This document shows, one piece after another, positions 1-64,000 of a DNA stretch of 64,000 bases. The notes beneath the pieces were generated by a model. The model searched no databases, had not been told where the DNA came from, and worked only from the letters and a program-made list of their open reading frames with translations. Position 1 is the stretch's first letter. Each line of letters begins with the position of its first letter. Location of the stretch: assembly GCA_051294375.1 (NCBI GenBank), contig CM119266.1, forward strand, positions 10,069,677-10,133,676. The letters run 5' to 3'. Origin of the DNA: Paraspadella gotoi. Its lineage: Eukaryota; Animalia; Chaetognatha. The translations under genes were made by a program, and so were the position numbers.

Positions 1-30
<30 letters not shown>

Positions 31-37
<7 letters not shown>

Positions 38-865
38 CGGAAAGTTCCCCGCAGGGTAAATTGACATGGTGTTGAGCAGAAAGATCAGGACCAACTCTTG
101 TCAGTTTCAGCGAAGAACTGACCCACATTTTGGCAAATATTGTTCGTTGGATGGGAGACGCAAGGATTCGCCCGTTGAGCGTTGATGAGGGAAAAAAAGA
201 AGAAAAGGACAAAAAGAACAAAATAAAAAGCGAAACTAAAATAGAAGCTTTAATTCGTGTCTCTCTTACTTTGTGTTATTCTAAACATTCGAATTTTATA
301 TAAATATTATTTTAACTTGTACCATCAAAAGTATCTTTATCTTCTGCCATTTTATTTTTCTTTTACGTTTATGAATAATTAAAAAAACTCGCCGCGTCCG
401 ATTTAAAAGTTTCTTTTAGTTATTATTATTATTATTTTATTATATTCTTACAGTAGTCTCGCTCTGCATAATTTCGTGTAGCTCGGTATATCTCAGTACT
501 CTACTGCTCCGTTTAATTTAATGTTTGATCGTAAAAATAGCTTAGGGACAAAGACAAAAACAAATCCAGGAAACACATTTCTTCCCCTCCAAATTTCGAT
601 TTAAATGTTTCTCCCTTCAACTACGGAAAAGACGAAACTTCCCTCCAACGAAATTTTTATGTTCTTCTCCTTCGAATCTCATTTTTCACTGTGAATCCCG
701 ACGCGAGACTCGTTTCCATGACAACCGGAGAAGAATCGTTACGACGATAACGATATCAACAAAAGCTANNNNNNNNNNNNNNNNNNNNNNNNNGGGAGAG
801 AAAAAGGGGGGCCGAAAAAACCAAAACGAACAAAATCAATATGAAGAAAGTGAGAGAGGAAGAAG

Positions 866-904
<39 letters not shown>

Positions 905-905
905 T

Positions 906-994
<89 letters not shown>

Positions 995-2870
995 GAAAAA
1001 AATTACCAAAGGAACAAAAATTCTCTTACGGTCGAACGAAGGAAGAAGAAGAAAAGAAAAAAATAACAAAACAAAAAACAAAAGGAGAAAAGAGTGAAAG
1101 GAAAAAAACTCGTAAAAAAAAACAAAAGACGTCCGAAAAAGAAAAACAAAAGACGTCGATTCGTCGAAGCGAAAGTCTTTTGGAAGATTAATGACAAAAG
1201 ACACAACAACGGAAAAAATGGAAGAAGTTGTCCAAACTTTTTATGTATCAGATGACGGAGGATTTGAAAATTCTAACTTAAAAAATGAATTAATTTTTTA
1301 ATCTTTATTAACATAGTTTTTACGACATTATTGGCTCTAATTACAGTAAATTAATTCTTTTAAAGAGTCTAAAATAGATATATTAAATTTTATTATAATC
1401 AATTATCATTCCCAGATGAATAGAAAATTGATAAATTTAAAAATAACAATTTTTTCCTTTTGGATTAATTTAGTAGCATAATTTTTACGAACTAGGCCTT
1501 TAAGATCGAAATATAATAAAAAAAAAAATATTTTTTCTAAAAAGAAAAATATTCGATAAAAAAATACCTGCCTATAATATAAAATTAATATATCCAGACA
1601 TTTGAGCGTAACGATTATTCTGGAGTCGTGTTATCATTATCCATTCTCTCTGCATTAAATATTTTCCGCGCGAAGATCCTCTTCTTAACTTTAGTCTAAA
1701 TTATTAGGAAACGCGAGAAAATGCGAAAGCAGGAGATTATTGAACGCCACTCTCCTCTAAATCCTCTCTCGTCGTGCCTCAGCTCTCTCCTACCTTCCAG
1801 CGATCTCGAAATTCCAGTTTGTTCCCTAGCCGCATAACATCATCCTAGTCTGATTTCTCTCTGACCTCTCGCGCTCTCGCCGTTCCCTCTCATCTGTCTG
1901 CTTCGGTCCAATCACGTGCTATCCCGTCATCAGAATCCGACGCTCGTCCGCTCGTATAGGCCATCAGCTTCATATAGCTCCTCTCCTCATCATCGGCTTC
2001 CCTTCTTGTCACTCTAGTCTCACCGCAACTGTCTAGGATCCAATCCGGCTCATATTCATCCATCCATGATACGAATCGCTCGCAGTATCTCACTTCGTCT
2101 CCTCTCTCTAATTCATCGTCCTCACCGCTCGTCTCGGAGGACCTTGCAGCATCTCAAGGTGGTCCCTCCCCATCTCCTACGTCTCGGTCTCCCAGCTCAT
2201 CTTCGTCCATCTCTGCTCTGTCGTCTCACTTCGCTACCTCGTCTCTTTATCTCTCAATCATCTCTCTCTCATCTCTCTCCGTCTCGAGAAATCGTACTCG
2301 GAATCTTATCTTCTCGTGTTTTGAGGAGAAAAAAAGATAAGAATGTTGAGAAAATTTCTTCTCTATCATCGTGTTTAATAATAATCAGTAAATCACTCTT
2401 GAGGTGGATCTCGGATTAATTCAATGTTTTTTTTTTGCTATTTTTATGAAAAAATGTTTTTCCTTGTTTTATTTTAATTTTTTACATTTTGTTTTTTATT
2501 TAAAATAAAAACCTACTTGTTTATTTACCAAATTTGGTTATTTTTTTTTTTTTTTTTTTTCGGTTTAAATAAAAAAAACAGAAAACAGAAAAAAAGAAAG
2601 AAAAAGGCAAAAATCGATCTCGCGAGAAAATCAACGACCAGGGTCACCGGAGAGGAACAAAAAACACAAATAAAAGAGAAAAAAAAAATGGAAGGAGAAG
2701 AGAGGAGAGAAGATGAGAGAGGAGATGAGAGAGAGAGAGAGAGGGAGGAGGAGAGGAGAGGAGAGAGAGAGAAGAAGAAAAGAGAGGTTTGGAAGACGCG
2801 CACACCGAACGCTGTAGTATGAGGCGCATAGAGTGTTTATTCTCTGACAGAGATGATTTGAAAGTGGAAC
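31..2870 (+). repeat. Segmental repeat unit, copy A (non-coding)
   Basis: Starts GAGATTTCGGAAAGTTCCCCGCAGGGTAAATTGACATGG. The same sequence restarts at ~6157 and stays collinear through ...GAACGCCA(TC)n and ...AATCAGTAAATCACTCTT(T)GAGGT (2384 vs 8399). Confidence 0.85.
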
Positions 2871-2889
2871 CATGGGTGATAGCAGGAAA

Positions 2890-3646
2890 GTAGAGAGAGA
2901 GAAGATGAAAAATTACCAAGGAACAAAAACTTCTCTTACGGTCGAACGGAAGGAAGAAGAAGAAAAAGAAAAAATAACAAAAACAAAAAGAAAACAAAAA
3001 ACAAAAGGAGAAAAGAGTGGAAATGAAAAAAAAACTCGTAAAAAAAAAAACAAAAGACGTCCGAAAGAAGAAAAAACAAAAGACGTCGGATTCGTCGAAG
3101 CGAAAGTCATTTTGGAAGATTATGACAAAAGACACAACAACGGAAAAAAATGGAACGAAGTTGGTCCAAACTTTTTTTATGTACAGATGACGGAGGATTT
3201 GAAAAATTCTAACTTAAAAAATGAATTAATTTTTTAATCTTTTATTAACATCAGTTTTTACGACATTATTGGCTCTAATTACAGTAAATTTAATTCTTTT
3301 AAAGAGTCTAAATAGATATAATTAAATTTTATATAAATCAATTATCATCCAGATGATTGAAAATGATAAATTAAAAATAACATTTTATCCTTTTGATTAA
3401 TTTAGTAGCATAAGTTTTTACGACTAGGCTTTAGATCGAAATATATAAAAAAATATTTTTTCTAAAAGAAAATATTCGATAAAAATACTTTGCCTATAAT
3501 TATAAAATTAATTATTATCCAGACATTTGAGCGTAACGATTATTCTGAGGTCGTTATCTTCCTCCATCTTCTCTTCATCCGCCGAAGATTCTCTCTTCTT
3601 CTTTAGTCTAAGAAACGCGAAAAATGGCGAAGCGGAGTTAATGAAC

Positions 3647-3683
<37 letters not shown>
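2890..3683 (+). repeat. Segmental repeat unit, partial copy B
   Basis: GAAGATGAAAAATTACCAAGGAACAAAAAC...AATGAACGCCATCTCTC is collinear with 990-1760 and 7295-8160. Confidence 0.85.
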
Positions 3684-3739
3684 NNNNNNNNNNNNNNNNN
3701 NNNNNNNNTATAGTGATAGTGTTACATAGAGATAAATAT

Positions 3740-4070
3740 AATTTTTATTTAGATTGAGAACATAGATGGTTTTGTTCGTGACAAGTTCAAATACAAATTG
3801 ATCGCGATGGAAGCGCGCACGGATATTAGAAAGGTCGCTCGTGAAATTTAAAATCTGGATTTTTTGAGACTCCGGGTCCCATCTTATGTTCACGTGAAAC
3901 ATTCGGTTGTCGTCGAGCGATGGCCGTTAAATCTGCGCGCTAGGAAAATATAAAAAAAAATATTTCGTAGCTCAGGGCTGTGGAAAAAGATCGGTCAGGC
4001 ACGCAGGCTCACCGGCCGATTAGCTTTACTTTATCATGAGGGTCCCAATAATCATTTTAAATCTGCGGGA
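3740..4070 (-). CDS. Possible coding exon fragments of an unidentified gene
   Basis: Minus-strand non-repetitive peptide NDYWDPHDKVKLIGR, a GTGAG donor, a TTTTCCTAG acceptor in compatible phase, then AQI*RPSLDDNRMFHVNIRWDPESQKIQILNFTSDLSNIRARFHRDQFVFELVTNKTIYVLNL. In-frame stops are present and no family is recognised. Confidence 0.25.
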
Positions 4071-6156
4071 GCGGTGGAGCATGTTCGTGAGGCCCAAGAA
4101 GAAAACCCCGGTAATGTGCTAATGAAAATAGGGCGGGGGTGGGGGTGGATGGCGCGACGGGGACCTGGGGCGGTGATTATCTAAACCTTTTAATCAGCCG
4201 ATCCTCGTTCGATTGCCCGGATTTTAAAAATGGGCGGCGACTGACCTTCGTTGAGAGAGCAGAGAGAGAGATTGGAGGAGACGAGAGACGAGAGAGAGAA
4301 GGAGAGTCGAGGGATGAGGAGGATGGATCGAGAGAGAGGAGAGAGGGAGAGAGGATGCGAGGAGAGGATGTGAGAGGAGAAACGACAAGTAGGCTAGACG
4401 GAGAGGCCTGTCTGAATGAAATTGGTATCATCTGTTCCAAGGTTTGGGGAGACGTGAATGAATGAACATGCACAAATAAATAATAAAATGAATAAATCGA
4501 TGAATAAATGAACAATGAATGACTATATATGATCTAAATGAATGAATGATATGAATGATATGAATGATACAAAAAATGAATGAAAATGAATATGGTGAAT
4601 GATGACAATGAGCATGATTGAAATGATACAATATGTGGTTTTCTCTTCTTTAGTACTATTACCCAGTACACCTTACAGGAGTCATGTGAACTTTTTGAAC
4701 AAATAATAATTTAATAATTATGAAAATATGAATTTAAATAAAAAGAGGAAGGAAAAATTTAATTTAGAAAAAAATAAATATTCTGTTTGAAAAAAGAAAT
4801 GGAACTGAAACAAGTTAATTTTTAATGAGACACATCGGTTTCTGACGAATATGAACAGAGAAAGAGGGACACCGCCCCCTTTTTGTTTTCCTTTTTTTTT
4901 TATTCCTTATTTTTTCCCCCTAATTTTCATTAGTTTCTCTTCGCGAAAGAAAATTGCAAGAATCGATAATGAGCAACGACGCAGGGGGAAAGATGAGAAC
5001 ATGGTGAGCGGAAGGAGAAAGGAAAAAAGGAACGAAAAAAGGTGAGGACGAAAGGAGGAAGGAAGCGGAGGGCAAAGGAGGGGAAAAGAAGGAAGAGAAG
5101 GGCTGGAAAAAAAAAAGGGGAAGTTAAGCAGACTGCGGTGTTCAAATATAAAGAATTGGAGAAAAGAAAAAGAAGAGAAAAAGTGATAGGAAGACTTGAG
5201 AAGATTAGATCAAAGATGAGAAAAAGGGATAAGATTGGCAGCCTGATGAGAAGAAGAGAAAGCCATTGTGAGAGAAACTAGGAAAATAGAAAGAGGATTA
5301 TTGGAAAAGGAGAAAAGATATATGTAGAGAGAGAGGTAAGGAAATGGAAAGCAGCGAAGAAAAAAAAAAAAGAAAAAAAGACAAGAAAAGAAAAAAAAGG
5401 ACGCCAGAAGTGTAACCAAAGATTTTACAAATAGGCGAGGAAGAGAGCAGGCGCCTCTGGACTTTTACGCGATTTGGCTCCGAAACGAAAGCACATTCCG
5501 CCCGGAAGTACAGGAGAAAGAGAGAGAGAGGAGAGGAGATGAGAGAAGAAGACGAGATGACTGAGAGACTAGGAGATCTGACTGATGAGAGAGGGCTAAC
5601 GTCGTGAGCGACGAGCGAGAGGATCACGAGGAGGAGGAAGGAGGAGAGAGAGAGCAGAGACTGAGGGACGACAGGACCCAAAACGTACGTAAATGGCCAA
5701 AGAAAAAATACATAACAAATGAAGGGAATAATCATGCGGAAGAAACGAGAATTTGTTACGGCAGCGAATAGTTAATGCGTCGATTGCAGCATCACGAGGA
5801 AATTTTCAACGCCACAAAGGGCCATCTCGCTTAATCGCTTTCGAGCCATCGGAGTTGCAAAACAAAATAGACGAGCAGAGAGAGAGGAGAGGACGAGAGA
5901 GAGAGAGAGGAGGAGAAGGCAGGAGAGAAAGAGATGGAGAGAGGAGAGCGAGGAGAGAGAGACGAGAGAGAATAAGTTAAAAAAAAGGGAGGCGTAGGAA
6001 GGAGAAGAGATAAATTGAATACAGCCGCGGGAAAGGTTCGAATAAAGGCAAAGAGAGAAAGAGAAAGATGAGAGACGAGATAGTAGACGAGTGAGATCGT
6101 GATGGAGAGTAGAAGGAGAGAGAGGACCGAGAGAGAGAGAGGAGAGGAAGAGATGG

Positions 6157-8230
6157 AGATTTCGCGAAGTTCCCCGCAGCGGTAAATTGACATGGTGTTG
6201 CCAGCAGAAAGATCAGGCACAACTCTTTGTCACGTTCTCAGCGAAGAACTGACCCCAAACATTTTTGGCACAATATTGCTTCGTTGGATGGGAGACGCTC
6301 AAGCGATTCGCCCGTTTGGCCAGCTGTTGATGAGCGGAACAAAAGAAGAAAAAAAGACAAGCAAAAAAAAAAAAAGAAAAAAAGGGACAAATAAGAACAA
6401 AATAAAAAAGTCGAAAACTAAATTAGTCAAGCTTTTAATTTTCGTGGTCTCTCTTACTTTGTAATGTTATTTCTAAACATGCGAATTTCTACTTATAACA
6501 CTATCTATTTTAATATATACCTTATAACTTATACCATCAAAAGTATCTTTATCTGTTTGCCACTCTCTCTATTTGTCTTTTACGTTTTATGAAATAATTA
6601 ACAAATAACTCGCCGCGTCCCGATTAAAAGTTTTCTTTTAGTTATCCTACAATTATTATTTTATCTATATTCTTACAGTAGTCTCGCTCTGTCCATAATT
6701 TAGTGCCAGCTCGTTATTATTTTCAGAACTCTACATGCTCCGTTTAGTTTAATGTTTGATTCGTTAAAAATAGTCTGAAGCACGAAAAAAGAAAAAAACA
6801 TAATTCATCCGGCCACACATTTTCCTCCGCCCTCCACAATTCTTAGACTTTAAATGTTTCTCCACTTCAACTACTGGAAAATGTCTAACTCCCTCCAACG
6901 AAATTTTTTCTGTTCTTCTTCCTCTCGCAATTATCATTTTTCACCGTGAATCCCGGACGCCGAGACTCGTTTCGTCACTCGACAACCGGAGCAATAGGAA
7001 TCGTTACCGACCTCACGAATAGACGTATACTCAACAAAAAGCTATAGAGAGAAAAGGGCGCGCGAAGAAATACCAAACAATAGCTCAATTATGATAACTA
7101 ATAGAGACGGGCAGATTCGACCACGCCGCTGCAGAGAGCGAGAGATCTAGGAGCGGTAGGGCATCTCACGAGCATAATATCTCTGCCGACGTCCCAGATG
7201 ACCGGCTCCGACTGATGAGAGACGAGACTTAGAGAGCAGAACTAGACGAGAGAGAGAGGACCGGAAGAGAGAGATGAGAGAGAGAGACAGAGAGAGAGAG
7301 ATGAAATAACTTACCAATGAACAAAACGTTCTCTGTACGGCATCGCAACGTCGAAGAAGAATGAAGAAATAAGCACAAAAATACAAAAACAAAAGAAAAA
7401 CAAAAAACAAAAGGAGAAGAAGAGTGGGGAAATGAAAAAAAACTCGGTACAAAAACATACAAAAAACAAAAGACGTCCAGAAAGTACAGAAAAAACAAAA
7501 GACCGTCGGACTTCCGTCGAGCGAAAGTCATTTTTGGAAGACTTATGACAAAATGACACACACAACGGAAAAAATTGGAACGAAGTTGGGTCCTAACTTT
7601 TTTTTATCGTACAGTATGACGCGAGGTTTGAATAAATTTCTAACTTAATAAAATGAATTAATTTTTTAGTCTTTTATTAGCGTCAGTTTTTACGGCTATT
7701 ATTGGCTTCTAATCTACATTTAAATTTAATCTTTAAAGCAGTCTATATAGATTATAATTAAATTTTTATATTTAATTTTATATAATTATCAATTATCATC
7801 CAGATTGATTGAAAATTGGATAAATTAAACAGATAACATTTTATCCTTTGACATTAAATCTGAGTAGCATAAACGTTTTTTCACGGACTAGGCTTAGATC
7901 CGAATATATATAAAAAATATTTTCTTTCTAAAAGAACAAATATTCGATAACACAATTACCTATGTGGTCCCTAGATAATTATTAAAATTATTATCCTATG
8001 CCAGACATTTTGAGCTCTAACGATTATCCTGAGGGTCGTTATCTTTCCTCCATTCTTCTCTTTCATGCCGCCGAAGCATTCTCTTCCTTCTTCTTTTAAT
8101 GTCTAGAAACGCGGATAAAAATGGCCCGAACTGAGTTTAATGAAAGCGCCACTTCTCCTCTCCTTCATCTCTTCGTCTCTCTCTCTCTCTCTCTTCTCTC
8201 TCTCCTCTCTCTCGTCTCTCTCTCTCTTTC

Positions 8231-8298
<68 letters not shown>

Positions 8299-8800
8299 TC
8301 TCTCCTCTCACTCTCTTTCTCTCTCTCCTTCTCTGTTTCTGAGGTAGACAAAAAAGTATAATGAAGTGAGAGAATTTTTTCTTTCTCTCATCGTATTAAA
8401 TCAGTAAATCACTCTTTGAGGTCGGCCATCTCCGGCCATCTATTTCAATGTTTTTTTTGCGCCTGATTGCTTTTTATGAAAAATGTCTTTTCCTTGTTTA
8501 TTACATTTTTGTTCTTTACTCTGATTTATTTTACATTTGTTTATTTTTTTTCGCTTCTCCGCCCTTAAACAAAAAATCAGGATTCGCGAGAAACGTACCA
8601 AGATGAAGAAAAAACAAATAAAGGAACTGAAAAATACATGAGAGCGAGAGAGATTCGAGAGAGAGACACGAGACGAGCACCCGCACGAGACCGAGAGATT
8701 GCAAGAGATGGAGAGAGCAGATGAGCAGATGCACCGCAGAGAGAGAGAGAGAGATGAGAGTGAAGACACGCTGATGTTTCTGACTACGGACAATTGAAAG
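6157..8800 (+). repeat. Segmental repeat unit, copy C
   Basis: Collinear with copy A, but with many single-base insertions typical of unpolished long-read sequence. Confidence 0.85.
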
Positions 8801-9410
8801 AAAACATCTCTTTGGTTGCCATTTTTTTTTTTTCGTCATTAACTTCGCCAACTCCAATTTTTCGTTTTGTTTGGTATTTTTTTTTCTCCAAAAGCAGACG
8901 CCAATGCGATGGCAGCGCAAATCGTCGAAAAAGGTCGACGCTTTTTGCTAGAAGATCGCGGCCTTGGGTCTTTGGCGGCCGTTTGATGGAAAAATGCAAT
9001 TTTCAAAGAGAAAATGAATTTGTGAGAAAAAGAGGGAAGAAGGAACAGCGTTTATCTTATTGTTATATTAAGGGAATTTCTTTTTCTTTAACCCAAATTT
9101 TTCATTGCATTCTTGATCTCGAGTTTTTCTTCAAACTTTCGCCTCAAAATATTGGGAGAAAAAAAATCGCGTTTTTTGCATCTGCTGAGGAATTCGCGAA
9201 AACTTTTTTATTAAATTAAAGAATAGAGAAATAACAGAAATCTACGGAGTAAAGTGTATAAAAAATAGTGAGAACAATATAATAAAAAATCTCGTTTAAA
9301 GAATGCAATAAACCATAAACATTAAAAAAGTTCACATCGAACAAAACAAAATTTGCATGTAAAAACAATTTTTTTTAAATTTTTTTTTAAATGGGGAAGA
9401 AAAAGAGGCG

Positions 9411-9553
9411 AAAAAGGATACCTTACGCTTAGCCCCCCAAAAATTGGGGAAGAAAAAGATTTGAAAAAAGTATACCTTAGGCTTGGCCCCCCAAAAATGA
9501 TAGCTTAGGCTTAGCCCCCCCAAAAAGATACCTTAGGCTTAGCCCCCCAAAAA
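9411..9553 (+). repeat. Short minisatellite, 4 copies of a GATACCTTAGGCTTAGCCCCCCAAAA-like core
   Basis: Cores at ~9417, ~9470, ~9499 and ~9527, read directly from the sequence. Confidence 0.75.
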
Positions 9554-10234
9554 AGCCCAAAAAATTTATATTTTTTTTAAAAAATGCGAATCCGAACGAA
9601 AGATCTCCGAAGGGTAGGTTATTGTAAGTAATCTCATCATATTTTAATTTCTACGCAGTTCGGAATTTTCTTAACGGCGTCAAAATATCGTTGGTTTTTC
9701 TTCTTTTTTTTTGGAAAATATTTCTTCTTTTTTTAGCTTTGGTTTTTTTTGTTTCCACGAGATTTTTATTGTTGTTTTTTTCACANNNNNNNNNNNNNNN
9801 NNNNNNNNNNNNNNNNNNNNNNNNNNNNNNNNNNNNNNNNNNNNNNNNNNNNNNNNNNNNNNNNNNNNNNNNNNNNNNNNNNNNNNNNNNNNNNNNNNNN
9901 NNNNNNNNNNNNNNNNNNNNNNNNNNNNNNNNNNNNNNNNNNNNNNNNNNNNNNNNNNNNNNNNNNNNNNNNNNNNNNNNNNNNNNNNNNNNNNNNNNNN
10001 NNNNNNNNNNNNNNNNNNNNNNNNNNNNNNNNNNNNAAGTTTTGATTCACTGTGGCAACTCTCATCTCTCTCTGTTCTCCCCCTCTCTTTCACGGTCTCC
10101 GGGTTAAAACCGTTCCAGCAATTGAGTTTCGTTTGACAGGAGAGAGAAAAAAATAAAAGCGAGGAAAAACCGTCAGGAAAAAATAAGAGAGAGAGTCAAG
10201 AAAACAAGAAAAGTTATAATGATTTCTGTCTGTC

Positions 10235-10278
<44 letters not shown>

Positions 10279-12370
10279 TAATGACATAAGTGAATCGTCT
10301 GTTTACTCTTTGTTTAGCGACTGTGCCGAACGAGAACAGCCCTGGAATCGCCAGGCTCACACTTTCNNNNNNNNNNNNNNNNNNNNNNNNNNNNNNNNNN
10401 NNNNNNNNNNNNNNNNNNNNNNNNNNNNNNNNNNNNNNNNNNNNNNNNNNNNNNNNNNNNNNNNNNNNNNNNNNNNNNNNNNNNNNNNNNNNNNNNNNNN
10501 NNNNNNNNNNNNNNNNNNNNNNNNNNNNNNNNNNNNNNNNNNNNNNNNNNNNNNNNNNNNNNNNNNNNNNNNNNNNNNNNNNNNNNNNNNNNNNNNNNNN
10601 NNNNNNNNNNNNNNNNNNNNNNGCGAGGGAGTCGAATGCTGTGACGCCTTTTTTTCTGGAAATGCAGAAAAAGGTCATGTTTACTCAGCAGATAATAATC
10701 GTTTCTTTTCGACAGTTGCAGCCAAAAAAGAAAAAAAGAAACAAACTAGCAAATGGGGCTCGAAAACGATTTCCACTCCTATGACCCCATTTTTTAGCGA
10801 AAATTAAATTTTGTTGTTAAAAAAAAAAAAAATTAGAGCAAAAGAAAAACAAGTTCTTCGTTGGAATAAATTCGATTATTTCGAAGCGAAATTTTTTGTT
10901 TTGTTTCTCTTAAGGGGACGATCGAAAAAATTTAAGGGGAGAAAAATTTAGTTTTTCTTTCAAGTTTACTATTCATAATTTTTTAAAAAATTTCATTATT
11001 TTTGCGAAGCTTTCTCGCTCGCTCTCTTTGTCTTCCGCCATCCTGATATTAGGTACTCTGCCCACTCCCTCTCTCCATTTTCTTTTAATTTCTTTCAACC
11101 ACAATCTCTTTCTCCCAGCCTCCTTTCTATTTTCTCCTTCGAGCAGAACTGTCTGCTGCATTCTTTCTCTCTCTCTCTCTCTCTCTCTCTCNNNNNNNNN
11201 NNNNNNNNNNNNNNNNNNNNNNNNNNNNNNNNNNNNNNNNNNNNNNNNNNNNNNNNNNNNNNNNNNNNNNNNNNNNNNNNNNNNNNNNNNNNNNNNNNNN
11301 NNNNNNNNNNNNNNNNNNNNNNNNNNNNNNNNNNNNNNNNNNNNNNNNNNNNNNNNNNNNNNNNNNNNNNNNNCTCTTCCCCTCTGGATTCCCCGGGCCA
11401 CTAGTAATTCATGGGCAATTTGGCCATTACGCCGGGTGCATTCGAATAATTACGGGTCTATTACATCCGGTTTTTCCGAGCGGGAACCCGTCGCACACGG
11501 AGTTTCCTCTGTTCAGACTGGATTACATCCGGGGACGCAATATGTTAACGAACGGTGAACGTTGAATGATTGTGAAATTGTGAATTGTATGGATTAGGTG
11601 AAATGTGATCGAATAATTATATGTGAATTCGATTGGTAATTCGCTGAAAAGAACGAGAAGGTCATAAAAANNNNNNNNNNNNNNNNNNNNNNNNNNNNNN
11701 NNNNNNNNNNNNNNNNNNNNNNNNNNNNNNNNNNNNNNNNNNNNNNNNNNNNNNNNNNNNNNNNNNNNNNNNNGGCTCGTCAAATGCGGCGAGAAAACTA
11801 ACATTAAATGAAAAGTTTTTTGTTCAAATATTAACGTCAAGTGACATAATTTTATGAATGAATGGACTGAAGCAAAAAAGTTTAATGAAAGAAGGAATTA
11901 ATTAAGAATGGAGAAAGAATCGATTAAAGGAAAGAATAAAAAGGTAGAAAAAAGAAGATTAACGAAAAAACTATGAAACGAATAGTAAAAAAAATCTTAA
12001 AAGNNNNNNNNNNTTTTTTGTTCAATTGAAATAAGACTGAAGTCTTTTTTTGTTCATCTAGTTCAAAATGAGGTTGAAAACCTTATTTTTTTGCATATTA
12101 TTGAAAATGAATGAGATTGATATTGATTGTATGAAATGAAAACTCGTCGCTATAAAGCTAAACTATTTTCAATAAGAACGGTCAAAAAATTATAATCTCT
12201 ATTAACAAAATATATAGTTGAAAATAATCAGTTAACGACTATGATATTTTTGACTTCCAAATATTTTTTTTACTTATTCAAATAAATTTTATTTCCTCAT
12301 CTTAAAAAATTTTAATCTTGAATGACATTTTAGATTGTTATATTTTTTATATTATATATTATTTATATCA

Positions 12371-12400
12371 ATCCGCGCAATTGCCGGATATATAGCAGGT
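12371..12400 (+). mobile_element. Possible Helitron 3' terminus (GC hairpin followed by a degenerate CTRR end)
   Basis: ATCCGCGCAATTGCCGGAT is one base short of a perfect palindrome. It is followed by ATATAGCAGGT (canonical would be ...CTAG|T) and preceded by a long AT-rich tract. Confidence 0.3.
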
Positions 12401-12595
12401 ATTGCCTACCTGTCACACAAGTTGATGTACATGTGATATTGCCTGCATTATAAGTTATTCTTCCCTTTTTCTATAATGAATCCACGAAAATCTCGGATGT
12501 AAATTTGGGATTTTGTATTGAGAAAAAAAATGGCGATAATAAGTTTTTAGAAGGAAAGAAATAATAAAAATTTTTCAAAAAACGAACGATTGTAC

Positions 12596-12640
<45 letters not shown>

Positions 12641-13279
12641 GAGAAACAAAGCTGGACAGCTGCTGGAAGGCCGCTGTACAGTCACTGCAGAGCAGGAACT
12701 CGTTGCAGAAAAAGAAAAAAAATATATATATATATATATAATTTAAAGAAATAAAAGAAAGGCAAAAATATGTTACAATTGTTTACAATTGGAAATTTTT
12801 CCAATTTTTTCCAATCGCAGCTTGTAAAAGATTTTATTTTTATTTGTATTAAAATTAAGATATAGCTTCTCATTAAAAAGTTCCTTTGAGTTCCCATTTT
12901 TATTATAGATTTGATATCTTCAATATTATATACTGCAATATGTAAATTAGATTAAAGCATTTCTATATACTAATTTTGATACTATAATGAGTACTATAAT
13001 CTTATTTTCATATTGCAGTAAATCAAAATGAAGTGGAAATTCAAACAAAAAATACTTAAATCCAAATGTAATAAGAAAATATCAGAGCTATTTCAAGATG
13101 AGAAGCCATATCTAAATTTTTAACTTACTATGATCACACACTTTTATAAAACTTCATCGTAATTAATAATAATTTTTATTTAAAAAAAAACTATAAAAGC
13201 GTAGTAGTTTTTATACAAAAAAGCGTGACGCCGACGACCACGACGACGACGACGTCACAAAGAAGCTGACCCGAATCAA

Positions 13280-13318
13280 TATCGAGCCTGAACCGGCTTC
13301 GCCGGTCATGGCTCGATA
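13280..13318. other. Near-perfect GC-rich hairpin upstream of the kinase-RNase locus
   Basis: TATCGAGCC-TGA-ACCGGC-TTC-GCCGGT-CA-T-GGCTCGATA; the arms are complementary around a TTC loop. Confidence 0.7.
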
Positions 13319-13759
13319 AAAATCCGAAATTTAAAAAAACGGTAAACAAGATTCCGAAATCTTTTTGTTTACTCGATTTTTTAAGAGATTTAAACTCAGC
13401 GAAATTGCTCACGACTCCGATAAAATCCTGTCAGAGCAGCTGAGATAATTGTTGAGTCAACAAACAGGTTTTTTGAAAAAAAAGAAAATTGGAATCTTCG
13501 ACTTTTTATCTTAATGATATTTCAAGGGGCGTTTTTTACAGAATCCTTGCATTGTTTAACTTGAAAAAAACTTTTTTTAAAAGAAAAACCGGCATTTACT
13601 AAAAATACTAAAATTTTAAGGACTGCAATGACAATTTTTTTTTTCTGTAATCTTTCCTCGACGCAGTAATTATCTTAGTAATTTACTAATAAGTGTCATT
13701 GTCATTGACCGAATTTGACATAACCCGAAGATGCCGCGAGAACAGTTCTACACTGATGG

Positions 13760-14252
13760 TCGAAAACAGAACATTTTCGTTGGATGATTGCGGTTGAAGC
13801 AATTGACCGTCATGGTTATGGAATTGATCAAATTCACTCTGGCCGCTAAACAAAAAAAAACCTCTACGACGACATTGCAATGTTGGAGGAATGGTCTTAC
13901 CGCAATTATGAAAAGTTTTTAAAGTTGAAGAATTTAATGAGGGTTGAAAAAAACATTTTGCACAAAGGGAGACAAATTCCGAATCTTGAGAAAGCCGATA
14001 TTTTCTTTTTGAGCTTTGTTTCAAGATTCATATTGAGCCAAAAAAAACAACAACTTGTCGCCAAAATTCAGCGGAAGAGTAACAATGAAAACCATTCTAC
14101 CAAAATCGAAATCGGTGCTAAGGAACTCGAAGTAAATTTGTCAGACATCCACAAAATCGTTTCAAAGTTATTTGACGATCCGAAACAAAAAGAAAAATGG
14201 TGGAGTTATTTTCAAAGACTCAAAGAGGAGCCTTTGGACGAAACGGAAGGAG
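13760..14252 (+). CDS. Exon encoding HEPN-like (DZIP3-type) domain, copy 1, of the kinase-RNase locus
   Basis: Reads EHFRWMIAVEAIDRHG / MELIKFTLAAKQKK / NLYDDIAMLEEWSYRNYEK...GRQIPNLEKADIFFLSFV...KIQRKSNNENHST...LSDIHKIVSKLF, with two frameshifts near 13815 and 13855. It aligns with the exon at 15698. GTAAG donor at 14253. The HEPN call comes from the DIxFL motif plus the (R/S)NxxxH motif at 14078-14095. Confidence 0.6.
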
Positions 14253-14299
14253 GTAAGAAATTCTCTAATACTTTAATTAATTTATATATACTAAAGTGA

Positions 14300-15490
14300 C
14301 CTAGAGTACCGTTCTGACGGAATGGATACACTTGATAAAGGATAGCCCTTTGTTGTTAGTAATCCGGATCCGGCGACAGGCTTGCAACTGGCGATTCAAC
14401 CGGCCCGTCACTCTTTGGCAATGGACAGAATTGTTCGAAAATGAAGCGTTAGCCCAATGCCATATTTTATCACTTATCCAACGGGTAGTAGATATTGTGT
14501 TACCCCAACAATTGCGCGTCAAAATTATAACTACCCTAGGCTCAAGTTTAATATCCTGAGCCAAATCCAATGATACAAAATAAACCACTGGCATACTTCA
14601 CTGTATTGAGACAGACTCAATTAGATTTTTTTAATTGATAGATAAATTTTAAACATTTTTTATGCATAAATTTCATTTTAATTTATAATCATTAAAAACT
14701 TTAAATTTATTTTCCAACAAAGGTGGTTTAATCGCCATGTTGTCGGCAAATCGCACTATAAACCTTTTTTGGTGCATAGGAGGGTGACACTCCAGCTTTT
14801 ATTGAAATAATTCTAGCAAGCTGACAACCATGACCAAGAATCCTTGTCTGTGCCAAAAAGATTATTGGCAAGATGACGAGTTGTTCCAACTGCCTATCAT
14901 TAGCCTGTCCTCCCTGGAAAAACAGAAAAAGCAGGAGTTGGCTTTTGTAAAACTATTGTCAATTTTAAAGAATAGGTAGTTAACGCAAGAAAAAGTGACT
15001 AGTGAGACATAGCATCTCCTGATTAAAAGTTTTTTAATGTAATTTTTACAGAAAAAACAGCTCCAGAAGTGGGTATAATCCTTAGCCATCCTGAGGTTCC
15101 AATCTGTAACATATTAATATTTTATTATGGTAATTCCAATTCAAATAAAAGCAGAAACCAAAGTTTTTATCAATATTTGATTTTTGTAATGACGAATAAA
15201 CAGAGCTGCTTTTGGACAAGGTTTTTTGCTCCATGAAGAATAATTTTTTCTAGCGATGCATAATTTTTTTTACCTTTTTGGAAACCATTTTGAGAAAGTT
15301 TTAATTATTGAATTTAATTATTTATTTCTAGGCTGACTTAATAAGAATTTGTAATTCAATCTCGTCTGCCCGTTAAAGTAAAGTTTCTACGGGTTTTTTG
15401 ATATTATTGATACTAATAAAATAATAATTATCCAAAGACTCTTGTCGTACTCTTTAAACGGGCGACGTCTAGAACGCGCGACACCTTGAG
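14300..15490 (+). CDS. Fragmentary short exons with WD40-like motifs
   Basis: SGDRLATGDSTG/PVTLWQW (14363-14424, frameshifted), GGLIAMLSANRTINLFW (14722-14772) and LSYSLNGRRL (15442-15471), separated by short AT-rich GT..AG intron-like tracts. The exon structure cannot be resolved. Confidence 0.4.
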
Positions 15491-15697
15491 GCATGAAAAT
15501 AACATATATTTTCTGCAAATATTTTTAAGCAATGTTTTGGACTTTTTAAAAACGTCAATGATTTTTATATCAAATAGTATCATAAATTTTATTTATTGGC
15601 ATATAGTGTAATGTGTAATTAATTGTTATTTTGCATCATTTAATTTGGCTCACGGGGTATTATATTTTTTGACCATACAAATTTTGTTTCCTTGAAG

Positions 15698-16363
15698 GAT
15701 TTTTTACTCTGAACCAATACCGTTGGTTTCGCATTAATGTTGCGATTCAAGATGGTGGAAGAAAAATGCTTCAGCAACTGGTACAGATAGATCTACAGAA
15801 AAAATATAAATTGAGCTTTGATAACAAACTATGGGAGAGGTGGTGTATTGACAACTATGATGAATTAAAAAAATGTCGGTTTTATTTGTCTCAAACAAAG
15901 GTCTCTATAAATGGAAAAGCTGTACCACGTTTAGAATTTATAGATGTCTCTTTTTTACACGGTGTTATTCTCTTAATAAACCCCAAACGAAAGGAGGTCA
16001 TGTGGCGCTTGACAGACTTAAGAATCAAAACCGTTAATCTTGAGTATGATCTCGACGAATCTAAATTCAATTCACTTTTCGACGATTTATTTAAAATCTG
16101 CANNNNNNNNNNNNNNNNNNNNNNNNNNNNNNNNNNNNNNNNNNNNNNNNNNNNNNNNNNNNNNNNNNNNNNNNNNNNNNNNNNNNNNNNNNNNNNNNNN
16201 NNNNNNNNNNNNNNNNNNNNNNNNNNNNNNNNNNNNNNNNNNNNNNNNNNNNNNNNNNNNNNNNNNNNNNNNNNNNNNNNNNNNNNNNNNNNNNNNNNNN
16301 NNNNNNNNNNNNNNNTGGAGTACATTAAGATTCAACAGATTGACGGAGATCAACTGAACCCAA
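15698..16363 (+). CDS. Exon encoding HEPN-like (DZIP3-type) domain, copy 2 (interrupted by an assembly gap)
   Basis: Acceptor TTTCCTTGAAG ends at 15697. Open frame FFTLNQYRWFRINVAIQDGGRKMLQQLVQ...WERWCIDNY...GKAVPRLEFIDVSFLHGV...WRLTDLRIKTVNLEYDLDESKFNSLFDDLFKIC, then N-gap 16103-16315, then YIKIQQIDGDQLNP and a phase-1 GTAAGT donor at 16364. Confidence 0.7.
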
Positions 16364-16401
16364 GTAAGTTAAAAAAATGTTTGGAATTTGATGATAAATA
16401 A

Positions 16402-16512
16402 GCCATAGCGTTTCAGGCTAACTTACTCTACAAATTGAGCTTTTTTAGTATTTTCTGAACTTACCATGCTTCATTGCTTGTGTAATTGTATTAGCCTGAA
16501 ACCGCAAATGGC
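16402..16512. mobile_element. ~110-bp palindromic MITE-like insert inside intron 16364-16656
   Basis: GCCATAGCGTTTCAGGCTAA ... TTAGCCTGAAACCGCAAATGGC form ~20-bp imperfect terminal inverted repeats, with weaker inner complementarity. Confidence 0.6.
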
Positions 16513-16656
16513 AGAAGTTAACTTACTGAGGGTATGTAGCTCATAAAACAAGTACATGTGCAACGCATCCTGGCATTCCTGGGCCACAAATTAATACATA
16601 TTTAATATTTTTATTGCTTTTTGCCTTCAATGACATTACACTTACTTTCTTATCAG

Positions 16657-18600
16657 GTTCCCTTACAACATCTACAGGACAACGCTTTACTATTGATTTC
16701 AAAACACTTCTTTAGATAAAACACACCTAACAATCCCGTAGTTTTTGAGGGCAAAATGCTGACAAAGTGACAGTAGCTATAAAGTCAATACAACTGACTG
16801 ATACAAGGAAACATTTACAATTCAGCGAACAGTGTGAGAATAATTCGTAAGTTTGACAGACATCAAAATCTGATTTCATTTCTTTGGTGATGCAAAGGAC
16901 GAATGCCAGGGCAGACCGACAGTTGGATATCTTTTAATGGAGAAATGCGAAGCTACTTTGAGAGACGGTCGTCAATGGTTTTGAGCTACCCGGACAACTG
17001 ATTTAAAAAGAAAGGCAGTAACTGGAACTGGCAAAAATCTTTTGACTGGTTTAGCAGTACTTGCACACGGGTATAAGACCTATTGTTCACAGAGATATTA
17101 AACCGGATAACTGTTTTATAAAGATAGACGCAAGAAATAATACAATCACAGGAAAACTCGGTGACTTTGGGGTCAGTAAAGAAATGAGTAGTTGTCAATA
17201 TGAAACAACTGCCATCCATGGACATGAATATTATAGATCTCCAGAGCTTTTGCAGTTTCATTTGGAGTCAAAGTAAAATTAACACCAGAAGAACATCATT
17301 TTTCGGATGTTTTTGCACTGGGTGGTACTCTGGGAGAGTTGTTTACAGGAAAACATCCATTTTTAGGAACAAGCGAGTATACCTTTAATATTCAGAATAA
17401 TATTAGTGATGGAAAATTTAATTTTCTACCTTTTTTGAATATCCCGTATGAAGCTAAAATAGGAATGTGCAATCTCATACTGGCCATGACCTATTTTACA
17501 GCGACTAAAAGACCCACCGCAAGTAAATGCATGGAGCATCTGATATTTCAGAATCCTACACACAAAATACAGAAAGAGCGAATAGAGATCAATCAGTTAC
17601 TGAATGATAAAAAGGACCAAGAAGAAAAGCAAATATCATTCAACAGTATAATGAAAACTCAGAATTGATCTTGGGATGTAACGGAAACTGGCTGAAAAGT
17701 TTCTCACCACAATTTCATCCTTACTTGACTGGAGAGCGAGGTAAACTAAGCAAATATGATATCGCCCAAGCTTCTGAGCTTCGGCGTTGTTTGAGAAACA
17801 TCTTCACACATGCGGTTAGTCACTCTGACATTGAGGAAGTAGTGGGAATAACTCAACCGAGACAAGAGACATCCATAGGTACTTTAACAAAATATACCCT
17901 TGGTTGGATTGCCACGACTTGTGGTTCATCAAGTTTCTATGTGACAAACTTGATATTTTTGGGGAGAAAAATTTTTCAATACGAGTTAGAGAACAGATGC
18001 ATCAAGGAATTTGAAGAAAAAAAGGCCATTCTTCCTTTGCAAAAAAATAATGAAATTTTTATTGAGGGAACCGAAAAAATTGTAATTAAGCAAGAAAAAG
18101 TGTTCGCTTTAATTTCTGTCGGGACCATCAAAAAACTACTTCGTTCAAAGAAAAAAAGCAACTTTCTGATTTCCAACTCCTTGGGAGACACGTTATCTGA
18201 CGAAGACTGCGTTCTCGATGGATCGACGCTGCGGGCAGAAAAAATCAGGGAGCTTAAGATCTCTCTCGTAAGCAGAGAAAGATTCCAGATGCAAGAGATG
18301 GAACTTGAAGCCAACGGTGATTTGATGATCGCCGAGCTCGTCGCTGAAGCCGTAGAACAATTGCCACGTGACTTCAAGAAAAAGATCAAATTCATGAGGT
18401 TGCGAAGTTCGAACGATAAGTTGCTGGATCCTAAGAAGACCCTGGAGGAGCAAGCCGTCTTCAGCGGATGCAAGTTGGTAGCCGAGTTCATTGACGATAT
18501 CGACTCGTTCTGGTTACCGATTGGAGGAGAAGATGAAGAGGAGAACAAATCAGAGGGAAGCGATGAAGATGTGATCGAATGGGGCGGTTTGTTTGAGTAG
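16657..18600 (+). CDS. IRE1/RNase L-family Ser/Thr kinase + KEN ribonuclease + C-terminal ubiquitin-like domain(s); long terminal exon with several apparent frameshifts
   Basis: The acceptor TTTCTTATCAG ends at 16656 and joins in phase (SSLTTSTGQRFTIDFKTLL). Kinase motifs: VFEGK, VAIK (16773-16784), IIRKFDRHQNLISFFG, YLLMEKCEATL, HRDIKPDN (17088-17111), DFG (17163-17171), YRSPE, SDVFALG, TGKHPF, KRPTASKCMEHLIF. KEN: NWLKSF...SKYDIAQASELRRCLRNIFTH (17794-17811) and, in a shifted frame, RYFNKIYPWL (17877-17906). UBL-like: 18050-18240 and 18244-18489, then an acidic tail and TAG at 18598-18600. Confidence 0.88.
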
Positions 18601-18778
18601 TTGTTGACGCTGCATTGAAAAAATTTGTGTGTGACTATATCTGTATCTAATCATTAAATTTTTTGAAATTTAAATAGGTATGTCTTTATTGTTTATATCT
18701 ATTATGTAGTATTCAAAAAGATTCAATCTTAAAGTTAAACTTTTTGAGCGGAAAACTAAAAAAATAAGATCGGTTCAG

Positions 18779-18833
<55 letters not shown>

Positions 18834-18834
18834 A

Positions 18835-18872
<38 letters not shown>

Positions 18873-19313
18873 GAGATTTCCTCGGGTTTGTTTATGTTTT
18901 AGGGTCATCGCTTGGATGGGAAAAAAAACGGCCGCCATATTTTTTTGTTCTCTCTCGAGATGGAGGACGCGCGAGGATGGAATAAACAAAGGGCCTGGTC
19001 CGTCAGGCGGGATGGATGGTCAAGATGCCAGGCGAGAGACGTGGATCGTTACGGGGGTTAAAAACGTCTGTCTTATGTGGAAAGGGTTAGAAGCAACTCC
19101 CATGATGGGTGCGTCCTTATGGGGGGTCATTATGTCAGAAACGACGTCTCTCATACTGTGTCAATATGCATTTTTTATCGAGATCAATAGAGTTAAAAAT
19201 AAAAATTAAACATCTGTCACTCGCAATAAATGTTAGGCAATATTTATAATTTTTTTACCAAAAATTTTTTCTGTTACATTGGACATTAGACAATATCAGC
19301 CTATTTATAAATA

Positions 19314-19368
19314 AATGAATGAATGAATGAATGAATGAATGAATGAATGAATGAATGAATGAATGAAT
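19314..19368 (+). repeat. (GAAT)n microsatellite
   Basis: About 13 direct GAAT copies. Confidence 0.95.
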
Positions 19369-19974
19369 CATTTTTATAATGGTTTTTATCCATTTTTAAA
19401 CACGTCAAGGACATAAAAAATTATACAAAAACCCTGCCACTCTTTATGCCACTCACAATGCCACTCTTGATTGCCTTTCATAATGCACTCACCAGACTCC
19501 GACCTTGATGCCGAAAGAAGATGAAAGCCGAGCGTCTTCGTATCTCGGCCGAGGTCAAAGATCATAATCCCTAGGGTCAAACATCTGAGTCAAAAACTCG
19601 GAAGGTCAAGCTCAAGTCACGAGACGAGGTCACTAAAAAAAAAGGTCATATAAGCGGAGGTCGAGATGTCACTGACCAGTGAATATAACCGTCGCCGTCA
19701 CAATGTCACTCTCACGTGAAAATTGGAAAGCGACTAGAAAATCTGCGATTGTCACGAGAAGACTCTTTGAGCGTAACCCGGATGCGGTTTTCTGGCTCGG
19801 GGGCGAGAATGAACATCCGGAGGTTTGGCTCGGGGGGGGGGAAATGGGTTCTGGAGAAACGTAATGAGGGTGGCATTCATTGGACAAGAAGCCAACGAAG
19901 AAAAGTAGCAAAATAGCAAAAGAACAAAACAAATAGAATAAAGCAAAAGAGAAGGAGGAATAGCGCTTTGTGAT

Positions 19975-20140
19975 CATCTGGTGGCTAAACACCAAAAAAT
20001 GTTGGCAAAGGTTGCAAAAGTGCAAAAAATGGTAAAAACGCTAAAAGGGCAAAAGTGGAAAAATGTCACAGGTGGCTAAAAGGCACAAGTGGCAAAAGGG
20101 CACGGTGGAAAAAGAGCACAGGTGGCAAAAGGGCACTGGA
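19975..20140 (+). repeat. Degenerate ~19-bp tandem repeat (GTGGCAAAAGGGCACAG-like)
   Basis: GTGGCTAAAAGGCACAA, GTGGCAAAAGGGCACG, GTGGAAAAAGAGCACAG and GTGGCAAAAGGGCACTG occur in succession. Confidence 0.65.
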
Positions 20141-20216
20141 GAGAAGAGACGCATAACTAAAGTGGATTTCGCTGACTGAGTGATTTGGTCGTCTGTCAGA
20201 GAGAGAGAGGAGAGAG

Positions 20217-20249
<33 letters not shown>

Positions 20250-20405
20250 AGAGACTGAGAGAGGAGAGACGAGAGAGAGGAGAGGAGGAGACCGAGAGAG
20301 GAGCAGGGATACCGCAGAATCAGCCTGCCAGCCATGACAGCAATAAAGATAGAGAAGATATCGGCAGAGACCCGTCGGCTCAAGGTGAATCAGACAGAGA
20401 GAGAC

Positions 20406-20439
<34 letters not shown>

Positions 20440-20624
20440 AGAGGATGAGAGAGATGAGCAGATGAGAGAGAGAGAGAGAGAGAGAGATAAAAATTTTGGC
20501 AAAAAGAAATAACAAAGCTGAAAGTTTAGAGAAAAGACAAAAAGAATAATTATAAGAAAATAAAACGGATTTTTGTGTCTCATTACTGAACTGAATAACG
20601 ACTGAAGAGGGAAAAAGGAATTGG

Positions 20625-20787
20625 GCTCTATTTTCCAAAAGCCCCATTTTGGTTCTTTAATCTTAAAATTTACTTCCTAACCCTAATCCCTAACCTAATT
20701 CATTAACCTAACCTTATTTTTTTTTTTAATTTTAAAAAAATTAACTTAATTTCGGATGAAATGAAGGCCGTTCTGGGAAAATAGAGC
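20625..20787. mobile_element. Short non-autonomous element with 12-bp inverted repeats and internal (C)CCTAA repeats
   Basis: GCTCTATTTTCC (20625-20636) and GGAAAATAGAGC (20776-20787) are exact reverse complements flanking CCTAACCCTAATCCCTAACCTAA. Related ends plus CCCTAA/TTAGGG tracts occur at 32262-32475 and 38320-38560. Confidence 0.6.
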
Positions 20788-21659
20788 AAGATATGACTTT
20801 TCTTTTTTTATATTATTTTGATTCGTCTGTTTTTTCTTTGCTTTCTTGTGGAATACATATTTTTTCTAAAATTTGAAATCATTTAGCAAAACTAAATTAA
20901 TCGAAGAGGTAAACATATATTATCAAATTATACGCCCGGTTAAATATGTAATCGCTCCGATATGATACAATTTCCGAGGTCAATACGGACAAGACGATGA
21001 CGTAACGGACAAACAATAACAAAAACAACACAACGACGAAACGACTGACAAAAACGAGAAGGATTTCCTCCACGATTTCCTTTTCAAGGTTGGAGTCTCT
21101 CAATTAACCTGAAACTCTGTCCGCGCGACGAAGAAGAGTTCCTCTGCGGTTTTATTTTTGGCTTGAGTGTTGGGGCACGGTGGGGGGGTTGGGAAGGGGC
21201 ATGGGCTCGGCACTCGAGTGGATTGTTAAATTCAGGGTTTAAGGAGGGAGGGCCGAGAATGGAAGGCGGACAGAAAAAGAGAAGCGCGTAGAGAGTGAGA
21301 GATGGAGAGAAACCCAGAGTTGGGAGGCGTTGGCCGAAGCAAGAAGAATGTGGAGACTCCACTTGGGAGAGGAACTGGGCCGTTGTCGTCTGGAAGTGAT
21401 TTGGAAAATGGAGAGGAGAAGGAGAGGAACTTGAGAGCAAAAATTGAAAGAGGGCCAAGGATTACAAAAATGGCATTAAGACGCAAAGCAAGTCGCCCTT
21501 TTTATTTATTTCTCGACAATTTATTTTTCGTATTTTGTAAGAAGCGACAAGAACAAGTTGATTCTGTCTCTTTCTGTTTTTACTCTCTGTTCTCCTCTCT
21601 CTTCTTTTTCCCTCACTCTGTAATATCCTACTGTCTACTGTTTCTCTTCCATTCACAAG

Positions 21660-22230
21660 AAAACTGAAAACTCTTTTAACTCATACAAAGACCAAAATTT
21701 CGTCCCCGGTTAAATAGTTTCACGGTCGCCCAGTTAAAAGAAATGGAGATAATCCTGATCTTCTATTTTGAACACAATCGTGAGTTCAAGGATATGGATT
21801 CGCTTCTTGGTGACCCCGAACTTCCATCTTGCCGTCATCAGTGGCGCAGGAGATGAGCGAATTGAAAGTCGTTTGGCGTATTATTTGAAAAGAAAAAATA
21901 GATGAGAAGTTGAAAACAAACCAATTTATTTTACGTCCTGCAGAAATAAAATTTTTTAAAAAACAGCAACAGGATGTGTTAAGCCAAAGTTTAATTGGAA
22001 AAAATGATTAACTATTCCCTAATGAACAAATGATAACATTAATAACTTGTCAATCGAAACAAAAATCATTATTCATTTTCAGAAGTGCTTCAAGAAAGGC
22101 GCTAAGTGAGGCCATGAAACGGGGTCCTGCGGTTTGGAACCAGGCTTCAGGTTTTCCAGCCCCCAAGGAGGCTTAGGCGCCGTTCGTCCTCACGTTTTCC
22201 CCGCGGGGTAAGTACCATTGCGGATCGATT
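21660..22230 (+). CDS. Coding-like fragment, product unknown (frameshifted)
   Basis: Non-repetitive peptide stretches LNSFTVAQLKEMEIILIFYFEHNREFKDMDSLLGDPE / VISGAGDERIESRLAYYLKRKIDEKLKTNQFILRPAEIKFFKKQQQD / SASRKALSEAMKRGPAVWNQASGF, with a GTAAGT donor near 22208. Confidence 0.35.
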
Positions 22231-22722
22231 CCGTGTACCTAATGGTCATAAGCTATTAGCCGCGGCGCGGTGAACTTTTTGCAATGCCCTAATTACAGCT
22301 ACTTCACACTTACCAAACTCGTTTTCCTCACCCAAAAAACGAAGCTCACCTCAACGCTTCGCTTTATCACTTCAACTCACTTTCACCTTCTACCCCTCAC
22401 CTCTTCTCTTCTCACCCGTGCCTCACCCATCATAATCAACTTGAAGCCTCCTTTCGTGAGAACGACAAGGCGTTATGACCCGAAACTAGAATCCTCGCCC
22501 CTCAACGGCTCTCTCTCTCTCTCTCTCTCTATTCGTCCTCTCTGTCTCTATTTCTCTCTCTCTCCTTAAATCTTTACTTCACTCTGAACTCCATCTCTTT
22601 CTTTATTACTCTTTCTCATTATCGACCAAAATCTAAAATTAACCTTTCCTCCTTTTATAATCTTTTCTCTTCTCTCTCTCTCTCTCTCTTCTTCTCTCTT
22701 TCTCCTCTCTCATCCTCTTCTC

Positions 22723-22764
<42 letters not shown>

Positions 22765-22962
22765 CCCTCTCACTAAAGCAGCAAGAGCCCTTCCTTCTGA
22801 CCTCCACCGTCATATATTCAGAACAAGGGTGTCATAAAATAATTTTTCTTCCTTTTCTCGGTCGCGCAGTTTCTCGCTTAAAGTTTTTCTCTATCTACCT
22901 AACTCTCTCTCTCTCTCTCTCTGTCCTCTCTCTCTCTCTCCTCTCTCTGTCTCTCTCTATCT

Positions 22963-23026
<64 letters not shown>

Positions 23027-23352
23027 CAATCTCTCTCACTGGACTTTCTAAATCAAATTTATAATCAGTATTTTTTTTTATTTTAAACAACTCCCTCTCA
23101 AATATGTGGACATGACCCTTACTCCTTTCTGACTTCTCTCTCTCTCCCTCCCTCTTATCCCACTCCCTCTCGCTTCTGTCTCGACGTCAAGAACAAAACT
23201 GGGAGGGGGAAAAAAGGTGTTGGCATTTGGCGAGAGAGAGAAATTCTCTCCAAACAAAAAGAAGCCTCTTTTGCTTTATGTCAGATTTAGGTTATTGACT
23301 TATTCACTGAACAAAAGAGAGAAAAAGGGAAACTTAGAGAGGCGCGGAACTG

Positions 23353-23402
<50 letters not shown>

Positions 23403-23476
23403 AGAGAGAGAGAGAGAGAGAGAGAGAAAGAGGAAGGAGAGAGAGAGACGAGAGAAGAGAGAGAGAGAGAGAGAGC

Positions 23477-23508
<32 letters not shown>

Positions 23509-24042
23509 CAGAGAGGTGGTCGGTGCCATAAAAGCATTAAGGTCTGACCGTGTTGGGGATGGGGAAGCGGTTTAAGAATAAATGCGAGAGAAACAAACAG
23601 ATTGCAGCAGTTGAAAGGTGCGGATTTTGCAGCGCCCTCTGAGTCTGAGTTCTCTCACTCAAACTTCGCCCAGTCCTCTCGGAAAAATTTTTTGCGCGGC
23701 ACCTCAGTAATGGAGGATGAAAAAGAGCAGATAGCCGGATTTATATTCATAAAACGTAATGGAATGTTAAAAATTTTTACTTTTTAAATTAAAGCAATGA
23801 ACTCCCCACAGCAAATTTTATACTAATTCCCTTCTAAAAATACACACCTTTTGATATCTTGTAATTTATAGTTTTCTTAAATACATAGAAACGGTAGTGG
23901 TATTTGTATTAGAGTAATTTCGAGCCTCAAGTTTAAATTCACAAACTAAAAACCGAAACAGAATCACATTAATCGTTTGTCGTTTGTCGTTGTTCGTTCC
24001 GTCACTCTTTCGCTTTTTCCTTAGATGTTCTATTATGATGAT

Positions 24043-24076
<34 letters not shown>

Positions 24077-25627
24077 TCGTCTCCTTGTTTATTTTCTGTT
24101 TATTTTTTATAAACTTTCGCCCCCATTTCCTTGTTTACCAATTCGCCCATTAAAAGTAACGAGCGAGGGAAAAAAATATCATCCTCAAATGTTTTTTGGC
24201 GAAAAAAGGCTTCAACCGCTTTTATTTCTTCAGCCGAGAGAGGGGGGGAGTGAGGGAGAGAGAAACAACGACGACGACGACGACGACGGCGACGGACTAT
24301 GAAGAAAATAACGTATTCAGGAGTTTATTTGTTAGATGCATGATGATGATGATGATGATGATTGATGATTTGCATGATGATGAACGAGAAGCTTTTATTA
24401 CCATGAAATGGAAATCGGTGACTACTTGACGAGGATATGACGAGGAAGAGGATCGCTACGACGACCCGATGGACGATGACGATGATGATGATGACGCACG
24501 ACGGACGACGGACGACGACGCACGATGATGATTGATGGATGATGGATGATGATGATGATGATGATTTGAATGCAGTGATGATTGATGTGATTATGAATGA
24601 TAATATCGAAGTCAGGGAAAAAAAATTACGGAAAAATCCGTCGATTAATAAACAAAAAGAAAAATCAGATTCGTATTATAATTGACCAAAAATGAAATTT
24701 TGACGAAGGGCGAGCGACGATTGATTGACGACGAAGGACGACGACGCAGTTGACGACTGATAACGACGAACAGAAAGTTCCAGCGATAACGAAAGCAACG
24801 ACGACGTTCAATTTACGACTGGCGACGGGACGACGACGACAACAAAACAGCCAAATTAAGAAAGCACGACGGGACGGAACCGATGATGACGATGAGAGCA
24901 ACACGGGACGCCAAGCGGAACAACGAAAACCACGACGACGATCATAACGACGACGATGACGACGACGACGACGATGGTCCCCTTCTCCTCAATGGAAGCC
25001 TCAATCAAAAGGATTCGACGGACAAAAAACAAATGAAGTCAAAAACGCAACGAAATTTCGACGAAAAAATGTTTTGACGAAAATATCCTTTAGACGTCGC
25101 TGGCATTTTTTCGTTTATCTAAACAATCGTTTTAAGATCCGCTTAATAAACTGGGCAAATTGCCACTGCTTTGTGCATCTCATGCAGATTTTTCTCCCAT
25201 ATAAAAGCTAAAAGAGCATGGTATAAATTCTCCCGACCTTTTTTCGACTTTTGACCTCAAAGCTAATCCGATGCGTACGCTAATTTTAGATACTCATTGC
25301 GACGCATCTTGGTCTGACCTCTTGCACCAAGTACCACCTGCCATTGCCGTCTGCAAACGAGCAAATCTAGGGTCAAACAGACGATCGACTTTGAAAAAGT
25401 ATGAAAATCGCTTTAATAAACGATTCGATGCGAGACGATATTTTTTAACACTTCGTTAGCGATTCTCTTCTTCTCCCGTCGGACATTTTTAACAACGAGA
25501 CTCTTATTAACATCATTAGTTTATTAAAGCTTATTAATTAATGGTAGACGGCACATAATTTAAATCGGCCAGGACCAGAGAGACTTTAAGTGTAAAATGA
25601 TATTGAGCTATGTAAGACTGAAGGGAA

Positions 25628-25701
<74 letters not shown>

Positions 25702-26701
25702 GAGAGAGAGGAGAGATGAGAGATGGTGAGTCCAGGTAACCGCCTTCTCTCGGAGACCGTTCAAACCCCTGGCGACGAAGACTTCATCGACACATTAAAA
25801 AATAACCTAAATATTAACCTAACTTATTACACTAATTTACTAACCGTTACACCATTTCTTAAACAAAATTTTTATTGTTAACCAAGGCACGCATTGGGCC
25901 TCCAAACCGTCTATCATTTTTCTACGGTTTGCCCAAATTACACGCAGACCGTCTTTCGGTCGATCAGCGCACGTAAACCCGCTGCCTGGAACTGGCCGTG
26001 ACGTGGCCGTACTGTCGAATTTTCGCCTGTATAGTGCACGCTCGTCGCTCGCGCACACGTGATTCGATCCAAAATCGTCAGTCTTTGTTCGAGATTTTTT
26101 TGCCGGCAGGTGAATTAAGTCCTTTCTTTGAGACTTGCGGAGGGGGGAGAGAGAGAGAGAGAGAGAAGCAGCAACGAGAGTGAGGGAGAGAGAGAGAGAG
26201 AGACCGAAGAGAGAGAGAGCATGAGAAAGAGAAGGAGAGAGAGAAAGGCATGGTTAAACTTAGTAGAGGGAGTGGTAGGGAAAAGAAGAGAGAGGAGCAG
26301 AAAGAGAGAGGAACTCAGCTGAAAAAAGAAAAGAGAGAAAGATAGGAAAAGAAATTGAAATAGAAAAGAATAAGAAAAGAATATGGAAAAATGAAAAAGA
26401 AATAGAAAGCTAAGAGATGAAAATAGCGAATTCGTGATCGAGAAGAACGAAAAAGGGAAAAAGGAATATGGAAGAGTATCAAAAATGAGAAAGAGAGAGA
26501 GTACAGGAATAAATGGCGGAAAGGAAAGAGAAGAGATAGGAATAAATAGGAAAGAGCATGTGAGATAGGAAGAGATAGGATGAGATATGAAACCAAGAAA
26601 GAGAACAAGAAGTAAGAATCCAGAAATTCGCGATTTTTAAACCTGATTTTTGTTCCATGTCGGATCTTCGTTCAGCACCATCTATTCTTGTGTCTTCCTC
26701 T

Positions 26702-26759
<58 letters not shown>

Positions 26760-26939
26760 CTCTGTTAAAAAATGATCTGTTATGATTTTCTGACGTTATA
26801 TCTTTTCCCGTGTGCGCCACCATTTTTGCTCTCTGTCTCCCTCGATTTTTATTTGTATGAAATGTTTTTATTGCTTTATGAGTTGAGGAGGAAGAAATTT
26901 GACCTTTTGGACTTTAATTTTGTTTAGTTAAGAAGAAAA

Positions 26940-28010
26940 AATGTCTTACCCGTGACCAGAAACGGATGCACAAAAAATGTATCGTTTATTAAAAAAGAGA
27001 AAGTTGTTTAAAGACGATAGCAAAAGTGACTTTAGTGTATGCTCATAATGTGCTCCTTTCACAGTAAATCTAACATATTTGCTTCTACAAATCGGGATTC
27101 ATTCTATATCTAATGTTACTGCTCCCATTACAAAAAATGAAGTAAAAAGATGTCTAGGCTTCATGATAAAAGGGAAAAGGTAAGTTACACAGCACTTGTT
27201 TTTGATGAGAAAGTTATTTCAAATGTTTGTTCATCATCTGGGTGTGCCATTCTTCCACAACCATTTTTTTGTTAAAAAGGTGCATATTTTTCAGCCACTG
27301 GTCAGCCCTGCTCCATCAACATGTGGGAGTTGGTGAGTCTCAGTGCATCTAGTGATCTAGTCTCTAGTGATCCTGGGTGATTTTCAAAATCTGAGATATT
27401 TTCAGCTAACAAGATTACTTTGATTATTGAAAACTATGTTAATAAATCGCTTGAATCAAAGGCGGTAAAACTTATATCCCTAGAACTTAGTGCTTCTGAT
27501 TCACATTGAGGTTTAACCTGCAACTTCTGATTCAAATTTTCTCACCATCTTTGACGCTAAATTTTTGGTGAAATATTCAGACCGAAGATTTTTTTATTTC
27601 GAATGGTTCATAAAAATTCAAATTTTACATAGTAAAAGGTCGGTTATTAAATTGAAAATGATACACATAAAACGTCAATGATTTTTCTAACTAATAAAAC
27701 AGTCAGATTATAAATCTAAATACATACAAGAATGGGAGTGATTTTATTAAGTTGCCATCCATTCTGGGTCAGGGGTATTTGAGAATTTCGTCCTACGCAG
27801 GTTTCTCGACAATGAAGTAGAGAAAGTCGTAAGGATCGTAACGAAATTTGAATTCCAATTTTTGAATATCCACTTTCAACTCGTCTTATAGTTGGTTGCT
27901 TATTTGTTAAAGACAGGAAAAAAACATTGAATCTTAGTGACTGTTTGCGCCGCCTTCAAAGAAATTCTAAAACTACAAGGAATAAAAGACGTAATTCCAA
28001 TGCACATTGC
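26940..28010 (+). CDS. Coding-like multi-exon fragment, possibly including an F-box-like motif
   Basis: PETDAQKMYRLLKKRKLFKDD, then VNLTYLLLQIGIHSISNVTAPITKNEVKRCLGFMIKGK with GT..AG short intron-like tracts. After the CAG acceptor at 27800: NEI*IPIFEYPLSTRLIVGCLFVKDRKK / LVTVCAAFKEILK. Stops and frameshifts are present. Confidence 0.35.
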
Positions 28011-29018
28011 ANNNNNNNNNNNNNNNNNNNNNNNNNNNNNNNNNNNNNNNNNNNNNNNNNNNNNNNNNNNNNNNNNNNNNNNNNNNNNNNNNNNNNNNNN
28101 NNNNNNNNNNNTAAATAATACGGATTCTAGTTCGTTTGTTTAGTTTTGTTAACTTTTGAACAAAATAACGAAACACAAAACTGAAGGAAATATAAGAGCG
28201 AGATCTCCGATCGGTCGTGACGCGGTTGACGTCACAAAAACGTCATCCACGATTTTTCTAGAAAGAAAAAGATGACGACAGCGACCAGAAAATAAAAGAG
28301 GGGGGGGGAGAGGAAAATTGACGCCAGCGAACGAAGTGACGCAAAAGACACAAATGACGAAATTTACGCAAAAGATGAAGAAATCCACCGGGGATAACGC
28401 GAATGCTACCGACGTCGATAGCGACGACTACGATGACGACGACGACGACGACGTCAAAGGTTTAAATTAAAAATTTTAGAAATACTTCTCTAGTTCATCA
28501 TCGAGTTAATATGTTTTTACAAAATGTATGAACCTAATATAAAAGAAAACATTTTCTTAAAACATCAAACGCGAATATCAATTGTAAATTCGATCCACAG
28601 AAGCTAAAAAAATGTAGTAAAAGGAGACAATATTTTTCTTTTTTTTTCTTTTTTTTTTAATTTTTATATTTTAGCACCAACCGGATGATTTTTGGTTGGT
28701 CGGTAAGTCTAGCTAAGGATTTTACTATACAATATAAAACTATTATAAAAGTAGACATTTTAACTATTTATATAAATCGCTTTTTCGTTTCTTTTTCACG
28801 ATTCACACGTGAGCCTCCATTCACTCCGCCTGTCACCTCCTCCTCCCATGAATATTCAATTCGCATCGCATTTCGTCTAAATGTTTTTGTTTTTGTTTTT
28901 GTTTTTCTTTGTTTTTTGTTTATTTGTTTTCGTTTTTCGTCATTTTTGCATCGATTTCGTCCTCTCCTCTTTTTAGTTGCGCCGCGAGTACTCGCGGAGC
29001 AACTCGGGAGAGGGAGAT

Positions 29019-30930
29019 GGAATGGCCAGCATCAATGCGAATTAATGGACGCCAGGGAATGCCACGTTGAATATCTGTCAGTCCAAGGCCTTAACACCTC
29101 CAACACATTTTGGATAGAACATTAGGTGTGAAAGAGGGCGGGTTGGTGGGTGACAGAGAGGGGAATTGGGAGGTTGTGGAATATCATGGGAATGCAGTAG
29201 GTTGTGGGAAAAGAGTGGAGAACTAAGGGCAAGCAGGATTTTTTGGAAAATGAGATGGCAGATGGTAAGTTGATGATTGTGGGGAAGACATTAAATTGTG
29301 GAAGGAAGTTGTGGAGAAGGAGATGTTGTGAGGGACAGCATAACGTTGTGGTTATGTTGTGGACAAGAGAATGCACTTAAGGTCGGCTTAGGAAAATGAT
29401 GCCGATGCGAGATGCAAACCAAGATTCGAAGACATGATATAGAGTCATGAGGAAAGAAAATTGTGGAGAATCGATTGTGGACAAAAAAGGAAAAATAAAG
29501 AAACGAAGGCTAATTGGGGAGAAAGGATTTTCTCCCGCGGGGGTCGAGGGATTTGTCGGCGGAGAAGAAGATGGAAGAGGAGAAGGATGAGGAGAAGAAG
29601 GAGAAGAAGATAAAAGAGAAGACGCGGGAAGAGGAGAAAAAGAAGAAGAGAAAAAAAAGGAGGAGAAAAGACAGGCCGGACAAAAAGAAGGGCTCAGAAA
29701 AAGAAAAAATTCAATGCTGATAAGTGATGACAATCGATGATAACCGACGCCGATATAACCGACAGCAAAAAATTTGCCGACGACGACGTTTTATATATAT
29801 ATGCATATACGTAATACGTATATATGTATGTATATCTTCGAATTTGGCTTCCCGTAGCGGAGAGGACACCGCCCTCTTTTCTGCTGAGGTTCGACCCTGG
29901 CAATTTTTCGTCTTCGCTCGTGAAAACAAGTAAGAAAACTTTTTTTTAATTGATTATTTCTAAATAAAAAAAAACTGGTTTAATATATAAATCGATGCCA
30001 AAAAAAGCGCAGAGATGGAAGAAAAAGAGAAACAGAGAAGAAAAAAATAAATATTTTTCTCGAAAGGAAGAAAAGTAACGAAAAATGGAAAAAAAAAATA
30101 AAATTAAATAAACCTCACATTTTTTTTCTTCTTCTCTTTTATGTTGGCGGATTATCCATCCATCGTAGGAAATGGGGTTTTTGAAAGGGGGGGATGAGGG
30201 GGCGGGGTGGGATTTGCGGGGATTTGAGAAAGGCGGAAGGGGATATGGGAATTCAAGTTTATGCTTAGGTTGGAGTTAGATCGGTGGGGGTGGCCTGGAA
30301 GCCTGAATCACCTGAGTGGTGAGGCGAGTAGGGTTATTTGGTTTCTTGGCTTTATAAGAGGCCGATTCCAAATCGAGATCGAAATACGCGCTATTTGGTT
30401 GACTGGCATTATTCATTGAGAAGGATATTTTTAAAATGTTGTATTAAAGATTTATGGATAGGCAACGGTACATTAAATAAAAGAATGATCATTAAGAGAA
30501 CCGTTTGATGCTGAAAAAGGAAGGCACTGAAAGAGATGTGAAAGAAAAGCGGGGAGGCCTGTGAAAGCCGTTTTCGCCCATAGTTTCACCGGCGCAACAA
30601 AATAATCTTAGATTCCTTTTGAAAAAGGCGGAAACCGAATTGAAGAAAGGGAAATGGAAGAAGAAACAAGAAGAGAAAATAAATCTAACAACCGAACGAA
30701 ACAAACAAACAACAATAGGAAACCGCGCCGGAATTCGGGGCGGAAGAAGAAGACGCGGAATGGAAAAATTTAAAACAGACGGTCGACAGACGACGACGAC
30801 GAACCGACGTCGGTCCAACGCGAGCAGAAAAAACAAACGTTTCAAAGCTTTTTCAGTTTTCCATTTGTCTCTCTCCCCAAGGGATCCAATTAGAGAGCAT
30901 AGAACAAAAAGAGAGAGAGATGAGAGAGAG

Positions 30931-30995
<65 letters not shown>

Positions 30996-33170
30996 CAGAA
31001 GCGTGAGAAAAAAAATGGTAGAGGCGCGAAAAAATCCTCTTAAAGTCTCTTCTCTCGACAAGAACACACAACACACGACGACAACCAACAACAAACAAAG
31101 ATTAGATGCGAAGATTTTTCTCATGTTTTTTCGTTTCGATTTCGTTTTCGTTTCGATTTTTTGTACAGTGAAAAACTGGCTTTCGCTGAATCCATCGGTT
31201 TTGGTTTTTGTTTGGACGTAGGTTTTTCTCCGTTATAATTTAAATCATGTTCTGTATTCTTCGGAAAGGAATCTCTCAGTTATTATCTACTAATAAAATT
31301 GGCTAACCGAAATCCCGTCTTGGACAGGATAACTAATCTAAATTAAAAGAATAACGAGCAAAGAGAAACAGAATTCTATGAGCGAGTTTCGTGAACTTTT
31401 TTTTAATGCCGCGGGAAATAAATACTCTGAATACTCTATCCACAAATTGGAAAATTACTTGTCACATACTCTATTAATAGATTCAAAGTCTTACTGTTTT
31501 AACTACTTTTTTTGTTTTTTATTTTCTTTCTGGCTTTTTTCGTTTCTTTAAAATAAGATGATTTAATTTCTCTGAGGTCTAATTGCACCAGTCCGTTCGC
31601 TAATTAGCTTTTGAGCCCCCTGTTCTTCTGTCTTAGAAAGGTCAATAGTTTTCCTTTTTTCTCTGGGACTAAAAAAGACGCCAAGCAAAAAACTTGTCCA
31701 AAAACTTCCTTTTTGACAACTTGTCCTTTGTACTATTTTTCTTTTCAATATTCCTCTCATTTTCTTTTCTCAATTTTCCGACTCCATTTCTTCCGCCGTC
31801 TCTCGCCCCCTGAAAAAAATGAACGGCGCTCGGTGGCAAAAAGGCAAAAATGGCAAAAAAAAAGGGAAAAAATGGGCAAGAATTTCTTTTCGTATTTTGC
31901 CAAGTAGAGAGAGAGACGAGAGAGAAGAGAGAGAGAAGAGAGAGAGAGAGAAGAGAGAGAAGCGAAGAAAGTTGGATCGATCCGGAGATAGAAAAGGAAA
32001 GGAGGAGAGAGGAGGAGAGGAAGAAGAAGAAGGAGGAGGAGGTAAGAGGAAAAGAAGAGAAAGAAAAGATGAAGAAAGAGGTTGTAGGGAGGAGGAAGGG
32101 GGGAGGGGGAGCAAAAAGAGAGGGAAGTAAATCAGGAGAAAGGAGGAAGGAAAAAGTAGGGCAGATGAAGAATATTCGAAGAGAAAGAAAATTAACTAGC
32201 GGAAAATAAAAGCGATATATGTATATGGAATGCGGAGATTTGAAGAAATTAGAAGGAGCTGTGGGCTATTTCGCAAGAACGCCCCCAATTTATCTTAAAT
32301 TCGTTAAATGGTTAGGGTTATGGATTATGTTAAGGACTTGGTTTGGATAAGGATTAGGTAGTTATAATGAGATTAGTTTATAAGCCCAAGAATATAATTA
32401 GGTTAAATATTAAGGTTAAATAAATAAAATTCAGCGAATTAGACAAAATTGGAACACTCTCGGAAAAGAAAGCCAAAAAAAAAGGAAACGAAGGAATTAA
32501 TGAACGGAATAAATGCGCAAAACACGCACAAACAAAAAAAGGGAAAGAAAAAAGGAGAGAAAGAGCGAAGAGCGAGACAGAATTGAAACACGATTTGCAT
32601 GGAGAGACTCAGACAAGAAAAAAGGAAAAAATAAAATGGAAAGTTAAAAGGAAGAACTTTGTCGAGAGTTGAAAAGTTAAAAGTTGAAGTATTTAAATGG
32701 TTGTCCGAAATTGAATTAAATAGGCGGGGTTGTAACGACGGAAGAGCAAGAAGAAGAAGAGGAGGAGGAGGAGAGGAGGAGGAGGCGAGACGAAAAGTAA
32801 AACGAAGGAACATAACAAAAGAAGAAGAAAAAATGAATGAAAGAAGAAACGAATGAACGAACGAAAGAACGAAGGAACAACAAACGAACGAACAAAAATG
32901 AACGAAGACAAGCGAAAGAACGAAACGAATGAATGAAGGACAAAGAATGAGGAAACGAAAAGAAACACACTCAAAGAACGAAAGGAACTGAACATGGAAG
33001 AAAGAACGAGCGAATGAGCGAATGAAACAAAATGAATGAAGCAACCACGAACTAGCGCAACGACGAAATCAAATTAAACGAACACAATGGAAACAAGGAA
33101 CGAGCAAATGAGCGAATGCAACAACGAACGAACGAACGAACGAACGAACGAACGAACGAAACGAACGAAC
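29019..33170 (+). repeat. Large inverted repeat, left arm
   Basis: Reverse complement of 37436-41837 along its length (e.g. 29040-29100 vs 41761-41820; 31300-31560 vs 39360-39620; (AACG)n vs (TTCG)n at the inner ends). Confidence 0.92.
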
Positions 33171-33398
33171 TATAAACAAGTTTGACAACAATGTAAGGAT
33201 CTGTCTACGATAAATTTAATTAATTAATTAAATCGATTATTATTAAATCTAATTTAATATGTATAAATAATTTTAAATTTATAATCAACTTATCATCATC
33301 CGATGTCCTTTAAAAAATTGGGTTAGGACAGTATTAAATATGTTTTGTTCATTTTATCAAAACAAATCAAATATCCTCTATTTTATTTATGTCTCCTT

Positions 33399-33479
<81 letters not shown>

Positions 33480-33989
33480 TTTCTCTCTCTCTTCTCTCTC
33501 TATCTCTCTCTCTCTCCATTCTCTCTTTAATTTCCAGCGCAAAAAACTATTTCTTCCTCCCCCGACGCCTTTTCTCTTTCCTCTTCATATCATTTCATCT
33601 TTTTTTCTCCTTCCTCCCCTCTCTCTCTCTTCTCATTCCTTCCTCTTTTTTATTTCCTCCCCCTTTTTTTATATCTCNNNNNNNNNNNNNNNNNNNNNNN
33701 NNCCACCCGCCGTTTTTATTTCCCATTTATTTTCTTTTCCCTTCGATTCTTGTTATTTTTCAGAATTCGCCTGATTTCTGGTCGTAAATCATTTTTTAGC
33801 GCCGACGCCTGATCTTTCTCCCTTTTCCCTTCCTTTCCTCCACTCGCTCTCCCTCACCCCTGCCACCCACCACCCACCAGTCGGCGCCATCCTCCCCACC
33901 CCCTCACCACCCAAATCAACGCCGCCTTTTCCACCAGACGGCGTCGCCCTTTCTGACAAAACTGCCATCACTGGCGCTTTTGGGCGTCA

Positions 33990-34940
33990 ATCCTCCTGCG
34001 CCGCGCCGGGCGTTGTTGTTGTTGTCTTCGTGCGTTGTCGGTGTCGTCGGTTGTTGTTGTCGTGTCTCAAGAAGGTATAAATGAATGTAAAGAATAATGT
34101 TGTCGTGTTTGTGTGTTGCTGTTGTCGTCGTGTTGTTGTCTTCGTCAGTTGTCGTTTGTTTTCGTCTTTGTTTGTTGTTGTTGTGCCTGTCTCTTGTAGT
34201 TGGAACGTCGTATTTCTTTTTTGTTGTTGTCGTCGTTGTTGTCTTCGTCGTTGTTGTTGTCTTCGTCGTTGTTGTTGTCTTCGTCGTTGTCATTGTTTTT
34301 GTATTTGTCGTTGTTGACACTATCGTTGGCGTCGTTATCAGAGTCGTCATCATCGTCATCATCCATCTCATTCCTTGTCGTCGTTATCGTCACAATTGTC
34401 GTCATCATCAACTTCATCTCTTTTGACGCTGACGCCAACATAATCATTGTCATCCACATTGTCATCGTTTTTAAAGTCATCGTCGTCATCATTGTCGTTT
34501 CTGTAGTCTTAATTGTATACGCAGAAGTTTTCATCATAGTCGTCGTATTCGTCGTCATCATTCTTGTCATTTTTGTCGGCTTTCTTGTTGACAGAGATGT
34601 CATCATATTCGTTGTCATCGTCGTCATCATCCGTCTCTTTCGTCGTCGTCATCGTCGTCGTCATTGCTTCCAAACAGGGGGCCGTCTGTCATCCTCCTCA
34701 GTTTTTTTTTTTGTTTTTTGCACGTCGTCGTCGTTGTTGTCTTATTTGTTGTTTTTGTCTTTCCAATTGTCGTCGTCGTTCTCTTCCTCCTCCTCCTCTT
34801 CCTCCTCCTCCATTTTTGACAGATGGCGTCGGTCTCGGCGTCAGCGTCGATCGCCTGACAAAAGTCCGCGTGTCTCTAGACGGAGACTGTCGACGACGAC
34901 GAACGACGACGACGACGACGACGAACAACGACCGACGACT
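33990..34940. repeat. Degenerate GTC/GTT/ATC trinucleotide low-complexity tract
   Basis: Long imperfect (GTC)n/(GTT)n/(CAT)n runs; source of the spurious Val/Ser/Thr/Asp-rich ORFs. Confidence 0.8.
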
Positions 34941-36762
34941 CGTCCTCCCTTCGACCGCTCGTCCTCCTTTCCACCGACTACCTCCATAATCCCCCCCCCG
35001 ACTGAGCATCCCACTTCGTCGTCATCTACCCACGATCGATCAATCATTCCTTTCCTCGACCAATCAATCCCTCCCTCAACCAGTCTTCCCTTGACCAATC
35101 ATTCTTCCCTTCGTCCTTTCAACCTTAGTCATCCAACTCATTTTATTAAACTATTTTTTTTTAATTTTGATTAAAATGTTAATTCACACCATTTACAAAT
35201 TGCATTGTTATTTTAAGCTTAATCAATCAACCAATTAACCGATCGATGAATNNNNNNNNNNNNNNNNNNNNNNNNNCTATCAATCAATCAATCAACAATC
35301 CAATCAATTCAATCATCCAATTCAATCAATCAATCATCAATCCAATCAAAAATCCAATCAATCATATCAATTTATCATCATCAATCAATGCAATCAATCA
35401 ATCAATACATCAATGTCTTTCACAACGCGTCGTCTTCCAAGAACAGTATATCTTCTCATACTGTGCATTCCGACCACTTTTGCCACTCTACCCCGCTCCT
35501 CTTCGTCACATCCCACCTTCCCCCTTTCTCTTTCCCTCCTCATGCTTCCAAGTCCCGCCCACTTCCAATCCTAGCGCGCCTTCCGAAATCGTCTGTCTCG
35601 CCCACGGAAGCGCGTCGCCCTCGAAATACGACGCCGTTCTCTTTCCCTTTGTTTTTGCGGCGCGCGATTAGCGGCGCCGATGAGAGCGAGTTTTTTCTGG
35701 GAGATGAAGATGGCGCCCGGGCCGCAATACAAAATCTGACGACAGTATGTAGGATCGAAACGTAACATTAAACATATCATTCAAACTATAGAGAATAGTA
35801 TTTATATAAACGCGCAAGGTTTCTTTATAAAACTTCTTTTTGTTATTGTTGTTTCACACATAATTTTCAGTTTTTTTTTTCTAGACTTCGATTGCTTTGT
35901 TTGTTTATTTTCTTTATCTGTTTCCTTTCTTTTCTTTTCTCCCCTTTGCCTTTGATTTTCTTTATCTTTCGTCACATTGCTTGTCTTTATTCTTTTACTT
36001 CGACCTTTTCTCGTGTTCAATTGGCGTACAATTTTTCTTATTACTTTCCTGTCTATTCCTCCATTCTTTCTTTTCTTCTTCTTCTTCTCTTAGATCTTTC
36101 TGTCTTTCTTTCTTTCTTTCTTTTCTTTTCTTTCTTTTTTCTCTTCTTTCTTTCTTTCTCTCTTTCTTTCGATGCCAACTCAATCCTCATTTTTCTTCTT
36201 CCTCCTCCTCCCCTTCTCCTTTCCTTTCCTCTCCCTCTTTCCTATTATCTCTTTGCCATCCTCGCGTGTACATGTTCCTCGGGTCCTACTTGTCGACTTT
36301 TTCGCAAATTTGATCAGCGCCCTAATTTTCTTCATCTTTATCCCTTTTCTCCACTTCTCTCTCTGTCTCTCTCTTGTCTCTCTTCTCTCTCTCTCTCTCT
36401 TTCTTCTCTCTCTCTCTCCTTCTCATGCAATGAATTTCGTTTTACTTCTATTTGTTTATACTCAACCCAATGCAATGAGTGTACAATAATTTCAGATTAT
36501 TCGTCTAGATTTTTTCTAAGATTAGGATAGAAAGTTTTATGTTGTCGATTGCTTATAGCAGATCTCGACTCATAATATTTTTCGGTCCGTCGGGTCCGCC
36601 CCCTCAATATTGTCGGCAACACTATACATGTCAGAACATCGATTATATAATTATGCCAAAAAAAATGATGTCGTCCGTCGTCTTGTCGTCCTCCGTCGTC
36701 CCTCGTCCGTCCACCTTAGCAAAAAACTCAATTACCCGTGATGGATTGGATTGGATTGGTTA

Positions 36763-37195
36763 TTGAAATTTGTGTGTGAGGTGGAAACTGTGTGATTGCA
36801 GATGTATGAAGTTTTCGAGGAATCGTGCGAGTGGGAATTGGTTTTAAATGGAAAAAACAAAAAAATTATATTTCATATTTTGAACGCCATTGCTCATGGT
36901 GGATAGTGCATTGACTTGAAATTTTGTATTGATGTAGGGAGTGTTGATTCAGCGGATATAAAGTTTCGATGGAATCGTAGCGGAGTGAAAATGAGTTAAA
37001 ATGGAAAAACAAAAGTCATATTTACTTGAAGTATTTTACTTAAATTTACTCTAATTATTTGTTTATTAAAATTGGATGATAATCGAAATTTGAATTTTGG
37101 TGTGGTGGAAAGTATGTGATAAAGTGGATAAAAATTTTTTGATGGAATCGTAGAGTGGAAAGAGTCAATTAGAAAACCAAAGACAATTTATTTGA
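36763..37195 (+). repeat. Three degenerate ~150-175-bp tandem units bracketed by a ~110-bp direct repeat
   Basis: The unit core TTGAA(A)TTT...GA(T)GGAATCGT...GAGTG...GAAAA..CAAA occurs three times. Flanks at 36441-36545 and 37208-37315 share TACTCAACCCAATGCA...AGGATAGAAAGTTTTAT. Confidence 0.7.
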
Positions 37196-37435
37196 ATTTT
37201 TTTAAGTTACTTCCTATTTGTTATACTCAACCCAATGCATACGTTCAAATGAGCTGGACAATAATTCAGATTATTTTCTTCTAGTATTTTATAAGATAGG
37301 ATAGAAAGTTTTATAGTTTTTTGATAGTTTTTGATAAGATTGGCGCACTTTCTTTCAATTTTATTTTGGGAGGGGGGAATATTAGACTATGGTTCATACT
37401 TCTCTACATTATTGGATTTCACCATTTTCCAGTTC

Positions 37436-38891
37436 ACTCATTCGTTCGTTCGTTCGTTCGTTCGTTCGTTCGTTCATTCGTTCATTCGCTCATTCGCTCG
37501 TTCCTTCGTTCCATTGTTCGTTCCTTCGTTCGTTTGATTGTTTCTTCCTTCCTTCATTCCTTCGTTCCTTCGTTAATTTGTTAGTTCGTTCGCTAGTTGG
37601 TTTGTTCATTCATTTGTTCATTCGCTCATTCGCTCGTTCTTTCGTTCCATTGTTCGTTCCTTCGTTCGTTTGATTGTTTCTTCGTTCCTTCATTCCTTTG
37701 TTCCTTCATTCATTCGTTCATTCGTTCATTCTTTCNNNNNNNNNNNNNNNNNNNNNNNNNNNNNNNNNNNNNNNNNNNNNNNNNNNNNNNNNNNNNNNNN
37801 NNNNNNNNNNNNNNNNNNNNNNNNNNNNNNNNNNNNNNNNNNNNNNNNNNNNNNNNNNNNNNNNNNNNNNNNNNNNNNNNNNNNNNNNNNNNNNNNNNNN
37901 NNNNNNNNNNNNNNNNNNNNNNNNNNNNNNNNNNNNNNNNNNNNNNNNNNNNNNNNNNNNNNNNNNNNNNNNNNNNNNNNNNNNNNNNNNNNNNNNNNNN
38001 NNNNNNNNNNNNNNNNNNNNNNNNNNNNNNNNNNNNNNNNNNTTCTTCCGTCCGTTTACACCCGCCTATTTTAATTTCAATTTCGACAACCAATTTAAAT
38101 ACTTTCAACTTTTAACTTTCTACTCTCGACAGGTTCTCTCCTTTTAACTTTCCATTTTATTTTTCTCCTTTTTTTCTTGTCTGAGTCTCTCCATGCAAAT
38201 CGTGTTTACAATTCTGTCTCGCTCTCGCTCTTTCTCTCCCTTTTCTTTCCCTTTTTTTGTTTGTTGCGTCGTTGCGCATTTATTCCTTCCTCTCAATTCC
38301 TCGTTTCCCTTTCCGTTTTTTGGCTTCTTTCCGAGACCCAGTGTCCCAATTTCTGTTCGTTTATCGCTGAATTTCATTATAACCTTGAATATTATAACCT
38401 AATTATATTTCTTGAGCTTAAAATAAAACTAATCCCTAATCCCAAACTCCCTAACCCTTGATCACAAACCAGTCCCTACACTAAATCCATAATCCCTAAC
38501 CATTAACGAATTTAAAGATAAAATTGGGCCGTGTTGTCTTGGGAATCAATAAGGCCCACAGTTCCCTCTAAATCCTCTTCTCAAGCAATCTCCCATCTCC
38601 ATTACTATACTATATAGATATACATATTATCGCTTTTTATTTTTCCGCTGATTTCACTTTTCTTTCTCTTCGAATATTCTTCATCTGCCCCTACTTTTTC
38701 CTCTTCCTTTCTCCTCTCTTACTTACCCTCTCTTTCTCGCCCCTCCCCCCCTTTTCCTTCGCTCCAAACCTTTATTCTTCTAAGTCTTTTCTCTCTCTCT
38801 TCCTCTTCCTCCTCCTGCCTTTGCGTTCTTCTTCCTCTCCTCCCTTCCGTCCTCCTTTCCTTTTCTATTCTCCTTGGATCGACTCCAACTT

Positions 38892-38958
<67 letters not shown>

Positions 38959-41837
38959 TCCCACCTTCTCTCTCGGCTCTCTCTTCTTCTCTCTTCGTTC
39001 TCTACTTGGCCAAACATACGGAATAAGAAAATGTTTTGCGCATTATGTTTTTCCCTTTTTTTGCCATTTTTGCCCTTTTTTTGCCACCGAGCGCCGTTTC
39101 ATTTTTTTCAGGGGGCGAGAGACGGCGGAGAAATGGAGTCGGAAAATGAGAAAAGAAAATGAGAGGAAAGTGAAAAAGAAAAATAGGACAAAGGACAAAG
39201 TTGTCAAAAAGGAAGTTTGGACAAGTTCTGCCTTGGGTCTTTTTTAGTCCAGAAAAAAAAGGAAAACTATGACCTTCTAAGGACAAGAAGACAGAGGGGC
39301 TCAAAAGCTAATAGGAACGGACATGGTGCAATTAGACCTCAAGAAGAAATTAAATCATCTTAGTTTTAAAGAAACGCAAAAAGACCTAGAAAGAAAATAT
39401 AAACAAAAATGTAGTTAAAACAGTAAGACTTTGAATCTATTAAGATAAAGTAGTCAAACAAGTAATTTTCCAATTTGTGGATAGAGTATTCAGAGTTTAT
39501 TCCCGGGCATTAAAAAAAAGTTTACGAAAAACTCGCTCATTAAGAATTATGTTATCTTTGACTCGGTTATTCTTTAATTTAGATTAGTATCCTGTCCAAA
39601 GTCAGGATTTCGGTTAAGCCAATTTTATTAGTAGAATAATAACTGAGAGGTTCCTTTCGAAAAAATACAGAACATGATTAAATGAAAACGGAGAAAACCT
39701 ATGTCCAAACAAAACCAAAAACCGTGGATTCAGCGAAAGCCAGTTTTCACTGTACATAAAAAACGAAACGAAAACGAATCGAACGAAAAAAAAGAGAGAA
39801 AAATCTTCGCTCGAATCTTTGTTGTTGTTGTTGTCGTTGTTGTTGTNNNNNNNNNNNNNNNNNNNNNNNNNNNNNNNNNNNNNNNNNNNNNNNNNNNNNN
39901 NNNNNNNNNNNNNNNNNNNNNNNNNNNNNNNNNNNNNNNNNNNNNNNNNNNNNNNNNNNNNNNNNNNNNNNNNNNNNNNNNNNNNNNNNNNNNNNNNNNN
40001 NNNNNNNNNNNNNNNNNNNNNNNNNNNNNNNNNNNNNNNNNNNNNNNNNNNNNNNNNNNNNNNNNNNNNNNNNNNNNNNNNNNGTCGTCGTCGTCGTCGT
40101 CGTCGACGTTGTTTAAATTTTTCCATTTCCGGTCTCTTCTTCCGCCCCGAAATTCCGGCGGCCGGCTTCCTATTGTTGTTTGTTTGTTTCGTTCGGTTGT
40201 TTAGATTTATTTTCTCGCATCAACAATAGGATTGAAGTTTCACTTTCTTCTCTTCTTGTTCTTCTTCCATTTTCCCTTCTCATTCGGTTTTCGCCTTTTT
40301 CAAAAGAATCTAAGATTATTTTGTTGCGCCGGTGAAACTTGGGGGAAACAGGCTTTTCACAGGCCCTCCGCTTTTCTTTCACATCTCTTTCAGTCCTCCT
40401 TTTCAGGCATCAAACGGTTCTCCTTAATGATCTTTTTTTTTCTTTATGTACCGTTGCCTATCCATAAATTTAATACAACCATTTTAAAATTATCCATTCT
40501 CAATGAATAAGCCATCAACCCAATAGCGTATTTCGATCTCGATTTGGAATCGGCCTCTTATGAAGCCAAGAAACCAAAATAAACCCTACTCGCTCACCCT
40601 CAGCGATTCAGGCTTCCTGGCCACCCCCACCTCTAACCCAAACTAAACTTAACTTGAACCCNNNNNNNNNNNNNNNNNNNNNNNNNNNNNNNNNNNNNNN
40701 NNNNNNNNNNNNNNNNNNNNNNNNNNNNNNNNNNNNNNNNNNNNNNNNNNNNNNNNNNNNNNNNNNNNNNNNNNNNNNNNNNNTTTTTCATTTTTCGTTA
40801 CTTTTTTTTTCCTTTCGAGAAAAATATTTATTTTTTTCTTCTCTGTTTCTCTTTTTCCTCCATTTCTGCCTTTTTTTGGCATCGAATTTATATATTAAAC
40901 CAGTTTTTTTTTTATTTAGAAATAATATTTAAAAAAAAGTTTCTTACTTGTTTTCACGAGCGAAGACGAAAATTGCCAGGGTCGAACCTCAGCCAAAAGA
41001 GGGCGGGTCCTCTCCGCTACGGAAGCCAAATCCGAAGATATACATACATATATACGTACTACGTATATAAATATATATATAAAACGTCGTCGTCGGCAAA
41101 TTTTGTCGGTATATCGGCGTCGGTATCATCATTGTCATCACTCATCAGCATTGATTTTTTTTTTCTGACCCTACTTTGTCCGCCTGTCCTTTTCCTCCTT
41201 CCTTTTTTTTCTCTTCTTCTTTTCTCTTCTTCCCGCGTCTTTTTCTTTTATCTTCTTCTCCTTCTTCTTCTCATCCTCTCCTTCTTCCATCTTCTTCTCC
41301 GCCCGACAAATCCCCTCGACCACCCGCGGAGAAAATCCTTTCTCCCCAATTAGCCTTCGTTTCCTTTATTTTCCTTTTTTTGTCCACAATCGATTCCTCC
41401 ACAATTTTCTTTCCTTCATGACTCTTATATCATGTCTTCGAGATCCTGGTTTGCATCTCGCATCGGATCATTTTCCTAAGCCGACCTAAAGTGCATTCTC
41501 TTGTCCACAACCACTAACCACAACGTTATGTGTCCCTCCACAAAATCTCCTTTCTCCACAACTTCCTTTCCACAATTTAATGTCTTCCCCACAATATCAA
41601 CTTACCATCTGCCATCTCATTTCCAAAAAATCCGCTGCCCTTATTCTCCATCTTTTTCCCACAACCTACTGCATTCCCCATGATATCCACAACCTCCCTA
41701 TTCCCCTCTCTTTCACCACAACCCGCTTTCCACAACCTAATGTCTTCCAAAAGGTTGGAGAAGTGTTAAGCCTGACTGACAGATATTCAACGTGGATCCC
41801 TGGCGTCCATAATTCTCGCATGATGCCCGGCCATTCC
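37436..41837 (-). repeat. Large inverted repeat, right arm
   Basis: Reverse complement of 29019-33170; contains three N gaps. Confidence 0.92.
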
Positions 41838-42155
41838 TTATTTTTTCTCCTCCTCGCCTTTTCCTGCCTTTCTTCTCTATCGTTTTTACTTGTCTCTCTC
41901 TCTCATCTCTTTCTCTCTTCTCTCTCCCCTCTCTCTCTCTCTCTCATTCTCTCTCTCTCTCTCATCTCTCTCTTCTCGTCATTCAATTCCCGGGGAAAAA
42001 AAGTGTGTTTATTTTATGAGGAATAATTGGAATATTATTGGTCGTCGATATAACGTGATTCCGTCACGCGTCGACGTCAAAAGGCGGCAGCACCTGACGG
42101 AATTATACCGACGGAAAATAAAAGCGCATCGACGCCGCGGTCGTCGAACACGAGG

Positions 42156-42199
<44 letters not shown>

Positions 42200-42352
42200 A
42201 AAAATTGAAAACGAAAAAGCTTCCAATTATGGCGATACAGTAGCGACGACGACGACAACGACAACGACGAGGGTATAAACTAAAGCCTTTGCAAGCCGAT
42301 GCAGCCGACGCCACCTGAGGCATTGGACGACGCAATTTCTGGCACCTGACGC

Positions 42353-42395
<43 letters not shown>

Positions 42396-44562
42396 AGGGA
42401 CAACAACGGGCAAAGAAGGAGGAAGCACTTGATTGCGAGAAGGTCGAGTGTGGACTGGGTGGCGGAGGTAAAGTAGAAACAGTTGGTAAGAAAGAGAAAT
42501 AAATATATTAAGAAAGATAGAAGGAGAAACGCCGTCGGCAGAACGCAAAAAGAAAATCTTTACAAAGAAAAGAAAAAAAAAGAGAAAAAGGAGTAAATAA
42601 AAGGTAAATAAAAGGATGTGACGTCTGCTCGGCGAAAAAAAGGAAAAAATAAACAGCGAGACAAGCCAATGAGATCAGACCTCGAGGATACTTCTCGTTA
42701 AGACTGAGANNNNNNNNNNNNNNNNNNNNNNNNNNNNNNNNNNNNNNNNNNNNNNNNNNNNNNNNNNNNNNNNNNNNNNNNNNNNNNNNNNNNNNNNNNN
42801 NNNNNNNNNNNNNNNNNNNNNNNNNNNNNNNNNNNNNNNNNNNNNNNNNNNNNNNNNNNNNNNNNNNNNGAGAGAGAGAGAGAGAGAGAGATGATAATTC
42901 TTCTTGGAATAATAGCTTCTGCGACTAATGCGTATAGAATTGGATATATGACTCGAATGTGAAATGAGAGACTTCGCTTTTTTCTCATTACGAAGCTGAA
43001 CGATCGTGGCGGAGTTTACTCTTCTGGCCGTTTCCTGCGTCCGTCTGGCAACTAGGAGAGTGCAAAAAACTGACAAGTTACACAGCCCTTGTAAGGGGCC
43101 AAGGCTTTTGAAAGTCCCCCCCAACAAAAAAATTAAACCGCATGCATAATGATAACAAACTTGGGTAAACGGACCTGAACAAGAGAAGCACGGTTCGCGC
43201 CGAACAAAAAAAATGGCCGACAAAATTAATACGGATAGCAACCCACGGGTCGAAATACTCGGGTTAAGGCCAAAAGAAAGACCAAAGAAGAGAAAAGCAT
43301 GTGTTAAAAAAGAAGTCGGGACCAAAGGTAAAGCGTGAGGCAAGGAGAGACGAGAGAGGGAGATGGCAGTAGAGAGCAGGGAGAGATGAGAGGAGATGAG
43401 ACGACGCAGAGCGAGAGAGAGAGGAGAGCACCAGAGAGACGCGATGAGAGGAGAGAGAGAAAGGAGGAGAATCCCGGGCCGCTGATCGGATGGTTTAACT
43501 GCGCCATTTGGGAAATTCTTGCATACGACAAAGGCCTCACCCCCGCGCTTTCCGAGTGGGTTCCGCGTTCGGGATAAGGTTACGGGCGCTAAGCGAGATT
43601 CTTCTCTGGCGAAACGTGCCGAACGAATACGCATTTCTGGGAAAGGCCGCCGAGCCGGGCCGGTGCCTGCCGTCCGCCGGCTCGCGGCGGAAAGATAGAG
43701 CGAGGGGCGGCGGAAAAGAGATATGAGCGAGGCGGGAGGGGGTGGAGCCGAGAGGGGAGACAGCATCTGCGGATTATCTTGCTCCCTCCCCACTTTTCTT
43801 CTTGAATTTTTGCGTTCGATATTTTTTTTAAACTTTAGAGTTCCGTTTTTAATTTTAATTCGTTGTTGTCACAAATGAGCAACGGAGACAGATACTTGCG
43901 TACTGTTTGAGGACTGTTTACTGTGTGCTAAATCTCTTTCAATGTCAAGTAATTGTAAGCAGACTAATAGTAAAAAGGAAAGGAATCAAAGAAAATATGG
44001 AACGGTAAAGAAATCTCTTTAACGAGAAAGCAAATAAGAAAAGACAAGACCAAAAAAAAAGAATAGAAAAGTATTTTGGCTCTTCTGAGGTCGAAGAGCC
44101 GGCCATTCGCGACTCGTAAGGAATTGACGACTAATGAAAGGGAAAGCATGCTGGCGATAGAGAGAAAGAGAGATGAGAGAAGAGAGAGAGAGAGCAGAAG
44201 ATTTGAGAGAGAGAAGGAAGAGGAGGAGAGAGAGAGAGAGAGAAGAAAGACCAGAACGAGCTGACCCTCTCACCGTCTGACTTTGGAATCCTGCTATTCA
44301 CGTGGAAACTTGAATCTGAGGTGAATGCGTTTCTGCAGAAGGAAACTCGTTTTCACTTTTCGGTTGTTGAAAACAAGAGGGGGTAGGGGGGAGGCTGGGA
44401 CGGGGCAGGGGGGAGAGGGCGGTTAAGAGATTAAAGCAGAAGGTAGGGAAGGAGGAAAGCTGAAAGGGTCGGTTGTATCAGGTAAGGCAATTACGTAGTA
44501 AAACTCTGAGATAAACGAGGAAAGCTAAAGTTTTCTTTGTTATCTTCTCGCCTAAAGTATCA

Positions 44563-44635
44563 GCCGAAATAGCTCAGTTGGGAGAGCGTTAGACTGAAGA
44601 TCTAAAGGTCCCTGGATCAATCCCGGGTTTCGGCA
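44563..44635 (+). tRNA. tRNA-Phe-GAA: tRNA-Phe, anticodon GAA, intronless
   Basis: GCCGAAATAGCTCAGTTGGGAGAGCGTTAGACTGAAGATCTAAAGGTCCCTGGATCAATCCCGGGTTTCGGCA, 73 nt. Acceptor stem GCCGAAA/TTTCGGC, anticodon stem TTAGA/TCTAA, T stem CCTGG/CCGGG. Confidence 0.96.
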
Positions 44636-44641
44636 GCTGAA

Positions 44642-44651
44642 TTTTTCTTTT
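44642..44651 (+). terminator. RNA polymerase III oligo-T terminator of tRNA-Phe
   Basis: TTTTTCTTTT starts 6 nt after the discriminator base. Confidence 0.75.
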
Positions 44652-45369
44652 ACTTTGATATAGAAAAAAGAAAGTTTGGACGAATATGAAAAAGTAATAA
44701 CTATCTGTCTATCATTATTAGTAAGAAGTACTAAACAATGTTTAGTAAACATCCTAAGTTAATAAAATAGCTCTACCGAACAGAGTTCTTTAAAAAGGCG
44801 CGAGCAGCGCAGATACTGAAAAGTCGGCGGAATCCGATTTCTGGCGAAGCAGAAGAAAGAACCCAACGTTGCGACCAAAAGAAGAAAGGGGAGCAAGGGG
44901 GCGGTGGGGGGGGGAGCCTTTGATGGACGTTTTAGGTTTGAAGACGAAGAAAGTGGAAAAGTCCATCGGAAAAGTGGAACCGAGTGATTCGGACAGTAGA
45001 GGACGGCAGCAGCGGCGGCAGCAGCGGCGCCTCTTGAGTAGCGATTCGGCGCCGCTTTCGCTCTTTACTCGAGAGATGAGAAATTTATGGTCTTTTATTC
45101 GTGGAAATCTGGACGAAAGAAATGAGAAGTTATTGGCTCATTTTCCGACTCTCTNNNNNNNNNNNNNNNNNNNNNNNNNTTCCTTCTCCTGAATTCATTC
45201 GCTATTCCTCCAATACTACAGACCACACTAAATCCCAGTCTAGTTAGCTTCAACATATAAGTCATCCTTACGCATCTCGCCTGCACATGAGCCGTATTCA
45301 CACTAACCCCCGACTTCAAGACCGATCCTCAATATATATATTCATGGCTCACAGACTGTCACTCAAAGG

Positions 45370-48142
45370 GCAAGCGTCAATACCGGAGTGAGGGTGAGAG
45401 ACAGAGAGACGAGGTGAGGGGTGGACGAGGCATGAGGAAGATAGGAAGAGAAGTGGGCGGAATTGAGGCGGAGAGAAAAGAACGGCCGTCTGGATCGCAT
45501 CGACGCACGATGAGAGAGAGAGATGAAGGATGTTGATGACGAGATGTGAGAGTAGAGAGAGATGAGATGAGAGGGGACTCATGATGAGGAGAAGAAGATT
45601 CTTAAACCGAAAATACGAGCGCTTTCTATAATGCACAAAGACGGGCTGAGAAGCAACTAAAGTAATGACAAAGGGCGAAAGGCGAGACCCGAGTGGAAAA
45701 GAAAAGCAAGAGAGAGAGAGAGGAAGAGAGAGCCGACGACACCTGGGAGATGAGAGAGGATGAGAAGAGAGAGAGAGAGTAAAGAGACGAAGAGTAAGAG
45801 ATGAGAGAGAGAAGAGATCGGGGCGATGAGAGAAGTGTACACGACAGTACGAGAAGACGTGGAGTGAACGAAAAGTGCTGATGAGAGAGGAGAGAGAGAT
45901 TTATTGGTCGTAATCTGAGAGGAGGACTTATTAACATATAAATCATACGATTAGGCATAGTACGAACATATACTAAATACTCTTCTCATTATTCAGGCTG
46001 GTATAAACTGAATTTTATTATCAAAAGATTAAAATAAATCATCGCCGCTGACAGAAAAACTTATTTTTTATCGTCCTCGTTCTGTCCCATTTCAAAGTCA
46101 GGGTTTTTTACAGAGATGAGAAGAGGATATAGAGAACAAGAGGGAGAGAAAGAGAGAGAGAGATAGAGAGAGGGACCGAGACGAGAAGAGACGAGAGAGG
46201 AGAAGAGGAGAGAGGAAGAGAGAGAGGAAGAGAGTGTAAATCTGAGCCCGCTTGTGCGTTTCGAATTATTCGCAAATCATTTCACGAGTGCTGATCTTCC
46301 ATTCCTTCGTCTCTCTTCTCTCTCTATTCCTTCCTTTCTCTTTTTGTCTCGGTGTTATTGTGAGAGTCTCTCTCTTCTCTTCTCTCTCCTCTTCTCTTTT
46401 CTCTCTCTCTCTCTTCTTCTCTCTCTCGCTTCTCTCTCTCTCTCTCTCTCGCCTCTGCCTTAGAACAGAACAGAATCTAGCATATCTACTTTTTACATCA
46501 TGTCCGAGCTCCCCTCTATTGTTTCCATCCTCGCCATCAGACCGATTTAATCTTCAGATTAACCCAGTTCGGCCCTATGTACCCGCGTCGCGTCGGACGA
46601 CGAGGCAGATTGATGGCCGATTCGTCTCGTCGATCTTCGCGGACGGGGGACCCGATTGACCCGGTCGTGTTGACCCCTCAAGGGGGTCAGTTGGGTACAG
46701 GGGAAGGTGTGTGAGGCAGAGGGGAACGTCATCCGTGAACCCCGGGCGGTTTTATTTTGAAGGGGCACAGATATTAAGGGGAGCGGAAGGGTGAGGGCCG
46801 AGGGGCGATGTGCGGGGTTTTGTGGTAGGGATAGAGATTGATCGGACATTTTCTACGGCGATTCTGTGATTATTGCGTGACCTGTCGGCAACAGTGGATC
46901 GGCAGAGAGGAAAGCGTAAGTGAAAAGGCGCGAAGTGAAAAGTGAAATAAAGAATCGCAGTAGCGAGACCAGAATGGAGGTGAAGTTTCGCTGGTGTATT
47001 GTGTTTTTTTTCAAACAACTTAAATAAAAAACAAAACTATTGAAACTATTTTTATTTATTTGCGAAGTGCTATTAACGGTAACTATAAAGCTAGAATCAA
47101 AAAAGGGGAAATGAAATTGGTAAGAAAAGAAAATAATACACCCATTATGAAGAGCCCGTCTCAATAAAACTAATCAGAACTAGTAGATAGACAGGCTTAA
47201 AGAAGCAAAAATATCCGGGCTGGCGATAATTCAAAAGTATCGTGAGAGAGCGAACCTATTCACCAGAAAACCCCTGGCTCGCGTCTAGGTAAAAGACTTT
47301 GGTGTTGTGATTAGGTGATTAAGGCCTCAAGAGGAATTTTTCTGAACTTCCCCATAATCGTCTAATCGTCGAGAATATAGGTTACGGAAGCCAGGGTAAG
47401 GCTTCGTTTCCCCTCGGAGGACCTATAACGAGACCCCCGACCCCCGGTCCTAAAAAATGACCAGTGCCAGAGTGGGGGGCGCGTTTGCGGCGGAAGTTTG
47501 GCGCGTGCCAAAATGCGTGACCTTGGAAAGGGGAAGGTCAGGTCAGTGGAAAGCTCGATGTGACCTTTGGATCGAGGTCGAAGCTCTCGCGGTGTGAAAA
47601 AGTTTTTGCGTGTTTAAGTTTTTGAGGGAAAAATGTGAAATGAATTTGTATTGGTGAATGGACTAATAACAATATAGATCACAGACAATAACCCATGCCG
47701 AAGCGGGATAGGCCGACTTATTTCAACATGCTTCAAAGAAAAACCCAATACTGTATATATTTAAACAAGGACCAATTATATTTACTTAATTTCCTATTAT
47801 TTAAAAGTCTGTAGTTCTTAAAATTGTGGTGCGAGGTAATCGAAAATTTAGATCTCGCGCCAATTGCGATCGCCATAAAAAACTTTAACCAGATTATCCG
47901 CGCAAAGGGAATTGGAGAGACAGGAAAGTGGTCAAAATAGATTATGCGACTTTGGTTTCAAGGGGCCAAAGGGCGAGGAAGATGCCCTCTCTTACGCTTG
48001 ATGACGTTTTGGTCAAAATGCCGTACTCGGCTTCGAAAATAGGGAGGAAGAGGAAGAAAGGGAAAGAGGAAGAGGAGGCGGAGGAAAGAAAGTGAGAGAG
48101 AGGAGAGATGAGGAGAGAGAGGAAGAGACAGAGAGAGAGATT

Positions 48143-48173
<31 letters not shown>

Positions 48174-51045
48174 ATGAGAGCAGTGGGCGGAGTTAAAAAA
48201 GACGGTGAAAGTCGGGCGAGGGCGAGGTGAGAGATGAAGGCGGTCGGCAGGCGGTCTGATGAAGCGAAAGAAGATATCAGGGTGAAGGAAAAGGTATACG
48301 TTAAGGGCGGATGAGCCGATAGGTGACTGGTATAAATAGAAGCGACTTTTCGGAGATAAGCGAACAAGGGCGGACGTTGCTGAGTCGGGAAGAGGAGAGA
48401 GGACGGAAGGCGTCTGGTCTGGAGCGGACAGCGTCCCGCGGTCTGTGAGAGCGGACGTCGCTTTAGGCGGTCTCTTCTAGCGTCGCGACCCGCTAATCTG
48501 TGTCCGAGTTGAATGCGATTTGCTGTCCATGCAAGGTGGCGGCGGAAGCGCCGGTCGGTGGCGTGGCCAGAAAAAAAAGTAAAGGAGAGGAGAGTAATGT
48601 ATAAGTAGTGAGAGAGAGAGATGAGAAGAGAGAGAGAGAGAAGGGGGGTAAGTAAAGGGAAAGAGAAACAGGTTGGAGGAGAAGGTAGCGGAATTACCAT
48701 GCGAGCAGCGGGGGAACGAATACCACTAAAAACGACTGCGAAAGAATAACGATCAATGGAGGAAAGCAAAAGGCAGAAAAGAAAAGGAGAAAGAAATGAA
48801 AAAAGAAAATGAGGAAAGAAAGGAAAATAAGAAAAGGAGAAACGAAAAAGGAGATACAGAAAGGATTTGAGGATGAGGAGGAAAGTGAAATATGATGAGG
48901 GGTATGAAAGAAAGAAAAGAGAAGCTTTAAAGATAATAATGGAGGATTGAAAGGAGTTTTAATTGAGGGGGAAACTTTTGACAGTGTAGATGAAAATTTA
49001 GAGAGGACAACATGATTAAATTTGGAATTCATTGTGTATTGCAGAGATTTGTTGAGATGTGTATATTCGAAAATATAACATTAAAATCGGTTGATGAAAT
49101 TAAATTAAGAGAAGACAGGATTTTAAGGAAATAGCTGAGACAACAAGACAAAAGCTAAACGAGACAAAGAAATGACGGTCAAGTGTCTCCGAAAAAAAAG
49201 TTTGAAATTCGCGGCACGAAGGGAACGCTCTCCTTCGAGTTGGTCGAGAGTCGCGGATCCCGCGGACTGGAGGAACTCGCGTTATTGGGGTCAAACGTCC
49301 TCAACCATCGAGTCACGTGCTGAAACAATGCGGAAAGAGACTTTTTTTTGGGGGGGGGGGAGAAAGACTTTTAAAAAAGAGGACTGGTATGTTGAAAATC
49401 TGGTTTGATCGAATTGTAAGAAATAGTAGAAGTCATGCCCTTCTTTTTTTTTATTTCCAATTAAAGTTTTTGAAATTAAATAAGGGGGTGAGAATTTTAA
49501 TATATGAAACCATTCTTTGATTCACTTCGTTGATCGACAGCTGGGTAATTCTGGGAGTGAATAACGAGACTTTGAGAGTTTGATTGAAAGCCTTGCAGGG
49601 ACCTGCCTATTGTTCATGGCAGCTTTTGTGCATTGGATGGCCAAACCACCAAAAGCCCGTCCAAAGTCAGGGCAAGATCTTTATTTATTAAATTAATAAA
49701 ATTTCTCTAAAATTTAAATGATCGCTGTGTGGAAGCCAGGGCTTTTGCGTCTGTTTCAGATTAAACATTCAAGATTACATTTAAAATATAAGATAAGCAA
49801 CAATGAAGGATCACCATTGGTGAGGGTCGCTTATACCTGGATTATTGGGATTAAGAGCCGAAATCCATGAAGGGTATAGGCTTCCAACTGATGACCTTCC
49901 ATTGTTATAAAAATTAAATGAAAAATATTCAAAAATAAACAAATTTTAAAAAGTAGAATAAAGAAGAATAAATATTAACTTAAATTGATATTGTCATGAC
50001 ATAAAGGTGCCCTTAGACCGTTTCCCGGTATGTACCCTATCAGAACATACAATTCTACATGGTAGTCTTTATCCTCTATTGGTAAAATAAATCATATATA
50101 ACTTTGGTCACCCTTCAAAAAATTATCCATTCCACTCCTTTCGTTCAGCCTCTTTAGATATTATGATTTTTCATTATTGACTTTTTCTTAACAGAAAATG
50201 ATGTGTGATATCTTATTTAGAAAACGTAGGACAGATAGTATCTTAACCTTGTTGGTTGTATTAGATGGCTCCCTCTATTTCCAGAAGAAGCAACACTGAC
50301 TTCCCCTTCCAAATTGAATTATAGATAATAAAACATTTTTAAGAAAGAGAAAGCAATATATATTTGAATAAATAATAAGATTAAATACTAATATCCCTTC
50401 ATTAAAATATAAATAGAAATAGTGAAACAAGTAATTTGCAAATTTTTTGATGGATAATCTTTTATATTATGTTGTTACCAATTTCATAATCAATTAGAAA
50501 TATCATGTTGTCTGTTCTGTGACCTGAAAAGAAATAGAATGCGATCGATGATTGCAAAAATTATTTGCCATTTTTTAAAAAATATTATCCAGCACTTTAA
50601 GGCTTGCATTCTTTGGCCCTACACTAATTCTTTTTACTAAATTATAATACATGTTGAAGTTATTTTCATGGCCGGCCCAGTCCGTCTCCAGACTTCCTAA
50701 AATAAAAATTAAGTAAAAACGAAAAGCTAAAAAACATAAAGAGTCGAAAAAAAATTCGAAAGAGCGCCACGGCTGGAATTATACTTTCCTCTTCGTCTTG
50801 ACTTCCTACGCGGCGGAGGGAAAAAATTACCGAGAGAAGACAAGACATCCATACCTCATAAAAATCAGCCGGACGCGATTGCCCCCGGCGGGCACAAGCT
50901 CTTCTCTGCGCCGTTATACTATATAGCTTCGAAAAAACGGAGCCTCTCGCCTTTCACCGTGCCACTGCCCAGCCGCTACGCCCCGCAAAGCTCGGTCGAA
51001 CAAAGGAGGCACAAAAAATAAAAAAAAAAAAAAATTCCCGCCTCT
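45370..51045 (+). repeat. Large direct repeat, copy 1 (~5.7 kb)
   Basis: Collinear with 57980-64000 (e.g. GATCGCATCGACGCACGA at 45493 vs 58080; GCTCGGTCGAACAAAGGAGGCACAAAAA at 50990 vs 63949). Confidence 0.92.
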
Positions 51046-52240
51046 CTCTATTTTTCTTTTTTTATATTTGGTTGGAAGAAGAAAAGAAAAGTTGTTTTTC
51101 TTTCTTTCTTTGGTCATTATCATATATTATTTTTAGAGGGCTGGAATTTCCACGGGGGCGTTAGTATTTTTTTTTGTTGATAATAGATGCGTGAATCTTT
51201 GTGGTATATAACCGGGCTATAAGTAAAAGCTGTATCATGTGTATAGGTAAATTAGTATAATCAATTAGAAAAATAAGTTAAAATGAGGATGTTAGTTATG
51301 ATGCGGATTACGCTTATTTATATTAATCACAGTCAATGTAAGAAACAAAAACTCAAAAATTTTAGCGAAATAAACAAGTATTATTATTATATTAATTTCG
51401 ACAATTTCTATTCGTTCCAAAAGATAGATTCAAATTCTTCGGACAAAGATTAACGATTGTGAACAAAAAAAAACCACGAAAGTGAAATCACAGAATTCGC
51501 GAAATTCATTTGCGTGAAAAAAGAAGTCTGACCTTGACTGAGGTTTATCGACCGCGTGGGGTCACCTTCGAAAAAAAAAATAAAAAAAAGAGAAGATAAG
51601 TCGAAGTGACCAAATATCTCGTTTGGCGGTTCGTTTTCAGAGTGTGAATTGGGAAAGGTTTGTTGAAGCCGTGGTGAAGCGTAGACAAGCCGCTCACGAA
51701 AACGAATAGTATTAATAATCGTGACGAGTTAAATCGGTGTTATTCCTTCGCGTTCGATTGAGTTATTTTATCGACGGAAATTTTATTTTATTTAGTGAAA
51801 TCTTTTTTTTCAGACCGATTGAGTTTTTTTTTTTATTCTCGTCCATAGTTGATGGAGCTCTCTCGCTCTCTCTTCTCTCTCTCTCTCTCTCTAATCAGTA
51901 ATCACGAGAGTCCTAGGCCGCTATATCGCCAATTCGCCTCACGCGTTGCTATGACTGATGGGCGGCCAGCCATCTTTTCTTTTCTCTCTCTCTCTCTCTC
52001 TTCTTTTCTTCTCTTCTCTCTCTTCTCTTCTTCTCTTTTTCTTCTTCCTGTGGTGGTTCTTTTCTCTCTCTCTGTTTTCTCTCTAATTCTTTTTTTATTA
52101 TTTCTTTTCTCTGTTTTTCTTGGAATCAGCATTGGTTTTTTTATCGACTTTAGAACGATGCTAATGAAAAAAAAAAGTTTATTGTTTATATATTAGATTA
52201 TAATATATATCTTCGGGAGAATGCGTTTTCTTCTCACTCA

Positions 52241-53400
52241 GAACTCCTCAAGGATCCATCGGCATTGGGGCTCGATTCGCCTTGACGAGAATCGATGCTG
52301 TAAGACCTCACAACAATAACAACAACGACGACAACAACATCAACGCTTATCGTTTTCCATCAAAGGCTCCCGACGTCGACAGAGACTGGATGAGGACAAT
52401 GAGGAGGAGGAAGAAGAAGAGGGGGAGGTGGAGGAGAGAGAGGGTTTTAGGGAGGAAGAGGACAAAGAGGAAGTGAGGGAGGAGAAGAAGGAGGAAGAGG
52501 AGGAAAGCAACCGGGAAGAAAACGTATAATAAGAGGAAGAAGAATACTAAGTAGAAAATAAAGTAGAAAAGGAAGACAATAATGAAGAAGATGAAGNNNN
52601 NNNNNNNNNNNNNNNNNNNNNNNNNNNNNNNNNNNNNNNNNNNNNNNNNNNNNNNNNNNNNNNNNNNNNNNNNNNNNNNNNNNNNNNNNNNNNNNNNNNN
52701 NNNNNNNNNNNNNNNNNNNNNNNNNNNNNNNNNNNNNNNNNNNNNNNNNNNNNNNNNNNNNNNNNNNNNNNNNNNNNNNNNNNNNNNNNNNNNNNNNNNN
52801 NNNNNNNNNNNNNNNNNNNNNNNNNNNNNNNNNNNNNNNNNNNNNNNNNNNNNNNNNNNNNNNNNNNNNNNNNNNNNNNNNNNNNNNNNNNNNNNNNNNN
52901 NNNNNNNNNNNNNNNGGAAGAAGACGAGGAAGAGGAAGAGGAAGAAGACGAGGAAGAGGATGAGGATTGGAACGAAGGAAAGATAATAATGATTAACGCG
53001 CGTGAGAGCGAATTTTTATGGACAGCGAAGATGACGATAAAAAAGAAAATATCGAATGATATTGCATAATTCATTAATTGCGTTTGAAAACAATTAAAAA
53101 GAATAACGGATTTCGAAATTTCAAATGAGTCTTTGGAAAATACCAAAGTCATGAATTGTTGGAAAATTAAAAAACATTTATTGAGATTAATATTTGGAGA
53201 GAAACGACAAAATCCCGGAATTATTTAATCGAAAGAAAAGAATCGATTCTCATTTCTGTCCCGAAGTTGAGAAATACAAGAGCAGGCGAGGGTTTTAATG
53301 ATACTCTCGTTGCCAAAAACAAGTTTTATGGATCATTGTGTGAAATTTGACTAAAATTCGCTGCATCGTTCTTCGTTTATTAAATTGAAATTGTATTTTG
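52241..53400 (+). other. Possible Glu-rich coding exon, unidentified
   Basis: A polypyrimidine/CAG acceptor ends at 52240, followed by TPQGSIGIGARFALTRIDAVRP..., long GAG/GAA runs and ENQLKRITDFEISNESLENTKVM. Gap and frameshifts are present. Confidence 0.2.
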
Positions 53401-53464
53401 ACTTTCNNNNNNNNNNNNNNNNNNNNNNNNNNNNNNNNNNNNNNNNNNNNNTCTTTTGCTATTT

Positions 53465-53568
53465 AAAAATAGTTTAGAGATGAAACGAAAAATCGTTGTA
53501 TAGGATTTAACAAATAAAAAATAATTGCTATTACAAGAATTTTTCCGTTTTCATCTCTAAATAATTTT
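53465..53568. mobile_element. ~100-bp palindromic MITE-like element
   Basis: AAAATAGTTTAGAGATGAAACGAAAAATCGTTGTATAG pairs with CTATTACAAGAATTTTTCCGTTTTCATCTCTAAATAATTTT (~38-bp arms). Confidence 0.65.
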
Positions 53569-54389
53569 ATTATATCAATTCATTATTTTCCCCCATCAAT
53601 ATTCCAGTTTCTATGAGTTTCACTCTTCTTTCTTTCGACTTAACACATTAAATATAAGAAACAATCTATTTCCATAATTCGTACACATCAGGTAAAAAAT
53701 GATTGTGATATTGATCTGTAGAAATGAATCGTTGCTTAAATCAAGGATGGCGGAGAGACTATTATTATTACGATTTTTCCTTGTAAACAATATTAATATA
53801 GATTTATTCTTTTTTATCTTTTACATAAATTTTAGTTATTTTAGTAATTTATTAGCAAGGGGAAATAAAACAACGAAAGACACTGGTCGGGTCATTAAGA
53901 TAGAAAAAAAAGTTGCTCACAACAGAAGCCAATCATAAAGGAAGAACTAAACAGTAAATGTAGGAAATAGTACCATAAATTGTTGACTGCAAAGGAACAC
54001 GGCACATCATAAATAATTCGGAGCCGCTTAATAATATGTAGTTTCTTTTTGTGTGGAGGTGGGTCTAATATATTTGTAATGGCGATAACAAACACAGAAC
54101 GCTATCTTTGTGAGCATGAAAATGAGAACGATGATACGACACGACGAATGAAAGAAACACATGACATCCAGGTATGTGCGCAAGCGAGGTTGAGGAAAAT
54201 AAGATTTGTAATAACCAAATTTAGCGCGAAGAAAAACAGAGACGGGGACGACGGATGAATCAGATGACTGACGACGACGACGCGACGACAACGAAGAAAA
54301 TGGATCTAATAATTTATTTTGCGGAAGGCGCCTCCGCCGCCACGCTCCCGACCCCGTCACCGCGCCCCGCGATCGTCGACCCACGCCCA

Positions 54390-54610
54390 TTTTGATTTTA
54401 AGATTGTCATTTAATCTTTAACTTTGTATTGTGACTCTGTTTTAAAACTTGTTTAAACTTGTTTTAAATTTTTTTTAAANNNNNNNNNNTTAAGATGCTT
54501 TTATTGCTTTTATGGCGAGATTTTGATTCCAAGATTGTCATTTAATCTTTAACCATTACTTTCACTCTGTTTTAAAACTTGTTTAAACTTGTTTTCAATT
54601 TTTTTTTAAA
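54390..54610 (+). repeat. Local ~90-bp duplication across a small gap
   Basis: TTTTGATT..AAGATTGTCATTTAATCTTTAAC...CTCTGTTTTAAAACTTGTTTAAACTTGTTTT occurs twice, either side of Ns at 54480. Confidence 0.75.
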
Positions 54611-54900
54611 TTCCGTTGTCATCGTCATCGAAATAGTGGTCGTCGTCGTCGTCGTCGTCGTCGTCGTATATTGTGTCACGGTAACCGTCTTCAGCGCTGT
54701 AGAAACCGGCTCCCTTCGACGCCTCGCCTTCGATTTCGGCGTCGTATTTTCCGGCGTTATCTCGGGAGTCGTGGAGACTCGGCGAATGAAGCTTTACGAG
54801 GTCGTCGACGTCAGCTCTACATCCCACGTCGACATCACCCTTACATCCTTCGGCGAACACTTTGAGCAGCACACCTTGTTCGCTTTGTCCGCAACCCTGA
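54610..54900 (-). CDS. Possible exon: Cys-rich motif followed by a Thr-rich (mucin-like) stretch
   Basis: After TTCCTCAG, the minus strand reads VADKANKVCCSKCSP, (shifted frame) GCKGDVDVGCR, then VSTTPEITPENTTPKSK...TVTVTQYTTTTTTTT. It needs frameshifts, and the Thr run is a (GAC)n microsatellite. Confidence 0.25.
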
Positions 54901-55165
54901 GGAATTGGGTAGGACTAAAAATTTGAGAGGTTGGCGCAGTTTGAGACTGGTGTCCTTGTCGCGAATCAAAAAATGGTCATTTCGGTTGCATAAAGTTTTC
55001 GATGATGATATTTTATTAAGATATCATAAATTATTAAGTTTAGGTAAGACGACACAACGATCATTACTCGAATCATTCTCTCAATTGTATTGTATTGTAA
55101 CTCTTATTTCTCACTAGTCACTACTCTCAATGATTTCACGTTTCTCTGCTTACCCCTCTCCACCC

Positions 55166-55807
55166 CACAATGTTATATTTTGAAAAAGGGCCTCCAGGTT
55201 AACGCCCTTGCTCCTTCCTCGGTCCGCCTTAATCTCGTACACAATGTTATATTTTGAAAAAGGCCTCCAGGTTAACGCCCTGCTCCTTCCTCGGTCCGCC
55301 TATCTCTTACACAATGTTAATACTTTTGAAAAAAGGGCCTCCAGGTTAACGCCTGTCTTTTTCTCGGTCCGCTATCTCGTACACAATGTTATATTTTGAA
55401 AAAGGCCTCCAGGTAAACGCCCTGCTCCTTCCTCGTCCGCCTATCTCGTACACAATGTATATTTTGAAAAAGGGCCTCCAGGTTAACGCCCTGCTCCTTC
55501 CTCGTCCGCCTATCTCGTACACAATGTTATAGTTTTGAAAAAGGGCCTCCAGGTTAACGCCCTGCTCCTCCTCGGTCCGCCTATCTCGTACACAATGTTA
55601 TATTTTGAAAAAGGGCCTCCAGGTTAACGCCCTGCTCCTTCTTTCGGTCCGCCCTAACTCGTACACAATGTTATAATTTTGAAAAAGGGCCTCCAGGTTA
55701 CGCCCTGCTCCTTGCCTCGGTCGCGCCTATCTCGCTAGCACAATGTTATATTTTGAAAAAGGCCTCCAGGTTAACGCCCTGCTCCTTCCTCGGTCCGCCT
55801 ATCTCTT
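55166..55807 (+). repeat. Minisatellite: 9 tandem copies of a ~71-bp unit
   Basis: Consensus ACACAATGTTATATTTTGAAAAAGGGCCTCCAGGTTAACGCCCTGCTCCTTCCTCGGTCCGCCTATCTCGT. Units start at ~55166, 55239, 55309, 55381, 55450, 55519, 55590, 55663 and 55739, with no unique spacers. Confidence 0.95.
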
Positions 55808-55956
55808 ACTCTATCTCTACCTGCTAGCCCTCCAGTCAGTCAAATCGATGTAACACTCCTTACCGAACGACACGAATCGCGCCTCGCTCAATTTCGCGGC
55901 CATTTTGAGTCGTTTCCCGCAAATTCACCAACAGAACAACTTTTTTTTCTGTTTGT

Positions 55957-55991
<35 letters not shown>

Positions 55992-56208
55992 CCAAGAGGA
56001 AGCGACGAAAACAAGCACGAAAACGACAGACGATGACGATGAGCGATGACGATACAAGCATAAGAAGACGACGACGACGACGACGACGACGCAAAGGCTG
56101 ACGACGAAAAAAACGAAGGGATGCGATACAGGCTAGCGGCAAAGGACGGACCAGTCATTTCCTTGATTAAGCGACCATCCTGTAATTAATCCTGCTTTTA
56201 AAGCTTAA

Positions 56209-56778
56209 GGGCTATAGGAGTCAGCCTTAAAGCATATGCTCCTAAAAATCTGTTCCCAAGTTTTTACATTATTTTGGTGACTAGAAAAGTTCCAACTCGA
56301 TGATCAAAATTTGCGTGCAAAATTTAGTTCTTATGCTCTTATTTCAGGGTACTTAATTTTACGGTAAGCTGTGTGAGTATGATAAAAAACTCAAATGCTA
56401 AAATTTTATTTTTTTTTGCAATACGGAGATTTTTTACTCTTTAGATTTTTAAAAATAATTTGACGCTATCCTTTTAATTTTTGCCCTGTCTGAAGTTTAT
56501 TTGAAATGCGTTATATTTTTCGGACTATCAAAAAGGTTTATGTAAGTGAATTAATTATTAATTGCATGTTCTTATGCCAGATATCTTTTAATTTATGCTG
56601 GCTTAATATTTTAGATAAAAATACAAAAATAAGAAAAAGCTTTATTTTCTTAAGGAATAACGACCAAGTTGAAAATGACATTTCTGGGTCTGTTTGGCAA
56701 TAAAATAGATTGTTTTTGGAAACAATCTTTTTGAGAAGGATTTTTTCATCAACGTTTTCGGTTGACTCCCTATACTCC
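56209..56778. mobile_element. 570-bp non-autonomous DNA transposon with TTAA flanks (Kolobok-like)
   Basis: Left end TTAA|GGGCTATAGGAGTCAGCC; the right end in reverse complement is TTAA|GGAGTATAGGGAGTCAACC. TTAA at 56205-56208 and 56779-56782. TTAA target duplication with RR...YY termini fits Kolobok rather than piggyBac (CC...GG). Confidence 0.7.
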
Positions 56779-57276
56779 TTAAATCCAAAAATACCAGATT
56801 AACAAAGACAACATTTCAAAGAAAAATTGACAGATACAAATGACCCCCACCACGTCGGCAAATATCAAAAGCTTTGGAAGAAACAGACTACAGTGACATC
56901 GACGAAAGACGGAAACGACGACAAAGAGAGTGAAGCCGACGACGACGACGACGACGACGAAGATTCTACCGACGAGATAAACATTGAGCATCCATTTCCT
57001 CCACCCCCCCTTTCCCCCCCCACTCGCTTCCCGCGCACGTGGCCGAAGACTCTCGCTCCATTAAGAGGCCGCGGAAATGCTCGCCTGGGGCGAATTGCAG
57101 TACCGATTTTCGTCAGCGATGTCGTCGTCGTCGTTATTGATGTTGTTGTGGTTGTTGTGTGATCGTTGTTGTCGTTTTTATCTCTGTCTCACTCGTAGGT
57201 AGTTGTCGTCATCGCTGTTGTTGTTGTTGTTCTTCTATTGTGGTAGTATGTAAGGGATGATTATTTAATATGATTT

Positions 57277-57307
57277 TAAATGAGATTGAATTTCTCAATC
57301 TCATTTA
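57277..57307. other. Perfect 13-bp stem hairpin
   Basis: TAAATGAGATTGA-ATTTC-TCAATCTCATTTA. Confidence 0.8.
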
Positions 57308-57926
57308 CACTGGTGATTAACCGGAATTATAGTAATATTTTAATTAATTAATTGATAATGTATGTTGTAGTAGATGTTATTGTGTTCTTTGTTTTCGAGG
57401 TAGTCGTTTTTGTGAATGTTTCACGAGGTTGTCATCGTTAGAGTTTTTGCTCTTGTGGATTGGTGATTGATTTGTAGTTTCGAACCGTAGTTAAAAGTTT
57501 CTATTTTTGCTCAACTTTTCGTTTCAACTTTTGTTGCCGATAGAATTTTGCATGAGTCGTCGTAGTCTTCATCGTCGTCGACGTCATCATCATCTTCGTC
57601 ATAGACCTTACATCGATTCGATAGTCCTCTCTTCGTTGTCTCCCAATTCATACAATACAAACTGTAATCGACGAAAAGAAATTTCTTTCTACACGCGTGC
57701 ACCGAATCCGTTGCCTTGCTCGCCACGCTGTGTTACACGCAGCCGTGCACGCAGGCAGTCGGAAAGAAAAACAACTTGGTCGAACACACGACGATTAAGG
57801 ATGATGACGACGACGACGACGACTCGACGAGAATGAACTGTCAAAAATCTCCATGGCACAAGAAGAATGAATGTTGACGCTCAGATTTTTTAAGCAGCGC
57901 CGTTTGCACGAGAGAGAGAGAGAGAG

Positions 57927-64000
<6,074 letters not shown>

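Follow-up and report, generated by a model that had tools for sequence, protein, structure and literature searches.

A spliced three-exon gene

The locus lies on the forward strand of the window, a 64,000-nt stretch of Paraspadella gotoi DNA, in which a kinase-RNase of unusual layout had been predicted from the letters alone (hereafter the original prediction). It is a real, spliced three-exon gene encoding a protein of about 985 residues, and its features are collected in Table 1. The ATG at 13731 falls slightly outside the originally predicted range of 13760 to 18600, and 13500 is the start of contig cover, which may not be the true start of the transcript.

Table 1. Features of the gene, in window coordinates.
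Feature	Position	Strand	Basis
5' UTR part of exon 1	13500..13730	+	unjointed X5 contig 13500-14250; in-frame stop just 5' of the ATG
Exon 1, coding part; HEPN-like repeat 1	13731..14252	+	relatives' profile and alignment
Intron 1 (GT-AG, phase 1)	14253..15697	+	X5 contig jumps from 14250 to 15696
Exon 2; HEPN-like repeat 2	15698..16363	+	relatives' profile, likeness to repeat 1; includes the N gap
Intron 2 (GT-AG, phase 1)	16364..16656	+	joint 16363 to 16657, X5 only
Protein kinase domain	16657..17555	+	Pfam; open read-through with the contigs' differences
KEN RNase domain	17556..17960	+	Ribonuc_2-5A on an in-frame piece; R-N-I-F-T-H at 17794-17811
Possible first ubiquitin-like unit	18050..18245	+	doubtful, without a profile match
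Likely ubiquitin-like unit (second)	18250..18490	+	two beta-grasp profile matches; gap-free contigs over 18073-18449
Acidic tail and stop codon	18491..18600	+	ORF 17611-18600

One spliced contig of 2032 nt from run X5 covers 13500-14250, 15696-16102, 16316-16363 and 16657-17436. It holds both HEPN-like repeats and the kinase, and therefore links head and kinase in one transcript, which settles a caveat of the original prediction about the first HEPN-like exon. None of the runs with matching contigs is recorded as RNA; that X5 is an RNA run was guessed by the tool, and the guess is backed by the two splice joints. The donor at 16364 and the acceptor at 16656 had been predicted to the letter. 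X5 depth is 0 over 16392-16607, a stretch that run X1 covers unspliced, and X1 DNA contigs connect exon 2, intron 2 and the kinase. A processed retrocopy was considered as the origin of the spliced contig and rejected, as DNA run X1 lacks the joint. The loose end of the X5 contig before 15696 is the last 30 nt of exon 1.

The predicted head of HEPN-like and WD40-like domains survived in part: two HEPN-like exons are spliced to the kinase, but the supposed WD40 part is intron, removed with 14253-15697, and seven pieces from that region gave no WD40 match in Pfam. Intron 1 also contains multi-copy repeats. The stops in 14272-14586 are real, because the DNA contigs of all three DNA runs agree with the window there (0 differences, 0 gaps). 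An alternative coding exon at 14382-14586, suggested by a low-depth X5 contig, was discarded because its WD40-like frame carries a confirmed stop.

Frameshifts in the window, for which both sequencing error and real decay had been entertained, proved to be errors of this assembly and not decay, since the contigs of three studies lack them. Five listed coding indels are common to all four runs from these studies, and eight are common to both runs covering one stretch. The corrected coding total is 2955 nt, or 985 codons. The needed frame was given by the net lengths of five of the six contig pieces as first set, and the sixth fits after an unlisted insertion is placed 5' of 16758. Exon 1 of the window has frameshifts as well, at exact places that are not listed; its 8 surplus letters presumably all fall inside the coding part. 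The predicted N gap is present (16103-16315, 213 nt) but its true length is 54 nt, as X5 and X1 both carry 54 letters, in frame, between 16102 and 16316. With the contigs' differences applied, the kinase frame stays open over 16659-17665, 16666-17787 is bridged by contigs of X1 and X7, and the transcript is spliced in frame. No one RNA contig reaches from the kinase to the ubiquitin-like (UBL) tail; the X5 pieces share 17371-17436, where they show 5 differences, and no listed piece contains 18006-18072. Runs X10 and X11, from other organisms, gave 0 matching contigs at 80%, which is no proof of absence.

Kinase, KEN and ubiquitin-like domains

A kinase followed immediately by a KEN domain had been predicted, and profile matches bear this out. 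Pfam Pkinase matched twice (E 9e-13 on 17055-17273; E 7e-5 on 17237-17665) and Ribonuc_2-5A once, on an in-frame piece at 17611-17991 (E 7.8e-4; 20.0 bits, below the cut-off of 23.3). RNIFTH is the sole strict R-[NDH]-x3-5-H in the four pieces scanned. With its R-N-x3-H motif kept, the KEN domain is likely to be RNA-cutting.

The kinase retains its landmarks (VAIK Lys 16782, HRD 17088, DFG 17163, SPE 17238 and the subdomain IX Asp 17306), and the catalytic Lys, HRD Asp, Asn and DFG Asp are all present. The Gly-rich loop has no Gly, and His replaces PKA Thr201. By the criteria in excerpts of PMC1420674 the kinase would rate as "active, qualified", since the Gly-rich loop is missing. The label "IRE1-type" is best read as provisional: it comes from the adjacent KEN and a likeness of motifs, not from a tree. 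NEK7, CDPK and others outscore IRE1 in comparisons with the kinase pieces, and IRE1 is only a weak PDB match for a C-lobe piece (E 0.8). A scan of metagenomes with the C-lobe found two loci that are 36-39% identical over short lengths and were judged to be unrelated kinases, and PADLOC and NCBIfam gave weak or generic kinase matches only. A paralogous kinase is present on a 3021-nt X5 contig.

Of the one or two UBL units predicted, the second is backed by two profiles, both below cut-off (Ubiquitin_5, E 1e-3 to 2.6e-3; YukD, E 3e-3 to 4e-3), whereas the first matches no profile and bears a marginal likeness to the second (score reached by 42 of 2000 shuffles). The single-sequence UBL model was too poor to use (pLDDT 34.1). 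The tail frame rests on the ORF, as the X7 piece 18420-18760 has 8 gap letters, mostly unplaced. Profiles of KEN, UBL and head found chance matches only among PDB sequences, and the ESM Atlas held no usable match to KEN-UBL or to repeat 2.

The predicted absence of a signal peptide and transmembrane (TM) helix held (best 19-residue hydropathy 1.55; polar N-terminus), and by eye 16970-17035, about 25 residues in the correct frame, has too little hydrophobicity for a TM helix. Ankyrin repeats had likewise been predicted to be absent, and 20 pieces gave 0 ankyrin matches in Pfam. A luminal or TM exon spliced to the kinase had been named as one outcome that would speak against the original prediction; the X5 contig shows HEPN exons instead.

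A diverged and variable HEPN-like head

A profile built from the two repeats gave 11 matches among 1.84 billion proteins, of which a bacterial repeat protein (P0001) was dropped, leaving 10 relatives. Scored back against the relatives' profile, repeat 1 reached 64.9 bits (shuffles at most 7.6) and repeat 2 reached 82.7 bits, values that are not independent, since that first profile chose the relatives. Both repeats match the family along their length and the relatives start at the same place as repeat 1. The local score of repeat 2 against repeat 1 (105) was reached by 0 of 2000 shuffles, and the duplication is old, because the repeats are only about 27% identical. The motif helix is reached by six of the 10 relatives, all six with RN-x3-H. 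Weak HEPN-family Pfam matches were found in six of the 10 as well, four of them to HEPN_DZIP3 (PF18738); no relative reached a HEPN gathering cut-off (best 18.6 bits against the HEPN_DZIP3 cut-off of 27), and neither repeat matches any HEPN model in Pfam. Judged by these comparisons, the head repeats are homologous to proteins with the R-x4-6-H motif that marks the HEPN superfamily at the end of helix 3; by the Pfam cut-off they form a divergent sister group of HEPN_DZIP3 and do not belong to it. The head brings to light a HEPN subfamily whose members fall below that cut-off. P0012, a cluster mate, carries NACHT above cut-off, and a P-loop closes P0009; such a HEPN-NACHT layout is expanded in the NLRs of anthozoans (PMC8260672). 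A kinase or KEN is absent from all 12 relatives scanned, and one organism alone is known to have this architecture.

In place of R-N-x3-H, repeat 1 reads S-N-x3-H (Arg gone; Asn and His kept) and repeat 2, in the version of the locus described here, reads R-I-x3-N (Arg kept; Asn and His gone), and both domains are likely to be non-catalytic. Repeat 1 also has an Arg two places earlier, which gives a loose R-x6-H with which residual activity is possible. The model of repeat 2 is helical and too poor to use (pLDDT 44.6), and fold searches returned generic bundles with no HEPN standing out (for example Csm6, Z 4.8, rmsd 3.7, 72 aligned).

Between the locus and a second version of it, divergence is 14% in repeat 2 (40 of 283 nt, no gaps) as against about 1% in the kinase-KEN region (11 of 1118 nt), where variation may be understated because contigs merge close alleles; the kinase C-lobe differs by 3.6% in X3. 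Among the 27 changed codons of repeat 2, 22 are replacements, some of them radical (Trp to Arg, for instance), and no stop has arisen; 22 of 70 codons are thereby replaced between the versions. The dN/dS of about 1.1, based on 32 of the 40 changes and 6 silent ones, is as compatible with lost constraint as with diversifying selection. Divergence in repeat 2 is not above that of intron 2 (p 0.32), which has 6 gap letters in 302 nt, and the ratio of replacement to silent changes (22:5, against 4:5 in the kinase) does not differ significantly (p 0.08).

Candidate mechanisms and relation to known systems

We put at about an even chance the reading of this protein as a cytosolic defence RNase, activated by dimerisation through a variable sensor of dead HEPN domains. 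On this view a variable foreign ligand, either RNA or a pathogen protein, would be detected by the pair of probably non-catalytic HEPN domains, and ligand-bound heads would bring two chains together. The kinase, loaded with nucleotide, would set the dimer, and single-stranded RNA would be cut by the KEN domains as a pair; the UBL tail may serve in docking or turnover. Of these roles, sensing by the head, immunity, RNase activity and the use of the tail are inferred. Known systems offer precedents for the single steps. IRE1 and RNase L are off as monomers and on as oligomers, with an N-terminal sensor and a kinase domain that needs nucleotide (PMC4061530). HEPN nucleases require two motifs brought together and HEPN domains act as dimers (excerpts of bioRxiv 10.1101/760058), while motif-less HEPN domains have been proposed as RNA receptors and KEN itself has the HEPN fold (excerpts of PMC3710099). 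A bolder version, which we hold tentatively and consider somewhat unlikely, is an independently evolved analogue of RNase L in a lineage that lacks RNase L: an NLR-type HEPN would have doubled into a hypervariable sensor or decoy, and pathogen RNA or an anti-HEPN protein would fire the KEN. In its boldest form the Asn and His of repeat 1 and the Arg of repeat 2 might complement each other in one chain, as in Cas13, giving a two-headed RNase with three HEPN-superfamily domains.

Alternatively, the dead HEPN pair may be a docking or locking module and not a ligand sensor, which we regard as unlikely. Docked, it would form pairs with the HEPN heads of HEPN-NACHT receptors once these are activated, which would make kinase-KEN their downstream effector, on the model of NOD2, which recruits RIPK2 by CARD-CARD contact; locked, it would pair with its own KEN and hold it off until release. 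The repeats' family heads NACHT proteins, and the dimeric habit of HEPN domains together with the HEPN fold of KEN (same excerpts) would suit either form, yet a surface that meets a host partner should be conserved, and nearly a third of the codons compared in repeat 2 are replaced. The presence of an RNA contig in a run without known challenge, and the six non-membrane Dictyostelium IRE kinases without Ser/Thr at 201, like this kinase (excerpts of PMC1420674), would fit a soluble IRE-family paralogue in ordinary stress or RNA-decay control with no anti-pathogen role. We regard this reading as distinctly unlikely; against it stand the origin of the head in an NLR-associated family and its variability, far above that of the kinase.

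Neutral decay has to be weighed as well. A HEPN exon might have been captured, duplicated and then stripped of its catalytic residues, leaving a young exon-shuffled duplicate whose head decays while kinase-KEN is retained, or homogenised between the copies; a dN/dS near 1, intron-like divergence and radical changes in repeat 2, the degeneracy of both motifs and the lack of a relative found with the same architecture are all consistent with this course. However, repeat 2 has gained no stop and no gap where intron 2 has several gap letters, the duplication is old with both repeats still matching their family, and splicing is in frame, which together render decay very unlikely. An ordinary IRE1, a pseudogene or a mis-assembly, as the many frameshifts and stops in the window would suggest, is hardly credible and already largely refuted: the contigs of three studies are free of the indels, HEPN exons and not a luminal or TM exon are joined to the kinase, X1 DNA contigs run from exon 2 through intron 2 into the kinase, and there is no TM helix.

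The original prediction called the architecture unrecognised. This stands for the twin, apparently dead HEPN head on kinase-KEN, which we did not find on a known soluble kinase-KEN protein; solubility and KEN-ubiquitin fusion were already known (excerpts of PMC1420674 and PMC3710099), and the novelty therefore lies in the head. Word-index searches of longer proteins gave no match, which is weak evidence. The excerpts describe seven IRE-family members in Dictyostelium, each with an RNase domain and six of them free of the membrane (PMC1420674), and a KEN-ubiquitin fusion (PMC3710099, Table 1). The former share with our protein a membrane-free kinase-KEN, the lack of Ser/Thr at 201 and lineage-specific paralogues, and the latter the fusion of KEN with a ubiquitin-like domain; those excerpts mention a HEPN head on neither. 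Sponges and other invertebrates have OAS, but a survey of 12 sponges and other invertebrates did not find RNase L (PMC6307210), which leaves room for another RNA cutter in their antiviral response. If the protein is active and ligand-gated, an RNase L-like enzyme would have arisen a second time, and catalytically dead HEPN domains would gain a testable role.

Like IRE1/Ire1p, the protein has an N-terminal sensor position and a kinase (Lys, HRD, DFG) leading directly into a KEN with R-N-x3-H. In contrast to IRE1, it lacks a signal peptide, a luminal domain, a TM helix and a Gly-rich loop, and it carries a twin HEPN head, a UBL tail and a strongly diverged kinase. With RNase L (ankyrin, pseudokinase and KEN; 741 aa, PMC4061530) it shares solubility, an N-terminal regulatory module, a kinase fold and KEN, and it may likewise be switched on by dimerisation. 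It differs in having a UBL tail, in lacking ankyrin repeats and with them any known 2-5A site, and in keeping catalytic kinase motifs where RNase L has a catalytically inactive pseudokinase. The head resembles DZIP3/hRUL138-like HEPN domains and HEPN-NACHT receptors (PF18738; excerpts of PMC3710099, Table 1; PMC8260672) in its RN-x3-H family, weak HEPN_DZIP3 matches and NACHT fusion. Swt1, with an inactive HEPN dyad and a PIN RNase (excerpts of PMC3710099), similarly has two dead HEPN domains proposed to sense RNA for another nuclease domain, and Cas13 (excerpts of bioRxiv 10.1101/760058) has tandem HEPN domains in one chain, with motifs that are complete there and incomplete here. Both belong to another HEPN family and nuclease, whereas in our protein a kinase lies between. 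Set beside these systems, an IRE1/RNase L effector appears to have been re-wired to a HEPN-NACHT-family head. This brings two immune toolkits together in a single chain whose variation is concentrated in the head.

Gene structure and reading frame

Repeats are abundant in the window, a eukaryotic sequence interrupted by 23 runs of N, and in 13731-18600 on its plus strand the coding pieces switch frames. Nine public sequencing runs, from one organism and three studies, matched this stretch. In one of them, X5, which we guess to be RNA, a single 2032-nt contig matches 13500-14250, 15696-16102, 16316-16363 and 16657-17436 in unbroken order. Its joint between 16363 and 16657 has GT..AG ends, is not present in the DNA run X1 and agrees exactly with the donor and acceptor of intron 2 in the original prediction. 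The X5 loose end before 15696 is identical to the 3'-terminal 30 nt of exon 1. The same spliced contig joins the first HEPN-like exon to the kinase, as had been proposed. On the other hand, the WD40-like part assigned to this gene has to be abandoned: its region is spliced out as intron 1, and a Pfam scan of 20 in-frame pieces of 13731-18600 returned no WD40, HEPN or ankyrin match in any piece. Over 14272-14586 the contigs of all three DNA runs show no difference from the window, so the stops there are real. Intron 1 also holds low-depth X5 contigs at 14382-14586 and 14779-15057 (depth 2.7-2.8 versus 11.4), which could represent a minor exon, unspliced RNA or carried-over DNA. Overall, the original observation is partly confirmed: the gene is real, spliced and intact, and has no WD40 part.

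The frameshifts, for which both sequencing errors and real decay had been considered, proved to be errors of the window assembly, the indels being common to contigs of several runs. At least five coding indels (17269, 17564, 17588, 17699 and 17934) are common to four of four runs among the 12 of 65 indels listed, and at least eight kinase indels are common to X5 and X1 among the 12 of 19 listed. After applying the contig indels and two inferred insertions, the kinase is open over 16659-17665. When frame was checked from piece lengths, 5 of 6 contig pieces yielded the required frame under the initial settings, and the sixth is in frame if the first unlisted insertion is placed upstream of 16758. 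The N gap in exon 2 measures 54 letters in both X5 and X1 and therefore preserves the frame, and the coding total is 2955 nt, or 985 codons. No single RNA contig runs from the kinase to the ubiquitin-like (UBL) region. The X5 pieces over the 3' half span 17371-18005, 18073-18311 and 18282-18449, with 5 differences in the overlap at 17371-17436; positions 18006-18072 are outside every listed X5 piece, where a bin depth of 8.2 points to coverage. Contigs of X1 and of another run, X7, cross 16666-17787 without a joint.

Introns and Pfam domain matches of the gene (window positions)
Feature	Position	Strand	Remarks
Intron 1	14253-15697	+	phase 1
Intron 2	16364-16656	+	phase 1
Pkinase	17055-17273	+	E 9e-13, above cut-off
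Pkinase	17237-17665	+	E 7e-5
Ribonuc_2-5A (KEN)	17611-17991	+	E 7.8e-4; 20.0 bits, cut-off 23.3; profile positions 20-82 of 127
Ubiquitin_5	18232-18501	+	E 1e-3, below cut-off
YukD	18232-18501	+	E 4e-3, below cut-off

Elsewhere in the window, 74 further ORFs gave no Pfam match at 1e-3, and the sole other recognisable gene is a tRNA-Phe(GAA) at 44563-44635 (ARAGORN and Rfam). An imperfect inverted repeat (12918-13033, 72% over 117 nt), possibly a small mobile element, lies some 700 nt before the start codon.

Head repeats and a second version of the gene

Exons 1 and 2 each encode a copy of the same domain (their local score, 105, was reached by 0 of 2000 shuffles). Searching 1.84 billion proteins with a profile built from these two sequences (E up to 1e-3) gave 11 matches, of which a bacterial repeat protein was set aside; the remaining ten relatives, all unnamed proteins, come from contigs of 584-1521 nt. 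The motif RN-x3-H is present in all six relatives that extend to the motif helix, the other four being fragments that end or diverge before it. Weak matches to HEPN_DZIP3 were found in four of the ten (E 0.0017-0.09) and to other HEPN families in two more, none at cut-off. Relative P0009 has a P-loop at its end, and P0012 (954 residues, a cluster mate of P0003) carries NACHT above cut-off. A relatives-only profile aligns along both repeats, with 82.7 bits for repeat 2 and 64.9 bits for repeat 1 (no shuffle exceeded 7.6), scores that are not independent of the search that found the relatives. In register, the motif reads S-N-x3-H in repeat 1 and R-I-x3-N in repeat 2. Together, the relatives' motifs, the NACHT domain and the alignment argue that the head consists of two domains of a divergent HEPN family associated with NLRs, neither of which keeps the catalytic motif complete. 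The family is mainly animal in Table 1 of PMC3710099, which suggests an animal genome here. Neither kinase nor KEN was found in any of 12 relatives scanned. Relatives P0002-P0013 represent a HEPN subfamily missed by Pfam at cut-off, with RN-x3-H intact; within it P0012 has the HEPN-NACHT layout, and the proteins P0005, P0008 and P0010 resemble short stand-alone or fragmentary forms.

Run X1 carries two versions of the gene's 5' part, either alleles or paralogues. Repeat 2 has 0 or 40 differences in 283 gap-free nt (depth 69 and 112), intron 2 has 0 or 34 differences plus 6 gap letters (depth 60 and 95), and both versions lead into one kinase contig of depth 153. In X1 and X3, at 88% likeness, a third or half of the depth remains over exon 1, suggesting that the second version is even more diverged there. 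It also appears without about 1.2 kb of intron 1, with joints within 14429-15672 in both runs whose short side is only 29-31 letters. This interval holds multi-copy repeats at no less than 10 times the gene's depth, likely mobile-element insertions. A separate 3021-nt X5 contig (depth 15.7, also in X1) matches 17082-17126 and extends about 550 nt upstream and 2400 nt downstream of the catalytic loop; because the sequence flanking the match reads in frame and resembles the kinase (7/10 and 4/10 residues identical, compared by hand), at least one paralogous kinase exists. Another X5 contig matches briefly at about 15980-16031, in repeat 2, and is then unlike, either by chance or as a distant paralogue.

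Kinase, KEN and tail

The kinase retains the VAIK lysine, HRD-x-K-x-x-N, DFG, SPE and the subdomain IX aspartate, and its Gly-rich loop has no glycine. In the PKA register, a histidine sits at the place of Thr201. By the criteria of PMC1420674 the kinase is predicted, with qualification, to be active; soluble Dictyostelium IRE kinases are described there as likewise without Ser/Thr 201. A PDB sequence search returned IRE1 as a weak match ranked behind CDPKs, and for the catalytic kinase piece IRE1 was not among the matches listed (60 of 107). A KEN domain immediately after the kinase had been anticipated and is borne out by the Ribonuc_2-5A match, below cut-off, and by RNIFTH at 17794, which alone among four pieces scanned fits the strict R-[NDH]-x3-5-H pattern; KEN requires Arg, the next polar residue and His, as reported in PMC3710099. 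The expected absence of a TM helix and signal peptide also held, with no TM-length hydrophobic segment and a best hydropathy of 1.55. Both Pfam matches of the putative UBL tail fall below cut-off, and any role for it is a guess. In the acidic tail (18490-18597), acidic residues are followed by two W-x-x-L/I motifs, resembling Atg8-interacting motifs; the second Trp is altered in the other version, so the likeness is probably chance.

Proposed mode of action and comparison with known systems

IRE1 and RNase L are described in PMC4061530 as off when monomeric, oligomerising via an N-terminal receptor so that KEN cuts, with a kinase domain that requires nucleotide. HEPN nucleases require two juxtaposed motifs, according to bioRxiv 10.1101/760058. 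By analogy, the dead HEPN pair could be a receptor that would bind foreign RNA or a pathogen protein; the ligand-bound head would drive dimerisation, after which KEN would cut RNA. We give this sequence of events, taken as a whole, an even chance. That the head docks on HEPN-NACHT receptors or locks its own protein is conceivable if unlikely. A non-immune stress RNase is improbable.

Decay of the head seems quite improbable. The 32 listed repeat 2 changes affect 27 codons, replacing the residue in 22 and leaving it unchanged in 5, with no stop, and dN/dS is about 1.1 from the same changes, of which 6 are silent. Kinase-KEN contigs of X1 and X7 show 11 differences in 1118 nt, and the X3 kinase C-lobe is 3.6% different. 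Against a claim of selection, silent changes number no more than these 6, exon 2 divergence is not above that of intron 2 (p 0.32), the replacement:silent ratio of repeat 2 versus kinase is not significantly different (p 0.08), and close alleles are merged in the contigs. With the frame restored and no TM-length segment found, an ordinary IRE1 or a pseudogene is extremely unlikely.

No HEPN-kinase-KEN fusion is listed in the sections of PMC3710099 covered, and fuller architecture lists could hold one; none is described in titles and abstract openings of a full-text literature with subscription papers mostly outside its scope. The domain order here is that of IRE1 and RNase L, with a module new to it at the N-terminus. 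Unlike IRE1, the protein has no luminal domain or TM helix, and unlike RNase L it has no ankyrin repeats and retains its kinase motifs. It is neither IRE1 nor RNase L, and its mode of action would probably be most like that of RNase L.

Follow-up and report, generated by a model that had tools for sequence, protein, structure and literature searches.

Activation of IRE1 and RNase L depends on a front module that drives dimerisation of the kinase-KEN unit behind it. The KEN domain is itself a HEPN RNase, in which the R and the H of the motif are essential (PMC3710099). According to the same source, HEPN domains that have no motif are proposed to be RNA binders, and Swt1 combines an inactive HEPN dyad, inferred to be an RNA sensor, with another RNase. 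Table 1 of PMC3710099 gives kinase, ankyrin, CCCH, UBI and BRCT as partners of KEN, KEN-ubiquitin-like fusions included, and a HEPN-like dyad is not listed there. In the same table, the DZIP3-like HEPN domains are joined to TPR, RING, ankyrin, CARD, NACHT, death and LRR. The division of labour within HEPN pairs has been described for several enzymes. In Ire1, the R, N and H act inside one protomer, and the partner binds in trans (PMC3149027). Both motifs of Cas13 are needed, as single changes of R or H impair it, and Las1 has hardly any cutting activity once the R is lost on one side and the H on the other (10.1101/760058).

We describe here a gene of Paraspadella gotoi in which two HEPN-like domains with damaged motifs, D1 and D2, stand in front of a kinase and a KEN domain. 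The window that we analysed is the whole stretch of 64,000 nucleotides in which this gene lies.

Gene structure and domain content

The gene is on the plus strand. Its D1 exon (13731..14252) has a likely start at ATG 13731 and ends in phase 1 before the donor GT at 14253. A GT-AG intron follows (14253..15697), which is skipped in a public contig from runs X6 and X7, where it was seen as a loose end. The D2 exon (15698..16363) is preceded by AG and followed by GT, in phase 1 at both ends. Behind it lies a second GT-AG intron (16364..16656), whose joint, 16363->16657, is present in the X6/X7 contig and absent from runs X1 and X5. As both introns are in phase 1, D2 is a symmetrical exon, which would be expected under exon duplication.

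One long last exon on the same strand, from 16657 on, holds the kinase, KEN and ubiquitin-like parts. The Ser/Thr protein kinase domain (16657..17600) has VAIK at 16773, HRDIKPDN at 17088 and DFG at 17163, and is frameshifted in the window only. It was recognised by Pfam Pkinase (E 1.8e-12 and 6.6e-5); many kinases among the PDB sequences were matched, none of them singling out a family. The KEN (Ribonuc_2-5A) RNase-like domain has approximate borders (17600..17990) and an intact RNIFTH at 17794-17811. Its Pfam match (PF06479, E 0.0033, 18 bits), obtained with the frameshifted sequence as the query, is under the cut-off of 23.3. A match of KEN to calcium-binding protein 1 among the PDB sequences (E 0.006) covered 26 residues and was rejected as a short chance match. 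The domain at 18229..18477 is likely ubiquitin-like, judging from a sub-cut-off match to Pfam Ubiquitin_5 (E 0.0039); an acidic tail and the stop TAG (18598-18600) follow. About 65 residues between KEN and this domain (18040-18230), for which there was no database match, might form a second ubiquitin-like fold.

No membrane helix was found in the residues read, that is, with the roughly 18 residues inside an N gap omitted from the hydropathy scan. The highest value over 19 residues was 1.55 and fell within a helix of D2, and the linkers are hydrophilic. Ankyrin and PIN domains had no Pfam match in the pieces scanned.

On the 5′ side, about 225 nt of the spliced contig lie upstream of ATG 13731. 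One candidate 5′ untranslated exon is 13667-13730, which follows a strong acceptor (13666); another is 13019-13158, a stretch flanked by AG and GT. We rejected a third HEPN copy in the latter stretch, its score being no better than those of shuffles. The window as a whole is AT-rich and full of microsatellites and N gaps, and a repeat scan returned mostly microsatellites. It also contains a tRNA-Phe(GAA) gene at 44563-44635 (Rfam, 66.5 bits).

Homology of D1 and D2

The original prediction paired the two exons by eye on the basis of short peptides, all of which we recovered at their places. They are FRWMIAVEAID (13775), LEEWSYRNYEK (13883), GRQIPNLEKADIFFLSFV (13967) and SNNENH (14078-14095) in D1, and YRWFRINVAIQDGG (15718), WERWCIDNYDE (15832), GKAVPRLEFIDVSFLHGV (15913), RIKTVN (16021-16038) and LDESKFNSLFDDL (16051) in D2. 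BLASTP aligned the two domains with 26% identity over 97 aa (E 9e-5). The shuffling check that had been suggested for this pair, which was picked by eye before any shuffling, gave a Smith-Waterman score of 75 against a shuffle mean of 31.6 (z 8.0), and 0 of 5000 shuffles did as well in local as well as in global mode. Judged by these alignments, D1 and D2 are homologous. Both are also basic, with K+R 26 vs D+E 18 in D1 and 23 vs 17 in D2.

The reading of the first 130 nt of D1 in a single frame did not hold, as it runs through a TAA at 13847-13849. Judging from the alignment with homologues, the frame starts at ATG 13731 and switches near 13775, near 13812 and at an A9 run at 13852; the last switch was found by a script and the other two were read by eye. 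Given this frame, the TAA is probably no genuine stop, and the 'RHG' read there was probably taken from a wrong frame. It is the 5′ end of D1, in these first 130 nt, that looks noisy, and 13860-14252 has no frame break over about 390 nt.

Assignment to the HEPN fold

A search with D2 among 1.84e9 proteins returned five relatives (P0004-P0008; E 9.5e-7 to 1.1e-4), all of them singletons without useful names. Four are fragments that end upstream of the motif; the fifth, P0008 (E 1.1e-4 with D2), reaches an RNEIAH motif and the closing helix pair. The first Met of four relatives coincides with ATG 13731. An HMM built from the five relatives only was run against 1278 six-frame segments of the window. 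It detected D1 at E 3.3e-7, and the best unrelated segment was at E 0.68. The corresponding value for D2 (E 2.4e-23) is circular, D2 having been the query that yielded the relatives; the D1 score is free of this circularity. Both domains are in this way homologous to a motif-bearing HEPN domain, that of P0008.

Several separate signs place P0008 among HEPN domains. Pfam gave HEPN_RiboL-PSP (E 0.002) and HEPN_Cthe2314 (E 0.015), both below the cut-off. Its Atlas neighbours, at 0.93-0.95, were mostly molluscan clusters, several of which have PF18738/PF15112 (HEPN_DZIP3/DUF4559) on 11-38% of their members. The structural model had a pLDDT of 87.6 and a pTM of 0.83, from a seven-row alignment that had D1 and D2 among its rows. 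The best VIA match of the model was the C-terminal domain of Swt1 (Z 7.4, rmsd 3.9, 112 aligned; for a helical bundle, this Z is below 8), followed by Csm6 (Z 6.4, rmsd 4.6, 118 aligned). Ten of the 50 VIA rows were HEPN-bearing proteins according to PMC3710099 or 10.1101/760058, a correspondence at the level of the protein in which the aligned range may differ. The top four rows in Foldseek were Csm6, at E 0.5-1.2.

D1 and D2 themselves had no direct HEPN match in Pfam, PADLOC or the PDB sequences, and the Atlas gave no usable match to D2. PF18738 did not match D1, D2 or P0004-P0008 at E<=10 under HMMER filters that drop weak matches, and there was no Pfam match of PF15112 to D1, D2 or the five relatives. 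Modelled alone, D2 had a pLDDT of 37. The predicted complex of D1 and D2 scored 0.00 in two runs, with a D1 of 128 aa that was minus its first helix, with the alignment not used and with the fold of the partner uncertain, a score that speaks neither for nor against their pairing. Since the separate weak lines agree, we regard the family as related to the DZIP3/CXorf38/Swt1 group, from which it has diverged, and not as a member of PF18738. Thus, from the claim of DZIP3-type HEPN domains, homology to HEPN through P0008 and a place near this group could be retained; a PF18738 match was not obtained, nor did D1 or D2 themselves match HEPN in Pfam, in the Atlas or by fold. Through P0008, it is likely that both have the HEPN fold.

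P0004-P0008 form a HEPN-like subfamily that has no Pfam model. It shows a conserved W-x-x-W-C...K-Y-R-F block and a short beta hairpin, and P0008 keeps the full motif. Other matches were discarded. For D1, these were Pfam CowN, MIT and tudor and PADLOC ZorA and AbiEii, all sub-threshold, together with metagenome matches in 3 of 155 stretches, which were high-GC, appeared by eye to be bacterial TIR proteins and shared one 8-residue word. A pannexin match to the family alignment A3 (PDB sequences, E 0.5-0.9) was a short chance match. Relatives occurred in 0 of 363 stretches of the metagenome scan. Full-length relatives with the same architecture were not found by word-index searches with D2, the KEN-Ubl piece and A3, which are weak searches.

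State of the catalytic motifs

Degeneracy of both motifs had been predicted and is supported through the comparison with P0008. The D1 motif SNNENH (14078..14095, plus strand) aligns ungapped with RNEIAH of P0008, so that the R is lost and the N and H are kept. The first codon (14078-14080) is AGT in the window, exactly as claimed, a reading that comes from the assembly letters. When residues 91-156 of P0008, which lie outside the search match, were aligned with the D1 tail, 6 of 3000 shuffles were as good. D1 also has a formal Rx6H (RKSNNENH), with an Arg two places ahead of the family R; it is the S that is aligned at the catalytic place.

In D2, the motif RIKTVN (16021..16038, plus strand) keeps the R and has lost the N and H. 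Its letters, for which a check against raw reads had been proposed, are unchanged in the contigs of X1, X5 and X6/X7, and these pieces show 0 differences. The alignment of the D2 tail to the motif region was not significant (970 and 1155 of 3000 shuffles were as good), and the register of RIKTVN was placed by the HMM alignment and by spacing, not by a significant pairwise alignment. From the D-x-x-F block to the motif there are 25, 27 and 26 residues in P0008, D1 and D2, respectively. Whatever the register, no Rx4-6H occurs in the 134 residues of D2 that were read; the roughly 18 residues hidden by the N gap come after the motif. By the aligned motif positions, D1 would keep the N and H and D2 the R.

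Transcripts and the integrity of the gene

Four of the 11 listed public runs, from three studies, were compared with 15650-18610 only. X6 and X7 have the same lengths and depths and are probably one data set filed twice; that they are RNA is a guess. In their contig of 2032 nt, the last 30 nt of D1 (14221-14250) are joined to D2 and then to the kinase, and the joint 16363->16657 is at GT..AG. D1, D2 and the kinase are therefore in one spliced contig. It aligns by its positions 746-1152 and then 1255-2032, with 0 differences over 15696-16102 of D2. Across the gap of 213 N at 16103-16315, this contig has no more than about 54 nt, which keep the frame.

As its letters stand in the window, the kinase-KEN part requires 11 frame switches between its motif blocks. 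Comparison with the public contigs gave 38 indel rows, and among the 12 that were listed, nine were found in all four runs at full depth and all 12 in X1. Nine of the 12 are surplus letters in the window, and the 12 together explain five of the 11 frame switches exactly. Three contigs, with net lengths of 780 vs 778, 1122 vs 1118 and 635 vs 627, each restore the frame that the motifs need. Over 780 nt of kinase, the comparison with the public contig gives 12 gap letters, and 8 further letters differ; the flanking pieces show 0 differences to the window. As the indels are absent from the public contigs and one of these is spliced from D1 through D2 to the kinase, the frameshifts of the window are probably assembly errors, arising from noisy gap-filling; a private decayed allele would be a less simple explanation. 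The gene is probably intact and expressed, and annotation of the assembly as given would wrongly drop it as a pseudogene.

A second version of D2 (span 15709-16092) was present in X1 and X5, from two studies, at similar depth, with 40 of 283 letters different and no gaps. The same two runs have a second version of intron 2 (span 16400-16695), with 34 different letters and 6 gap letters in 296. Over the kinase both versions collapse to one contig; upstream, the divergence is about 12-14%. Among the 11 listed D2 differences of the second copy, seven alter the residue and none makes a stop. The X6/X7 pieces that were listed did not include the second D2 copy, which carries no weight. This version is a paralogue or a divergent allele, and gene conversion or a chimeric paralogue might also be involved. 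Loose ends at 17082-17126 in all four runs suggest a more distant paralogous kinase that has only the HRD stretch in common.

Discussion

On the best reading of these data, the gene would encode a cytosolic, IRE1/RNase L-like kinase-RNase in which a HEPN dyad, likely inactive like that of Swt1, takes the place of the usual sensor. We propose, with a probability of about 0.45, that the twin motif-damaged HEPN-like domains are a non-cutting, RNA-binding and dimerising switch for the KEN RNase. D1 and D2 would have arisen through the duplication of a phase-1 exon. They might pair in cis or across two molecules, as HEPN domains do, with the basic groove kept, and would bind RNA or a nucleotide signal without cutting it. 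The signal-bound domains would then bring two kinase-KEN units together and turn on the KEN RNase, possibly with decay of RNA as the output, during an immune response or under stress. The original prediction offered an intramolecular pseudo-dimer, or inactive HEPN domains repurposed as RNA or nucleotide sensors for KEN; by analogy with other HEPN proteins, such a switch may take either form.

Other explanations differ mainly in what they make of the damaged motifs. One of some weight, although unlikely, is that D1-D2 is a protein-protein module only and binds no nucleic acid, serving as a constitutive dimerising scaffold or as a decoy that binds inhibitors or active HEPN proteins of the family and so trips the kinase-KEN unit. 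Such a role would suit the loss of motif residues in a frame that is kept (40 of 283 letters and no gaps in the second D2 copy; 34 letters and 6 gap letters in 296 in the adjacent intron), and seven residue-altering differences among 11 without a stop, upstream of a kinase that collapses to one contig, might reflect rapid change of the front domains, as on a conflict surface. However, the intron has diverged about as much as the exon, so there is no excess change in D2; moreover, both domains remain basic, and no partner is known. It is less probable that D1 is an active RNase, with D2 as its non-catalytic partner, either because AGT is an error for an Arg codon or because the Arg two residues earlier serves instead. 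Assembly errors are indeed frequent in this gene (in the kinase, 12 gap letters and 8 others over 780 nt), D1 has kept N2 and H6, and in Ire1 one protomer cuts and the other only binds (PMC3149027). Rx4-6H is also the published criterion, which 194 of 202 DZIP3-like HEPN domains of the pearl oyster satisfy (PMC9646362). Nevertheless, unlike the noisy stretches, 13860-14252 is unbroken over its roughly 390 nt and agrees with the contig over the final 30 nt, and it is the S and not the earlier R that is aligned at the catalytic place.

The losses in D1 and D2 are complementary, and an R from one motif acting with an H from the other has been raised as a possibility (10.1101/760058). A split site, in which D1 gives the N and H and D2 gives the R, would make an asymmetric cis-heterodimeric RNase like that of Cas13, and the protein would have two RNase centres. 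This is highly improbable, because the R1E|H6A′ combination in trans severely hampers Las1, Cas13 is impaired when a single R or H is changed (10.1101/760058), the Ire1 centres are formed per monomer (PMC3149027), and the register of the D2 R is not statistically fixed. The behaviour of Las1, Cas13 and Ire1 is the reason why we prefer the non-cutting switch to a split site. Very unlikely too is a related version, namely an RNase L analogue without ankyrins or 2-5A, whose cis-paired HEPN domains share the residues (N and H in D1, R in D2) and use this site to trap foreign RNA, or to nick it, and to activate the kinase-KEN unit of the same chain. The least probable explanation is a decaying pseudogene, whose motif losses would be neutral decay. 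The 11 frame switches of the kinase/KEN part in the window and the breaks at the 5′ end of D1 would fit it, rare variants are lost from contigs, and the runs may not include the individual that was assembled. Against this, four runs from three studies lack the listed indels, the contigs stay in one frame by net length, the flanks match the window exactly, a spliced contig exists, and the catalytic motifs of kinase and KEN are present.

A literature search, for the most part outside subscription papers and the full architecture lists of PMC3710099, yielded no description of a HEPN-dyad/kinase/KEN protein. The gene thus seems to combine known parts in a new way, seen to date in one species. If the proposed switch is true, it would allow a test of an idea put forward long ago, namely that HEPN domains lacking the motif are RNA receptors.

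Comparison with known systems

Cas13 resembles the present protein in having two HEPN domains in one chain, but both of its motifs are complete, whereas here neither is complete in register. The DZIP3/hRUL138-like (PF18738) and CXorf38/DUF4559 (PF15112) families are the nearest Atlas clusters of P0008, and they share with the present protein the N-terminal position and a D-x-x-F-L block about 25 residues ahead of the motif. These families, however, mostly keep Rx4-6H and are fused to NACHT, death, ankyrin, TPR, RING and dsRBD, not to kinase-KEN. Swt1, the top fold match of P0008, likewise carries a pair of HEPN domains with damaged motifs next to an RNase from a different family. It differs in that the gene described here has no PIN domain, its partner is kinase-KEN, its dyad is N-terminal and there is no sequence match to Swt1.

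The likeness to IRE1 and RNase L lies in a kinase that is directly followed by KEN with RNxxxH. Unlike IRE1, the protein has no luminal domain or membrane helix; unlike RNase L, it has no ankyrin repeats, and its kinase motifs VAIK, HRD and DFG are intact, whereas RNase L has a pseudokinase. IRE1 and RNase L use different sensors for their common kinase-KEN output, and a likely dead HEPN dyad at the front would, if our proposal is true, be a third input.

Follow-up and report, generated by a model that had tools for sequence, protein, structure and literature searches.

KEN nucleases are known mainly from IRE1, where they are tied to unfolded proteins, and from RNase L, a pseudokinase, where they are tied to 2-5A. 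In yeast Ire1, H1061 and Y1043 form the acid-base pair, N1057 and R1056 contact the phosphate, and a composite RNA-binding surface forms when IRE1 pairs (passages of PMC3149027). A sensor-less form, IRE1C, has been described from Arabidopsis (portions of 10.1101/651182). According to sections of PMC10400998, RNase L proper occurs in jawed vertebrates only, human OASL carries two C-terminal ubiquitin-like (Ubl) domains, and RNase homologs fall into ten clades that vary in architecture; a kinase-KEN-Ubl arrangement may be among them. Excerpts of PMC3710099 supply the definition of the KEN/HEPN motif (R-x4-6-H with a polar residue after the R), KEN expansions in Oikopleura and monocots that consist of KEN without a kinase, and a KEN-UBI fusion present as a single entry, gi:125543109, in Table 1. 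Kinase-KEN architectures of several kinds and one KEN-Ubl fusion have already been published; a kinase-KEN-Ubl family was not encountered in the titles and abstract openings of the literature searched, a coverage outside which most subscription papers lie.

Here we analyze a gene in a stretch of 64,000 nucleotides (the window) from the chaetognath Paraspadella gotoi. We consider it fairly probable that this is an error-broken eukaryotic gene combining a kinase, a KEN RNase with all four active-site residues and a Ubl tail, whose product is likely a soluble RNase switched on by kinase-KEN pairing. What remains new, judging by its sequence, is an apparently intact kinase-KEN-Ubl gene of a family without a name, the frameshifts themselves being artefact. 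The family keeps the catalytic centre and the kinase motifs, seems to be without both of the known sensors and adds a Ubl domain, which points to a third mode of gating, and the intact relatives of about 550 residues make this gating easy to test. Such genes are lost to annotation where an error-rich stretch breaks them.

Architecture of the gene and its relatives

The original prediction had taken a 311-aa ORF (17665-18600) for a protein holding a pair of compensating frameshifts. The frameshifts do lie inside this ORF, but the ORF itself is only the tail part of a longer kinase-KEN-Ubl gene, in which an N-terminal exon and an intron are followed by kinase, KEN, a helix, Ubl 1, a probable Ubl 2 and an acidic tail. 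The features, all on the forward strand, are:

15700..16363 (+), N-terminal coding exon, fold not recognised; open frame, in frame with the kinase exon after splicing
16364..16656 (+), GT..AG intron of 293 nt; joint 16363->16657 in one X6 contig
16657..17548 (+), Ser/Thr kinase domain (Pfam Pkinase); several indels in the assembly
VAIK 16773, HRDIKPDN 17088, DFG 17163 (+), kinase motifs, from sequence and family alignment
17549..17965 (+), KEN (HEPN-type) ribonuclease domain; Pfam PF06479 below cut-off, family profile, relative's model
17755..17811 (+), active-site residues Y 17755, R 17794, N 17797 and H 17809, with yeast Ire1 spacing
17865..17867 (+), assembly error, one base missing, opening the hidden frame; extra base in run contigs
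17924..17934 (+), frame-neutral +1/-1 error pair; +1 at 17924/27 and -1 at 17934 in 4/4 runs
17962..17975 (+), assembly error, seven surplus bases, return to the long-ORF frame; net -7 in 4/4 runs
18043..18246 (+), predicted ubiquitin-like (beta-grasp) domain 1; AlphaFold2 model and fold match, common to the family
18250..18489 (+), probable ubiquitin-like domain 2; Pfam below cut-off, lacking in the five relatives
18490..18600 (+), acidic tail and stop codon, from sequence

The N-terminal exon, given here with a provisional 5' end, has its first ATG at 15766 and contains a gap of 213 N at 16103-16315; its stretch 15700-16101 gave no match in Pfam, PDB sequences or NCBIfam. The intron has a GTAAGT donor, a pyrimidine tract and a CAG acceptor, and the reading frame is kept across the joint, which was seen in a single contig of run X6 (RNA by guess only, no run being recorded as RNA) and in 0/3 DNA runs. 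This spliced contig extends about 1250 bases past the part matched to the window, and for the N-terminal region about 650 transcript bases have no mapped position in the window. Further upstream, 13850-14600 (+) has an open frame of 149 codons with a GTAAG donor after it at 14253 and perhaps an intron of about 45-50 nt; family searches gave this region no convincing match, and it may belong to a gene of its own or supply additional upstream exons to the kinase gene.

Pfam Pkinase was matched by two kinase fragments (E 9e-13 and 7e-5) among the 11 pieces scanned, five of which had no match. The Lys, HRD and DFG motifs are all present, and the glycine-rich loop, which lies inside the error-rich stretch, looks degenerate. 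All four sequencing runs compared below also hold another contig that matches about 45 bases around the HRD (17082-17126) and then diverges, probably another kinase gene of the same organism.

A search for relatives with a kinase C-lobe fragment as query gave 14 matches, P0001 being the best, and two more searches added P0016-P0019. These five intact relatives, none with an assigned name, are about 550 residues long (one is 585 aa on a 5719-nt contig) and have the kinase-KEN-Ubl order in common. The kinase lysine motif lies at residue 37-78 in four of them, the fifth beginning within the kinase, and HRD and DFG are kept in the window gene and 4/5 relatives. With the 311-aa ORF as query no relative was found among longer proteins (0/5636 candidates), and PDB sequence searches gave chance matches only. 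In metagenome contigs, where 80 loci were kept, the best segments were 24-37% identical with E 2e-13 or weaker, and we read them as generic kinases.

The KEN active site

SKYD (17749-17760) and RNIFTH (17794-17811) lie in the frame of the ORF, and DIHRYFNKIYPWL lies at 17868-17906 in another plus-strand frame. Compared with 100 shuffles, RNxxxH is unremarkable alone (9 in six frames versus 6.6), Y-x12-RN-x3-H was seen once versus 0.12, and the pattern YFxxx[FY]PxL once versus 0.48; the motifs are weak by themselves, and the weight of the observation rests on context. RNIFTH conforms to the KEN/HEPN motif. In the alignment of P0001 with 2rio the window residues Y17755, R17794, N17797 and H17809 fall on yeast Ire1 Y1043, R1056, N1057 and H1061, which bears out the original claim that the motif is intact, and the catalytic Tyr stands 13 residues ahead of the Arg in the window, 4/5 relatives and 6/6 canonical rows.

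The hidden out-of-frame continuation that had been proposed proved real. With a profile of the matching stretch from the five relatives the hidden-frame segment comes out on top among 2394 stop-free segments (E 5e-6, the next at 2.5), and the sequencing-run contigs carry it in frame. The family KEN profile scores 50 bits on the sequence as assembled and 82 bits on a read-through that places X at each break supported by the reads; under a small profile built from IRE1-type KEN rows the read-through does no better than the assembled ORF, both scoring 16 bits. The KEN domain is complete and its true frame at 17868-17906 is the hidden one, as expected from the prediction of compensating frameshifts, on which contigs of 4/4 runs and the homolog-guided alignment agree. 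Conservation of the catalytic residues suggests that the RNase is probably active.

All four runs contain two sequence versions of 16400-18680, which differ by about 5-6% in coding stretches and by 11% in the intron, with depths at 17758-17897 of 61:86, 206:282 and 16:16. They may represent recent paralogs, or else alleles from a sample that was pooled or highly heterozygous.

It is unlikely, though worth weighing, that the gene is intact and its KEN domain weak or dead, the protein being a kinase or scaffold under relaxed selection. Pfam Ribonuc_2-5A (PF06479) matches the broken ORF directly after the kinase fragments with E 0.003 and 18 bits, below its 23.3 cut-off, and exceeds the cut-off in one relative (P0019, 28.4) while falling below it in the other four. 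Relative P0017 has Phe in place of the catalytic Tyr, and P0004 and P0015 are kinase-only in their available sequences. Moreover, the two versions differ by at least 16 non-synonymous and at least 7 synonymous codons, four of the listed differences falling in KEN; this 16:7 ratio among the codons listed is close to relaxed selection and fits fast-evolving defence genes equally. Against a dying nuclease, R, N and H are invariant in 6/6 sequences (the window and 5/5 relatives) at 27-70% identity, all four catalytic residues are kept in both versions, version B alters the Arg codon only silently, none of the 23 changed codons is a stop, and the coding stretches have diverged less than the intron.

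Family placement, ubiquitin-like tail and gating

The best PDB sequence match of the family is yeast Ire1 (E 2.5e-23 with P0001, E 1.8e-35 with the family profile), aligned through the KEN motif. A model of P0001, which is 32% identical to the window protein, reached pLDDT 87 and pTM 0.87 from a 14-row alignment including IRE1 rows; in the fold comparison (VIA) ranks 1-28 are all IRE1 entries (best Z 29.3, rmsd 3.0, 362 aligned), the best fold matches include no chain of RNase L, and residues 1-429 of the model superpose on IRE1 564-963, covering kinase and KEN. The window gene thus resembles IRE1 (yeast Ire1p, human IRE1alpha; PDB 2rio, 3fbv, 6w3a) in the succession of kinase and KEN, the spacing of Tyr, Arg, Asn and His, the VAIK, HRD and DFG motifs and, through its relative's model, the shape of both domains. 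It differs in that no luminal domain or membrane helix was seen in the relatives' available sequences, that a helix and one or two Ubl domains follow KEN where the IRE1 rows stop, and that the identity to IRE1 is about 25% (the window path is 23-25% identical to IRE1 rows versus 30-34% to the relatives). In a midpoint-rooted tree of 17 rows, seven from the family and none from RNase L, a 100/99 branch with a length of 1.75 separates the window, the five relatives and the kinase-only P0004 from the rest; in these sequences the family appears as a clade apart from the IRE1 rows, on a long branch. With RNase L the gene has in common a likely soluble kinase-KEN arrangement with RNxxxH; it differs in possessing HRD and DFG, and no ankyrin repeats were matched in the five relatives or in 15700-16101. 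By its sequence the family would work like IRE1 or RNase L, and we assign it to neither.

The architecture of the gene bears on an improbable reading in which it encodes a membrane-anchored, sensor-less IRE1 paralog like Arabidopsis IRE1C, acting in mRNA decay at the ER. IRE1 is the best solved-structure match both in sequence and in fold, a sensor-less IRE1 matters in vivo according to part of 10.1101/651182, and the 213-N gap or unmapped upstream exons of the N-terminal region could conceal a membrane anchor. The hydrophobicity of the available sequences points the other way. Whereas four of five IRE1 rows show KD19 values of 2.2-2.6 ahead of the kinase, the strongest hydrophobic window of the relatives falls within the kinase (KD19 1.0-1.7), and a hydrophobic segment ahead of it was found neither in the relatives' available sequences nor in 15700-16101 (KD19 1.55); nor were a signal peptide, luminal sensor or membrane helix seen in the available sequences of 5/5 relatives. 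The separate clade and the end of the IRE1 rows at KEN also argue against this placement. Just ahead of the kinase P0016, P0017 and P0019 have a CxxC motif, and the window gene has a longer unrelated exon there, so the N-terminus varies within the family.

An AlphaFold2 model of 17977-18525 contains a confident beta-grasp at residues 23-92 (pLDDT 67-93 by block over residues 21-90), which matches ubiquitin-fold chains throughout the match list (VIA: Z 8.4, rmsd 2.4, 72 aligned) with Foldseek E of 4e-4 to 1e-3. Ubl 1 is accordingly modeled as a beta-grasp ubiquitin-like domain. Residues 458-527 of P0001 have the same order of elements, and the relatives have one Ubl. The following region is probably a second such domain, judging by Pfam matches to Ubiquitin_5 (E 0.002) and YukD (E 0.005), neither of which reaches the cut-off; it found no PDB sequence match, and in the model, which is unreliable there, it is helical with pLDDT of about 40-60 and is not folded as a beta-grasp. 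Conjugated ubiquitin-like modifiers carry a diglycine right after the last strand. None follows Ubl 1 in the window gene or its relatives, and the GG at 18523-18528 comes only some 12 residues after Ubl 2. Given that no properly placed diglycine is present, the tail more probably serves in docking or turnover than as a conjugated tag. Among described proteins, the KEN-UBI entry gi:125543109, compared by its table entry alone, likewise joins KEN to a ubiquitin-like domain. OASL resembles the gene by analogy only, in having C-terminal Ubl domains on an RNA-related enzyme; it is a nucleotidyltransferase-fold protein, and its Ubl match (7sbi, Z 8.2) ranks level with those of many other Ubl chains.

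For the preferred reading, a soluble kinase-KEN RNase with a Ubl tail, we propose by analogy with IRE1 that two kinase-KEN modules would pair to form an RNA-binding surface, that His and Tyr would serve as acid and base with Arg and Asn holding the phosphate, and that RNA would be cut without metal to a 2',3'-cyclic phosphate. Solubility is suggested by the relatives, in which no hydrophobic segment was seen ahead of the kinase. As neither the IRE1 luminal sensor nor the RNase L ankyrin sensor was found, gating would take place in the cytosol, the weakest step of the scheme, with the Ubl tail possibly serving docking or turnover and the N-terminal domain possibly supplying a variable input. 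Our guess for the setting, drawn from an analogy to other KEN/HEPN proteins (as treated in excerpts of PMC3710099), is a response to stress or to viruses. A bolder and rather doubtful extension is a cytosolic kinase-RNase family in which one or two Ubl domains act as the switch. RNA destruction would then be triggered by signals of the ubiquitin system rather than by unfolded proteins or 2-5A, and an RNase L-like defence would have arisen independently in animals other than jawed vertebrates or in other lineages.

Assembly errors and the origin of the frameshifts

We compared the window with four sequencing runs (X1, X3, X5, X6) from three studies, in every case with contigs rather than raw reads; the stretch is present in 9/11 listed runs from three studies. 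The original prediction placed indels around 17865 and 17940. The first site held: one extra base at 17865-17867 is found in 7/7 listed spanning contigs, in 4/4 runs and in both sequence versions. The second did not, the return to the ORF frame lying at 17962-17975, about 30 bases further on, where all four runs have seven bases fewer. Both differences persist with study P1, possibly the source of the window's assembly, left out, and the other two studies agree. The shifts sum to -6, and hence the long-ORF frame resumes at about 17975. Frameshift-aware alignment blind to the reads chose the hidden frame as well, entering it with a shift at 17843-46 and leaving it at 17958-17967 in two of three alignments and at 17931 in the third. 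A return point near 17940 scores 80 bits on the family KEN profile versus 82, nearly equal values, so that only the reads decide between the two.

Upstream, the runs differ from the window at least at 16839, 16874, 16967, 17269, 17564, 17588, 17699 and 17710. The frame-neutral pair at 17699/17710 may be allelic rather than an error; its -1 is not listed for X6. A family-guided, frameshift-aware path over 16773-18240 requires nine shifts and crosses no stop. Across 16666-18005 (1340 bases) the best-matching listed contigs show 28 gap letters and seven substitutions, versus no gap letters and four substitutions in 842 bases of flanks. This excess of indels is confined to one stretch, which indicates a noisy assembly stretch and not decay. 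The window is an AG-microsatellite-rich eukaryotic scaffold with 23 N gaps, six of them of exactly 25 bases. Gaps of 25 N point to long-read gap filling, in keeping with the indel-rich stretch. Since contigs of 4/4 runs carry the in-frame form, we take the frameshifts to be assembly errors rather than recoding or decay.

A real pseudogene allele in the sequenced individual would account for at least nine frame breaks in 1.5 kb, and contigs, which drop rare variants, cannot prove a rare allele absent. We nevertheless judge it very unlikely: same-version contigs are identical to the window letter by letter save for indels (over 17758-17897, no substitution and one gap in 3/4 runs), indels outnumber substitutions 4 to 1 and end at the edges of one stretch, and the aligned path has no nonsense codon. 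Arrival of the gene with a virus or other mobile element, which its long coding exon, fast evolution and few relatives might suggest, is exceedingly unlikely in view of the GT-AG intron, the absence of relatives among pattern matches in viral contigs (0/46), the lack of a PHROGs match for 17611-18597 and the host IRE1 identity of the nearest structures. Real frameshifts resolved by programmed frameshifting or RNA editing, an idea prompted by net-neutral shifts around a conserved segment as seen from the window alone, have a negligible chance of being correct, as runs listed as DNA already carry the in-frame form.

Beyond the intact family, atlas look-ups returned no match at 0.9 or above, and none for P0001 290-534; ubiquitin-type clusters appeared at 0.76-0.78 as leads only. 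Among the other KEN proteins seen, P0002 combines LRR with two kinase domains and KEN, and P0023 from Albula glossodonta combines PARP, kinase and KEN.
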